Shown: positions 1 through 64,000 of the stretch, piece by piece
Layout of the letters: each line of letters starts with the position of its first letter
Position numbering within the stretch: position 1 is the first letter of the stretch
Origin: Octopus vulgaris
Lineage: Eukaryota
Reading direction: 5' to 3'
DNA: 64,000 bases
NCBI GenBank assembly: GCA_951406725.2
Contig: OX597817.1
Location: 36,146,001 to 36,210,000 of the forward strand
The notes under the pieces: model-generated
What the model saw: only the letters and a program-made list of their open reading frames with translations
What the model was told of the DNA's origin: nothing
Database searches by the model: none
Position numbers and translations under genes: made by a program

Positions 1-44
1 AGGTGGTTTAATATCATTAGCCGATTACGCGATAGACTGTGAAA

Positions 45-232
45 CTGAAAATCGTATTATAGGAATAGATTGCTCGTATGTATGTATGTATGTATGTATG
101 TATGTATGTATGTATGTATGTATGTATGTATGTATGTATGTATGTATGTATGTATGTATGTATGTATGTATATATATATGTATATATATATATATATATA
201 CGAGCAATCTATTCCTATAATACGATTTTCAG
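45..232. repeat. Perfect 34-bp inverted repeat enclosing a (TATG)n/(TA)n microsatellite
   Basis: ctgaaaatcgtattataggaatagattgctcgta (45-78) is the exact reverse complement of 199-232. Confidence 0.9.
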
Positions 233-664
233 CACCCCCCACACCCACCCACACACACACACGCACACACATATATATATATATATATGTATATATATAC
301 ATATATATATATGTGTGTATCTATATATATATAAGTATATATATGTAATATATATGTGTATATACATGTATATGTATGTGTATATGCATATATATGTGTG
401 TGTATACACACATGTATATATATATACATATGTATGTATATATACTATATGTATACACTATATGTATATACTATATATTCAAATATATATATATATACTA
501 TATATATACATGTATATACAGACATATATATATACATGTGTGTATATACCTATATATATACATATTTATATACATATACACATACCTATACATGTATACA
601 CACACGCACAGACATACACAGACACACACACATATATAACACACACACACATATTTATAGTTAA

Positions 665-1130
665 CAAATAGTTAACATCAAGAGGCGTGCCTCAAAGTTA
701 TCCATCGGTAAAAACATTTCGAAAATGTCGCCCTATATTGTAATGTTGTATTAGAGAGGTCCAACTTTATAGCATGCACAGCACTGAATTAAATTCAAAT
801 AGACCAAGAAGACGCAAACAGTGTAAAATCTTATGGCTCAACCTAACATAGTTAGGAAATTAAAACTAATAGATAACTACTTTCCACATTCACACAAATA
901 CCACAAGATCTTCAACAAAAATACTGTTATAGTAAGCTATAGTTGCCTCCCCAATATAAGGTCAATGATATTCAAACACCCACGAAAGACAATGCAATTG
1001 TAGATCCCCAAACCACTGTCCTCTAAACAACAATTGTCTCGAGGAAGAACTCGTATACGAGACCAAGATCACGAACTTTGTGGAACACTGTTGCCGAAGA
1101 AAAGATAAAATTGTACATCAGCAATCACTA
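665..1130 (+). pseudogene. Decayed Penelope-like element: RT C-terminus, linker and start of the GIY-YIG endonuclease
   Basis: Manual translation across frameshifts gives NIKRRASKLS..FENVALYCN..LERSNF, RRRKQCKILWLN, HKYHKIFNKNTVIVSYSCLPNI, CNCRSPNHCPLNNNCL..LVYE and KLYIS. These match the PLE motifs IIWFNPP, HKIFNRNTVK.SYSC.PN and CNCR....CPL...CL. Confidence 0.8.
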
Positions 1131-1841
1131 TGAACACTAGTGAAAGGAAACCAGGCAGACTTTGTCGAGCATACGTGTAGGCAGTTTCTTGAGAACACAA
1201 ACCCTTTTAAAAAGCTTCGTTTCTGGGATAACAGTGAATAAAGAAAGCATGGAGAAGATTCGTGAATGGGAGTTGAGTGTGTTCGATATGACATGACAAC
1301 GTACTTAATATAGACAACCAATGATATTTAATTAATCATAATTGTATCTGAACTGAAGAGAAAAAAGAATTATTATTTTTGATAATTCTGTATTTTCTTA
1401 AAATTCTAAAAGTACATCAGGAGCTGTAGAATATATACTTTTCTGATAGAAATTAAAGTATTATCGCCGCATAGGAATACTCAAGAGCACTTATGTGTGT
1501 GTATATGTGTGTGTGTGAAAGTTACAATTAGGAAGTTTAGGAATTTTGAGGAAAAGGAATGCAGTTTTAATATCTGAAAAGCAAAATCTAATAAAGGTCT
1601 TAATACATTTTAATATAAAGGATAATATCTATATTTCACTTATAAGCCTCTAATGTCATAACGTTCTAAATCATACGATTTTGTTTATAGGCTCTTAAAA
1701 AGAACCGGTAGATTGAACATCAATCACAAAAACACAGACAGAACCCCAGATACAAAAAGAAAAAAAAGACATTCTGAAAGAGTCAAGAATTTTCCAAACA
1801 ATATGGTTAGGTCTATTATGAATAACAGAGTTCTAGTTAAT

Positions 1842-2034
1842 ATTGGTTTCAAATTTTTGCTCTAAGCCAGCAATTTCGGAGAAGCGAGTAAGTCGTTTGA
1901 ATCAATCCCAGTGCTCAACTGGTATTTATTGACCCCGAAAGTATGAAAAGCAAAGTCCACCTCGGCGGAATTTGAACTCAGAACCTAAAGACGGACAAAA
2001 TGCCGCTAAACCGTGATGATCCTGCCACCACGCC
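1842..2034 (-). mobile_element. Older tRNA-derived SINE (family B) with 14-bp TSD
   Basis: Homologous to the family-B core; flanked by gagttctagttaat at 1828-1841 and 2035-2048. Confidence 0.8.
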
Positions 2035-2169
2035 GAGTTCTAGTTAATGTCATAATAAGAAATAACCTTAATTCATTTGACTAATTAAAATACTAATTTA
2101 AATAATTATCAAAGCTTAGAAAACTCTTTATGAGCAATACATTGATAAAAATATTAAAATACTTATATG

Positions 2170-2483
2170 TTTCTTTATTACCCACAAGGGGCTAAACATA
2201 GAGGGGACAAACAAAGACAAACAAAGGGATTAAGTCGATTACATCGACCCCACTGCGTAACTGGTACTTAATTTATCGACCCCGAAAGGATGAAAGGCAA
2301 AGTCGACCTCGGCGGAATTTGAACTCAGAATGTAACGGCAGACGAAATACAGCTACGCATTTCGCCCGGCGTGCTAACGGTTCTGCCAGCTCGCCGCCCT
2401 TTAAAGACAGACGAAATACCTATTTCTTTACTACCCACAAGGGGCTAAACACAGAGGGGACAAACAAGGACAGACAAACGGAT
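2170..2483 (-). mobile_element. tRNA-derived SINE family B with an extra partial tail
   Basis: Minus strand reads gcgagctggcagaaccgttagcacgccgggcg..gagttcaaattccgccgaggtcgactttgcctttcatcctttcggggtcgataaattaagtaccag; near-identical to copies at 21.8, 36.8 and 60 kb. Confidence 0.9.
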
Positions 2484-3026
2484 TAAGTCGTTTGAATCAA
2501 TCCCAGTGCTTAACTGGTATTTATCTTATTGACCCCGAAAGTATGAAAATCAAAGTCCACCTCGGCGGAATTTGAACTCAGAACCTAAAGACGGACGAAA
2601 TGCCGCTAAACCGTGATGATCCTGCCACCTCGCTGAGTTCTTGTTAATGTCATAATAAGAAATAATCTTAATTCATGTGACTAATTAAAATACTAATTTA
2701 AATAATTATCAAAGCTTAGGAAAACTATTTATAAGCAATATATTGATAAAAATAATAAAGTACTTATATATCTAAATAAAAACTAATTTCTAGACTATCG
2801 ATTTTTCAATACTTAAGTATGTAAAGCGAAGTAATTTACATCAATTCATGTTGCAAGCGAGATAAAATGTTAAAGAAACTATTGAAAGGAATTAAAATTG
2901 TAAAATGTAAAGTGTAAGTATGGGTCACTGCATTTATTTATTAGACTAAAGTGAAAAATATAAATGATTCTACAAATCAATCCGAAAAATGGATTGGAAA
3001 ATAGCATTCGAAAAGAAATGCTCTAA

Positions 3027-3388
3027 GCGTAGGTGTGGCTGTGTGGTATGAAGTTTGCTTCCCAAACCAAATGGTTCTGGGTTCAGTCCTACTGCTTGGT
3101 ACCTTGGATAAGAATCTTCCACTATAACCCCGTGTCAACCAGTCTTGCGTGTCTATTTAGTAAATGGAAGCTGAAAGAAGTCCTATTTATCTGTCTATGT
3201 GTGTATGTGTATGTGTGTGTGTGTGTATTTGCTGTTGTTTGCCACTTGACAACCGGTGATAATTTACACCAACGTAACTTAGCGGATCGATACAAAGGGG
3301 TCGGTAGCATAAGCACTAGACTTAGAAAGTAGGTACTTAAGTAGATTTGTTTGACTGGCCACAGTCCAATAACTGAACCAAGTAAAAG
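3027..3388 (+). mobile_element. Degenerate SINE family A
   Basis: Head gtggctgtgtggta..gggttcagtcc, internal TG microsatellite, tail actgaaccaagtaaaag; aligns with 52919-53309. Confidence 0.75.
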
Positions 3389-3729
3389 TTTAGGATATAA
3401 TAATGTGAAGTTTTTAAAGATACAAAGATTACAAAAGGTAGTCATACATATAAAAAACAAGAAGAAACAAATACGTGGTCGTTTATGACTAAAGCTACTA
3501 CTGACGGATACTGCAGGATACTGTACTCTCGTTCTTAGAAGTGTAAAACCTACTTACGGTCAATTTTTTCAGTTTCCTGTATTAACGAAATTGAGAATTA
3601 CACTATTACACATACCTGGCATGTACCGGAAAAAAATTATATTGAAAAATTTGTCAGTGTTTCTTTCCCGTTGATAAATATTTGTGGATTTTAGAATTAA
3701 AACCTATGTCAGTACACTTGATTAGAGGT

Positions 3730-5056
<1,327 letters not shown>

Positions 5057-5061
5057 TATAA

Positions 5062-5093
<32 letters not shown>

Positions 5094-5704
5094 GGAGGGA
5101 GAGAGTTGCTAGGAAAATAAATGAAAGTAAAAATGTGGAGGAGATAGACGAAGATTAGATGTTGGCTGAAAAATTCTTTTGTCGAAACTAAGTGCTGTAC
5201 GTGTGTTGTATTATACACATTTGCGCATAACCGAATGCAACTTGAATGATGAAATTTCTCAAGTTGCAAATGGAATGATACGACAAGGGTTATAAACGAA
5301 GTGAGCGAGAAAACGGAAAACCGAAGGAAGGAAGGAGTTAAAAATATAACAAAACATCAATATATTATCTAAGAATGTACGCTAAATAGATCAATTTGAA
5401 TGAAAACAATTGAATAGAAGCGGTAGAGAGAGAGAGAGAAAGACAGAGTGAGAGAAAGAGAGAAAGAGAGAAAGAGAGTGAGTGGGTGGAAAAAAAGAAA
5501 GAAAGACAGAAAGAAAGAAGAAGCAAGAAATGGAAAATGACTAGTGTGTTCCAGGCAAGGCAAAATATTTCAAATAAAAAATTTATGTTCTAATATATAA
5601 AAAATCTATCTTTTTCATAGACAGCTGGTAAAATTGTTTTACTACAACCTCGTAATCTGTGAAGTTTGCAAATCTGTCTCTCAGTCTCTCTCTCTATCTG
5701 TATT

Positions 5705-6027
5705 TCAGTCTAAATGTATATATCTTATATGAACGTATGTGTGTGTATATATATATATATATATACATGTATATATATATAACGGTCGATATACATATAC
5801 ATAATATTTAGATATATGCATACATGTATACACATACATATATATATATATACATACATATACATGTATATATATATATGTATATACATATACATACATA
5901 TATATACATATTTATGCACATTTATATATATATATCTATAAATACATACATATATACACACACATATATATATATATACATATATACATATATATATATG
6001 CACATATATATGCATATATATATATAC

Positions 6028-6059
<32 letters not shown>

Positions 6060-6233
6060 GCATACATATATGTATATCCATATGCATATACAGACATATA
6101 TATGTATACATATATACATATTTGTATATATACATATATAAACACACACATATATATACATATGTATATATATAAATATATATATGTATACATATTTATA
6201 TATATGCATACATATATACATATCTATATTAAC

Positions 6234-6272
<39 letters not shown>

Positions 6273-6492
6273 GGTATATATACATATATATTTATACATA
6301 CATGTATATATATGTATATTTGTTAGAGTCAACGGTTCCAGCAGATATTTTTAAGCCAGGTATTCACACACACACGCACACACATGTATGTATGTATGTA
6401 TGTATGTATGTATGTATGTATGTATGTATGTATGTATGTATGTATGTATGTATGTATGTATGTATTTATGTATGTTTGTTTGTATGTATGTA
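5705..6492. repeat. Compound TA/CA/TATG microsatellite block
   Basis: Directly visible low-complexity repeats. Confidence 0.95.
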
Positions 6493-8908
6493 TAATCTTC
6501 GGGAAATATAAATGGAAGTTTTGTAATGAAACGACGTTATAATATAAATATTTTAATGAAATCACGTCACAAGACAAATGTTGCATAATTACATTTTCTG
6601 AATACCAGCTCAAAATATAGAAGCTATGGAAAAAAAATCACTGAATTTCCATATATTTTTTGAAATAAGATTTAACACCTTCAGTAAATAATGTAAGCTG
6701 TTGCCAAACAATTTGGAAAGCAATTCTTATTACTGGAGCCTGATTTATCCATACATTAACAGATATTTAAACAGTAACTCTAGAGTTATGTCTTCAGTTT
6801 ACACGTTGAATATAATTCATATTTGCAGAAGCATAACTTCATTTGTATCTAATACGCTTAAAAAAGTGTATATGTCGTAAAATAGTTTCTCGTCTTCTTT
6901 ATAACAAAATTTGAACGAGGCTAGGAGTGTGCCAATGTAGTCGCTCGACCTACAAAATATAACGGACAAAGCTTTTTCAAATCACACTCTGTCCTTTAAA
7001 AAAAGCAAGTCTGAGAATCACAGACAATTTTCCTAATACCATTTCCACATTTTCCCCAAAATGTTTTTGAGTTTCAGCAGCAAAATTTCCAGAGTCCCGA
7101 ATTCTTTATTTGGTTCATTTTAGGAATAATTTGATATCTACAGGAAATACGACAATGCTATATGAATCTAACAATGTCTGAAAAGGCAGGATAGTCACAG
7201 CAAGAATGCTTTGTTCATAGATTTCATCAATCATGACTCACATGTTTCTAAACAAAACGCAAGTTGGTATAGTCGATAGAGCGTCGAAGAAAATGTCAGC
7301 CGATATTTGCTCCGACTCCATGCGCTTTGAATTAAAATCCTGCTGAAGTTAACATTGCTTTTCTTCGCTTCAGAGTCGACAAAAATGTACCAATTCAGGG
7401 GTGGTGGACTAGTGCAACTGTAAGGGCGTTGGAATGGATGCCACGCGATACTTGTTCTGGTTCTCGGGGTTCTGGGTTCAAATCCCACCATGTCCCACTT
7501 GAATAGTAGAATTACTCTGTTGAAATACCTGGCTCTTGGGTGCTTTTATTGGAGTACACTCTGCTGCGAGCAGTCGGAGGTCCTGTAAATGATCATGGGA
7601 GTTGCTTTTCCTCCTGATTATAACGACGACGCCACCAATATCATCATCATCATCATCAACAGTAACTCCAGCAACCACTGTAACAACGAAAAATACCGAA
7701 TGCAATGTATTAAAAAAATCCCTATTTTTTTCAAAGGAATTCAAACCAAAATCAATGTAGTTAATGATAAAGAAATCTTGTTGCATATTTACCACACATC
7801 GATGAACTTCAATGATTGGATAAAGTTGAAAAGGAATTTGTTCGCCATTAACAATATTGATTTTTGTGTAATTTAAATGCATTTAAACAACTCGGTCTTT
7901 CAGTGAATTTTAGAAATGTTTTAGAAATGCTTAGAATATTTTCTGATTATCTAAATATCATTATAGATAATGAGAAGGTGATGGAGTAAGAGAAATTCTA
8001 GAGTTCTGGAATTAATGTGAGTTTAAATTTCACTGAAGTTGATTTGATTTTTGCCGTTCGTCACACTGGTAGAATTAACAAATGCCAGGTGTGTAATAAG
8101 ATCGATCCAACCAGTTACAACCAATTTTACAATAACTCATCATTATAGTAACTAATTGTTATAGATCTGAATAAATTTTGGTGTTTTTGACTGATTGAGA
8201 TTTCGTTGACGTTGAAAAAGTCTTTGTAGGTTTCTGTGCTTATTGTCTACAGTACATGGTTTGTGGAGTCACATGCATTCACAAACGATATCCACTTGGC
8301 TATATTTAAGTTCTTAACTGCATGTCGAAGTGTACAGTGTGATCCTCAGTTAAATGAAATATAGTGTAATTAGAGTACCCCACCAAATCTGTGTGCCAAA
8401 ATCGTTCAAGTAAATGTCTGCAACCGAAATGATTTCTCGGTCAGAACTGACTTGGACTACAAAAACATATTGTCTATAATAAACATCAAAAGATACAAAT
8501 GCATAAAATTTGTTGATTTCTAAAAGACTACAGGAGCGTTAAACGAGACAATAAAGAAGGCGTAAAATTCTATATATTCATGTGTTTTTTCTGGATTTAT
8601 TTGTGTATCTAACACTTTATATATATAATTTGCATGAACGATATTCATGTGCATAAATGACCTGTCTGCAATTACTTTTAAATTGATACTCGTTTCAACA
8701 TAAAACTTACCCAGAAGCAATTTATACATCTAGCTCCAAATATATGCAAATTCTCTAAGAATTTGCTCTCCTTTGGGAACATAACAACCAAGTTTCAGTT
8801 AACAACACCAAAACATTGACTATAGATAACAAAATACACTTCAACAAAATACACTTATCTTTTTCTTGGTCGTGAAAATCAAACACAAATAAGAAAGAAG
8901 AAAGCAAA

Positions 8909-8953
8909 GGACCACTGATGCGGTCACAGGAGTGTGACGAAAGAACTCTGGCC
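8909..8953 (+). ncRNA. Minimal type-I hammerhead-like motif with a variant core
   Basis: gacca-CTGATG-cg-GTCAC-aggagt-GTGAC-GAAA-gaac-TC-tggcc; stems I, II and III are present but A9 deviates. Confidence 0.45.
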
Positions 8954-11654
8954 GAAATAAGATTAAGATTAATGTAAAAAATAAATAACAATGAAGCAAA
9001 ATAACACCAAATATATAGTGCGTGTGTTTTTATTGGCTAAACTGGCAAAATGACCATTCCGAAATATAACAAACCAAAATAATTTTCTATAAAGCTGAAC
9101 CTTATCATCTCAATGATATTTCAAAGAGACTACAGTTCACTTATACTGCGAAAGCTGCATGCCAAAAGCCAAATACTCTTGAGGTCCAAGAAAGAATTAA
9201 GTTATGAACACTTATCCTCAACACATCTCATCTACCTATTTAATGCATTTTTACTATGGCTCGTAAATATGGGTCTGTAGCGCTGCTGCATCGAAAAACG
9301 CTGTAGAATGTGTTGAAAAAAGGGCAACCGGATGATAAGCAAATTACCAACACGTTAGGACTATTTGTCCTGTATCAGAGCCGTGCCTCTTTTATCATTT
9401 CAATAAAGTATATACCACAACAGATGACACTAATTTTATAAATCTGTCTTTCTTTTTGTCGTGCTATTGATTTTGCAACAACATTGCCTATTTCTTCCTT
9501 CTTATACTTAAAATCTTCAGAAATTACCTACAGTTTCCCTGTAGACAACAGCCTGACCTGTAGAGGTGAATGTCAATCACTACTTCTATCTCCTTCACCA
9601 GGTGTAGAGTCTAAAAAAAGCTATGGACACAATCTGCATCAACAATAATTAAATGATAAATACACTTATGCTAAAAGGTAACATTTGAAATAGTTGTTTC
9701 AAAACTTCACCTATCTTTACATACATCTGTTCACGCAGACCCGACCTGGAGCTACACAATAGCAACAACCAACAATTTGAACGATATTATATCTAAGAAA
9801 TTTAACGTTTGATAGAATAAATGCCTCAAACCTTCAATTATCTTTGAGTAAATGTATAAAATATGGTATAATATCATATATTTAGACTCTACTCCATATA
9901 GTTACTATTTCTTGCTTTTCATTATAATGCTTCTTCAGTTTCATAACCTCATGTGTTGGGGACTTGAAAAGAACATGAACTCTATTGTTTGAGTTTTCTG
10001 CTAAATCCAATTCTGCTACCAACCATAACTTGTAATACTCAGCAAAAATTAAAAGACTGACAAAAATCATTAGGGCATCAGGTAAGATTCATTGCGCTAT
10101 TTAGTTATGTTTACGTTCTGAGTTAAAATCTTGCCATTGTTACCTTTGTCTTTCAGCATTCCAGGACCGATAAAATAGGGTGGAAATTAAATACAGGTCC
10201 ACCATAAAGAATATTGCTGAACGCACCCTGTTCCATTTCAATTTATTTCTCTCCAAAACAGAACGTTAAGACATCGACACGCAGAAAATACTTATTATAT
10301 AAATACTAGAAATATATGTGTGAGTACGTGTGTGGTTGAGTGGTTAAGAAGGTCTCTTCGCAATCACGAGATGTCCGGGATCGATTCCGCGGATTAGCAT
10401 CTTGGAAGTGTATCGGTCCACTTCAACCCGCCACTTAAATACTTTGTCGGAAACTAACTCCATCGAATGGAATTTAGCTGTAATTCAAAGACCTCGCTTT
10501 GTCAGTGACCTTATAAGGTTGATTTTGCCCAATAATCACTTTGAGAACTTCCGGGTTTGTGGATTACTCAGTCCTATAGATGTTTTTTTTCAATAAGATT
10601 CGCTCAGTTATTCCACCGAGGTTGACTTTGCCTTTCATACTTTCGGTTTCGATAAAATAAGCACCAGCTGAATGAACACTGAGGCCAATGTAATCCCATT
10701 GTATCCAATGTATCCCATTCCTCAAATTGCTGGCATTGTTCCAAAATTTGAAGCCAAAAGTTCAGTTGATTGAACAACTGGTGTACTCACCATCGAAACC
10801 GACGGATATCCATTTACTTTACTTTCTGTATGTGTGTATTTATGTGGTTATATATAACGCTAGACTAAATAATGTTCGTTTTAATCTGTAAGTATATCAA
10901 CAGCTGCATATAAGCGTGTTTAAATTTTATAGATTTCAAACCGTGTTTAAGAAACCGTCAGGGAATTATTTGAATTGTCCATCGGGAAATATAGAAAAGA
11001 ATGAATAAAATAATCAGGATTACAGTCTGTAAAAATATCCAAGATATGTAGAAGCAATATAAAAATTATGAATGTTTATGATGAGGAAAACTTTTACAAT
11101 AAAACGAAGTTATAACATAAATATTTTATTGAAATGACGTCACAAACAATATTTTACAGTTGCAATTTCAAAACTTTGGAACTAAGCAATAAAAAAGAAA
11201 AAAAAAAGATAGAAACTTTTATCGAAACATCCATTTGTCATCTGCAATAATAGCTTTTCCCTAGTAAAAACTTAAACCATTTATGTAAATTATCTCTGAA
11301 ACTATTCGCAGAGCAATTTTATACACAAATACATTGTGTGACGTTATTTTTGCAGTATACAAAATCTGCAAGCTCGTTTCACTTTTGAATCGGTAAACTT
11401 CCAGTTTATTAATGTCACTAATATTTTAGGCGCTCAAGCAAAGTATCATCTTGTATTTTCTCTCTTAAACTAATCTGACATATCTATATAAGAAAACAAT
11501 GTTATATGAGCTTCATTGATAGGTTAAGTTTCTTGAGAAAGTTCGTTAATTATTAAATACTTCGATTTTCTTACAAGAAATGATAAAGAACATGCAGTTA
11601 TTTGTTCGTTTTGTTGTCGTTGTTGTAGTTGCGTAACACCTGATGAATGATGTA

Positions 11655-11961
11655 CAGTAATCCCGCGACTATCGCGGGTGTTGCGTTCCAAAAATCTCGC
11701 GGTAAGTGAAAATCCGTGAAGTAGAAACAGTACTGTACTCGCTTTACTCTTTTACTCTTTTACTTGTTTCAGTCATTTTGACTGTGGCCATGCTGGAGCA
11801 CCGGCTTTTGTCGAGGAAATCGACCCCAGGACTTATTCTTTGTAAGCCTAGTGCTTATTCTATTGGTCTCTTTTGCCGAACCGCAAAGTTACGGGATGTA
11901 AACACACCACCATGGGTTGTCAAGCGATGTTGAAGGGGCAAACACAGACATACAACCACCC

Positions 11962-12020
<59 letters not shown>

Positions 12021-12321
12021 TAAATATATACGACGGGTTTCCATCTACCAAATCCAGTCACAAGGCTTTGGTCAGCCCGAGGCTATAGTAGAAGACACTT
12101 GCCCAAGCTTCCACGCAGTGGGAGTGAACCCGGAACCATGTAGTTGGTAAGCATGCTACTTACCACACAGCCACTCCTACGCCTATATATTTATTATTAT
12201 TATTTTTATAATTTGTTTATATTTATTTTATTATAAATGCAAAACAACACTACGGAGGAATTGCCGTAAGCTTATATAATAAACCGCTATAGGTGAACCG
12301 CGATATGGCGAAGCATTACTA
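11655..12321. mobile_element. Tigger/pogo-like MITE interrupted by a SINE
   Basis: ta|cagtaatcccgcgactatcgcgg ... ccgcgatatggcgaagcattacta|ta; imperfect TIRs with TA flanks. Confidence 0.6.
11736..12183 (-). mobile_element. SINE family A, full length, with internal (TA)n
   Basis: Reverse complement of the family-A sequence seen at 52919-53309. Confidence 0.9.
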
Positions 12322-12829
12322 TATTTATCTTTGGATAGATTGTTGCTCATCACTCTTCACATGTAGCCTGTAATTTGAACTCATAGTAGAAAGCAGTGGC
12401 AAGGTCGAAAAACGAATGGCGGCTCTAATTCGAGTCTAATTCCGGGAGAAGCTTCTTTTGTTTTCTTTCAATTCAAGGGGTTAGTATTCATTAATATAGA
12501 ATTCTAGCGAAGCACTCGTTAATTATACAGTTCTTCCTATTTAGTGTTATAAAGACTTAGCTTGTGAGAGTCGTGCCTTGGCTATGGAAAATGCTTCATA
12601 TTGTTACGAACTGTTGATAAAGTCATGAATGCCAAGCAGGAGCTAAAGCACAATTGAACTTATTTTTACTGTTGTGATTCTCTTCAGTTTTTTAATTGTC
12701 CAATTTGCATTTGCAGTTTAAAGACTGTCAAAAACATATTTTTTGAGTTCATTTTGTTCAATGACATTACTCTATGAAATTTAATTAAAGTTATTATTAG
12801 AAAATTGACTTTTTATTATTTCATACGTG

Positions 12830-13050
12830 AAGGTGGTGAGTTAGCAGAATCGTTAGCACTTCGGGCAAACTGTGCAACAGCATTTCTTCCGGCTTTGTGT
12901 TTTGAGTTGAAATATCACCAAGATCGACTTGCTTTTTATCTTTCCAGAAATCGATAAAATAAAAACCAGTCGAGTACTGGGGACAATGCAGCCTAATTCT
13001 CGTCCATTCTCCTGAAAATTGCCCTCCATGTTCCAAAGTTAGAAAGAATT
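12830..13050 (+). mobile_element. Degenerate SINE family B
   Basis: gagttagcagaatcgttagcac..gagttgaaat..gatcgacttgc..tcgataaaataaaaaccag. Confidence 0.7.
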
Positions 13051-14461
13051 ATTTCTTATGTAAAATTAGTTTTGGAGGGAATGTGAAAATTTCCTAGGGA
13101 TGTTGATCATAGAAAAAGGTGTGGAATCATTGATGTAAGAGCATTAGAGGGCCATAACCTTAATTTACCCTCCAGTTTAATACCAGGTGGTAGTTTTGAT
13201 CTGTTTCCCACTTTAACAAAACCACCAGACATTTTGTCTTCTCTATTGTAGACATTAGATAAAAGCATTCTGGTTTCTTCTTCTCCCAACCAACCTTCGA
13301 AAAGGTCATCAGCGTTGTTCTTCATTTTTAGATTAAAGTATAAAAAAATAACAATGGAAAGCCAGTTCCAGTCTAAAAAACTTTGTCTCCTTGGTTATCA
13401 GGAGACAGATGTCCTATCAAATCGATAAACAACGACTTTACTATTATTATTATTTTTTTCCTTTCACTCACTTTAAAACAAGACAGAAAAATCAACAAAA
13501 AAATCTGCTGCCATAACAGCTGTAGTGCCCACAAAAGCTGCAATAGAAAATAGTCATAACAATAAACATTAACAGCTTAGGAAAAAACCAGCCAAATACT
13601 TTCGTTTAAATATTTATTTCATTACAAATTCTCTGATGGAGTAGTAATTCTGTACTACGTTTTGGCACCTAGAATTTAATTTCAACACAAACAATTCTTA
13701 AGATGCTAATGGTTAAAAAAATAGTCTTTATTATATATATATATATGTATGTTTGTTTCTGTGTGGGGTGCATGAATGCTTATATCTATGTTTATTTGAA
13801 TGTTTGCATGTATGTTATGCAAATACACACACAAACACAAATACATACACACGTACACACTCACACACACATATATGTATGTATATACTTATACACATAC
13901 AGATACATACATGCGCACTCATGCATGTATTTATGCACATTGATATATACAAGCATGCACTCGTATACATGTATATGTATATGTTTGTATGTATGTACGT
14001 AAGTATTATTTTTGCTGTAGTTTCAGCTCATAGCTGCACCATGCTGATGCACCGCTTTTACGTGCGTGTGTCTGTCTGTCTGTCTGTCTGTCTGTATGTA
14101 TGTATGTATGCATGTATGTTTCTATGTATGTATCTATACATTTCCTTTTAGCGCAAAAGGGCAAAGAAGTAGATATGTAAGAACTCAGTACGACACGGAA
14201 ATTTTTATCGGGCTTATTGGGAGATGAAAATTTCTCAAATTGTTGCTCCGAGTTTCTCGTTTCCAATCTTCAGATGATAGTGAAGAAAAGAGCAAAATAG
14301 TCGACTCTTCTGCGGTGCAAGAAAAGAATATGGTAAAATAAAAACTGGAAATAAAAAGTATAAATTCAAACAACACAGCCCAGTAGTGTATAAGTGAATT
14401 ATTAGAAGCAGTTGAGTCAGTAAAATGTGCAATATGGTATCATCTATTTTTAATGTTTCTT

Positions 14462-14497
14462 TTACCATATTTTACTTTTTTACTCTTACAGGTAAGT
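14462..14497 (+). promoter_or_regulatory. Candidate recursive splice site (3' acceptor fused to 5' donor)
   Basis: ttttacttttttactcttacag|gtaagt in non-repetitive sequence; AG at 14490-14491, GTAAGT at 14492-14497. Confidence 0.45.
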
Positions 14498-14917
14498 TTA
14501 CAGCCATACCTCCCAAACCTGCTTGTTCTCTCATTAATGTGATTTAACGAGCAGTGCAAAGAAAAAGACAGAAAAGAACTGATCTTACATTCCGCTATTG
14601 CTTTTTGCATCTACCCATGGATTTGTTTCGGCCTGGCGGGCAATGGGCACAACCGCTATATATTTAGTGATTTACGATAACCATAGCAAAACTCCCTATA
14701 CTGTTCAGAGTCGCTTCTCTTGCTATGTGGTGTTGAAAGGAACGAACGAGTTCAAAATGCATCCATCAGTCCAACGTAGGGCGCTCTGAGCTGATTATCG
14801 TGTTTTAGCACCTTTTTTATCTTAAGGGAGAATTATTTTTTTCTGGACAAACTACAGTGAAAATTTTTTACAAACTCAAATATATCTCTAGCGTATATGA
14901 ACTGGCTTGAAGCTTGC

Positions 14918-15140
14918 ATACATACATACATACATATGTATATACATGCATACATACATACATACATACATACATACATACATACATACATACATACATA
15001 CATACATACATACATACATACATACATACATACATACATACATACATACATACATACATACATACATACATACACACACGCATACATACATACATACATA
15101 CATACATACATACATACATACATACATACATACATACATG
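14918..15140. repeat. (TACA)n microsatellite
   Basis: Directly visible. Confidence 0.95.
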
Positions 15141-15286
15141 CATGCATACACAAACACACCCAGACTTACAGATGCATATATATTTATTGTCATATTACGC
15201 TCTGTACTCGATTAACTCTCTTTATTCTGATGTATACTAAGTTCTAACACCTGGTTATTAAATATCGCTATGCTTGAGTGAAACAG

Positions 15287-15327
<41 letters not shown>

Positions 15328-15341
15328 AAACAGATACGCAC

Positions 15342-15393
<52 letters not shown>

Positions 15394-15530
15394 TTGGTGC
15401 ATTATTAATGACCGTCTTATTTTATTTTGCTGTTTCATTGTTTATTTTCGAATAAATTTAGAATAAAGACCGGTCGTTAATTATGCATCCATCCAATATA
15501 TATATATATATATATATACTGGATAGATGC

Positions 15531-15595
<65 letters not shown>

Positions 15596-16509
15596 ATGTG
15601 CGTGTGTGTGCGTGTGTGTGTGTGCATATGTATGTATGTGTGTGTATATGTGTGTATATTTATGTGTGTTTGTGTGTGTCATTATTTAGTTGTATCTCAA
15701 GATTTTTTGCCAGTAGAGTAAGAGTTGGTTTCTAACCTAGATCCAAGTTCCCTTCATTGAAATTTCAACATCAGCAGGGTATTTTTGTATGTATAAGAAT
15801 GTATGTATGTATGTATGTATGTATGTTTCTATGTAAATATACTGTTAGCAACCGAGTATTTGTTGAAACACATTTAACATTTAAAATAGATTCATGAATA
15901 TATGCACAGTGAAAGTATAGCCATGTTCGCCAACACAAATGCGCACTTTGCTTATTCTGTCACACACTCATGTTTTCCCTCTCACACACTCCTGCATTTT
16001 CTTATTTTGCTCAGTATCTCCTTTTTCTCTAGCATTCACCCCAGATCAGAGATATACTCAAGCACACACTCACCTTTAGAGAAATATCTAAAGGCAGAGG
16101 TTTCGAAAATGTCCAATCGCCTGACCTTAAAGACATAATCTTAATGAATCTTCAAGCTGTGACATTGCTCCTCTAAAATTGGAACAAAGGCAAAGAAAGG
16201 TTAGAATGGTTTCTCGTAATTCAACAATTATGTCTTATTGATGTCACATTATCATTCACTTATCTAATAGAATAGCCAGAAATTTGAAACGAAATGTATA
16301 TTTTCATGATTCCAGTTTGAAGCAGAGTTTAAGGCCTTCAATTTAACACCATGCACATATACACGCAGACACATGCATGGTCAAACGTACACATGTACAC
16401 AAAGCCATTTACACATGTCCATTCACTCAGACATATACATACACGTACGTACGCACAAAACCAAGCAGATGTAGTTAGATTACAAACCGCTGGATCAATA
16501 AGAATATAT

Positions 16510-17607
16510 TGTTACAGAATCACCCGTCGTCGCCCGTCCCGAACGGCTCACACAAGTTCCGCCACGGAACCCAAAGAGGCGGAGAGAGGAGATACAGATA
16601 GATACTGCCACAACCTCAACAGCACAGAGATACAGAGGCACAACCCGAGATACAACCCAAAGAGGCAAGGCAACAACTGGCAACACTGGCTTATATTCAA
16701 ACAACAGTTTATACGACAATTACAATTGTTACAACATCAAGATACATCAAAGCATGCACGTGACTACTCAATACATAACACAACAGCATTTCAAGAGTAC
16801 AACTCAAAGCATAATACAACATCATGTAACAATTCAAGAGTACACGTCCCAAGACAACAGTTCTTTAAAGTCTCTTCCTAAACATCACAATCAACAAGTC
16901 CTTTACTCTTCTTCTTCACAATGTCCTTTATCGACCACATCGACAGAGTCCTTGACTGTTCTTTTCACTGTTCAATACACCGTGACACATATCAATGCAC
17001 AAACACATACCTCAATTCCTAATTGAATCTGCCAGTGTCCCATTCCTCTCAATACTGCTAATTCCTCTGAATACTGCTAATTCCCTTCTGTGCCGCCAAG
17101 CTTTCTCGCATCCAACTTGCTCCTAAGAATTCCAACGCTTCCAAGATTCCATCTACCCGCTCTGACCTCCAGAATCCGTCTGTCTTCTTCGAGGACCGGC
17201 CAGCGACTCCAAGATCCGTCTGTGTTCCTCGACGACCGCTCAACGACTGCCAAGACCTCACTTCGTCTCTGTGCTTCTTCCACTCCCTCATCTCCCTCTG
17301 TACCGCTCATACCCTCTCTAACTGTCCCTTAGTCTTATACTCTATCTCTCTCATGACAGCTCTACCATACTCTCTGCCTGTCCTTCTCTCTTACTGTCAA
17401 TACCCTCTCCATCTGCTCTTAGATTCCCTTAATCTGTCTTCCTCTTTCACATTCTCACTGACCCTCTTCTCAGCCGCACGAGGTCACAGGTCATTCCAAA
17501 ACCCATCAGTCCTCCATTAGACAAAAGACTGTCACATTTTCACCAGACATGATGGTGCCATTATTCCTATGTGGGTCAGAAACACTGCACTAGTTAAACC
17601 CGTAACA
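16510..17607. mobile_element. Solo LTR of about 1.1 kb, probably Gypsy-type
   Basis: TGTTACAG...CCGTAACA termini (7/8 inverted match), 4-bp ATAT on both sides, composition distinct from flanks. Confidence 0.7.
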
Positions 17608-17909
17608 ATATAGTTGACTAACTCCGCTAAAAAATACTACTTAAGCCCTTAACTCCCTATAGAGCATAGGCCATCGACGGCTTTTTTCCTTTGTTCTCGA
17701 CTATGGGCTGTCGTTTCCTTATATCAACAAAATATCTTTCTGCAATATATACTTTTTACATGCTTTATATGCAACATATATTTTAAATACAGTCGTTTTC
17801 ATTAAAATGGATATGTAAAATTCAAAATATATTACAGCTGAATAGAAATATTTTATTATTTGCAAGAATTTATCCCAAAACCGAATGTAAAAATGAAGGC
17901 GCTTCTTTT

Positions 17910-18606
17910 AGGAGTATCCAGCAAATTTATCGCCTGTAATTTCATCGCTTGGTAATTTCTTCCCAAAGTAATTACATCGCTTTAGTTAATTATTCGTCAT
18001 GCCAAATATATCCTCGGTAAATCCCTTATCATACTTTTTATCTGCAGTCTAAATAAATCGCTAAATATTATTCTAAATATTATTTCAAGCTTTTATTCGT
18101 AGAATAAATGTCACATTTTATTAACAATGGAAAAGAAATTCAGAGAGGAAAAAAATTAAGTAAATACATTTGCTTAATATAAACATAAAAACAAATCGAA
18201 GTTACTTTAAAAATACCGTAAAAAGATAGCACTAATTTGAATCGGAAGAAAGAAGAAACGTAAAAAGACAAACTATGAGCAATGCCTATTTGCTGTATTA
18301 TTATTTATTATTATTTGTTTTATGATTTCTAAAATTTTCAGATCGTAGAATAGAATTTTTTCTTAGAATTTAGTTTTCATTGTCAACAAAAAGTAAAGGA
18401 TTAACTCTGTGAATAAAAATATAAAATCTCTAAAATACTGTTTAGTAATGCATTTATTCTGCTGATAAAAAGAATGACGGTGTATTTGGAATAACAATGA
18501 ATCTACCCACGATACATTAGTTTGCTATGTTATTACCTGGCGATGAAATTACGATTACGATCTAATTAATAACTATGGATTTTCCGCCATGGATTTACAG
18601 CGAACC
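17910..18606. mobile_element. Degenerate fold-back DNA element with subterminal repeats
   Basis: gtaatttcatcgcttggtaat (17936-17956) vs attacctggcgatgaaattac (18532-18552); short aattt.atcgc-like repeats near the ends; boundaries approximate. Confidence 0.45.
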
Positions 18607-18762
18607 ATTTTTTTTTACCGTGCATCAATCGTATAGGTTTCTATCTGAATATCTTGAACTACCGAGGATATCATAGACAATGCTATTTCGTGTATAGGGA
18701 ATTTAGGGTAAGTCATTCATTGCAAAGTGTATTTCGCTTTCTTACATTCTCTCTATGCATAC

Positions 18763-18967
18763 TGTTGTGTGGACGCCCCCAGACGATGAAGTAGGCTAGC
18801 CCAATACGTAGATATAGTGGGAGAAGCCTAGACGTCAGAGGACAGTTGAGCACAGTCGAACAGAGTAGTTGAGTAGTGTTGAGTAGAAGGCGTCCGAACG
18901 TGCGACATAACAGTGGCGACGAGGATTTCGTACTCACACAGCCACTGTGTAGTATTGCGATATAACA
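18763..18967 (+). mobile_element. Miniature LTR element: 150-bp LTR, tRNA-Ser PBS and end of a second LTR, with 5-bp TSD
   Basis: TGTTGTGT..ACATAACA (18763-18912), PBS TGGCGACGAGGAT (18914-18926), second end tgcgatataaca (to 18967), CATAC at 18758-18762 and 18968-18972. Confidence 0.75.
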
Positions 18968-19682
18968 CATACCCACTTGAATACTGTAAAAGGACAAGTG
19001 TTTTGCTGGCTTATAGTCTAATCTTCAAATGGGAGTGCAGATGAGTTGGGAGGAATTTTTAAAATTGTATGCAGTATCCACTTACACCAAGCACGACTTC
19101 CTTCTTTGAATTCTATAAAATATGTACCAGTGCTGGTATCGATAAGTCGATTAAAGTACTTTGCAGGTGTTGCCCAAGCATGGGTACTACTGAACGTCTG
19201 GAACCAGTAGAACGATAAAAACAATACAAGAATACACATAAAAGCAATGCATTGAAGTATATTAGGATTATTATGTTATACTAAATAAATTATCATTCCT
19301 ACGTGACAAAATAACATGTAATTATTCATTAAAAAATTCCAAAAGAATTTCCTTTAGAAAAATGTCTCTCATTTATTATAATTTTTAATGGATTACTTGT
19401 TTGACTGACATACAGCTTCCATTAGGAAAGGTAATTCAGCAAAAAACTTCAGTTTCATAAATGATTTATTGATTTTTAATGATAGAATGGATTTTTTGCT
19501 TTCATTATTGTAGCATAAGTAAGTTTGTATGTAACGTATGCATTTTGCTAGAGTAGGCAAATCTATGGTTGTGAAGTTAGCTCCGTGACCACGGGATGTT
19601 AGGTTCATTCTCACTGTCCAGAAATATGGATAAATGTCTTCAATCGTAGCTTCAATACGACTATAGTCTTTCTTATTTCATA

Positions 19683-19922
19683 TTTTACTTGTTTCAGTCA
19701 TTAGACTGCGGCCAGTCTGGGGCAACACCTTGAAGAATCTTTATTCGAATGAATCGACCCCAGTAATTATATTTTGTTAAACCTGGTACTTATTTTTCAC
19801 AAGGCTTTGGTCGGTCCGCCGCAACAGTAGAAGACACTTACCCAAGGTACCACGCAGTGACACTGAACCCGGAGTCATGTGAGTAAGAAGCAAGCTTCTT
19901 ACCACACAGTCACGCCGGCACC
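19683..19922 (-). mobile_element. SINE family A with internal deletion
   Basis: Head and tail of family A joined without the middle segment. Confidence 0.8.
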
Positions 19923-20378
19923 TATCTAGTAAATTTTGTTCGATGAAAACTGTGTAGAACCCACCAAAAAGTTCGTTGTTATTTGTGGTTCTACGCAGCA
20001 TTTTGGGTACATTTAATTTTGTACTGCCTTTGCCGGGGCCTTACTTTGTGATTTGTATTGTGTAGACTGAAAGTGTATAACAGCCGGTCGAATAGATTAT
20101 TCTTGTAATATAAAAGTCCTGCTTCAACATGCAGTGTCACCCTGGTTCGGCCTGAAAATTGCATTAAGAATAAACATGTCTGTGATATATTTTTTTCTCT
20201 TGCACTCTAATTCAATGATTCTGGTGAAACTGTTGATTGACCAATTAAACAATCATGATCGGAAATTCTGACCATTCCCCACTTACACACACATTCACCT
20301 CCCCACACGAACATATGCTCACACACACACATGCACACGTGCAAATACACACACATATATTTATACATATGCATACAT

Positions 20379-20423
<45 letters not shown>

Positions 20424-20448
20424 GCATGAGTGTGTGTGTGTGTATGTT

Positions 20449-20505
<57 letters not shown>

Positions 20506-21762
20506 GGGTGTATATATATATGAGTAATATCCGTTAGTCCCTATTCAATTTCGGCTTAAATTCAAGAAATCAACTATGATTTCTAGAATATTTAATTCCT
20601 ATTGCTGTTCTAAGACGTCACGAAAGAAATTTTAAATAACTACCAAAATTTGACAACTGGTTCAAAATAATTCCACATAAGCAAATGCCCTCGATTTTCA
20701 TAGATTTTATACAGTTTTATATGTATAAAATAAGTATTTAGAATATTTTGCTCTCTGAAGGGTTATGTCTAAAGAGATCAACCTGGACCACTAAATAAAT
20801 TCAAATTTGACTTCCCTATACTAACCTTTCAGTAGTAAATGTCATTTAACCACTGGGCAGGACACTTCATCACACCTTGCTCTGCGATCACTTCGACACC
20901 TGACGCGTGGCACACCGTGCGCTGTTCAGGTAACGTCGATTTGATGGAGAGAGTGAGCTAATGTCACTAATGACAAATTATTTGTGCTGGTTGTTCGGCA
21001 GAAAAATAAACACACCAGATTGTTCATTCACAAAGTTATGTGATAGAAAAAAGGGGAAGAAAAACAGAGCAAAAAAGGAAAGAAGGAAAATATGAAAAAA
21101 AAAATAATAAAACAAAGAAAATAAAGGAGTAAAATAGTTTTCAGTTCCTATTCTGATTATTCAATGTGTTCCTACAATCACTGGTATTGTCTTGAGATGC
21201 CACATCTTTTCGACTTCACTCATCAAACATTTATATTTTCTGAGCTTCTTGCTGTTGTTATTGTTGCTATTATTAACGTAGCTATTTACGGTGTTCATTC
21301 GTGTTTCACACAGCACTATTTAGTTACTATTTCCTTATAGTATTACTTAATGTAAAATAAAGGTGATCAAAGTCTGTGATTAAAGTCTGTGCTGCTAGAA
21401 GAGCGTAGCTGTGATTATCCAGTCTGCTCAACGCACAGAATTTCTAGACTGTCAACTGTCTCATAGTAAATATTTTTTGTACGTAACTCCTCAACAATTT
21501 GTGAATATATTTAAGCACACAGGAACTCTCTTGGGACAGATATATTGAATCCATTGCCATGTCAGCTACCAAGAACTTTGGATCTCTCTTCTGTGTTCAC
21601 AAATTTCTCATGAGAGTATCTTGCATATATATTCGACCTTGCATTGAATATTACGAGTATATTTGGGCATATGCTTCCTTTGAGTGTCTTAGCTTGTTTG
21701 ATCGTGCTCAGAAAGAGCTGTGAACATGCTGAATCCATTTTCTACTTGGTCAGAGTCTTTGA

Positions 21763-22113
21763 AGGCAGCGAGCTAGCAGAAACGTTAGCACGCCGGGCGA
21801 AATGCGTAGCCGTAGTTGTCTGCCGTTACGTTCTGAGTTCAAATTCCGCCGAGGTCGACTTTGCCTTCCATCCTTTCGAGGTCGATAAATTAAGTACCAG
21901 TTACGCACTGGGGTCGATATAATCGACTTAATCTGTTTGTCTGTCCTTGTTTGTTCTCTCTGTGTTTAGCCCCTTGTGGGTAGTAAAGAAATAGGTATTT
22001 CGTTTGTCTTTACGTTCTGAGTTCAAAATTCCGCCGAGGTCGACTTTGCCGTTTGTCGGTCCTTGTTTCTCCTCTTTGTGTTTAGCTCCTTGTGGGTAGT
22101 AAAGAAATAGGTA
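21763..22113 (+). mobile_element. SINE family B with partial tandem second unit and 11-bp TSD
   Basis: agagtctttga at 21752-21762 and 22114-22124. Confidence 0.9.
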
Positions 22114-22922
22114 AGAGTCTTTGACTCATCATTCGAATGTATTTTCGTTATGTCTTTATCAGTATTTCCATGGTCATTGCTTTGGTTTAGTAGTTTCTGT
22201 CAAGACCTTTCACTATATCACCCGCTTCTGTTCCCAGATACATCGTTTCTCTGCTGAGCTTCCTGTTAATCATGTTCTTTTATTCTAAAAGCGTTTTGCC
22301 TCGAGCTGCTGCTCTTTGGAACTCAAGTCCATCGTTGTTTTGTTTTTTATTTTTAGTTTCTTGGATCTGATATTCAGTCTTTTGAGTTTTCTGTCAATTG
22401 ACATCTTTTGAATTCGTAACCCCTTTCTTTTTTCTTCTTTTTAGACCCTTACGCTACAGTGGCCTCAAGCATTGTACGGCAAATGATCGTTAAAAAAATC
22501 TGGAGATGTAGCTATGCTGAAATCAAAATAACATAATGGTGAATGAATGCGTCTACGCCGTTACATAACTGGTCGTTATTTTATCGTTCCTAGAAGAGAA
22601 GATACAGAAAGTCATTCATAAGAATATTTGAATTGATAACATTGATTGCCGAAACTAAAATCTGTATTGTATCTCAACTACTTTCAATGCATTTTCTTTA
22701 TACTGAAAATGGGAAATTTTTTTTTATGTATATCAGTCGACAGCAATTTTACGGCCATCATTATTCATATGTCGTATTGCTCACTCATCTCATCCATCAT
22801 ATGTAAAGTTGTAAAAACTTAAATAGAACCGTTTAGCATGCTTCTGAAGACAACCATTATTTCGTCGTGAAATATATATTAACACACACACACGCACACA
22901 CAGACACACACAGACACACAGA

Positions 22923-22959
<37 letters not shown>

Positions 22960-23960
22960 ACACACACACACCTGCATCCACGGATACATACACCTAGGCA
23001 CATACACCAACTCACATATATAATTACTATATGTATTATATATGATAAAAATCTAGAGAGAAAGAAATAGATACAGAGATTATATATGCCGTTCTATACG
23101 TTTACATGCATATATATGAATATATTTGGGTATATATATATGTACATGCTTACGTACATACATACACACACATATATACACACATGCACGCACATACATA
23201 CAGATATATACATACATACATAAGTTTAGTAGCACAAACAGAAGAAATAGAACTCGCTTCACAAATGTGGAGCACAGCTAAATAATATGTGAATGTGTGT
23301 GTATTCGCACGCGCATATGTACACGCACACACATTTACTCAAATACACATGCGTGTATATATGTGTGTATGTAGATATATGTTCCTGTTCTTAATGCCCT
23401 CAAACAGAGCAGGCACTTCATAGTAGCCATATAAACTATAGCATTTATATAACTCAGAAATTTAATTATCCATTGAAAGAAAGAAAAGAAACCTACTTTC
23501 TAGTTAGTATTTAGTAGACCCACGAGGTTGGGGTCTTTTAGTTTTGTTTTACTTCTATTATAAGAAAAGATTTCACGATTTAAACGTTGAATGCATTAAT
23601 GGAACGAACGTTTTTGCAATAAACTACTAAAAGTGCATCTATGTTTTATAGCTTATGATTTACTTTTTGTGTTTAAGATGAGAGTTTGAAAGGGTTCACA
23701 AGAAAAAGATGTTCCATTACCGTTTTTCACATTAAATAACTTTAACATCCAAAGAGACTTTGTAACATTTTTTATTCAATAGCAGAATACCATTTTATTG
23801 TGAGAGAGGACGTCTGGTCAATTATATTAAACTATCATATACTACTGGTACTCGACAATGAATGGAAAACAAAAATCGACTCTAGTAAGAATGAAATGTC
23901 GACATATGAGTACGCACACAGACACAAAGAAAACCCCACACGCATACACACACGTATATA

Positions 23961-24980
23961 TCTATCTATATATAAAACTGAGAATGTGTGTCTGTCTGTC
24001 TGTCTGTCTGTGTCTCCCTAAAACTTGAGAACTACACAACCAATTTCATTCAAAGTTTACACATGGACCTTAGGGTCCATGTAGTTTCATGGGCAAAACA
24101 AATGTTCAACTTCTTGCCTAGAGCGAGCCCATAGCAATATCATATCTTCTCCATTATTTCAGTATTACGTGTTAAAAGTGAAACAAAAACATTTCTCTAT
24201 TTTATGTCAGATACTTTCACTTTAACAATAAAAATTAGAGATAATAATAACAATTGAATTATATGTAGTAAGTAATAATTAAAATCAAACTAAAGTATAA
24301 TATAATCGAAACAAAACAAAAGTAAAAATAGCAATTGGTATAAAATTGCATCAATGTCTTGAACTTGAATAAGTGGTTCCACATGAATGGGAATAAATTA
24401 AAAATAAAATTAGTGTGCAGAAATGGAATAGTCCAGATGGAGCTGTGCACATACCGTTTACCACGGCTTTTACATTAGATTATCTGCTAATTAGCTAGCA
24501 ATTAGTATCTGTATGAAGTTTGGCTGTATGTAATGTCTGTTTTCTCAAACAGCCGCTTCTACTGAGTACTGCTGTTGGTTTATTTTTTATACATAAAGGA
24601 CTATAGCGGAGGGAGATACGAATTCGCCTGTCTATATAATTGTGGAGATGCTGGCAGACCGTTATATCGTTCGATGTCGCCTGGTCGAGTTGATGTAATG
24701 GGTGAGTTTTTTCCTAGCATTTCTAGATTTATGGGAAATATTATGTTGATAAGGAAAGGAACTTTCGATTCTAATGCAGAAACGAATTCGTCCATAATTA
24801 ATCCAAATAGGCTGGGATTTCGTTATCTTCTTTCTCTTTACCATATACGGGTTACAAATTCTGTTTGTTTGTGGAGACTTATTTTTCTAGTAGTAGTAAT
24901 GGTGACCTGTTTGGCTGCTATTTCTAATATTTTCGGTATGTGGTTTTCAGCAACTTGTTGCAATTAACCCTTTATTATAA
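23961..24980 (+). mobile_element. Helitron-like 5' portion; extent uncertain
   Basis: tctatatataaaactg followed by (TCTG)n, the same 5' signature as the other Helitrons here; no 3' CTAG of its own seen. Confidence 0.5.
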
Positions 24981-25653
24981 TCTATATATATAAAACTGTA
25001 GTTGTGTGAGTGTCTGTCTCCTACGATTTAGATTCCTAACTACTCCCACATTTTGCGGTGCAGTTTAACCAAATTCGGGTATCTTATAGTCGTGATTCAT
25101 ATCGAGCCCGTCTGGGTATTAGCGCGCGTCTACAATGAGTCTACGATTTTAAAAATAATTTAACATCATTTTTTTCCATTTTAACGCATATTTCTTCGTG
25201 TGTCGATGGCGGCGGAGTTGGCGTCCATGGTCACACCTGCACCTGTGTTGCTTCTCCACCTTCTTCCCTCCCTCGTGAAGCTGTGGGGAAGGGAGTGTAA
25301 GGAAATCAACGTCGTAAAGCATTGTCAAGGAGACCAGCGTTCTTTTAGAACAACGACTTCATGGCTTGAAGACACCAAAACAGAAATGGCTAAGAAAGCG
25401 TCTACGATGAGTCTACGATTTAAAAAAAAATTTACCATCATTTTTTCCATTTTAATGCATTTTTTCGCTATTATATAAGGGAAGTAACTCTCTAAAAATG
25501 TCTACGATGAGTCAACGATTAAAAAACAGTTACCATAATTTTTTATTCCATTTTTAATGCATTTTTTTGCTAATTTTTTTGCTATAACTCTCTAAAAATG
25601 CTTATATAGTTATTTCCCTTACAAACCCGAGCAACGCCGGGCGATACTGCTAG
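24981..25653 (+). mobile_element. Non-autonomous Helitron
   Basis: a|TCtatatatataaaactg ... cccgagcaacgccgggcgatactgCTAG|t; three internal tctacgatgagtctacgat-type repeats; closely related to 43917-44311. Confidence 0.85.
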
Positions 25654-25751
25654 TTATATATAATCCTTACCGAATATGGTCATTTCCATACCGAAAAAAC
25701 TACGAGGTGAAATTTATTAATTTTATTAAATTAATTATATTTCACCCTTTA

Positions 25752-25829
<78 letters not shown>

Positions 25830-26030
25830 CATTTATATGATATGTATAGCTGTATATGTATACATGTATATTTATAGATGTATTTCTATAGATATACATG
25901 TATATGTAAACATGTATGTCTAGATGTATATATAGATGTACATGTAATATGTACACATATATATACACATATATACATGCATACACACATACACACACAC
26001 CGATCCACCCCCACCCCCACACACATACAT

Positions 26031-26345
26031 AGGTGCAGATGTGGCTGTGTGGTAACAAACTTGGTTCCAAAACACATGGTCCTCAGTTCAGTCCCACTGT
26101 GTGGTAACTTGGCACGTGTCTTCTGCTATAGCCTCAGACCAACCAAAGCCTTGTCAGGGGATTTTGTAGACAGAAACTGAAAGAAATCAATTGTATGTAT
26201 ATGTATATGTATATATGTAAGTCTATGTGTGTGTCTTTGTGTTTCTCCCTCATCACTGCTTTACAACTGGTGTTCGTTTATTTACATCCCCATGACTTAT
26301 TGGTTTCACAAGAAGAAACTGATAGAATAAGTACCAGGCTTATCA
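26031..26345 (+). mobile_element. Older SINE family A copy, partly duplicated at 27490-27680
   Basis: Head gtggctgtgtggtaac..ttcagtcccactgtgtgg. Confidence 0.8.
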
Positions 26346-26391
26346 AAATATAAAAAAGCTCTACGCAGTGTCTCATATTTTTGTTTGCCCA

Positions 26392-27482
26392 GTAAAGTGA
26401 TGGGAAACTGTTCAATCTCTCGCGTCTGCGTGTCAAGACCAAAATCAGAAGCGTCCTTATCAAGGAGATGCTATTTGCTGACGATGCCGCTCTGATATCA
26501 CACACAGAAGAAGCCCTACAAAGGCTCATCAACTCTTTTGAGCAAGCATATGGCAACTTTGGCTTAGTTATCAGCCTCAAGAAGACCAACATCATGGGTC
26601 AGGCTCCATCGGACATCCCAAACATACATATTGGAGACCACAGACTACAGGAGGTGGAGAAGTTTACCTATCTTGGCTCTACCGTCACCTATCCCTTGAT
26701 GCTGAGCTCAATATACGCATTGGAAAGGCAGCTGCTGTGATGGCCCAACTCTCCAAGCGGGCATGGGACAACAATAAGCTGACCAACACCACAAAAATGA
26801 ATATTTACCAGGAATCTGTACATAGCACTCTACTGTATGGAAGTGAGACTTGGACGCGATGCACACACCAAGAGCGTCGCCTAAATATCTTTCACCTGCG
26901 CTGCCTCCGGAAAATCCATCGCATTAAATGGCAGAATCATATCCCCAACAAAGATGTCCTCAAGCAAGCAGGAATACCAAGCATGTTTGCACTCCTCACA
27001 CAAATGCGTATGAGATGGCTTGGACATGTTAGCCGTATGGAAGATGGCAGAATCCTCATGGACATACTCTACGGAGAGCTTGCTAGGGGCACTAGGTATG
27101 TGGGAAAACCGTTCTTACGATACAAGGATGTTTGCAAAAGGGACATGAATGCCTGCAACATCAATATTACCAACTGGAAAGCAGTTGCCAGCAACCGGGG
27201 AGATTGGCGACGTACCGTAAAATAGGGAACATAAAGGAGTGACATAGAGAGAGTGGATAAATGGAAAGGCAAGAAAAGACGTCAACAAGAAACTATGACA
27301 TTACAACCAGCCAGGCAAAGTCTTCGCTACATTTGCGGCACCTGCCTGAGGCAGTGTTTGTCCAGGATAGGACTACATAGCCACAGCAGGAGATGTATTA
27401 GGACATGAAATGTAAAAGCCGGACTAGATTATTTTATGCGCAACTCCATTGTCTCCCGAGACAAAAAGAATGCCAACAACAA
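26392..27482 (+). mobile_element. 5'-truncated RTE/BovB-type LINE (RT C-terminal part, frameshifted)
   Basis: ORFs 26468-26740 (MLFADDAAL..FGLVISLKKT..FTYLGS) and 26737-27225 (LLYGSETW..RWLGHVSRMEDGR..LYGEL); RTE-type 3' end ccattgtctcccgagac..gccaacaac. Confidence 0.92.
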
Positions 27483-27774
27483 TATATATGGATTTCGTAG
27501 ACAGGAACTGAAAAAATCAATCGTATATATATATCTATGTATATATGTAATTGTATGTGTGTGTCTTTGTCTCTGTGTTTCGCCCTCATCACTGCTTCAC
27601 AACTGCTGTTCATTTATTTACATCCACATAACTTACTGGTTTCACAAGAACAAACTAATAGAATAAGTATTAGGCTTATCAACATAAAAAGGCACTAGGC
27701 TGTGTCTCATCTTTTTGTTTGCCCACTTAGTTGTATCTATCAATTTATCTTTGTATGTGTGTGCGTGTGTGTAT

Positions 27775-29317
<1,543 letters not shown>

Positions 29318-29334
29318 CATATACACACATATAC

Positions 29335-29392
<58 letters not shown>

Positions 29393-30740
29393 GCATACAC
29401 ACACATGTATATCAATGATAGCTATGAAAGGTAGAGAGGGAACGCGAGAGACAGAGAAAAACAAACGAGAGAGAAAAATGGAAAGCAAAAGAGGAGAGCT
29501 TGCTCATAAATTATTTAGTTACGTCACCGTACACATGTTTCATTATTTCATTAACAATGAAAAAGTACTGCTTTGGCAGCTTTAGAACCATGGTTGAAGG
29601 CGAAGAGAAGCAGGTGTTGAAAATATTCGTTTTTTTTCTACTTGGCACGCCATCGTTAAATGCATGGAAAGAGATGAAATTCATTTAAATTTCAAAAGCT
29701 ATAAACAGTAGATGAAGAACAGAGTTGCAAAATCTATGAAACACTTCGATAAAAATATTTTTCAGGTTAATTCAAACAACATCGGAAAGAAACGAACGAA
29801 TTTATCTGTCAAGCCAGTTTATCTTACAGTTGGGCGCGGCTAATCTCATAGTAATTATTCAGGAAAACCCGTATGGCTGCTCGAGCGTAATTCATGGAAT
29901 GGTCGGCCAATATGTTAATGAAAATATGTACTCATGAAGGCTGGAGTAGAAAAACTCATTTTTACAGTTTAAGTAAATGGGTCCTAACACAAACAATACA
30001 TAAGTAAGTAGGTCCAGATCTGAAACAGAAGCAGGTTGCACATGCGTCTCGAGTATTGTTCATATATATATATAGTTAGGATAAAATCATTATTTGATTA
30101 GTTATCAGTGGCCAGCATACTAAAAATACCATAATGGTTAATTTATATTAAAATCATAATAACGGTGATGAATGATTTCAACACCAGTCTGCTAAAATTC
30201 TCGCTGTCTATTTTCTTCACTTACAACCTTGTGTAGAGGAGTAATAATCAAAGTGGTTCATGGACATTTGAGGTCTATTTCTGGCAGACTGAAATCATTC
30301 AGCACCCTTATTATGATAATATATATATATCTATATATATAAAACTCAACTTGTGTGTCTGTGTGTGTATCTGTGTGTGTGTGTCTGTGTGTTTAACATC
30401 CCGGCACATCTCCTCCTAGCCAACAACTCGTAGAACCACCCAAAATGGGTCACTTAAAGTTTAGGCGAATGAAAATTGAACTGCACTATTTCTGTTCCGA
30501 AATTCATCTCACAAGTGCAAAAATCGATAATGTGTTTGTTTAGGCCTTATCCCATGCATTGAATAGTGAACTATACTCAGTCAGCTGTTTGACCTGAACT
30601 GTGTTCACCACGCGTGCAAGCATGCGTAAATTGCATGAAAAATAAAAAAAATCAAGATATAAAAACGAATCGCCGTAAACATTGTAGAAATTCGGCAAAG
30701 AAATGAATTTTCGGGAGGTAGCCTGGAGGGTTTTTTCGTA

Positions 30741-30779
<39 letters not shown>

Positions 30780-30872
30780 TCATATATATCATCATATATA
30801 TCTGTATGTATGTATGTATGCATGTATGTATGTATGTATGTATGTATGTATGTATGTATGTATGTATGTATG

Positions 30873-30909
<37 letters not shown>

Positions 30910-30910
<1 letters not shown>

Positions 30911-31160
30911 TAAATGAAAGAATGGAGTTGAACGACGAATTAACAAAATTCCTTTATTCTCGACATGGGCTCCGTGTGGGCAGTCATCTAAAAGTTTTTG
31001 TTCATCTTGATGCTGACATAAGTTCCTTGTTTTTCCTGATGAGAAGGCGGCATAATGCACCCCTTATTCCTTCGAAATTAGGAATATGCAGCCTTCGAAA
31101 CATATGTCGAGAATAAAGGAATTTTGTTAATTCGTCGTTCAACTCCATTCTTTCATTTAT
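30910..31160. repeat. Perfect 57-bp inverted repeat (30910-30966 vs 31104-31160)
   Basis: ataaatgaaagaatggagttgaacgacgaattaacaaaattcctttattctcgacat and its exact reverse complement. Confidence 0.92.
31031..31113 (+). ncRNA. Type-I hammerhead ribozyme with canonical core
   Basis: ttttc-CTGATGA-GAAGGC-(42 nt structured)-GCCTTC-GAAAC-atat-GTC-gagaa; stem I ttttc/gagaa; palindromic stem III ACATATGT; predicted cut after C31108. Confidence 0.85.
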
Positions 31161-31424
31161 TTGTATTTAAAAAAACACAAATTTCCACACGAAAGCACGT
31201 GATCTCTGCCCTTGGCATGTAGCTTCAACCGTGTTTTTCTGACGTGAATTTGCTACCCAGGTATCGGTTAACCGAATTATCCATAATAAGATAATTCATT
31301 CAACTGCTCTTATATATATATATATATATATATATAAAGTAAATCCAAACAAGAAAACAAAAAGACAACAATGCAAGGATGTGGAACAAATAAAGTATTA
31401 TTGGACGCTCAGGAAAGAAGGGAA

Positions 31425-31496
<72 letters not shown>

Positions 31497-32092
31497 TTAT
31501 ACATTTATACATATATATATATATATATATGAGAGTATGATAGAAGAAAGCTAACTCTTCCTTCCGTAGAAGAAAAAATTCAAATCGGACTATGTTAACA
31601 CAAAAAACTATTTACATCAAAAAGGTGTCTTTTTTCTATGAAAATCCCTATTTTTTACGATGTTTTGACTGCTGTGTTACCATTTTTCGGTGTATTTCAC
31701 TTAAAGAGAATAACAAGCAACATACTGCCAAATTTATACTTTTCCAAAATTCCAATTCTAAAGGGTCTAAACAAACCGCAACGCCGGGCGATACTGGTAG
31801 TATATATATAAAACGAGAAATTGTCCACAGAGACCTTTCGGTTTACCAGCAGGTCACAAACTATCTGAGGACGGCTCCTTCACCAAAATTTCGAAGTAAT
31901 TGTCAGCATTTTCCTTGTAAAAACTTACAAGATATGCATGCTGCACAAAAAGTCTTCCTTCAGTTTCATATTAAATTTATTATATCTACATCTTCACTCA
32001 GAAGCGAACATAATACATGGATATTAATGCTATGTGTATGCGCGCGTGTGTGTGTATGTGTGCATGTGTGTGTGTATGCGTGTATGTATATA

Positions 32093-32590
32093 TATTCTTT
32101 TACGCTATTATCCCCATACTGTCTTCAGCCGGAGGCGGGAGCCATGCTGGAGCACCGCATTTCAGTGTATTGGGGTCCCCTTCTGCTCTTTGTGCTTCCT
32201 GCCGCGATGTGGGCTCACCTTGGGATTTCAAATAGAAATTTGTCTAGGTGCTCTACACCTTGCATATCTCTTAGGCTCCTTGGTAGGATGTTAAACAGTT
32301 GTGGTCTCCTGAAACCCAATCTATGGCAAGACTGGATCCTTATCTGAGATGGAGTAGACGGTATTTTTGTTATTATGCAGTGCCGTCCATTTCCGTGACT
32401 GGTATAACTTTTTTATTCCAAAATTGGGAGCTAGACATTCCAAAATCTTTCATATGTATATCACTGCATACCTTTCTCGCCTACTCTTCAAGGAGTTGTG
32501 TTTCAGTTCTTGTAGCCTCTCCCAGTAGCTCATCTGTTTCAACATTTTAATTTTCTTTGTGTAGTGGCGCTGGATTACCTCGAGTTCCAC
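32093..32590 (-). mobile_element. Decayed 3' fragment of a CR1/Jockey-group LINE
   Basis: Minus strand translates to LEVIQRHYTKKI..MSYWERLQELKHNSLKSRRERYAVIYI, homologous to YWDRLKALKLYSLQRRRERY in the 53.5-kb LINE. Confidence 0.8.
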
Positions 32591-33145
32591 CTCCATCTCG
32601 ACGCTTTGCAGTGACTACACTTAGGGACAGTAATCCAGACGACTGGGATAAATGTCCTCCACAGGAATAGCAAGGTATCCTTATTTCTGGTTCTGAATGA
32701 TCAATAGATCATTCAGCTACTCGCCTACACTGTGTTGCTATCCTGGCAACATGTACATGGAATGTTGCATCACTACTCATGTGGATTCCCTCGGCAAAAG
32801 ACCTTCCAGTATATACAGATAGAGCCCCAAAAGCTAATAAACAGGTTATTGTTGTGAAAGACCAAAACTAACGATAGCTGTATCTCTGATGACGAATAGA
32901 AGTAGTAGGGGAGCATCATAGCCATGTGCTGAGAGGAATTCTTGGTGTTTCGTTCACCATTCTTAAACAACCCTTACTCAGGGTCTTTGGAGCGGGATGG
33001 GCTATACAAGCTGAAGAAAATCACAATTGGGCCTCACCACAGCAAGGTCATTCGCAGTTAATCGTGATATGAGGTCACTATATTGCGCACATATTGCTGC
33101 GATGCTTTTGCCTGGTGTAAAGCAATTATTTTTAATCCGACGTCG

Positions 33146-33470
33146 GTGAGGGCGCGTGGCTTAGTGGTTAGGGCATTCGGCTCATGATCGTAAGGTTGTG
33201 AGTTCGATTCCCGGCGACGCGTTGTGTCCTTGAGCAAGACACTTTATTTCACGTTGCTCCAGTCCACTCAGCTGGCAAAAATGAGTTGTACTTGTACTTC
33301 AAAGGGTCAGCCTTGTCAATCTCTGTGTCACGCTGATTATCCCCGAGAACTACGTTAAGGGTACACGTGTCTGTGGAATGCTCAGCCACTTGCACGTTAA
33401 TTTCACGAGCAAGCTGTTCCGTTGATCGTATCAGCTGGGACCCTCGTCGTCGTAACCGGCGGAGTCTTTT
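33146..33470 (+). mobile_element. tRNA-derived SINE (head 2 + tail X) with 17-bp TSD
   Basis: A box tggcttagtgg, B box gagttcgattcc; tttttaatccgacgtcg at 33129-33145 and 33471-33487. Confidence 0.9.
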
Positions 33471-33919
33471 TTTTTAATCCGACGTCGAAGTCGCAATCTC
33501 TTTTTTAAATATGAATTCTGAAAAATTATGCTGTTATCTCTATGGTAACGTATCTTATAAGAAAAAACAATTGGTATATTATTTTATAAAACTTATATTT
33601 TAAGGAAGTTAAACTATTTCAGTATTCTTATTCCTTCATCACCCTAATCAAACGGATGGTCATGATGGTTATACTGGGCTTCCTATATTTGTACACCAGT
33701 GTCACTTTGAAGGCATTCGCTGCTCTCTCACTCAATAATTATGATAATAATCCTTTGTAAAAAGGCACAGAGATTAGTCGATTACATCGATTAAGTGCTC
33801 AATTGGTACTTATTTCATCGATCATAAAGATATAAATGGCTAGGTCGACCTCAGCGAAATTTCAATTCAAAACGTAAAGACATGCTAGCGATATTGTCAG
33901 CTCCTTGCCCTCATAATAA

Positions 33920-34250
33920 CAGCCACAGGAGGATTGCACCTAGGGATTGCACCTAGAAAGTTACCCTCTCAGGCACAAGTCAGGGCAAGATTGTTTGTGG
34001 AAGGGTAGCAGTCGCCAATGCATACCAGCCTCCCCTCTCCACACCACTGATATTATCCAAGGGAAAGGTAAAGGCCGATACAGCTTGGCACCAGTGATGT
34101 TGCAACTCATTTCTACAGATGGGTTAACTGGATCAACGTGAAATAAAGTGTCTTGCTCAAGAACACAACACGCAGCCCGGTCCGGGAATCGAACTCACAA
34201 CCTCACAATCGTAAGCTCTACGCTCTAACCACTGAGCCATGCGCCTTCAC
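33920..34250 (-). mobile_element. tRNA-derived SINE (head 2-like + tail Z)
   Basis: Minus strand reads gtgaaggcgcatggctcagtggttagagc..gagttcgattcccgg..cttgagcaagacactttatttcacgttg, then a distinct tail. Confidence 0.85.
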
Positions 34251-34789
34251 TAACAACAGCAGCAACAACAACAACAATAATAATATTCCTTTCTATTAAA
34301 GGGACAAGACCTGAATCATGTAGGAAGTGTGTAAGTCCATCACATCGACCCCAGTACTTGACAGTTATTTAATTCATCGAACCAGAAAGGACGAAAAGCA
34401 AAGTCGACCTCGGCGGTATTTGAACTCAGAACATAAAGAGGTGGAACAATTACAACAAAATGATTTTTCGACACCCTAACAATTCTGCCTGCTCTTCGCT
34501 TTATATTTTAATGTCCGCCATATTTCCTGAAATGGGAAAATATGTTCTAATAGGTTCAAAACCAAATGATGAAAGAACATTTCAAAAAGTGCGGAGGATT
34601 ACATAGAAATCTAATGAATCAGAATGAAAATGATTGTATTGGTAATATCCAAAATATGGCAAAGTTTCAAGAGAAGAACCGGCACCAAGGGGCAGACAAG
34701 GAACATCACAGAGAAATGGTTTAACTGAGAAAATGTTTATAAAAAGTATGCTACCGCCGGCGCCGCTGTTGCTACCCACACTCCCCCAT

Positions 34790-34851
<62 letters not shown>

Positions 34852-35204
34852 TCATCAATGATTTATTTATCGGAATTCTTATATTTTTGGACAACATCGT
34901 CTCCATGAATCTCAAAATCTGCACAGTGTCTCTTCTACAAGAATCTGTGCGCCTGTATATATATATGTGTGTGTGTGTCTGTGTGTGTGTGCGTGTATGC
35001 ATACACATACGCATATACATATATGTATATAAATAGATAAATAAATGTATGTGTGTGTGTATAGATACACACACACAAATCCACTGTATCTACAGTGGAT
35101 TTGTGTACATGTATCTGTACATCTACCGATCTATCTATGTATGAATGTGTGAGTTGGGTTTGCGTATATGTGTGCACTGGTGTATTTATGCATTCTGGTA
35201 TATC

Positions 35205-35265
<61 letters not shown>

Positions 35266-35298
35266 GCATACACGTACACATAAACATACATAATACAC

Positions 35299-35335
<37 letters not shown>

Positions 35336-36022
35336 ACACACACACACATATAATGTATGTATGTGTATTTGCATATAAATATATACAGTCGTTAGATCTA
35401 TTGATATTATGTGTATATAGCTTGTGAATTGTTCTTTTCCTCTTCTTTTGAGTTCTATTTGTTTTTCTCCTCCTCCTTCTGTCCACCCCCTCGTCTTCCA
35501 GTCTCTTTTCCTTCTTCTTTTATTATTGATATTTGTAGTATTAGTATAACTACTTGCTGTCGCATACAAGTAGTTCTTTTTTGTTTTTGTTTGTCTCTCT
35601 TTTTCATTGTTTTGTTTTTCAGATTCACTTATATATATTTCTTTCAAGAAATTCTTTGTTTTACCGTTGCTTTATTTTTCTATTTCCTTTGCAACTTTTT
35701 TTTTATCAATATATTTTTTATTTCCTCTCTTTCAATTAGAAGACATACATTTTCTGAAATCTCAGCTTTTGAAAACTTTCTCAAAATGACGACCAACTCT
35801 AAAACACAGAAACATAAAGAAAATTTAAGAAACCCGAACTTTTGTTATATTTTCTATTACAGAAATGTACAACAAATACTTTGCAAGAATTCAATATATT
35901 GGCAAGAATGGTATCTTCGTTAAGCTGACACTAACAACCCCAGTACTTGGCTGGTACTTATTTTATCGACCCAGGACGAATGATAACCAAAGTTCTCTTT
36001 GGCAAATTTAAGAAAAAAACTA

Positions 36023-36397
36023 AGTGGCTGTGTGGTAAGTAGATTGGTTACCAACCACATGGTTCCGGGTTCAGTCCCACTGCGTGGCAACTTGGGCTAG
36101 TGTCTTCTAGTATAGCCTTGGGCCGACTAAAGCCTTGTGAATGGATTTGGTAGACGGAAATTGAAAAGAAGCCCGTCGTATATATGTATACGTATATATC
36201 TGTTTGTGTTTGTCTCCCCAACATCGCTTGACAACCGATGCTGATATGTTTACGTCCCCGTAACTTAGCGGTTCGGCAAAACTAACCGATAGAATAAGTA
36301 CTAGGCTTACAAAGAATAAGTCCTCGGGTCGATTTGCTCGATTAAAGGCGGTGCACCAGCATGGCCACAGTCAAATGACTGAAACAGGTAAAAGAGT
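36023..36397 (+). mobile_element. SINE family A
   Basis: Near-identical to 52919-53309. Confidence 0.9.
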
Positions 36398-36789
36398 GAT
36401 ACGTCTTTATTGCAGGTAACTTCTTCAAGAAAGCTTTGTAATGGTTAAACTAAGCTTGAAAAATTAAAGTGTCTTTACCTGGCATCTTGACAAGTGAAAT
36501 CTTAGAGTAGTTACTGACGGTCAATGACTTCCTTTTTCGTCTTTAAATTCTTGATATTTTTTCTTTTATGAGTCTACTCCCAAAAGAATTTAAAACACCG
36601 AAATAAATAAATAAATAATCAAAATAAAAACAAAACAAAAAAGAAACAAAAACAAAAACAAAAAAACGAATGACTTCTGTGTTCTACGGATTTACGCGAC
36701 CACATGTTGTTGCTGTTATTATTGTGGTTGTTTTGCTCCAAGTTTACTCTATGAATCAAGTTATACCCGTGTGACAGAGTCTTCTTATT

Positions 36790-37024
36790 TGTTTCTTTAT
36801 TACCCACAAGGGGCTAAACATAGAGGGGACAAACAAGGACAGACAAACGAATTAAGTCGATTACATCGGCCCCAGTGCATAACTGGTACTTAATTTATCG
36901 ACCCCGAAAGGATGAAAGGCAAAGTCGACCTCGGCGGAATTTGAACTCAGAACGTAGCGGCAGACGAAAAACGGCTACGCATTTCGCCCGGCGTGCTAAC
37001 GTTTCTGCCAGCTCGCCGCCTTAT
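36790..37024 (-). mobile_element. Young SINE family B with 14-bp TSD
   Basis: agag(t/c)cttcttatt at 36776-36789 and 37025-37038. Confidence 0.92.
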
Positions 37025-37505
37025 AGAGCCTTCTTATTGTAAGACATAGAATATCAGACGTTACATTTCAAAACCTTGCAAGGTAGCAAACTGGAAGAAT
37101 ACTTACAGCGTTCCCCCGCCAAAGAAAAACAGCATTGTTTTATTTATTCCAACGCTTTAGATTCTGAGTTCAAACTCTACTGAGGTCAATTCTGCCATTC
37201 ATCCTTTCGGAGTTAGTAAAATAAAAATACCTAGCGTGTTCTGGTGTAGCTGCAATCGACTAATCCTCTTCCCTGAAAATTTCTGGTCTTGTGGCTAAAT
37301 CAAACAAAAAAATATTTTAGGATATAGTTTATCAGGCTTTATTTTGTCTCCCTTTTTAAGACAGTGCAGTATGATGGCATGGTCTGAGAGATATTCCGCT
37401 GCTATTTCGTGCAGCTAGAGTGACTACTCAGGTGTACAATGCCATGGGAATCAGAATTCTTCAAAAACAATTAAATACACTGATTCACCTAAACCATGTC
37501 GGCTG

Positions 37506-37546
<41 letters not shown>

Positions 37547-37604
37547 TAGCATACAGGCGCTGGCATTCCAGCGCCATAAGGTACATTTATATTTTTATAA
37601 TATA

Positions 37605-37956
37605 CTAGCAGTATCGCCCGGCGTTGCTCGGGTTTGTAAGGGAAATAACTATAGAGCATTTTTAGATAGTTATAGCCAAAATATAGCAAAAAAATGGGAA
37701 AATGATGGTAAATTTTTTTGAGAGTTAAAAAGGTGGAGTTGCGTCCCCTAGACAGTCTGTGGTTTGTGTTTCTGATTTTTTCAGAACTGGGGGAACTTTT
37801 CAAAATTTTCGCTGCGTTAGTTTTGAATTATGACATTGGGCTATGTATGTGTCAAGTTTCATCAGAATCGGTTGAAAGCCGTGATCAGGGTGAGGGTACA
37901 ACCAAACAGACACACAGAAACACACACAGACAAACTGCCGTTTATATAGAGAGAGA
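37605..37956 (-). mobile_element. Non-autonomous Helitron
   Basis: a|CTAGcagtatcgcccggcgttgctcggg ... tttatatagagagaGA|t; a second Helitron-like 3' end (CTAG plus ggcgctgg/ccagcgcc hairpin) lies near 37546-37575. Confidence 0.85.
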
Positions 37957-39292
37957 TATTTAATATACATATATGTATATGTGTATGTGTATACATATAT
38001 ATGAATTCTATAATTATAAGCATAATTATAATCGGGGTTAACTAATTGCTTTGCCAAGCACCGAATTTAGAAATAGCAGTCAAAATACCATTCCGCTACC
38101 ATAAACATCTCCCAGGCATATATAATAAAAAACGATGACATTTTTGCATACGATCAATATAACACTATTATGCGCGGATATCAACTGTGATAAATTAAAT
38201 AATATGGACCTAAAACATAATGCAGCATATCCAGATAGAATATTTGTGGAATGGTATGAAAATTCTTCTATTCGTTAACAAGAGGGTGTGTACATGATCA
38301 CCCGGTTTACTAGAATTCGCTGCCAAATCCCTCTAAGAGATGGCATCCTGTCATATTAAAAATAAGAAGATACACACGATAATGTGGTTTGTAGTACATT
38401 TTCTCAAAGAGAAAAGATAAGATTGTCATGGTTAGAATGTCTTTGATCAAATATGTAATCAATCCTGACCAATCAGAGGCTAAGCAACAATTACTTCAAT
38501 TATTGTTCTTTGGGAAATGTCTGCTCATTCAAGGCGGAGTCGTTGGGGACTGAATTGATATTAGAAACTCCAGAGGTCAGAAATTTAGGAAACGGAACCA
38601 GTTGATTATATGTACTCACCTTTCCTTTGATTCATCGACCACGGATAGAGGAAAAGAAAAGTTGACGTCGAGGATATCGGAACTCGGAACGTAAAGAACA
38701 GTGAAAAATTCCACAAAGAATGCTGAACAGAACTCTAACCATTCTACAACTTCACCGTTGATAGCAGCTTAAATTACTCTCGCAGTCATTTAAGGATGAA
38801 AAAAAATATAAGTATTTTGAAAACTTGAACGTTAACTTTGATCGTTCGCCTACACACAATGAATTGTCGGTTCGGTGCAGAAAATTATTGCTTGAAGTCT
38901 TTGGTATTTTATCAGGAAATCAAACATCCTGTATAGAGGGTTTGAATAATTTGTTTCTTCTTGTCTTATCGATAATTTTTTTCCCCTCTGATTTACTATT
39001 ATATTCTTGTCGTAACATTTACAACAAGCAGAAAGAGCAGTAAAGGCATTGCCCTATCCACCTACAGAAATATGAACAGAACAAGAGCCAGAGAAGGAAA
39101 TTCTATATGGTCATGCTTCCAGCTAGAAATAACAGCCAAATTAGACTCAACTCCTACCCGACTGTCAACAATAAATGAAATTTACACATTGGATTTAATC
39201 CTTGATAATCGTCAAAAAGGATTTGGTTAAAGCACAGATACTTTCGATAACAGGTTTGCTGGTAAACCTCGAGTTAGACAGCAACAACAGTG

Positions 39293-39655
39293 GTGGAGCA
39301 ATGGCCCAATGGTTAGCGCAGTGGACTCGCGGTCGGAGGATCGCGGTTTCGATTCCCAGACCGGGCGTTGTGTGTGTGTTTATTGAGCGAAAACATCTAA
39401 AGCTCCACGAGGCTCCGACAGGGGGTGGTGGCGACCCCTGTTGTACTCTTTCGCTCCAACTTTCTCACACCCTTTTTTTCTGTTTCTTGTCCACGACTTC
39501 CTACACAACCGCTGAGCTTGGACGTGCATTCATCCATCCGTCGGTGCTCGCGGTGTCGGGGGTTGCGGGTCTTACGAATAGCAAAGGACCACGTTTCGGA
39601 CTTCTCCCACTAATGGGACGAAGACCGCTTCGCTCAACAGCAACAGCAGCAGCAT
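39293..39655 (+). mobile_element. tRNA-derived SINE (head 1 + tail W)
   Basis: Head matches 52046-52431; body diverges after about 39490; ends in a CAA/CAG-rich run. Confidence 0.8.
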
Positions 39656-40445
39656 AACAACCTACAACGAAAACAGCAAAGAGAAATATAAACATTATAT
39701 GAGGTAGTTGCTATGGGGTCGCTCGATTTGTTAAGACTAGCAGCTAAATCACCCTCAAATCATATCGCCCCGTCTTAAAAGCCGTACATCGGATAATGTA
39801 GTTCTATATAAATTATGAGTTATAAGGATTGAGACGTGTCAACAAGACGCTTTTCATTATAAGTGTATTCCATCAAGATGAAAAAACAAGAATCAAAATA
39901 CATCCACGTGTTAAAATAATCACTGGATAATGGAGTCTTAGGTGGTCACATCTGGAACGCTTTGATAGGTATGTAAGATCAGGATTGATCTAAGGTCAAC
40001 ACCAAATACAAACACAGATTAATAAAACCTCAACAGCACCGATTCCAGCACTTACGATGTTACTTCAGCCATAACTGCTACTAACGTATCTATTATCACA
40101 GCTATCCATTACTAACAACATCACCATTACTATGACCACATTCAATATCACCACTACCGTTGCCTGCTACCAGTAGCAACAATACCACAACCACGACCAG
40201 TCTGACCAGCAATACAGTAATTATCGCCACCACCATCACCATCACTATCTCCATGACGAAGATTGCCATCAACACTTCTAGTAGTAGAACCTTATGATGG
40301 CCAGAAAAACATTCACTGACACGCACACATATATATATGCGTGTATATACATATGTACACACTCACACACACGCACGCACTCACACACACACACGCATGC
40401 ACACCTACACACGTGCATATATATATTTAAATGTATGTATTTACG

Positions 40446-40496
<51 letters not shown>

Positions 40497-40580
40497 AAGG
40501 GTGGAAAGGAACACACGAGTTGATATATATGAAAAAGCAAGTCAAAAATAGAAAATGCTAAGATAATTTTATAGTGAATC

Positions 40581-40624
40581 TTTCAGTACCGGTTTCGGTC
40601 ATTTTGAGACCTTTTCAACTGTAA
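40581..40624 (-). ncRNA. Mirror copy of the U3-A8 hammerhead on the minus strand
   Basis: Exact reverse complement of 40829-40872. Confidence 0.65.
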
Positions 40625-40828
40625 CGATTAAATAATTAAATTTAGAAAAATTAGAAGAAAAGTTTTTTTAAAAGAATATTTCTATAGTAGTGTTCAGATA
40701 TAAGTGGCATTCTGCCTTTCAGGGGAGTCAGAGAAAGGCAGAATGCCACTTATATCTGAACACTACTATAGAAATATTCTTTAAAAAATACTTTTCTTCT
40801 AATTTTTCTAAATTTAATTATTTAATCG

Positions 40829-40872
40829 TTACAGTTGAAAAGGTCTCAAAATGACCGAAACCGGTACTGAAA
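40829..40872 (+). ncRNA. Minimal type-I hammerhead ribozyme, U3-A8 covariant
   Basis: ttacag-TTGAAAA-GGTC-tcaaaat-GACC-GAAAC-cg-GTA-ctgaaa; palindromic ACCGGT stem III. Confidence 0.7.
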
Positions 40873-40915
40873 GATTCACTATAAAATTATCTTAGCATTT
40901 TCTATTTTTGACTTG

Positions 40916-40981
<66 letters not shown>

Positions 40982-40984
40982 GTT

Positions 40985-41381
40985 TATTCTCTTTTCTATT
41001 ACTTGTTTCAGTCATTTGACTGCGGCCATGCTGGAGCACCGACTTTAGTCGAACAAATCGACCTCAGGACTTATTCTTTGTAAGCCTAGTACTTATTCCA
41101 TCGTTCTCTTTTGCCGAACCGCTAAGTTACGGGGACGTAAACACCTCAACATCAGTTGTCTAGCGATGTGGGGGGACAAACACAGAAACGCAAATATATA
41201 CGTATACATACACACACACACACACACGACAAACTTCTTTCAGTTTTCGTCTACCAAATCCACTCACAAAGCTCTGGTCTGCTCGAGGCTATAGTAGAGG
41301 ACACTTGCCCAAGGTGTCACGTAGTGGGACTGAACCCGGATCCATGTGGTTTGGAAGCAAGCTTCTCACCAGAGAGCCACG
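40985..41381 (-). mobile_element. SINE family A
   Basis: Reverse complement of the family-A sequence. Confidence 0.88.
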
Positions 41382-41382
41382 C

Positions 41383-41410
<28 letters not shown>

Positions 41411-41413
<3 letters not shown>

Positions 41414-42067
41414 GAAGTCAAAAATTATCCACTCTTCCGCCGTAACATATTTTTATTATGGTCACACTGCCTTCTGCGCATGCGTGCTTATAGTTGGTAC
41501 TATTGTGGTTACGTGATCGAAGTTTGAGTCTGATCGCGCCGTTTTTCTTTCTGGCTTTACAGTGTAAAGCCGCTCCACTAGCAATGTGCACCAAAGAGGA
41601 ACAAATTGTAGTGATCCGATTTCTCTGGTCGAAAGGTGTGTCAGGCGCTGAAATTCATTAGAGGCTTTTAGCACAATGCGGGAACAGTGGGCTACCACGT
41701 AGAAGTGTGTATGAGTGAATCGAGAATTTTAAAAGTGACCGGACAAGCGTGAAGTACGAAAAGGAAGCAGGACGCCATTCAACCCCCATCACTGACGAGA
41801 AGATTCAGCAAGCTCGAGAAATGGTAATGGTGAACCAGTTCTCCATTTCCATTTCTCGGATCACTGTCTTTTGTTCTTCTCAGGTGCACGTTGCTAATGG
41901 AGCGACCATGCTTACACTGTACAGCCAGAAAAAATGGCGTGATCAGGCTCGAACTTCGATCACGTGACTACAGTAGTACCATCTGTAAGCCTGCAGACGC
42001 AGAAGGCAGTGTGGCAATAGTAAAGACATGTTATGGAGAAACTGCGGATAATTTTTAACTCTCCTCG
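41411..42067 (+). mobile_element. Mariner-derived fold-back element (irritans-like) with a decayed transposase N-terminus
   Basis: Inverted arms 41411-41619 and 41856-42067, TA flanks; internal translation CTKEEQIVVIRFLWSKGVSGAEIH*RL..RRSVYE*IENFK..EAGRHST. Confidence 0.85.
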
Positions 42068-43829
42068 TATATATGTTTTATGACTGTCCTTTTCCCAAAA
42101 TGCGTAAACACATAATGAGAGACTCGTACGGGACAAAATACCAAAAGAAGTATAACCTTTCCTCAGTTGTCGACTGTTAATTATTCCCTATTTCGCGCTT
42201 TCGACGACAAGATAGGAAACCTTCATAAAACAGCAGCGTCCAGAAATTTTAAAAATATAAAATTTGTGGAGAGTTAAAGCTTCGAACAAACAAACAACGG
42301 CAAGATGGACTAACAGAGTAAACAATCTACTAAGACAAACATTAAGGGCCGTTAGGCCAAGACGGATTCTAATGGATAACGCCTGGGAGAAAGTTTGAAA
42401 GGATATAGAATATATAAGTTCCCATATATATATATATTCGCCTGCTGGTAACATTTTTCTGATTTATGATAGTAAATACCTAATATTTCTCTGTTGTTTA
42501 TAGCATTCGAAATTTACTTTTTTGTCTGTAATAATATATATACATACATATATATATACATATATGTATATGGTCATTTGATGATTAATTCATTTGTGTA
42601 GTTATATATTTATTTATGAACTTATTTACTAAAAGCAAGCCTATTGTTGTTATAATTATTACAATGGTGTCGGTAAATATTGTTGATGTTCTAGACGTTG
42701 TAGCTGCTGCTGTTGCTTTCTGAGTGTGTGTATGCGTGTGTGTTTACGTTAGATAGTCTCCTTAATTATAATTATGTTTCTGTTTTGATACACAGTCTAG
42801 ACTAAAATCAGCACAGTTATACACACGTGCTAGCACACGCGCACACAATCACGTGTATGTTTGCAATTAATTCTATTTACTCTGTATACAAAATAAGTTT
42901 ATGGATAAATTGAAAAGTCTGCTATACCTGCGGTAAGATAAGTTAGTTCAGGCTTCCTCATATCTTATTAATCAGTTTATAGCTGAAAGCAATCTTCAGA
43001 TGAGAATGGATTGCAGAAGGGATACGTTAGAATCATATTGCTTGATGTAATATTTATGAACATACACATATGTGCGTGCATGTGTATACGAACGACAGAA
43101 AAGTACAATCAACATATCTTGTGGAGTTTAAATATTTTTATTACCATTTACTAAGAATTGTAATAGTTTCATAGTTTCATAGACACTCAAAGCACGTTCG
43201 ACCACTTGACAGCGAATAGTGTGGTGGTTGTGGCTTTTAAATAAATCTGAATCTCAGTGGTCGATGTGTAGCCAGTTTGGATTGACCACTCATAGTATTG
43301 ATATCTCAATGACCTACCGAACAAGAGTAGTCTGCTTTGTTCCTATGGGGGAAGTTCCAGTAAAATTTGAATTTTTCAGTAAAGTTCATGTAATATTTAC
43401 AACTAGTTATTAGAAATTAGTCAATGGAGAGCTCTTTTGCTGGCAGTTAAATGATAGTTATATCTTTGATAAGGGAAAAGCGAACTGCTGTAATATATTC
43501 GTGGCTCGACTATCACCCATCCAGCAGGTATAGTTAGGTCAGTGTTATTCAAATACACCATATAATTAGAAATAACAAATGAGAACGAGCTTCGCTCATC
43601 ATACAATGGCAATTAATTTTATTTAGAAATGATGACAACCTCTTTATTCAGTACCAGTCGTCAAATCGAACAGACGTACTATTTGTTTCTAAAGAACTTC
43701 AATTGATGAAATTCCCAGTGAAGCTTTTATTATATGTATGCATGCATAAATATATACATATGTACTGTTAGTCAAAATGAATATTGAAATTGAGAATTTT
43801 AGAAGTATTATTTGCAGAGTTATTGTATA

Positions 43830-44555
43830 ACAAAACAGGAAATTAGAACATTTTCGGTATCATTTATTCACCATTACACGTATTTCATTTGTTAATAGGA
43901 ATTAAAAAGCTTCACATCTTTATATATAAAAGTGAGGTTGTGTGCTGTCTGTCTCCTACGATTTAGATTCCTAACTACTCCCATATTTTGCGGTGCAGTT
44001 TAACCAAAACCGGGTATCTTATAGTCGTGATTCATATCGAGCCCTTCTGGGTATTAGCGCGCGTCTACGATGAGTCTACGATTTAAAAAAAAGTTACCAT
44101 CAATTTTTCCCATTTTTAATGCAATTTTTGGCATATATAAGGGAAGTAACTCTCTAAAAGGTTATTATTAAATCTCAGAACGTTAAAAGCTACAGTAACA
44201 CCCCCCTTTGTGGTTAGCCATATTGAGATGGCTATTATACTTTACATCTCTAAAAATGCTTATATAGTTATTTCCCTTACAAACCCGAGCAACGCCAGAC
44301 GATACTGCTAGTATTAGATAAATATGTAAGGAATTTCCTATTAGACGTTCTTCAGACAGGAATAAAATAATACAAAGTAAACGATATTATTAAATAATAG
44401 AAAATATATAACATTATTTATTTTCTCTCCTTGAAAAATTTCTAATGAGAAATTCCTAGGATGTCTAAAACCTTGTAATTCCTATTAGTAAATGAAACAC
44501 GTGTAACGGTGAATAGATAATACTAATTTTTTTCCAATTTCCTGCTTTATTTCAT
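43830..44555. repeat. Old palindromic element (arms of about 150 bp) with a Helitron inserted in its left arm
   Basis: tattcaccattacacgtatttcattt pairs with aaatgaaacacgtgtaacggtgaata; aggaatttcctattaga pairs with tctaatgagaaattcct. Confidence 0.7.
43917..44311 (+). mobile_element. Non-autonomous Helitron
   Basis: a|TC..CTAG|t; same family as 24981-25653. Confidence 0.88.
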
Positions 44556-44559
44556 ATTA

Positions 44560-47180
44560 TCTCTCTCTCTATAAAATTCTTTGTCTGTCTGTCTGTCTGT
44601 CCTTCTTTCTATCTGTCTTTCCTTCTGTCTATCTGTCTCTGTTTCCAATGCATTCCCAAACGGTTTGACCAAATCAAATCAAATTTTACAAAGTTATAGT
44701 ATCACACCCCGCGAGTGTCAACATGTAATTTTTTCCCGCCTGTCTGTCTGTTTCCTGTGCATTCTCAAACGGCTCGACCAAATCAAATCAAATCAAATTT
44801 CACAAGGTCATAGTATTACACCCCGCGAGTGTCAACACGTAATTCTTTTTTTCATTTGGCTTAAAACAATATAACAGTTTATCTAAAATAATATTTCTAT
44901 AGTCAACTACAGAAAAGGACATTTTATACGACGACGACGTCGTCACAATTTTGTATATGAGTGCGTATGTGTCTGTGAGTGTGTGTGTGTGTTTGTGCGT
45001 TCGTTACATACGTTAGGCCTCATAGAATTATATACAAATACAGATCTACACATATATACACTTATGTGTATATGAGTGAGTGTGTGCATGTGTCTGTGAG
45101 TGTTTGCGCGTTCGTTACGTACGTTAGGCCTCAGAGAATTGTACACACATAACATCTACACAGACATATACGTATGTGTATATGAGTGTGTATGTGTCTG
45201 TGAGTGTGTGTGTGTTTGCGCGTTCGTTACGTATGTTAAGCCTTAGAGAATTAAACACATCTACACATACATATGTGATGACTGACAAGTGTATGTGTGT
45301 GAGTATACATACATTTTGTGTCGACTAATACATACACACATCGAGAGAGAGGGAGAGAGATAGGCCATAATGCCGAGAGAGATACAATTAAAGTGTTAGA
45401 TATTGAGAGAGAGAGAGAGAGAGAGAGGGGGGTTTACCCTGAGGTGTGCGTGAATGTATGTCTGTGTGTGTCTGTCTTAGTATATGTATGTGAGAGGATG
45501 TGAGAGTGTATGTGTATGTGAGTGCATGTGTGACAATTTTTATTTTCATTTGGATTAAAACAATATAACGCTTTATCTAAAACTACTACAGGCAATTAAG
45601 TAAACGACTCATCGACTACGACGTCACATTAATTTCTTTATGACGTCACCTTTTGTATATGAATGCGTATGTGTCTGTGAGTGTGTGTGTTTGCGCGTTC
45701 GTTAGGTACGTTACTAAACATATACACACATCTACACATACATATATATATATGTGACGACTGACAAAAAACTGAAGTGAAAATCTATGAGTATGTTTGT
45801 GACACACACATCTACACATACATATACATATGTGACCACTGACAAAATGTGAAGAGCTATGTATGTCTGTGTGTCTCTGTCTTAGTATATGTATGTGAGT
45901 GTATGTGAGAGCGTTTGTGTATGTGATTGCATATGTGTGCGAAATTTTGTGTGTTGACTGACCAAGCTCCCTCTAAACTTTGCAAATCTCAAATGTGGGG
46001 CATTTCCAAAAGCTCTGCAATGGCAACAGTTCTCCAACAAACTTGCCTCATTGTTTGGGTTGAGTGTACTGTCACACCATGGAGCTCTAGAGGCACTTGA
46101 CCCCCCCCAAGACATAAAAAACAATAGGAGTAACAGTTCTTGCAGGAGATTTTCGTCAAAGCTTGCCAGTTATACCCAAAGGATCAAAAGCTGATGAGGT
46201 CAATGCATGCTTAAAAAAATTGTACCCTTGGAGACATGTGAGAAAGCTTCACCTTACAAGCAACATGAGAGTACTTCATACAGCTGGAGCTTCTTAAGAT
46301 TGGTAATGGGATATTAACGTTCAACCTTAGACTTCAGCTACATGAAATTACATGCGGTCAAATGGTACTTTCTCTTATGGATCTTATGGATTAAGTATTT
46401 CCTAATTTATCTATCAATTCCATTGATGTAAATTGGCAATGTGAAAGAACTATACTGGCTTCAACTAATGAAATGGTTGATAAACTCAATCATAAACTTC
46501 TTCAGAAATGACTTTTCGATCAATTGACAGAACAGTCGATCAAGGTCAGGCTGTTCAATGACCTGTTGAATTTCTGAACACACTTAAACCTACTAGAATG
46601 CCACCTATAACTTGACATTAAAGCTGAGTTCTCCCATTATGTTGCTTAGGAATCCCTACCCACCTTGCCTGAGTAATGGAATTCAGTTAATTATTACTTC
46701 CATGAAGCCCCATGTCCTAGAGGAAACAATAACAGGTAGTCACATGGGAGAAAATGTCTTTATTCCCAAAATTCCTCTCATACCTGCAGATGTTCCATTT
46801 GAATTCAAGACGCTTCAGTTTCCAGTCAAACTAAGTTTTGGTATTTCAATTAACAAATCTCAGGGTCAATCCCTCAATATAGTTGGAATTGACGTCTCTA
46901 CGATTTGCTTCTCCCACGGCCAAATCTATGTTACGTGCTCACGAGTTGGAAGCAGCAACGATTTATTTATTTGGACACCAACAAAAAAGTTACCCAAGGA
47001 ATATTGCTTACTCTGAGGTGTTTCAAGATTGATAAATCTTCAATTCTAAGTTCTATTATCATTAAAATTAGGATATTTTAAAATAAAATATAGATATTTT
47101 GAAATAATTATGAGGAAAAAAAAATATCTTCATATTTATTGTTTACTAATCTGAATAAGAACGCCGGGTCATTCAGCTAG
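44560..47180 (+). mobile_element. Deleted Helitron with tandem sub-repeats and a helicase remnant
   Basis: 5' TCtctctctctataaaa with (TCTG)n, internal repeats of about 110-120 bp, 3' acgccgggtcattcagCTAG|t. Confidence 0.8.
46125..47016 (+). pseudogene. Helitron PIF1-like helicase C-terminal remnant
   Basis: VLAGDFRQSLPVIPKGSKADEVNACLK near 46135; ORF 46612-47016 has PIMLLRN..QFPVKLSFGISINKSQGQSL..FSHGQIYVTCSRV; stops and frameshifts between them. Confidence 0.92.
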
Positions 47181-47257
<77 letters not shown>

Positions 47258-47298
47258 CATACATACATACATACATACATAAATACATACATACATAC

Positions 47299-47335
<37 letters not shown>

Positions 47336-47372
47336 CATACATACATACATACATAAATACATACACAAATAC

Positions 47373-47445
<73 letters not shown>

Positions 47446-47651
47446 CATACATAGATACACACACACACACATACACACATATATACGCGCGCGCACAACA
47501 CATTAATACCTGAATATATATGTTTTAGTATGTATGGTGGTTGTCTTAGTTTAGTGTACTAAATACGCTTATAGAGATATATTATAGATATAATATTACA
47601 AACGCACACTAGTGCGAGAACCCCCCCCCACCCCCACACGCATACACACAT

Positions 47652-47701
<50 letters not shown>

Positions 47702-48315
47702 ACACATATATGTAAATGCATATGTACGTATGAGAATATGTATATATGTAAATATGTGTCTGTGCGTGTTATAAATTTCGGGCTATTTTCTCATATCCAA
47801 CACTTTCTGGCGTTTGACGGCAGTTAACCATCCGTAAACTTTTAGTTATGAGGTAATTCAAAGCAATAAATTATTAGGGGAAAGGAAATTATCCAGAATA
47901 CGAAAGCACAATTCCAGTAAATTCTACACACATCTAACACTGTATATATTGAACGCATCGATTATTTGCACCTAAACACAAACTGAAAAAAAAAAAAAAT
48001 GCCACGTATAAATGATTATATATTGCGTGTGCATGCGTATGTATTTGTCATAGAAATTATTTCAGAAATAAAGCGAGAATAGTTTCATTCAGAATTCACT
48101 AAGAATGACAAATGAATCTGCACATGACAGAACTGAATCGAATATAGAGCTATCATAGAGGAACGTATGGGGCAATACAAACATAAAGATACGTGAAAAT
48201 AACACACTGCATATGTTTTAAAATAATATATTTATATTATATATTTCCCTGGATATAATACCACGCTTTTAACACAATACGCGTACAAAAATACACATTC
48301 TTCAGTATCATTTGA

Positions 48316-48845
<530 letters not shown>

Positions 48846-49215
48846 GTGTGTGTATTGTGAGTATGTATGTGTTAGTGCATGTGTACATCAGTCGCTTTGA
48901 TGACATTGTAAATGATGTTTTTAAGTATAAAAGAAATCACCACTTTTCCTTTAAATACATGATTCCTACACAGAACAAAGCACTACTTTAAATTGTTTAC
49001 CAGTTTAAATTAGTCTATAATTTTCTATCCATGATGGTCACTTAATTACGCAAAATGGCTTTGTGTGTGCGTAGTTTTGGAGTATGTAGGTGTTTATCAA
49101 TCGCTTTGATAAAATATTTCGTTTGATGAAACATTGTAAACAATATTTTTAAGAAAACACATCGCTATTTAGTCTGAACTACCTAATTCCCATAAAAAAT
49201 AAAATAAAAACAAAT

Positions 49216-49465
49216 ACGCCCTTTTTGAAGCCTAGCCAGGCTCATGGGTCCGGTTTTCCGGTTTCTATGGAGTATGTGTTCCCCAGCTGGACGGGACGCC
49301 AGTCCATCGCAGCGTTACTCATTTTTGCCAGCTGAGTGTGGACTGGAGCAACGTGAAATGAAGTGTTTTGCTCAAGAAGACAACGCGTCGCCCGGTCCAG
49401 GAATCGAAACCATAATCTTACGATCATGATGCTGACACCCTAACCACTAAGCCACGCGCCTCCAC
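49216..49465 (-). mobile_element. tRNA-derived SINE (head 2 + tail Y)
   Basis: Head shared with 33146; tail gcgatggactggcgtcccgtccag..gaaaccgg..atgagcc. Confidence 0.88.
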
Positions 49466-50009
49466 TCATAATAAAGTACTACTACAAAAATTTAACAGTT
49501 CGCCGTTTAAATTAGTCCATAACGTTTTACACTTGTTGACCGTTTATCTATGTTAAATGAGTCAAGAAAAGGTTGCAAGACGCAACGAAAATTTTAGGAA
49601 AATTGAAATAAGAAACAAGTGGAAATTTTACCGGTGAGTGTGTTACATTATAAGGCACAAAAAGAAAATGACTCTTCCCAGACACAACAGAATATGCTTC
49701 AACACACGAACTCATATAAAGAATCTTGCAAACCAAATCCAAAAACGAAATATTTTAAATGAGATTTTGGCGTATTCATACGCTCAAGTTTGACGATTAA
49801 TATGTACAATACATTTTGAGCACTTATGCATCGTATGAGTTTTACTTTGCCTACACTTTGGTGTATAAATACATGTTCACATCATACGCACATACGTCGA
49901 TTTATTATTACATAATGAATACTATCTAAAGTAAGAATACACACGCCTAAACAAACTCGCACACATGCGTAACCAGTGTAGAACTAGTAATAATAGCATT
50001 GAAAGAATA

Positions 50010-50215
50010 AGGCAGAAACGTTAGCACGCCGGGTGAAATGCTTAGCGTTATTTCGTCTGGTTTTACGTTCTGAGTTCAAATTCCGCCGGGGTCGACTTTG
50101 CCTTTCATTCTATTCGGGTCGATAAATTAAATACCAGTTGCGTACTTGCGTCAATCTAATCGAATGGCCCCCTTTCCCGCAAAATTTCGGACCTTGTGCC
50201 TAGAATAGAAATGAA
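50010..50215 (+). mobile_element. SINE family B with an alternative tail
   Basis: ggcagaaacgttagcacgccggg..gagttcaaattccgcc..gtcgactttgcctttcat. Confidence 0.85.
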
Positions 50216-50378
50216 TAACATTGACAGAATAGCAACAACATGCATACACGCTCTTGCACGGGGACATCCAACCAATTGACATACGCACATACTGTGTGTG
50301 CGTTTCTCTCTCTACCTCTCTCTAAGCGTATACATATGTGTGTATGTGCGTATATGCACATACCTGCACATATATGTA

Positions 50379-50445
<67 letters not shown>

Positions 50446-50616
50446 GTATACAGAAGAGTCTAGTCTAATCCATAGGCAGGAGAGGTGCAGCCGGAGTGTA
50501 GAAAGTCCTAAAGAGAATCCGTAAAGGGTAGAAAGGTAGAAGTCTAGTGGAGAAGTTCGTGGGTGATGAGAGGAGAGAGGATCGACTGGTGCGACCACGT
50601 GAGCGTGTGATATATG

Positions 50617-50854
50617 GGGAGAATTAAAAAAAAACACGAAAGACAAAGACATGTGGTGTAGAAAACAAACAGATGTAATAGTATAACGCTCTGGAATTGA
50701 AAAGTATTTAACGTTTCGAGCCTACGCTCTTCTACGCTCTGTAGAAGAGCGTAGGCTCGAAACGTTAAAGACTTTTCAAAACCCGAGCGTTATACTAATA
50801 CATCTGTTTGTTTTCTACACCATCTGTCTTCGTCTTTTGTTTTTTGTGAATTCT

Positions 50855-50857
<3 letters not shown>
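50617..50857. repeat. Palindrome (arms of about 118 bp, 5-nt loop) with a hammerhead-like motif; 3' end re-copied at about 50940-50996
   Basis: tttaacgtttcgagcctacgctcttctac-gctct-gtagaagagcgtaggctcgaaacgttaaa at the centre; followed by (TA)n. Confidence 0.9.
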
Positions 50858-50911
<54 letters not shown>

Positions 50912-51631
50912 CACATATATATATATATATATATATATGTGTGTTTGTTTTCTACACCATCTGTCTTCATTTTTTGTTTTTTGTGAATTCTCCCTATATA
51001 TATATATATATATATCATTATGCGTAGCGAAACACAAACATACTTTTATATAAATCATTATATAATTGCCTCTCTATTAATTTCCTGACCAATCATTTAA
51101 TTACATGCTTACAAGATATAAGTAACAGTAGCAGTGGTCGTGGGGATGGGCGTAGTAGGGATGGCGAAACAAATCTGCATTTTGAGTTCAGATTGAGTTC
51201 AACGAAAGGTCAACGTTGCCTTTCGTCCTTTCAGGTTCGATAAAATGAAATATCAATGAAGTATTGGAGTCGATGTGATCGACTTGGTCATCGAAAAGTA
51301 AAATAAATTGAAAGGAAAAAGGAAATGGCTGGCCTTGTGTCTATACTGGAAACATTTTACTATTATAATAGCGTCTGCCTGATGGTTAATTTTAATGTTA
51401 AATTTGTTTGTTTGGACATATTTACACCCAATGAAACAGAATGTGAATTTCATTATATTTGGGTCTGGGTGTAGACCAGGCGTCGCCGAAGGGGATCCGA
51501 GTGACCCCCTAGCGGTTGTCAAGGTATTATAAGGGGTCGATGATAGCCAAGGTGTCGAATGAGGGTCAGCGTGCGAAAGAACAACTCATCAGATGAACTT
51601 CTTGAAATACTTAGCACCATGCTCGTCCCCA

Positions 51632-51937
51632 TTGTTTGTTCCTTCTCGATCCACGCCTGGCTCATTAGGGCTGGTTTCCCGGTTTCCTTGGCATATAGGT
51701 TCTCCACCTGAACGGAATGCCGGTCCGTCGCAGGTGAGTTGCAAGATGCAGGAGAAAAGATTGAGAGAATGTTGGGGCGAAAGAGTCAACAGAAGTTTCA
51801 CCATTACCCTCTGCCGGAGCCGCGTGGAGCTTAGGTGTTTCGCTCATAAACACACACACCAACCGGTCTAAGATTCGAACCCGAGATCCCTCGATCGCGA
51901 GTCCGCTGCTCTTACCACTAGGCTATGTGCTTCCACC
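51632..51937 (-). mobile_element. tRNA-derived SINE (head 1 + tail Y)
   Basis: Head like 52046-52431; tail gcgacggaccggcattccgttcag..gaaaccggg..atgagcc like 49216. Confidence 0.82.
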
Positions 51938-52045
51938 ATCCCTTACATTGATGTTGTCAATTTCTATAATAGATATTACAGTAACATGATGCGTTTTCAC
52001 TTTTTTTAACCGTGAAAACAATTTTATAAAAATTGAAAGTCTAAT

Positions 52046-52431
52046 GGATGGAAGCACTCCGTCGGTTACGACGACGAGGGTTCCGGTTGATCCGATCAAC
52101 TGAACAGCCTGCTCGTGAAATTAACGTGTAAGTGGCTGAGCATTCCACAGACACGTGTACCCTTATCGTAGTTCTCGGGGATATGCAGCGTGACACAGAG
52201 AGTGACAAGGCCGGCCCTTTGAAATACAGGTACAACAGAAACAGGAAATAAGAGTGAGAGAAAGTTGCGGTGAAAGAGTACAGCAGGGATCACCACCATC
52301 CCTGCCGGAGCCTCATGGAGCTTTAGGTGTTTTCGCTCAATAAAGACTCACAACGCCTGGTCTGGGAATCGAAACCGCGATCCTACGACCGCGAGTCCGC
52401 TGCCCTAACCACTGGGCCATTGCGCCTCCAC
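52046..52431 (-). mobile_element. tRNA-derived SINE (head 1 + tail X) with 12-bp TSD
   Basis: tgaaagtctaat at 52034-52045 and 52432-52443; A and B boxes tggcccagtgg and ggtttcgattcc. Confidence 0.92.
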
Positions 52432-52918
52432 TGAAAGTCTAATACTGTATACACGTACACGTAGTTTTAAATGTGAAAAGTTTATCATATTCAATAGAAT
52501 TTCTTAATTTGTCATTTATGTATATTTTAGCTAACATTGTAATTTCCCACATCAGTACCCGGTACGCATTTAAGATACGGTACGGCATGGTAGGGTATTA
52601 AGAAATTTTAAAGGAGGAGGGTGGTCGGCACGGAAGGAAAAGTGGCTAAAGGGGATCGATGGTCGAAAAAGTTTGGTGAACCTTGGTCTAGACGTACTTA
52701 TCCTCTTTAGAGATGATACTAGTGTATATCTATTGTGGAAGGATTCTGACCACTCCCACGTGACTGAAAGTGGACTAACGAATTTCAATAAAATACAGAA
52801 ACTGTCAGTAGTTGACCGCGGTACAGTTGACAGAGTTGGTTACTGTGTTAGTTTAATACATTGGAGAAGTACGGAGTGCGTTTTGCGTGAACATAATAAT
52901 GCGAAAGGTTATTCTAGT

Positions 52919-53309
52919 GGAGTGGCTGTGTGGTAAGTAGCTTGCTTACCAACCACATGGTTCCGGGTTCAGTCCCACTCCATGGCACCTTGGGCAAGTG
53001 TCTTCTATAGCCTCGAGCCAACAAAAACCTTGTGAGTGGATTTGGTAGACGGAAACTGAAAGAAGCCCGTCGTATATATGTATAGATATATATGTATGTA
53101 TATGTTGTGTATCTGTGTTTGTCTCCCCAAACATCGCTTGACAACCGATGCTGGTGTGTTTAGGCTCCCCGTAACTTAGCAGTTCGGCAAAGAGACCGAT
53201 AGAATAAGTACTAGGCTTACAAAAGAATAAGTCCTGTGGTCGATTCGGTTCGACTAAAGGTGGTGCTCCAGCATGGCCGCAGTCAAATGACTGAAACAAG
53301 TAAAAGAGT
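52919..53309 (+). mobile_element. SINE family A, full length
   Basis: tRNA-like head gtggctgtgtggtaag..gggttcagtccc, internal TA/TG seed, tail ggtgctccagcatggccgcagtcaaatgactgaaacaagtaaaagagt. Confidence 0.92.
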
Positions 53310-53392
53310 TAATTCAGGAACAACAGATAATTCAGTTGATCGAGCAAACGAATCTTCGTCGTCGAACGACGAAGAACCACCACCACCACCAC

Positions 53393-56039
<2,647 letters not shown>

Positions 56040-56120
56040 CTATATGTTTGTGTGTCTGTGTTTGTCCCACACAACATCGCTTGACAACCGATGGTGTGTT
56101 TACGTCCCCGTAACTTAGCT
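56040..56120 (+). mobile_element. Internal fragment of SINE family A
   Basis: gtgtttgtccc..acatcgcttgacaaccgatg..tacgtccccgtaacttagc. Confidence 0.75.
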
Positions 56121-56404
56121 CTCCTGAACGAAATGCCAGTCCGTCGTATGATTACCCCTTTACAACTGACTGGACTAGACCAACGTGGAATGACGTTCTT
56201 CGCTTAAGAGCGCAACGCACAGCCGATTTGGCGATATGGGAAACGTAACGACGATCTAATGATTGCGAGTTCAATGCCCTAACGTCTCACTAGCTGACAC
56301 ATTGTCACACATGCACTTTTAGACACACACGCACACACATATACACACACACAAATATGCATATATACACCTATGCATTTATATATATATATGTATATAG
56401 ATAT

Positions 56405-56628
56405 CTCTTTACTCTTTACTCTTTTACATGTTTCAGTCATTTGACTGTGGCCATGCTGGAGCACCACCTTTAGTCGAGCAAATCGACCCTGGGACTTATT
56501 CTTTGTAAGCCCAGTACTTATTCTATCGGTCTCTTTTGCCGAACCGCTAAGTTACGGGGACGTAAACACACCATCATCCGTAGTCAAGCGATGTTAGGTG
56601 GGGGACAGACACTGACATACAAATATAT

Positions 56629-56681
<53 letters not shown>

Positions 56682-56846
56682 TACGACAGGCTTCTTTCAG
56701 TTTCCGCCTACCAAATCCACTCACAAGGCATTGGTCGGCCCGGGGCTATAGCAGAAGACACTTGCCCAAGATGCCACGCAGTGGGACTGAACCCGGAACC
56801 ATGTGGTTGGTTTGCAAGCTACTTACCACACAGTCACTCCTGCGCC
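56405..56846 (-). mobile_element. SINE family A, full length
   Basis: Reverse complement of the family-A sequence. Confidence 0.92.
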
Positions 56847-56894
56847 TATATATATATGTATATGTATATACATATGCGTGTATATATTTATATG

Positions 56895-56929
<35 letters not shown>

Positions 56930-57220
56930 ATACAACAGCTTACGCACATTCACGCCCAAACATATGCACACACACATGCACACATGCATATCCCTCTTTG
57001 CAATATAGATATATTTGAACTATTTTCCTGTTATCCACAACCTTTATTGTTCTCTTAATCATTAGAAATCTTTCTTTTGACCACATTCGCTACACAACCA
57101 TCCGTCCATTCATTTTCGCCTCTAACCTCTCCTCTAGATTACTTCCCCATTTCGCGTTCTCATGTGCATTCTTCCTTTACATTCACTTCGCTCTCCGCCA
57201 TTAGCTTTTGCCGCGGATAC

Positions 57221-57251
<31 letters not shown>

Positions 57252-57455
57252 TGTTGTTGTAACAACAACAATAAGAACAACAATAGCAATAGCTTGTAAA
57301 TTAGGCACAAGGCCAACTTACAATCAGAAACATAATGACGATAGCTATGAACATGATAATAACGATGTCGTTTCAAATGATAATGATGATGATAATCATA
57401 AAGATGATGATGATGATGATTGTGATGGCTATCACAACAACAACAACAACATCAT

Positions 57456-57499
<44 letters not shown>

Positions 57500-57919
57500 T
57501 TAATAATGATCATAATAATTGTTGTTGCTACCGTTGTTATTGTTATTAAAAGCCTGAGTTTTCAATTTAGTAAATGTTTTACGGTTGTCTGAAAGCTTTT
57601 TATGACCAACAATTTTGTTGTTGTACTTGTGGTTATTATTTTAATATATATATATATACACATATATACACATATATTTATATTTTGTTTTGCTGACAGA
57701 CATTTCATTTCAATGGCGGCAGTGTTGATCAGAGGTGTGTGTGTGTCGAGGGGGTGGCGCAGGGAAGATATAGAGGCGACTCAACCGATTGTGGTTTTGT
57801 TGTTTTCGCCTTTTGTTTGGTGTATTTGTTGTTGATATTGTTCTTGTTTTTATTCTTGACATATTTTTATTTGTTGATCATTTACATAATTGTGCGCTAT
57901 TTTGTATGAGCCGTCATGT

Positions 57920-58570
<651 letters not shown>

Positions 58571-59138
58571 ATAATTATCCGACGTATAGTAAACTTGCTA
58601 GCTCTCTTTGTTCGGAGTGGAATCACAGAGCCAGAACATAACATATAGTTAAGAATGAATGTAATTAGGGCGAGGCTGGCTGGTCTTGATGTGTTATAGT
58701 AAACATATTTTTAAGTTCTACTGATTTCTTTCTCGCTTTCATAATCATATTATATATTGATCTCCCGACAACAACCACAAAAACAATGAGTCTAACATTG
58801 GAAAAACAGCAACAATAAGTGATATCAAAAGACAAGTATAAAGAGTGAAAAGTACCGTGTTTGCAGTAATAATAATCCATGCGTAACAATACTGTGACTA
58901 TCCCTCACTGCATCTCGTGATATCACGAGACAATGGCGGCGCCATTGGGTATTCATTTGTTTTGCTAGATATAGCAGCCAAATTCTTTCAAATCACATTC
59001 TACAGCCTTAGGAAAGCATACGTTGGAAAATATGTTCCTGAATTCTTTGCATATTGGAAACAGATGGGAAAGTCATGGTTGAATGATTTCCTTCATAAAT
59101 TTGTTCAGTTAGGGACTATCTGGGAGTAAACAGCAGCA

Positions 59139-59500
59139 GATTCCCAGACAGGGCATTGTGAGTGTTTATTGAGCAAAAACACCTAAGCTCCACGAGTCTC
59201 CGGCGGGTGTGGAGGTGAACTCCGCTGTACTCTTTCACCACAACTTTCTCTCAATCTTTCTTCCTACTTCTGCCACAAAGCAGAGGAACCATGGTGTAAC
59301 CCACTATGGTGTGGTAAACTTTCAGACTCTAGTCTAGAATGCGAATCCTTTGTACCCCAGGATGGTTCAGCTCCCCACCCGTTAAAAGCCACCGTTTACG
59401 GAATGAGGATAACAACGTAGCTTTGGCGCCCGTGCAACCGCCAGTCTATCGCGTGTGGTGGGTGGATCTTCAAGTTACCATATGCATTCTTAGTAGCTTA
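59139..59500 (+). mobile_element. 5'-truncated SINE (head 1 remnant + another tail)
   Basis: gattcccagac..gtttattgagcaaaaacacctaagctccacgag matches head 1; downstream sequence differs. Confidence 0.65.
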
Positions 59501-59554
59501 GAGTAGGCTCGAATTAGAGATTATTCTTTGTGGCTAATGGCGTGAGTCCTGATT

Positions 59555-59641
59555 GGAAGAAGAAGAAGAAGAAGAAGAAGAAGAAGAAGAAGAAGAAGAA
59601 GAAGAAGAAGAAGAAGAAGAAGAAGAAGAAGAAGAAGAAGA
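59555..59641. repeat. (GAA)n microsatellite
   Basis: Uninterrupted GAA run. Confidence 0.97.
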
Positions 59642-59964
59642 CTGCAGCAGCAGCATGACAAAGCCTCTATGTAAACACAACAAATTAAAGATAGCAACCA
59701 AGATCTCCCCTCGTATGACATTCTGAAGCCCTAAAAATGAAAGTGATCGATGTGTAATGTAGTTTGGGTGCATCGTACTGGGTGAACAGATAGGGTGGCC
59801 ATAGCTGGAATAAATTTGATTGTAACCCTGCTTCGTCAGCGTTGTCTCGAGATTAAACAACAACAGTAGCAACAACTAGAAAAACGACGAATACTGCACT
59901 ACTGCCACCATCAACTACTTTTGCTACTATTAATAAGTACACGAACTGTAAAAATATAACTACC

Positions 59965-60193
59965 AATTTCTTTATTACCCACAAGGGGCTAAACGCAGAG
60001 GGGACAAACAAGGACAGACATAGGTATTAAGTCGATTACATCGACCCCAATGCGTAACTGGTACTTAATTTATCGACCCCGAAAGGATGAAAGGCAAAGT
60101 CGACCTCGGCGGAATTTGAACTTACAACGTAACGGCAGACGAAATACCGCTAAGCATTTCGCTCGGCGTGCTAACGTTTCTGCCAGCTCGCCA
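59965..60193 (-). mobile_element. Young SINE family B with 17-bp TSD
   Basis: gtaaaaatataactacc at 59948-59964 and 60194-60210. Confidence 0.93.
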
Positions 60194-60344
60194 GTAAAAA
60201 TATAACTACCGGAAGAGCAATAGACATAACTTACATCGAACAACATCAACTAAGACAACATCAACAACAACAACAGCAGCAGCAGCAGCATGAGCAATTC
60301 GACCATCAACGTGAATCAAAACTAAAAGCAGCTACTCCAACCAA

Positions 60345-60550
60345 CGAGGGAGTCTTAAAGTAGTCGTATGCCGTGTTAGAAATAGCTGAATATCACTCAC
60401 TGGACATTTTATCATCTTAGAAATAGGAAGAACGTATTAGAAATGTAGTCCTAAATATCCTCAAAAGACGAGCTGGTCACGGCTGGAATGCATTTAATCA
60501 TATATCAGCTCGATTAGGCTTCAGCTGGTTCTAAAGTAAAACAACAACAA
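60345..60550 (+). mobile_element. Old dispersed repeat ending in (CAA)n; related copies near 6.9, 38.3, 39.1, 39.7 and 58.9 kb
   Basis: Shared motifs tagaaatagc..aatgtagtcct..ggtcacggctggaatg..aaacaacaac. Confidence 0.55.
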
Positions 60551-60570
60551 AACCGTCTCCACCACAGCTA

Positions 60571-61124
60571 TTGGGCTGTCCGGAAAGTTCGTGCCGATTT
60601 ATAGTAGCTTACCTTTCGACTTATTTTAGAACATGGTTGAGTCCATAAAATAGGATTTGACTACATCTCCATTTAGAGCACAGTTTAAGCTATCTTTTCG
60701 TGGAATAAGGTTTATGTTCCTATAACCTGTGTTAATTCTGTAACCCTTTAAAATGGAAGATAAGAGAGTTCATTTTCGGCACTTGATTTTCTTTTTCCGT
60801 AAAGGGAAAAATGCCTCACAAGCAACCAAAGAAATATTTGCAGTTTACGGTGGTGTTTCTTTATCCGAAAAAACTGTACGGAAGTGGTTCGCAAGGTTCC
60901 GAGCTGGAGATTGCAACCTTATTGATAAAGAGCGATCAGGCAGACCATCCACTACAGATGATGACCAAATCAAGTCATTAATTGAGAATAACCCACATTG
61001 CACAACCAGAGAATTGGCAGAAAGCCTCAACCTATCAAAATCCGTCATTCATGAGCACCGGGCAAAGCTTGGCTACCTTTTTCTTTCCTTTAATAATCGG
61101 CACGAACTTTCCGGACAACCCCAA
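60571..61124 (+). mobile_element. Internally deleted mariner
   Basis: TA|ttgggctgtccggaaagttcgtgccgatt ... aatcggcacgaactttccggacaaccccaa|TA. Confidence 0.93.
60753..61077 (+). pseudogene. Mariner transposase N-terminal HTH DNA-binding region only
   Basis: HFRHL.FFFRKGKNASQA..VYG..SEKTVRKWFARFRAGD..L.DKERSGRP..TTRELAE.L; catalytic DDD domain deleted. Confidence 0.9.
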
Positions 61125-62214
61125 TATAAAGCGAGAACGATGAGAGAAATTCTCCTACTTCGATTAGTGACATTTCAACTACGTTCCAGCAAAGTCTGCC
61201 TCCACACGGTACCAAATGAAAGGATTTAGTAGATGGTATCCTTTTCCCTATCAGGTTATTAAGGACAACTGGAATAATGGAATGAGTTAGCATATCGATT
61301 CGTCTATATCCTCCCTTCTTTCATGTATCTAACTTATAAAACTGTCTAAAAACAACAAAAACAAAATCGACCGCAACAATAGCAGCAGTAACAACAATAA
61401 TAACATCTAAAACACCCAAAAACAGTAACAATTCGCCAAACAACAACAACATTAAAAACAGCAACAACTACATTCACCACCGATAGATTAAAAAACAAAA
61501 AAAACAAAAAACAAAAATGGAAGCATGAAAGATAAAAGTAAAAAACGCAGCGAACAGCTAAAATATGAAGCCAACAAGAATGGGCAGTAATAAAAAGTGT
61601 AACAATTAAAACAACAGCGGTTCAGTTAGCCACATCAACAGACGTTGACGACAACCTATCCAGTTTTAATTTAAATATTGCGAAATCCCAAACCTGTTTA
61701 GTACTTCCTTCCTTTCTCTCTTGAATTGTGTTCATGTCAATTTGAAAGTATTCATTATTTTTGAGACCATTTATCGATTAGGAAATGTTTTCTGTCGCTG
61801 GCAGAGTTGATTAGGGTGACTATGAATTTCAGAATAAATATTAACGAGAACTATAATAATGGACGCAGTGTAGTTCTCTTCGTCGTTTCCCAACATATTT
61901 CTCGCTCTGTTGTGAAGGTATAGTTATTTCTAGGTACAGTATGGCTGAATGGTTAAGAACTTCGCTCCCCAACTTCGAGGCTACAGGGTCAATACTTTGC
62001 GTGGAATTTTGGACAAATGCCATTTTCTCTCGCCTCGGGTCAACTCATACGTTGTAAGGGAAATTAGACAGATAGAAAATCTACAGAAAAGTTCATGGAG
62101 TGGATTGCACCTCTAATTCAAAATGTGCAGCCGTGTCACATACTGTGCTACGCTAATTCTTTTTGAGAATTACGTTAAAGGCACATGTGCCTGTGGAATG
62201 CTCAGCCAGTTATA

Positions 62215-62301
62215 CGCAGGAGTGGCTGTGTGGTAAGTAGCTTGCTTACCAGCCACATGGTTCCAGGTTCAGTCCCACTGCGTGGCACCTTGGGCAAGTG
62301 T
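62215..62301 (+). mobile_element. 5' part of SINE family A fused to the RTE LINE
   Basis: Intact head through ttgggcaagtgt, then an abrupt switch to RTE sequence. Confidence 0.88.
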
Positions 62302-64000
62302 TTGATGAGCCTTTGTAGGGCTTCTTCTGTGTGTGATACCAGAGCGGTATCATCAGCTAATAGCATCACCTTGATCAGGACGCTTCTGATTTTGGTCTTG
62401 GTACGCAGACGCGAGAGATTGAACAGTTTCCCATCACTTCTACTGTACAGAAACACTCCATCACCTGATGTCACAAAGGCATGTGACAGCATCAGCGAGA
62501 AGATGCCAAATAATGTAGGAGCAAGGACACAACCTTGCTTTTACCCCATTTTTTTATTTGGAAGGCGGCTTATGTTGAACCATTGTGCTGTATGGTGCCT
62601 TGCATATCATCATGGAAAGATGTGATGATCCTCAGCAGCTTTGGTGGATATCCGATTTTTTGGAGCAGGATGAAGAGGCCTTTTCTACTTACCAAGTCAA
62701 AGGCCTTTGTCATATCAATGAAGGCCGTATATAATGGCATTTTCTGCTCTCTGGACTTCTGAAGTTGGCGTATGGAGAATATCATGTCAATAGTTGATCT
62801 GCTTCTTCTAAAGTCACACTGGGATTCTGAATAAATTCGAGAAGCAAGCAGTTGCAGCCTGGACAGGATAATGCGAGCAGAGGCCTTTCCAACAGTGCTT
62901 AGACGAGATATTCCACGGTAATTGTTACAATCTCCACGTTCACCTTTGTTTTTGTAAAGCGTAATGATGTTAGCATCCCACATATCCTGAGGGACTGTAC
63001 CCTCTTCCCAGCACTGACACAGAAACTCATGAATGTGCCGAAGGAGGATGGGGTTTTTGCCGGTTTTGATGATCTCTAAGGGGATGTCGTTTTTTCCCGG
63101 AGCCTTGTTACTTGCTAGGGAGTCAATAGCCTTGGTGAGCTCTGCTATAGATGGCAGACTGTCAAGTTCATACATGACTGGCAAGATTTTGACACCCTGG
63201 ATTGCAGCCTCAGCTACCGTGGTTCCCCGTTAGTACAGATCCTGGTAGTACTCCACTCATCTATCCATTTGCTTGCTTTGGTCCTTGATGAGATCCCCAG
63301 TAGTTGATTTCAGAGGGGCTGACTTGGTTGCGGATGGACCGAGGACCTTCCTCAAACCGGCATACATCCCACGGGTGTTGCCACTGTCAGCAGTTGACTG
63401 GATACTCTGACAGATTTCCTGCCAATACCTATTTGCACAGCGTCTGGCAGTCAGTTGGGTTTTATTTCTTGCCTTTCTGAGTGACTTTATAGAAGAATCA
63501 CTCTTGTATTACATCAGAGCTGCACGCTTTGTTTCGATAACTGTTTCCAGCTCTGAGAGCCCAGCACTGAACAAAATCTGCGTTTTGCCTTCCTCTCATG
63601 CCGAAAGTATCTATTGATGTGATATACAAAGCTTCCCTGATATAATTCCACCTACTTTCAGCAGAGGTGGTTGGGCAACTACTGAGGGCAACTTTGATAG
63701 AAACAGGAAAACATTGTCGCAGTGTAGGGTCGGAGGTTCTGGCAGTGTTAATGCGTGGTCGGCCCATTTTCTTGGATTGATGGACTTTTTAGGCAGAATC
63801 CTCAACCTGCTTCTTAATTGTGAATGATCTGTGTCACAATCCGCGCTGTGGTAACTACGAGTCAGTTGAACAGAATTCAGAAAGGGTCTTCGTGTAATGA
63901 TGAGATCCAGCTGATGCCAGTGGTGAGATCTTGGATATCTCCAAGATGCCTTGTGGGAGGTCTTGTTGGCAAAGAATGTGTTAGTGATGCACAGGTTATG
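62302..64000 (-). mobile_element. RTE/BovB-type LINE, decayed: endonuclease end through RT; continues beyond the window
   Basis: WHQLDLIITRR..DCDTDHS, KAPGKND, NYRGIS, SQCDFR, FIDMTKAFD, LADD; frameshifts and stops present. Confidence 0.93.

What the first reader, a model, noticed from the sequence alone, without database searches (positions are those of the whole stretch)
40532..40921. 390-bp palindrome carrying a U3-A8 covariant hammerhead on both strands
Seen: near-perfect arms of about 190 bp, each with ttacag-TTGAAAA-GGTC..GACC-GAAAC-cg-GTA-ctgaaa. The core differs from CUGAnGA at exactly positions 3 and 8. Known: C3-G8 is a tertiary Watson-Crick pair in the active hammerhead, so U3-A8 is a compensatory swap. 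Inference: this is a selected ribozyme variant. A read-through transcript would also contain its own antisense, forming a long dsRNA that could sequester the ribozyme and be a substrate for ADAR or Dicer.
Basis: partly seen in the sequence, partly recalled or inferred. Interest (0 to 1): 0.75.

Follow-up and report, generated by a model that had tools for sequence, protein, structure and literature searches.

The report
Head-to-head Penelope retroelement ends with hammerhead
This palindrome is a one-off insertion of two short, oppositely pointing copies of the end of a common jumping gene, each carrying an already described variant of a predicted self-cutting RNA; it is ordinary, except that sister copies in the genome hint that the RNA likely does cut itself in the animal.

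Summary
Observation confirmed: 189-nt arms, 3 mismatches, 12-nt spacer, a type I hammerhead with U3-A8 on each strand. The arms are the 3' end (pLTR) of a young Neptune/Nematis-type Penelope-like retroelement (ORF1, RT, GIY-YIG upstream in longer copies; 1,818 exact copies of the core). Head-to-head doubling in (TA)n is the family's normal insertion form; this junction occurs once in the genome. The insertion is larger than reported: the left arm carries the 30-nt PLE 'tail' (40493-40522). U3-A8 and opposite-strand pairs are both published for PLE hammerheads (PMC4209133; PMC3088659), and this scan noted a similar locus before (e1-9539494). Nothing suggests a selected, locus-specific dsRNA device. 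Of more interest, family-wide: the tail sits on exactly one arm in 38 of 39 head-to-head loci and both arms share subfamily type in 39 of 39, which points to one RNA primed twice; and 5'-truncation points pile up at and just after the predicted cut (27 of 28 arms in a 14-position window), a possible footprint of cleavage in vivo. Reverse transcriptase stalling at the folded RNA remains a rival. Activity, expression and long-read support are untested.

The parts
40452..40492 (.). left (TA)n target microsatellite
   Evidence: sequence; (TA)n beyond the arm ends in nearly all of the 39 loci printed
40493..40531 (-). PLE 'tail' (30 nt, 40493-40522) plus the internal CATATATAT step; present on this arm only
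   Evidence: same sequence follows the pLTR in L031 and, in the partial tandem L081, runs on into the 5' leader of ORF1; on exactly one arm in 38 of 39 loci
40532..40720 (-). left arm: 5'-truncated pLTR copy
   Evidence: 99% to the 3' end of L031
40577..40629 (-). minimal type I hammerhead, U3-A8, core starting at 40618; predicted cut between 40587 and 40586
40721..40722 (.). junction bases (AG), not matching either arm's continuation in full; junction unique in the genome
40723..40921 (+). right arm: 5'-truncated pLTR copy without tail
   Evidence: loose ends at 40723
40824..40876 (+). minimal type I hammerhead: stem I CAG 40832-40834 / CTG 40867-40869 (outer AATC/GATT), core TTGAAAA 40835-40841 (U3 40835, A8 40840), stem II GGTC/GACC 40842-40856, GAAA 40857-40860, palindrome ACCGGT 40860-40865, predicted cut GUA between 40866 and 40867
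40922..40979 (.). right (TA)n target microsatellite
   Evidence: sequence

Best explanation
The palindrome is two severely 5'-truncated copies of the 3' end (pLTR) of a Penelope-like retroelement lying head to head in a (TA)n microsatellite, likely made in one insertion event, and its U3-A8 hammerhead is the family's inherited, predicted dimer-type ribozyme rather than a device of this locus. Shown: family membership, RT and GIY-YIG ORF upstream in long copies, (TA)n flanks, tail on one arm, unique junction. Inferred mechanism: the element's enzyme cuts both strands of (TA)n; each 3' end primes reverse transcription on the same RNA, one at the CATATAT step before the tail and one at the CATAT after it; both cDNAs stop after about 200-230 nt and are end-joined, leaving a tailed and a tail-less arm. 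The template here was uncut at the hammerhead, since both arms read through the cut site. The hammerhead is predicted to cut only as a dimer through ACCGGU, probably with help from the element's protein; each strand of the palindrome holds one sense copy and its full antisense, so a read-through RNA would fold into dsRNA and not cut.
For: 1,818 exact copies of the 32-nt core, 0 for the reversed control. Arms match the 3' end of loci with RVT_1 and GIY-YIG hits; DKG motif, C-x4-C-x2-C linker and LIY-CxxC-YIG in the ORF. L081 is a partial tandem: pLTR, hammerhead, tail, then ATG of ORF1. Among the first 100 of 1,818 matches, 26 neighbours lie within 6 kb: 22 head-to-head (191-4,285 nt apart), 2 tail-to-tail, 2 direct. 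Tail on exactly one arm in 38 of 39 head-to-head loci; arms differ by 0.74 per 92 nt within a locus vs 3.49 between loci, permutation P 5e-5; subfamily type concordant in 39 of 39, chance 0.36 per locus; rare changes are shared by both arms of one locus (A8C at C23; A17G in L185/L186). Of 36 junctions mapped, 31 show a 0-6 nt overlap or an insert of up to 16 nt; 3 have longer inserts or duplications and L004 a 39-nt alignment overlap (the remaining one, L056, has a 13-nt insert in a microsatellite and is counted among the short inserts only loosely). Window junction: 1 copy in the genome. ACCGGU self-duplex -8.3 kcal/mol, monomer fold with stem III closed only -1.1. Literature: inverted 5'-truncated copy and one-ended tail are typical (PMC8557442; PMC3846280); both strands cut and extended, two start sites bounding the tail, uncut RNA as main template (PMC11167929).
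Against: No long read or raw read could be laid, so this particular junction rests on the assembly. Shared variants between arms could also come from gene conversion in the hairpin or from two RNAs of one source copy. One family-B palindrome (L152) has U3-A8 on one arm and C3-G8 with a different stem I on the other, so two templates do occur, and L037 has tails on both arms. The 39 loci were hand-picked from loci found by best match or exact core, so young copies are over-represented. Clade assignment rests on motifs, not a tree. No cleavage assay exists for this sequence.
Confidence: 0.9

Rival explanations
1. The palindrome is a host-selected dsRNA device: read-through transcription makes a long hairpin that sequesters the ribozyme and feeds ADAR or Dicer.
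For: Hairpin is 86 kcal/mol more stable than a fold with the hammerhead forced. Any transcribed head-to-head copy would give such dsRNA; small RNAs from inverted PLE copies are mentioned for rotifers (PMC3846280 passage).
Against: The locus is one of many equivalent insertions of varying length, about 99% identical to its source family, with private changes only. No host exon was evident among ORFs of 120 aa or more in 25-56 kb (not a gene annotation).
Confidence: 0.05
2. It is a non-autonomous foldback or MITE-like DNA transposon with 190-bp terminal inverted repeats and a TA target duplication.
For: Long inverted ends in (TA)n; some arm pairs lie about 4 kb apart.
Against: The DNA between distant arms is RT and GIY-YIG coding sequence, itself partly inverted; arm lengths and junctions differ at every locus; junction unique; ends asymmetric; many single arms.
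Confidence: 0.02
3. It is an assembly or library fold-back artefact.
Against: Arms differ at 3 places, start 10 nt apart and only one has the tail, unlike a fold-back chimera; the same asymmetric design recurs in 38 of 39 loci and is described for PLEs elsewhere.
Confidence: 0.03

Closest known systems
Minimal U3-A8 hammerheads of Cercyon PLEs in Schistosoma mansoni (Cervera and De la Pena 2014, PMC4209133; parts 1-2 of 4 read)
   Same: Type I motif in the pLTR, U3-A8 core (about 1,300 hits there), palindromic positions 15.2-16.2, pairs 100-700 bp apart on opposite strands, mostly truncated copies.
   Different: Stem II is 4 bp with no extra base between 9 and 10.1 (there 7-8 bp with an extra base); a 2-nt CG loop III is present; copies here are highly uniform, more like D. 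virilis Penelope; host is another phylum.
Neptune/Nematis-type C-terminal EN+ PLEs with inverted 5'-truncated copy and one-ended tail (Craig et al. 2021, PMC8557442; Introduction and passages read)
   Same: RT then GIY-YIG, DKG, CX2-5CxxC linker, CxxC between GIY and YIG, (TA)n targeting, tandem and inverted forms, 30-nt tail at one end, hammerhead near the 3' end.
   Different: This copy has lost all coding sequence; the family has a separate 410-aa ORF1 overlapping the RT frame at -1 (an option named in that paper's Fig. 1 legend; the figure itself was not seen).
Poseidon of Anolis carolinensis in vitro (Frangieh et al. 2024, PMC11167929; parts 1-2 of 4 read)
   Same: Cuts and extends both strands at AT-rich DNA, two RT start sites that bound the tail, hammerhead not needed for insertion and active only with protein.
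   Different: C3-G8 core; different clade; they found no RNA-seq reads starting or ending at the cut, whereas this family shows an excess of genomic copies starting there.
Natural U3-A8 hammerheads (Perreault et al. 2011, PMC3088659; passages read)
   Same: C3-G8 covaries to U3-A8 in several natural ribozymes; said there to be already proven active in vitro.
   Different: The passages read do not tie those examples to PLEs or palindromes.

Membership tests
Penelope-like element, C-terminal EN+ | PLE-type RT followed by C-terminal GIY-YIG in the parent element | tested here: met
   RVT_1 E 1e-7 to 2e-7 above cut-off; GIY-YIG 23.2 bits vs cut-off 22.6 in L081, 20.1 (below) in L083
Penelope-like element, C-terminal EN+ | pLTR in partial tandem and inverted arrangement | tested here: met
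   L081 tandem; 22 head-to-head pairs
Penelope-like element, C-terminal EN+ | Optional 30-40 nt tail at one end | tested here: met
   38 of 39 loci; window 40493-40522
Penelope-like element, C-terminal EN+ | CCHH motif in the endonuclease | tested here: inconclusive
   CxxC between LIY and YIG and two later His seen in the translation; not aligned to references
Neptune or Nematis clade | CX2-5CxxC linker between RT and EN; DKG (not DKA of Naiad or DKT of Hydra) | tested here: met
   CGRPNCGIC and EADKG; criteria
Neptune or Nematis clade | Placement in an RT phylogeny | not tested
   no reference set was fetched
Type I hammerhead ribozyme | Core YUGANRA...GAAA...UH with a 3-8 Watson-Crick pair | tested here: met
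   UUGAAAA, GAAA, GUA
Type I hammerhead ribozyme | Stems I and II, G10.1-C11.1 | tested here: met
   pair probabilities 0.96 (II) and 0.72 (inner I) in the 57-mer; family B keeps the pair as A-U in 33 of 33 anchored rows, register in the A run ambiguous
Type I hammerhead ribozyme | Stable stem III in the monomer | tested here: not met
   2 bp with a CG loop; only as an intermolecular ACCGGU duplex, -8.3 kcal/mol: minimal dimer type
Type I hammerhead ribozyme | Rfam gathering score | tested here: not met
   HH9 22.9 bits vs 52
Type I hammerhead ribozyme | Self-cleavage | not testable with these tools
   indirect genomic hint only
MITE / foldback DNA transposon | Amplified as a unit with fixed symmetric termini | tested here: not met
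   junction unique, ends asymmetric
Non-LTR retrozyme | Tandem head-to-tail units each with a hammerhead | tested here: not met
   one hammerhead per strand in the window; definition from 10.64898/2026.07.22.740005, part 1 of 5

The most novel reading that the evidence does not exclude
The genome records this U3-A8 PLE hammerhead cutting in vivo and a one-RNA, two-primer insertion mechanism: both ends of a double-strand break in (TA)n prime on one transcript at the two sites bounding the tail, and in a small minority of events the transcript had already been cut by the hammerhead, so that arms, in six loci both arms, begin at or just after the cut. This would be genomic evidence for PLE hammerhead activity in an animal, which RNA-seq in Anolis did not show, and a rule explaining why tail and inversion go together.
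Probability: 0.35. Interest if true: 0.55.

Novelty: new member of a known kind. Interest (0 to 1): 0.27.

Why it matters
The locus itself matters little: it is one of hundreds of like insertions. The family is a good test bed for two open points in PLE biology named in the papers read: how inverted copies and tails arise (PMC8557442) and whether the pLTR hammerheads cut in vivo (PMC4209133, PMC11167929). With some 1,800 near-identical arms, tail asymmetry, arm concordance and truncation points can be counted genome-wide. Head-to-head copies are also a ready source of about 200-bp dsRNA wherever they are transcribed.

Tried and rejected
Whole-window Rfam scan: microsatellite-driven miRNA hits only in the rows shown; the miRNA-like hits over the junction reflect the perfect hairpin. 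Monomer folding does not stand out from shuffles. Core conservation within family A is uninformative (copies found by the core or at 95-100% identity); between families A and B the flanks are also about 80% alike, so an identical core is weak evidence. A 69%-identical relative (L150) gave no hit with my descriptor. Sequencing runs: no RNA holder listed on record, all runs are contigs; X15 (RNA is a guess) covers the arms but none of the unique flank, so expression and A-to-G editing could not be read; no contig bridged the junction in the rows shown. My first hand tally of truncation points included internal indels and was replaced after inspection. Lunse et al. (PMC5785218) is not held; I saw only its title in a reference list. 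No supplements were read; their alignments may list this family. Literature searches: hammerhead+Penelope+dimer (25), PLE+Neptune+microsatellite+inverted+pLTR (8), hammerhead+U3-A8 (1), hammerhead+C3U+G8A (0), hammerhead+octopus+Penelope (5), Penelope-like+hammerhead+self-cleavage+in vivo+pLTR (3); in what I read none reports genomic truncations at a PLE hammerhead cut.

Full report
Observation. The inverted repeat is real in the assembly: 189-nt arms at 40532-40720 and 40733-40921, 12 nt apart, differing at three places, between (TA)n runs. Each strand carries one type I hammerhead motif with core UUGAAAA, stem II GGUC/GACC, GAAA, a palindromic ACCGGU and a GUA site. Rfam HH9 matches weakly (22.9 bits, E 0.0024).

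What it is. One arm finds 1,440 candidates in the 2.8-Gb genome, 49 matches from the 40 scored at 95-100%; the 32-nt core has 1,818 exact copies, control 0. Short-read contigs of other runs show summed depth of tens to hundreds of thousands on the arms against about 20-100 on the unique flank, so the family is not an assembly product. Longer copies continue upstream into an ORF with RVT_1 and GIY-YIG matches, a DKG motif and a C-x4-C-x2-C linker, the marks of Neptune/Nematis PLEs as given in PMC8557442. L081 is a partial tandem in which pLTR, hammerhead and tail run into a 410-aa ORF1. The window arms are therefore pLTR ends, and the insertion extends left to 40493 through the tail.

Why a palindrome. 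Of 26 close neighbours among the first 100 listed core copies, 22 are head to head at 191-4,285 nt. I picked 39 non-redundant head-to-head loci from those fetched. The tail is on exactly one arm in 38 (24 left, 14 right) and on both in one three-piece locus. Arms of one locus are closer than arms of different loci (0.74 vs 3.49 differences in 92 nt, P 5e-5) and are of the same subfamily type in 39 of 39 (chance 0.36 each). The only two U3-C8 copies found are the two arms of one locus. Most of the 36 junctions mapped show a few bases of overlap or a short insert, and the window's junction occurs once. I infer that both ends of a break in (TA)n prime on one RNA, at the two AU-rich steps bounding the tail, and that the truncated cDNAs are end-joined. 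This fits the Anolis enzyme, which cuts and extends both strands and starts at two sites bounding the tail (PMC11167929). PMC3846280 prefers self-priming on an antisense template for such junctions; my data do not exclude it for loci with symmetric junctions such as L209.

The ribozyme. U3-A8 is published for natural hammerheads (PMC3088659) and for Cercyon PLEs, together with opposite-strand pairs 100-700 bp apart (PMC4209133). Selection on pairing has modest support here. In family A context there are 3 C3-A8, 1 G3-A8, 2 U3-G8, 2 U3-C8 and 1 C3-G8 copies; one double change has P about 0.003 under independence, 0.03 with generous rates (post hoc, one copy, patterns not identical). An older family B (2,896 candidates, 40 scored) mostly keeps U3-A8 and has A10.1-U11.1 for G-C in 33 of 33 anchored rows (two rows had no anchor), and one B arm has C3-G8. 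The monomer is not better folded than shuffles; stem III is stable only between two molecules. Such motifs were inactive as monomers and weak as dimers, and the Anolis one needed protein. The two motifs of the palindrome are on opposite strands and cannot partner in one transcript; the hairpin wins by 86 kcal/mol.

Possible footprint of cutting. A pattern catching arms that start within -5 to +9 of the cut gave 37 hits; 9 were internal indels or another family on inspection and were dropped. Of 28 arms in 23 loci, 27 start at -1 to +9 and 1 at -5 to -2 (P 0.004 by loci); 8 start at -1/+1. A like window upstream of the core gave 13 hits, 11 junctions; the combined test gives P 0.004 by loci with a rough capture correction. 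A direct search gave 8 junctions at +1 among 15 hits, against 4 at +4 among 12, which alone is not a clear excess. In six loci both arms start at or just after the cut (L178, L184, L188/189, L203, L209, L210). Stalling of RT at stems I and III would put stops in the same region, very short cDNAs may be commoner anyway, and both-arm coincidence also occurs elsewhere (L040, L161). Most copies, the window's included, read through the site, so uncut RNA is the main template.

dsRNA device. Nothing speaks for a locus-specific role; expression and editing could not be examined (see Tried and rejected).

Verdict. A new member of a known kind: an inverted, truncated PLE insertion with a published hammerhead variant. 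Interest 0.27, carried by the family-level counts. Papers seen: PMC4209133 parts 1-2 of 4; PMC11167929 parts 1-2 of 4; PMC8557442 Introduction and passages; PMC3846280, PMC3088659, PMC6765202 passages; 10.64898/2026.07.22.740005 part 1 of 5; no supplements.

Noticed in passing
G000:C1:20002279-20004541 (L122-L128) and others: A tandem family with a unit of about 359 bp and a canonical C3-G8 hammerhead (CTGACGA GAGG..CCTC GAAACCGGTC), retrozyme-like; arrays often flip head to head like PLE insertions, which would fit mobilisation by a PLE enzyme.
   Followed up: no
L081 4354-4417 (-), also L031, L032, L042, L050, L083, L086: ORF1 overlaps the RT frame at -1 with a TTTTTTA heptamer in 7 of 7 loci checked; the slippery-site reading is recalled; no stable hairpin downstream (-0.9 kcal/mol).
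   Followed up: partly
L051-L080, 169-184 nt upstream of the cut: 6 of 30 arms start in this 16-nt stretch; may be the transcript's 5' end in the pLTR.
   Followed up: partly
L089 (G000:C13:524776) and L152 (G000:C5:30322882): Single copies of families A and B with a C3-G8 core.
   Followed up: partly
L188/L189 (G000:C18:83605030-83605153): Both arms start exactly at the cut and enclose about 65 nt of unrelated sequence.
   Followed up: partly
window 40981-41380: SINE-like repeat next to the right (TA)n with summed depth up to 2e7 in contigs.
   Followed up: no
window 41402-41546 / 41930-42074: Second inverted repeat, 145-nt arms at 79%, 383 nt apart; MITE-like.
   Followed up: no
window 26542-27225, 46597-47016, 53571-56039: ORFs that look like an RTE-type RT end, a PIF1 helicase fragment and an 822-aa LINE RT (labels by eye, recalled).
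   Followed up: no
L150 (G000:C17:44923500-44928000): A 69%-identical PLE relative with RT and GIY-YIG whose 3' region gave no hit with my hammerhead descriptor.
   Followed up: partly
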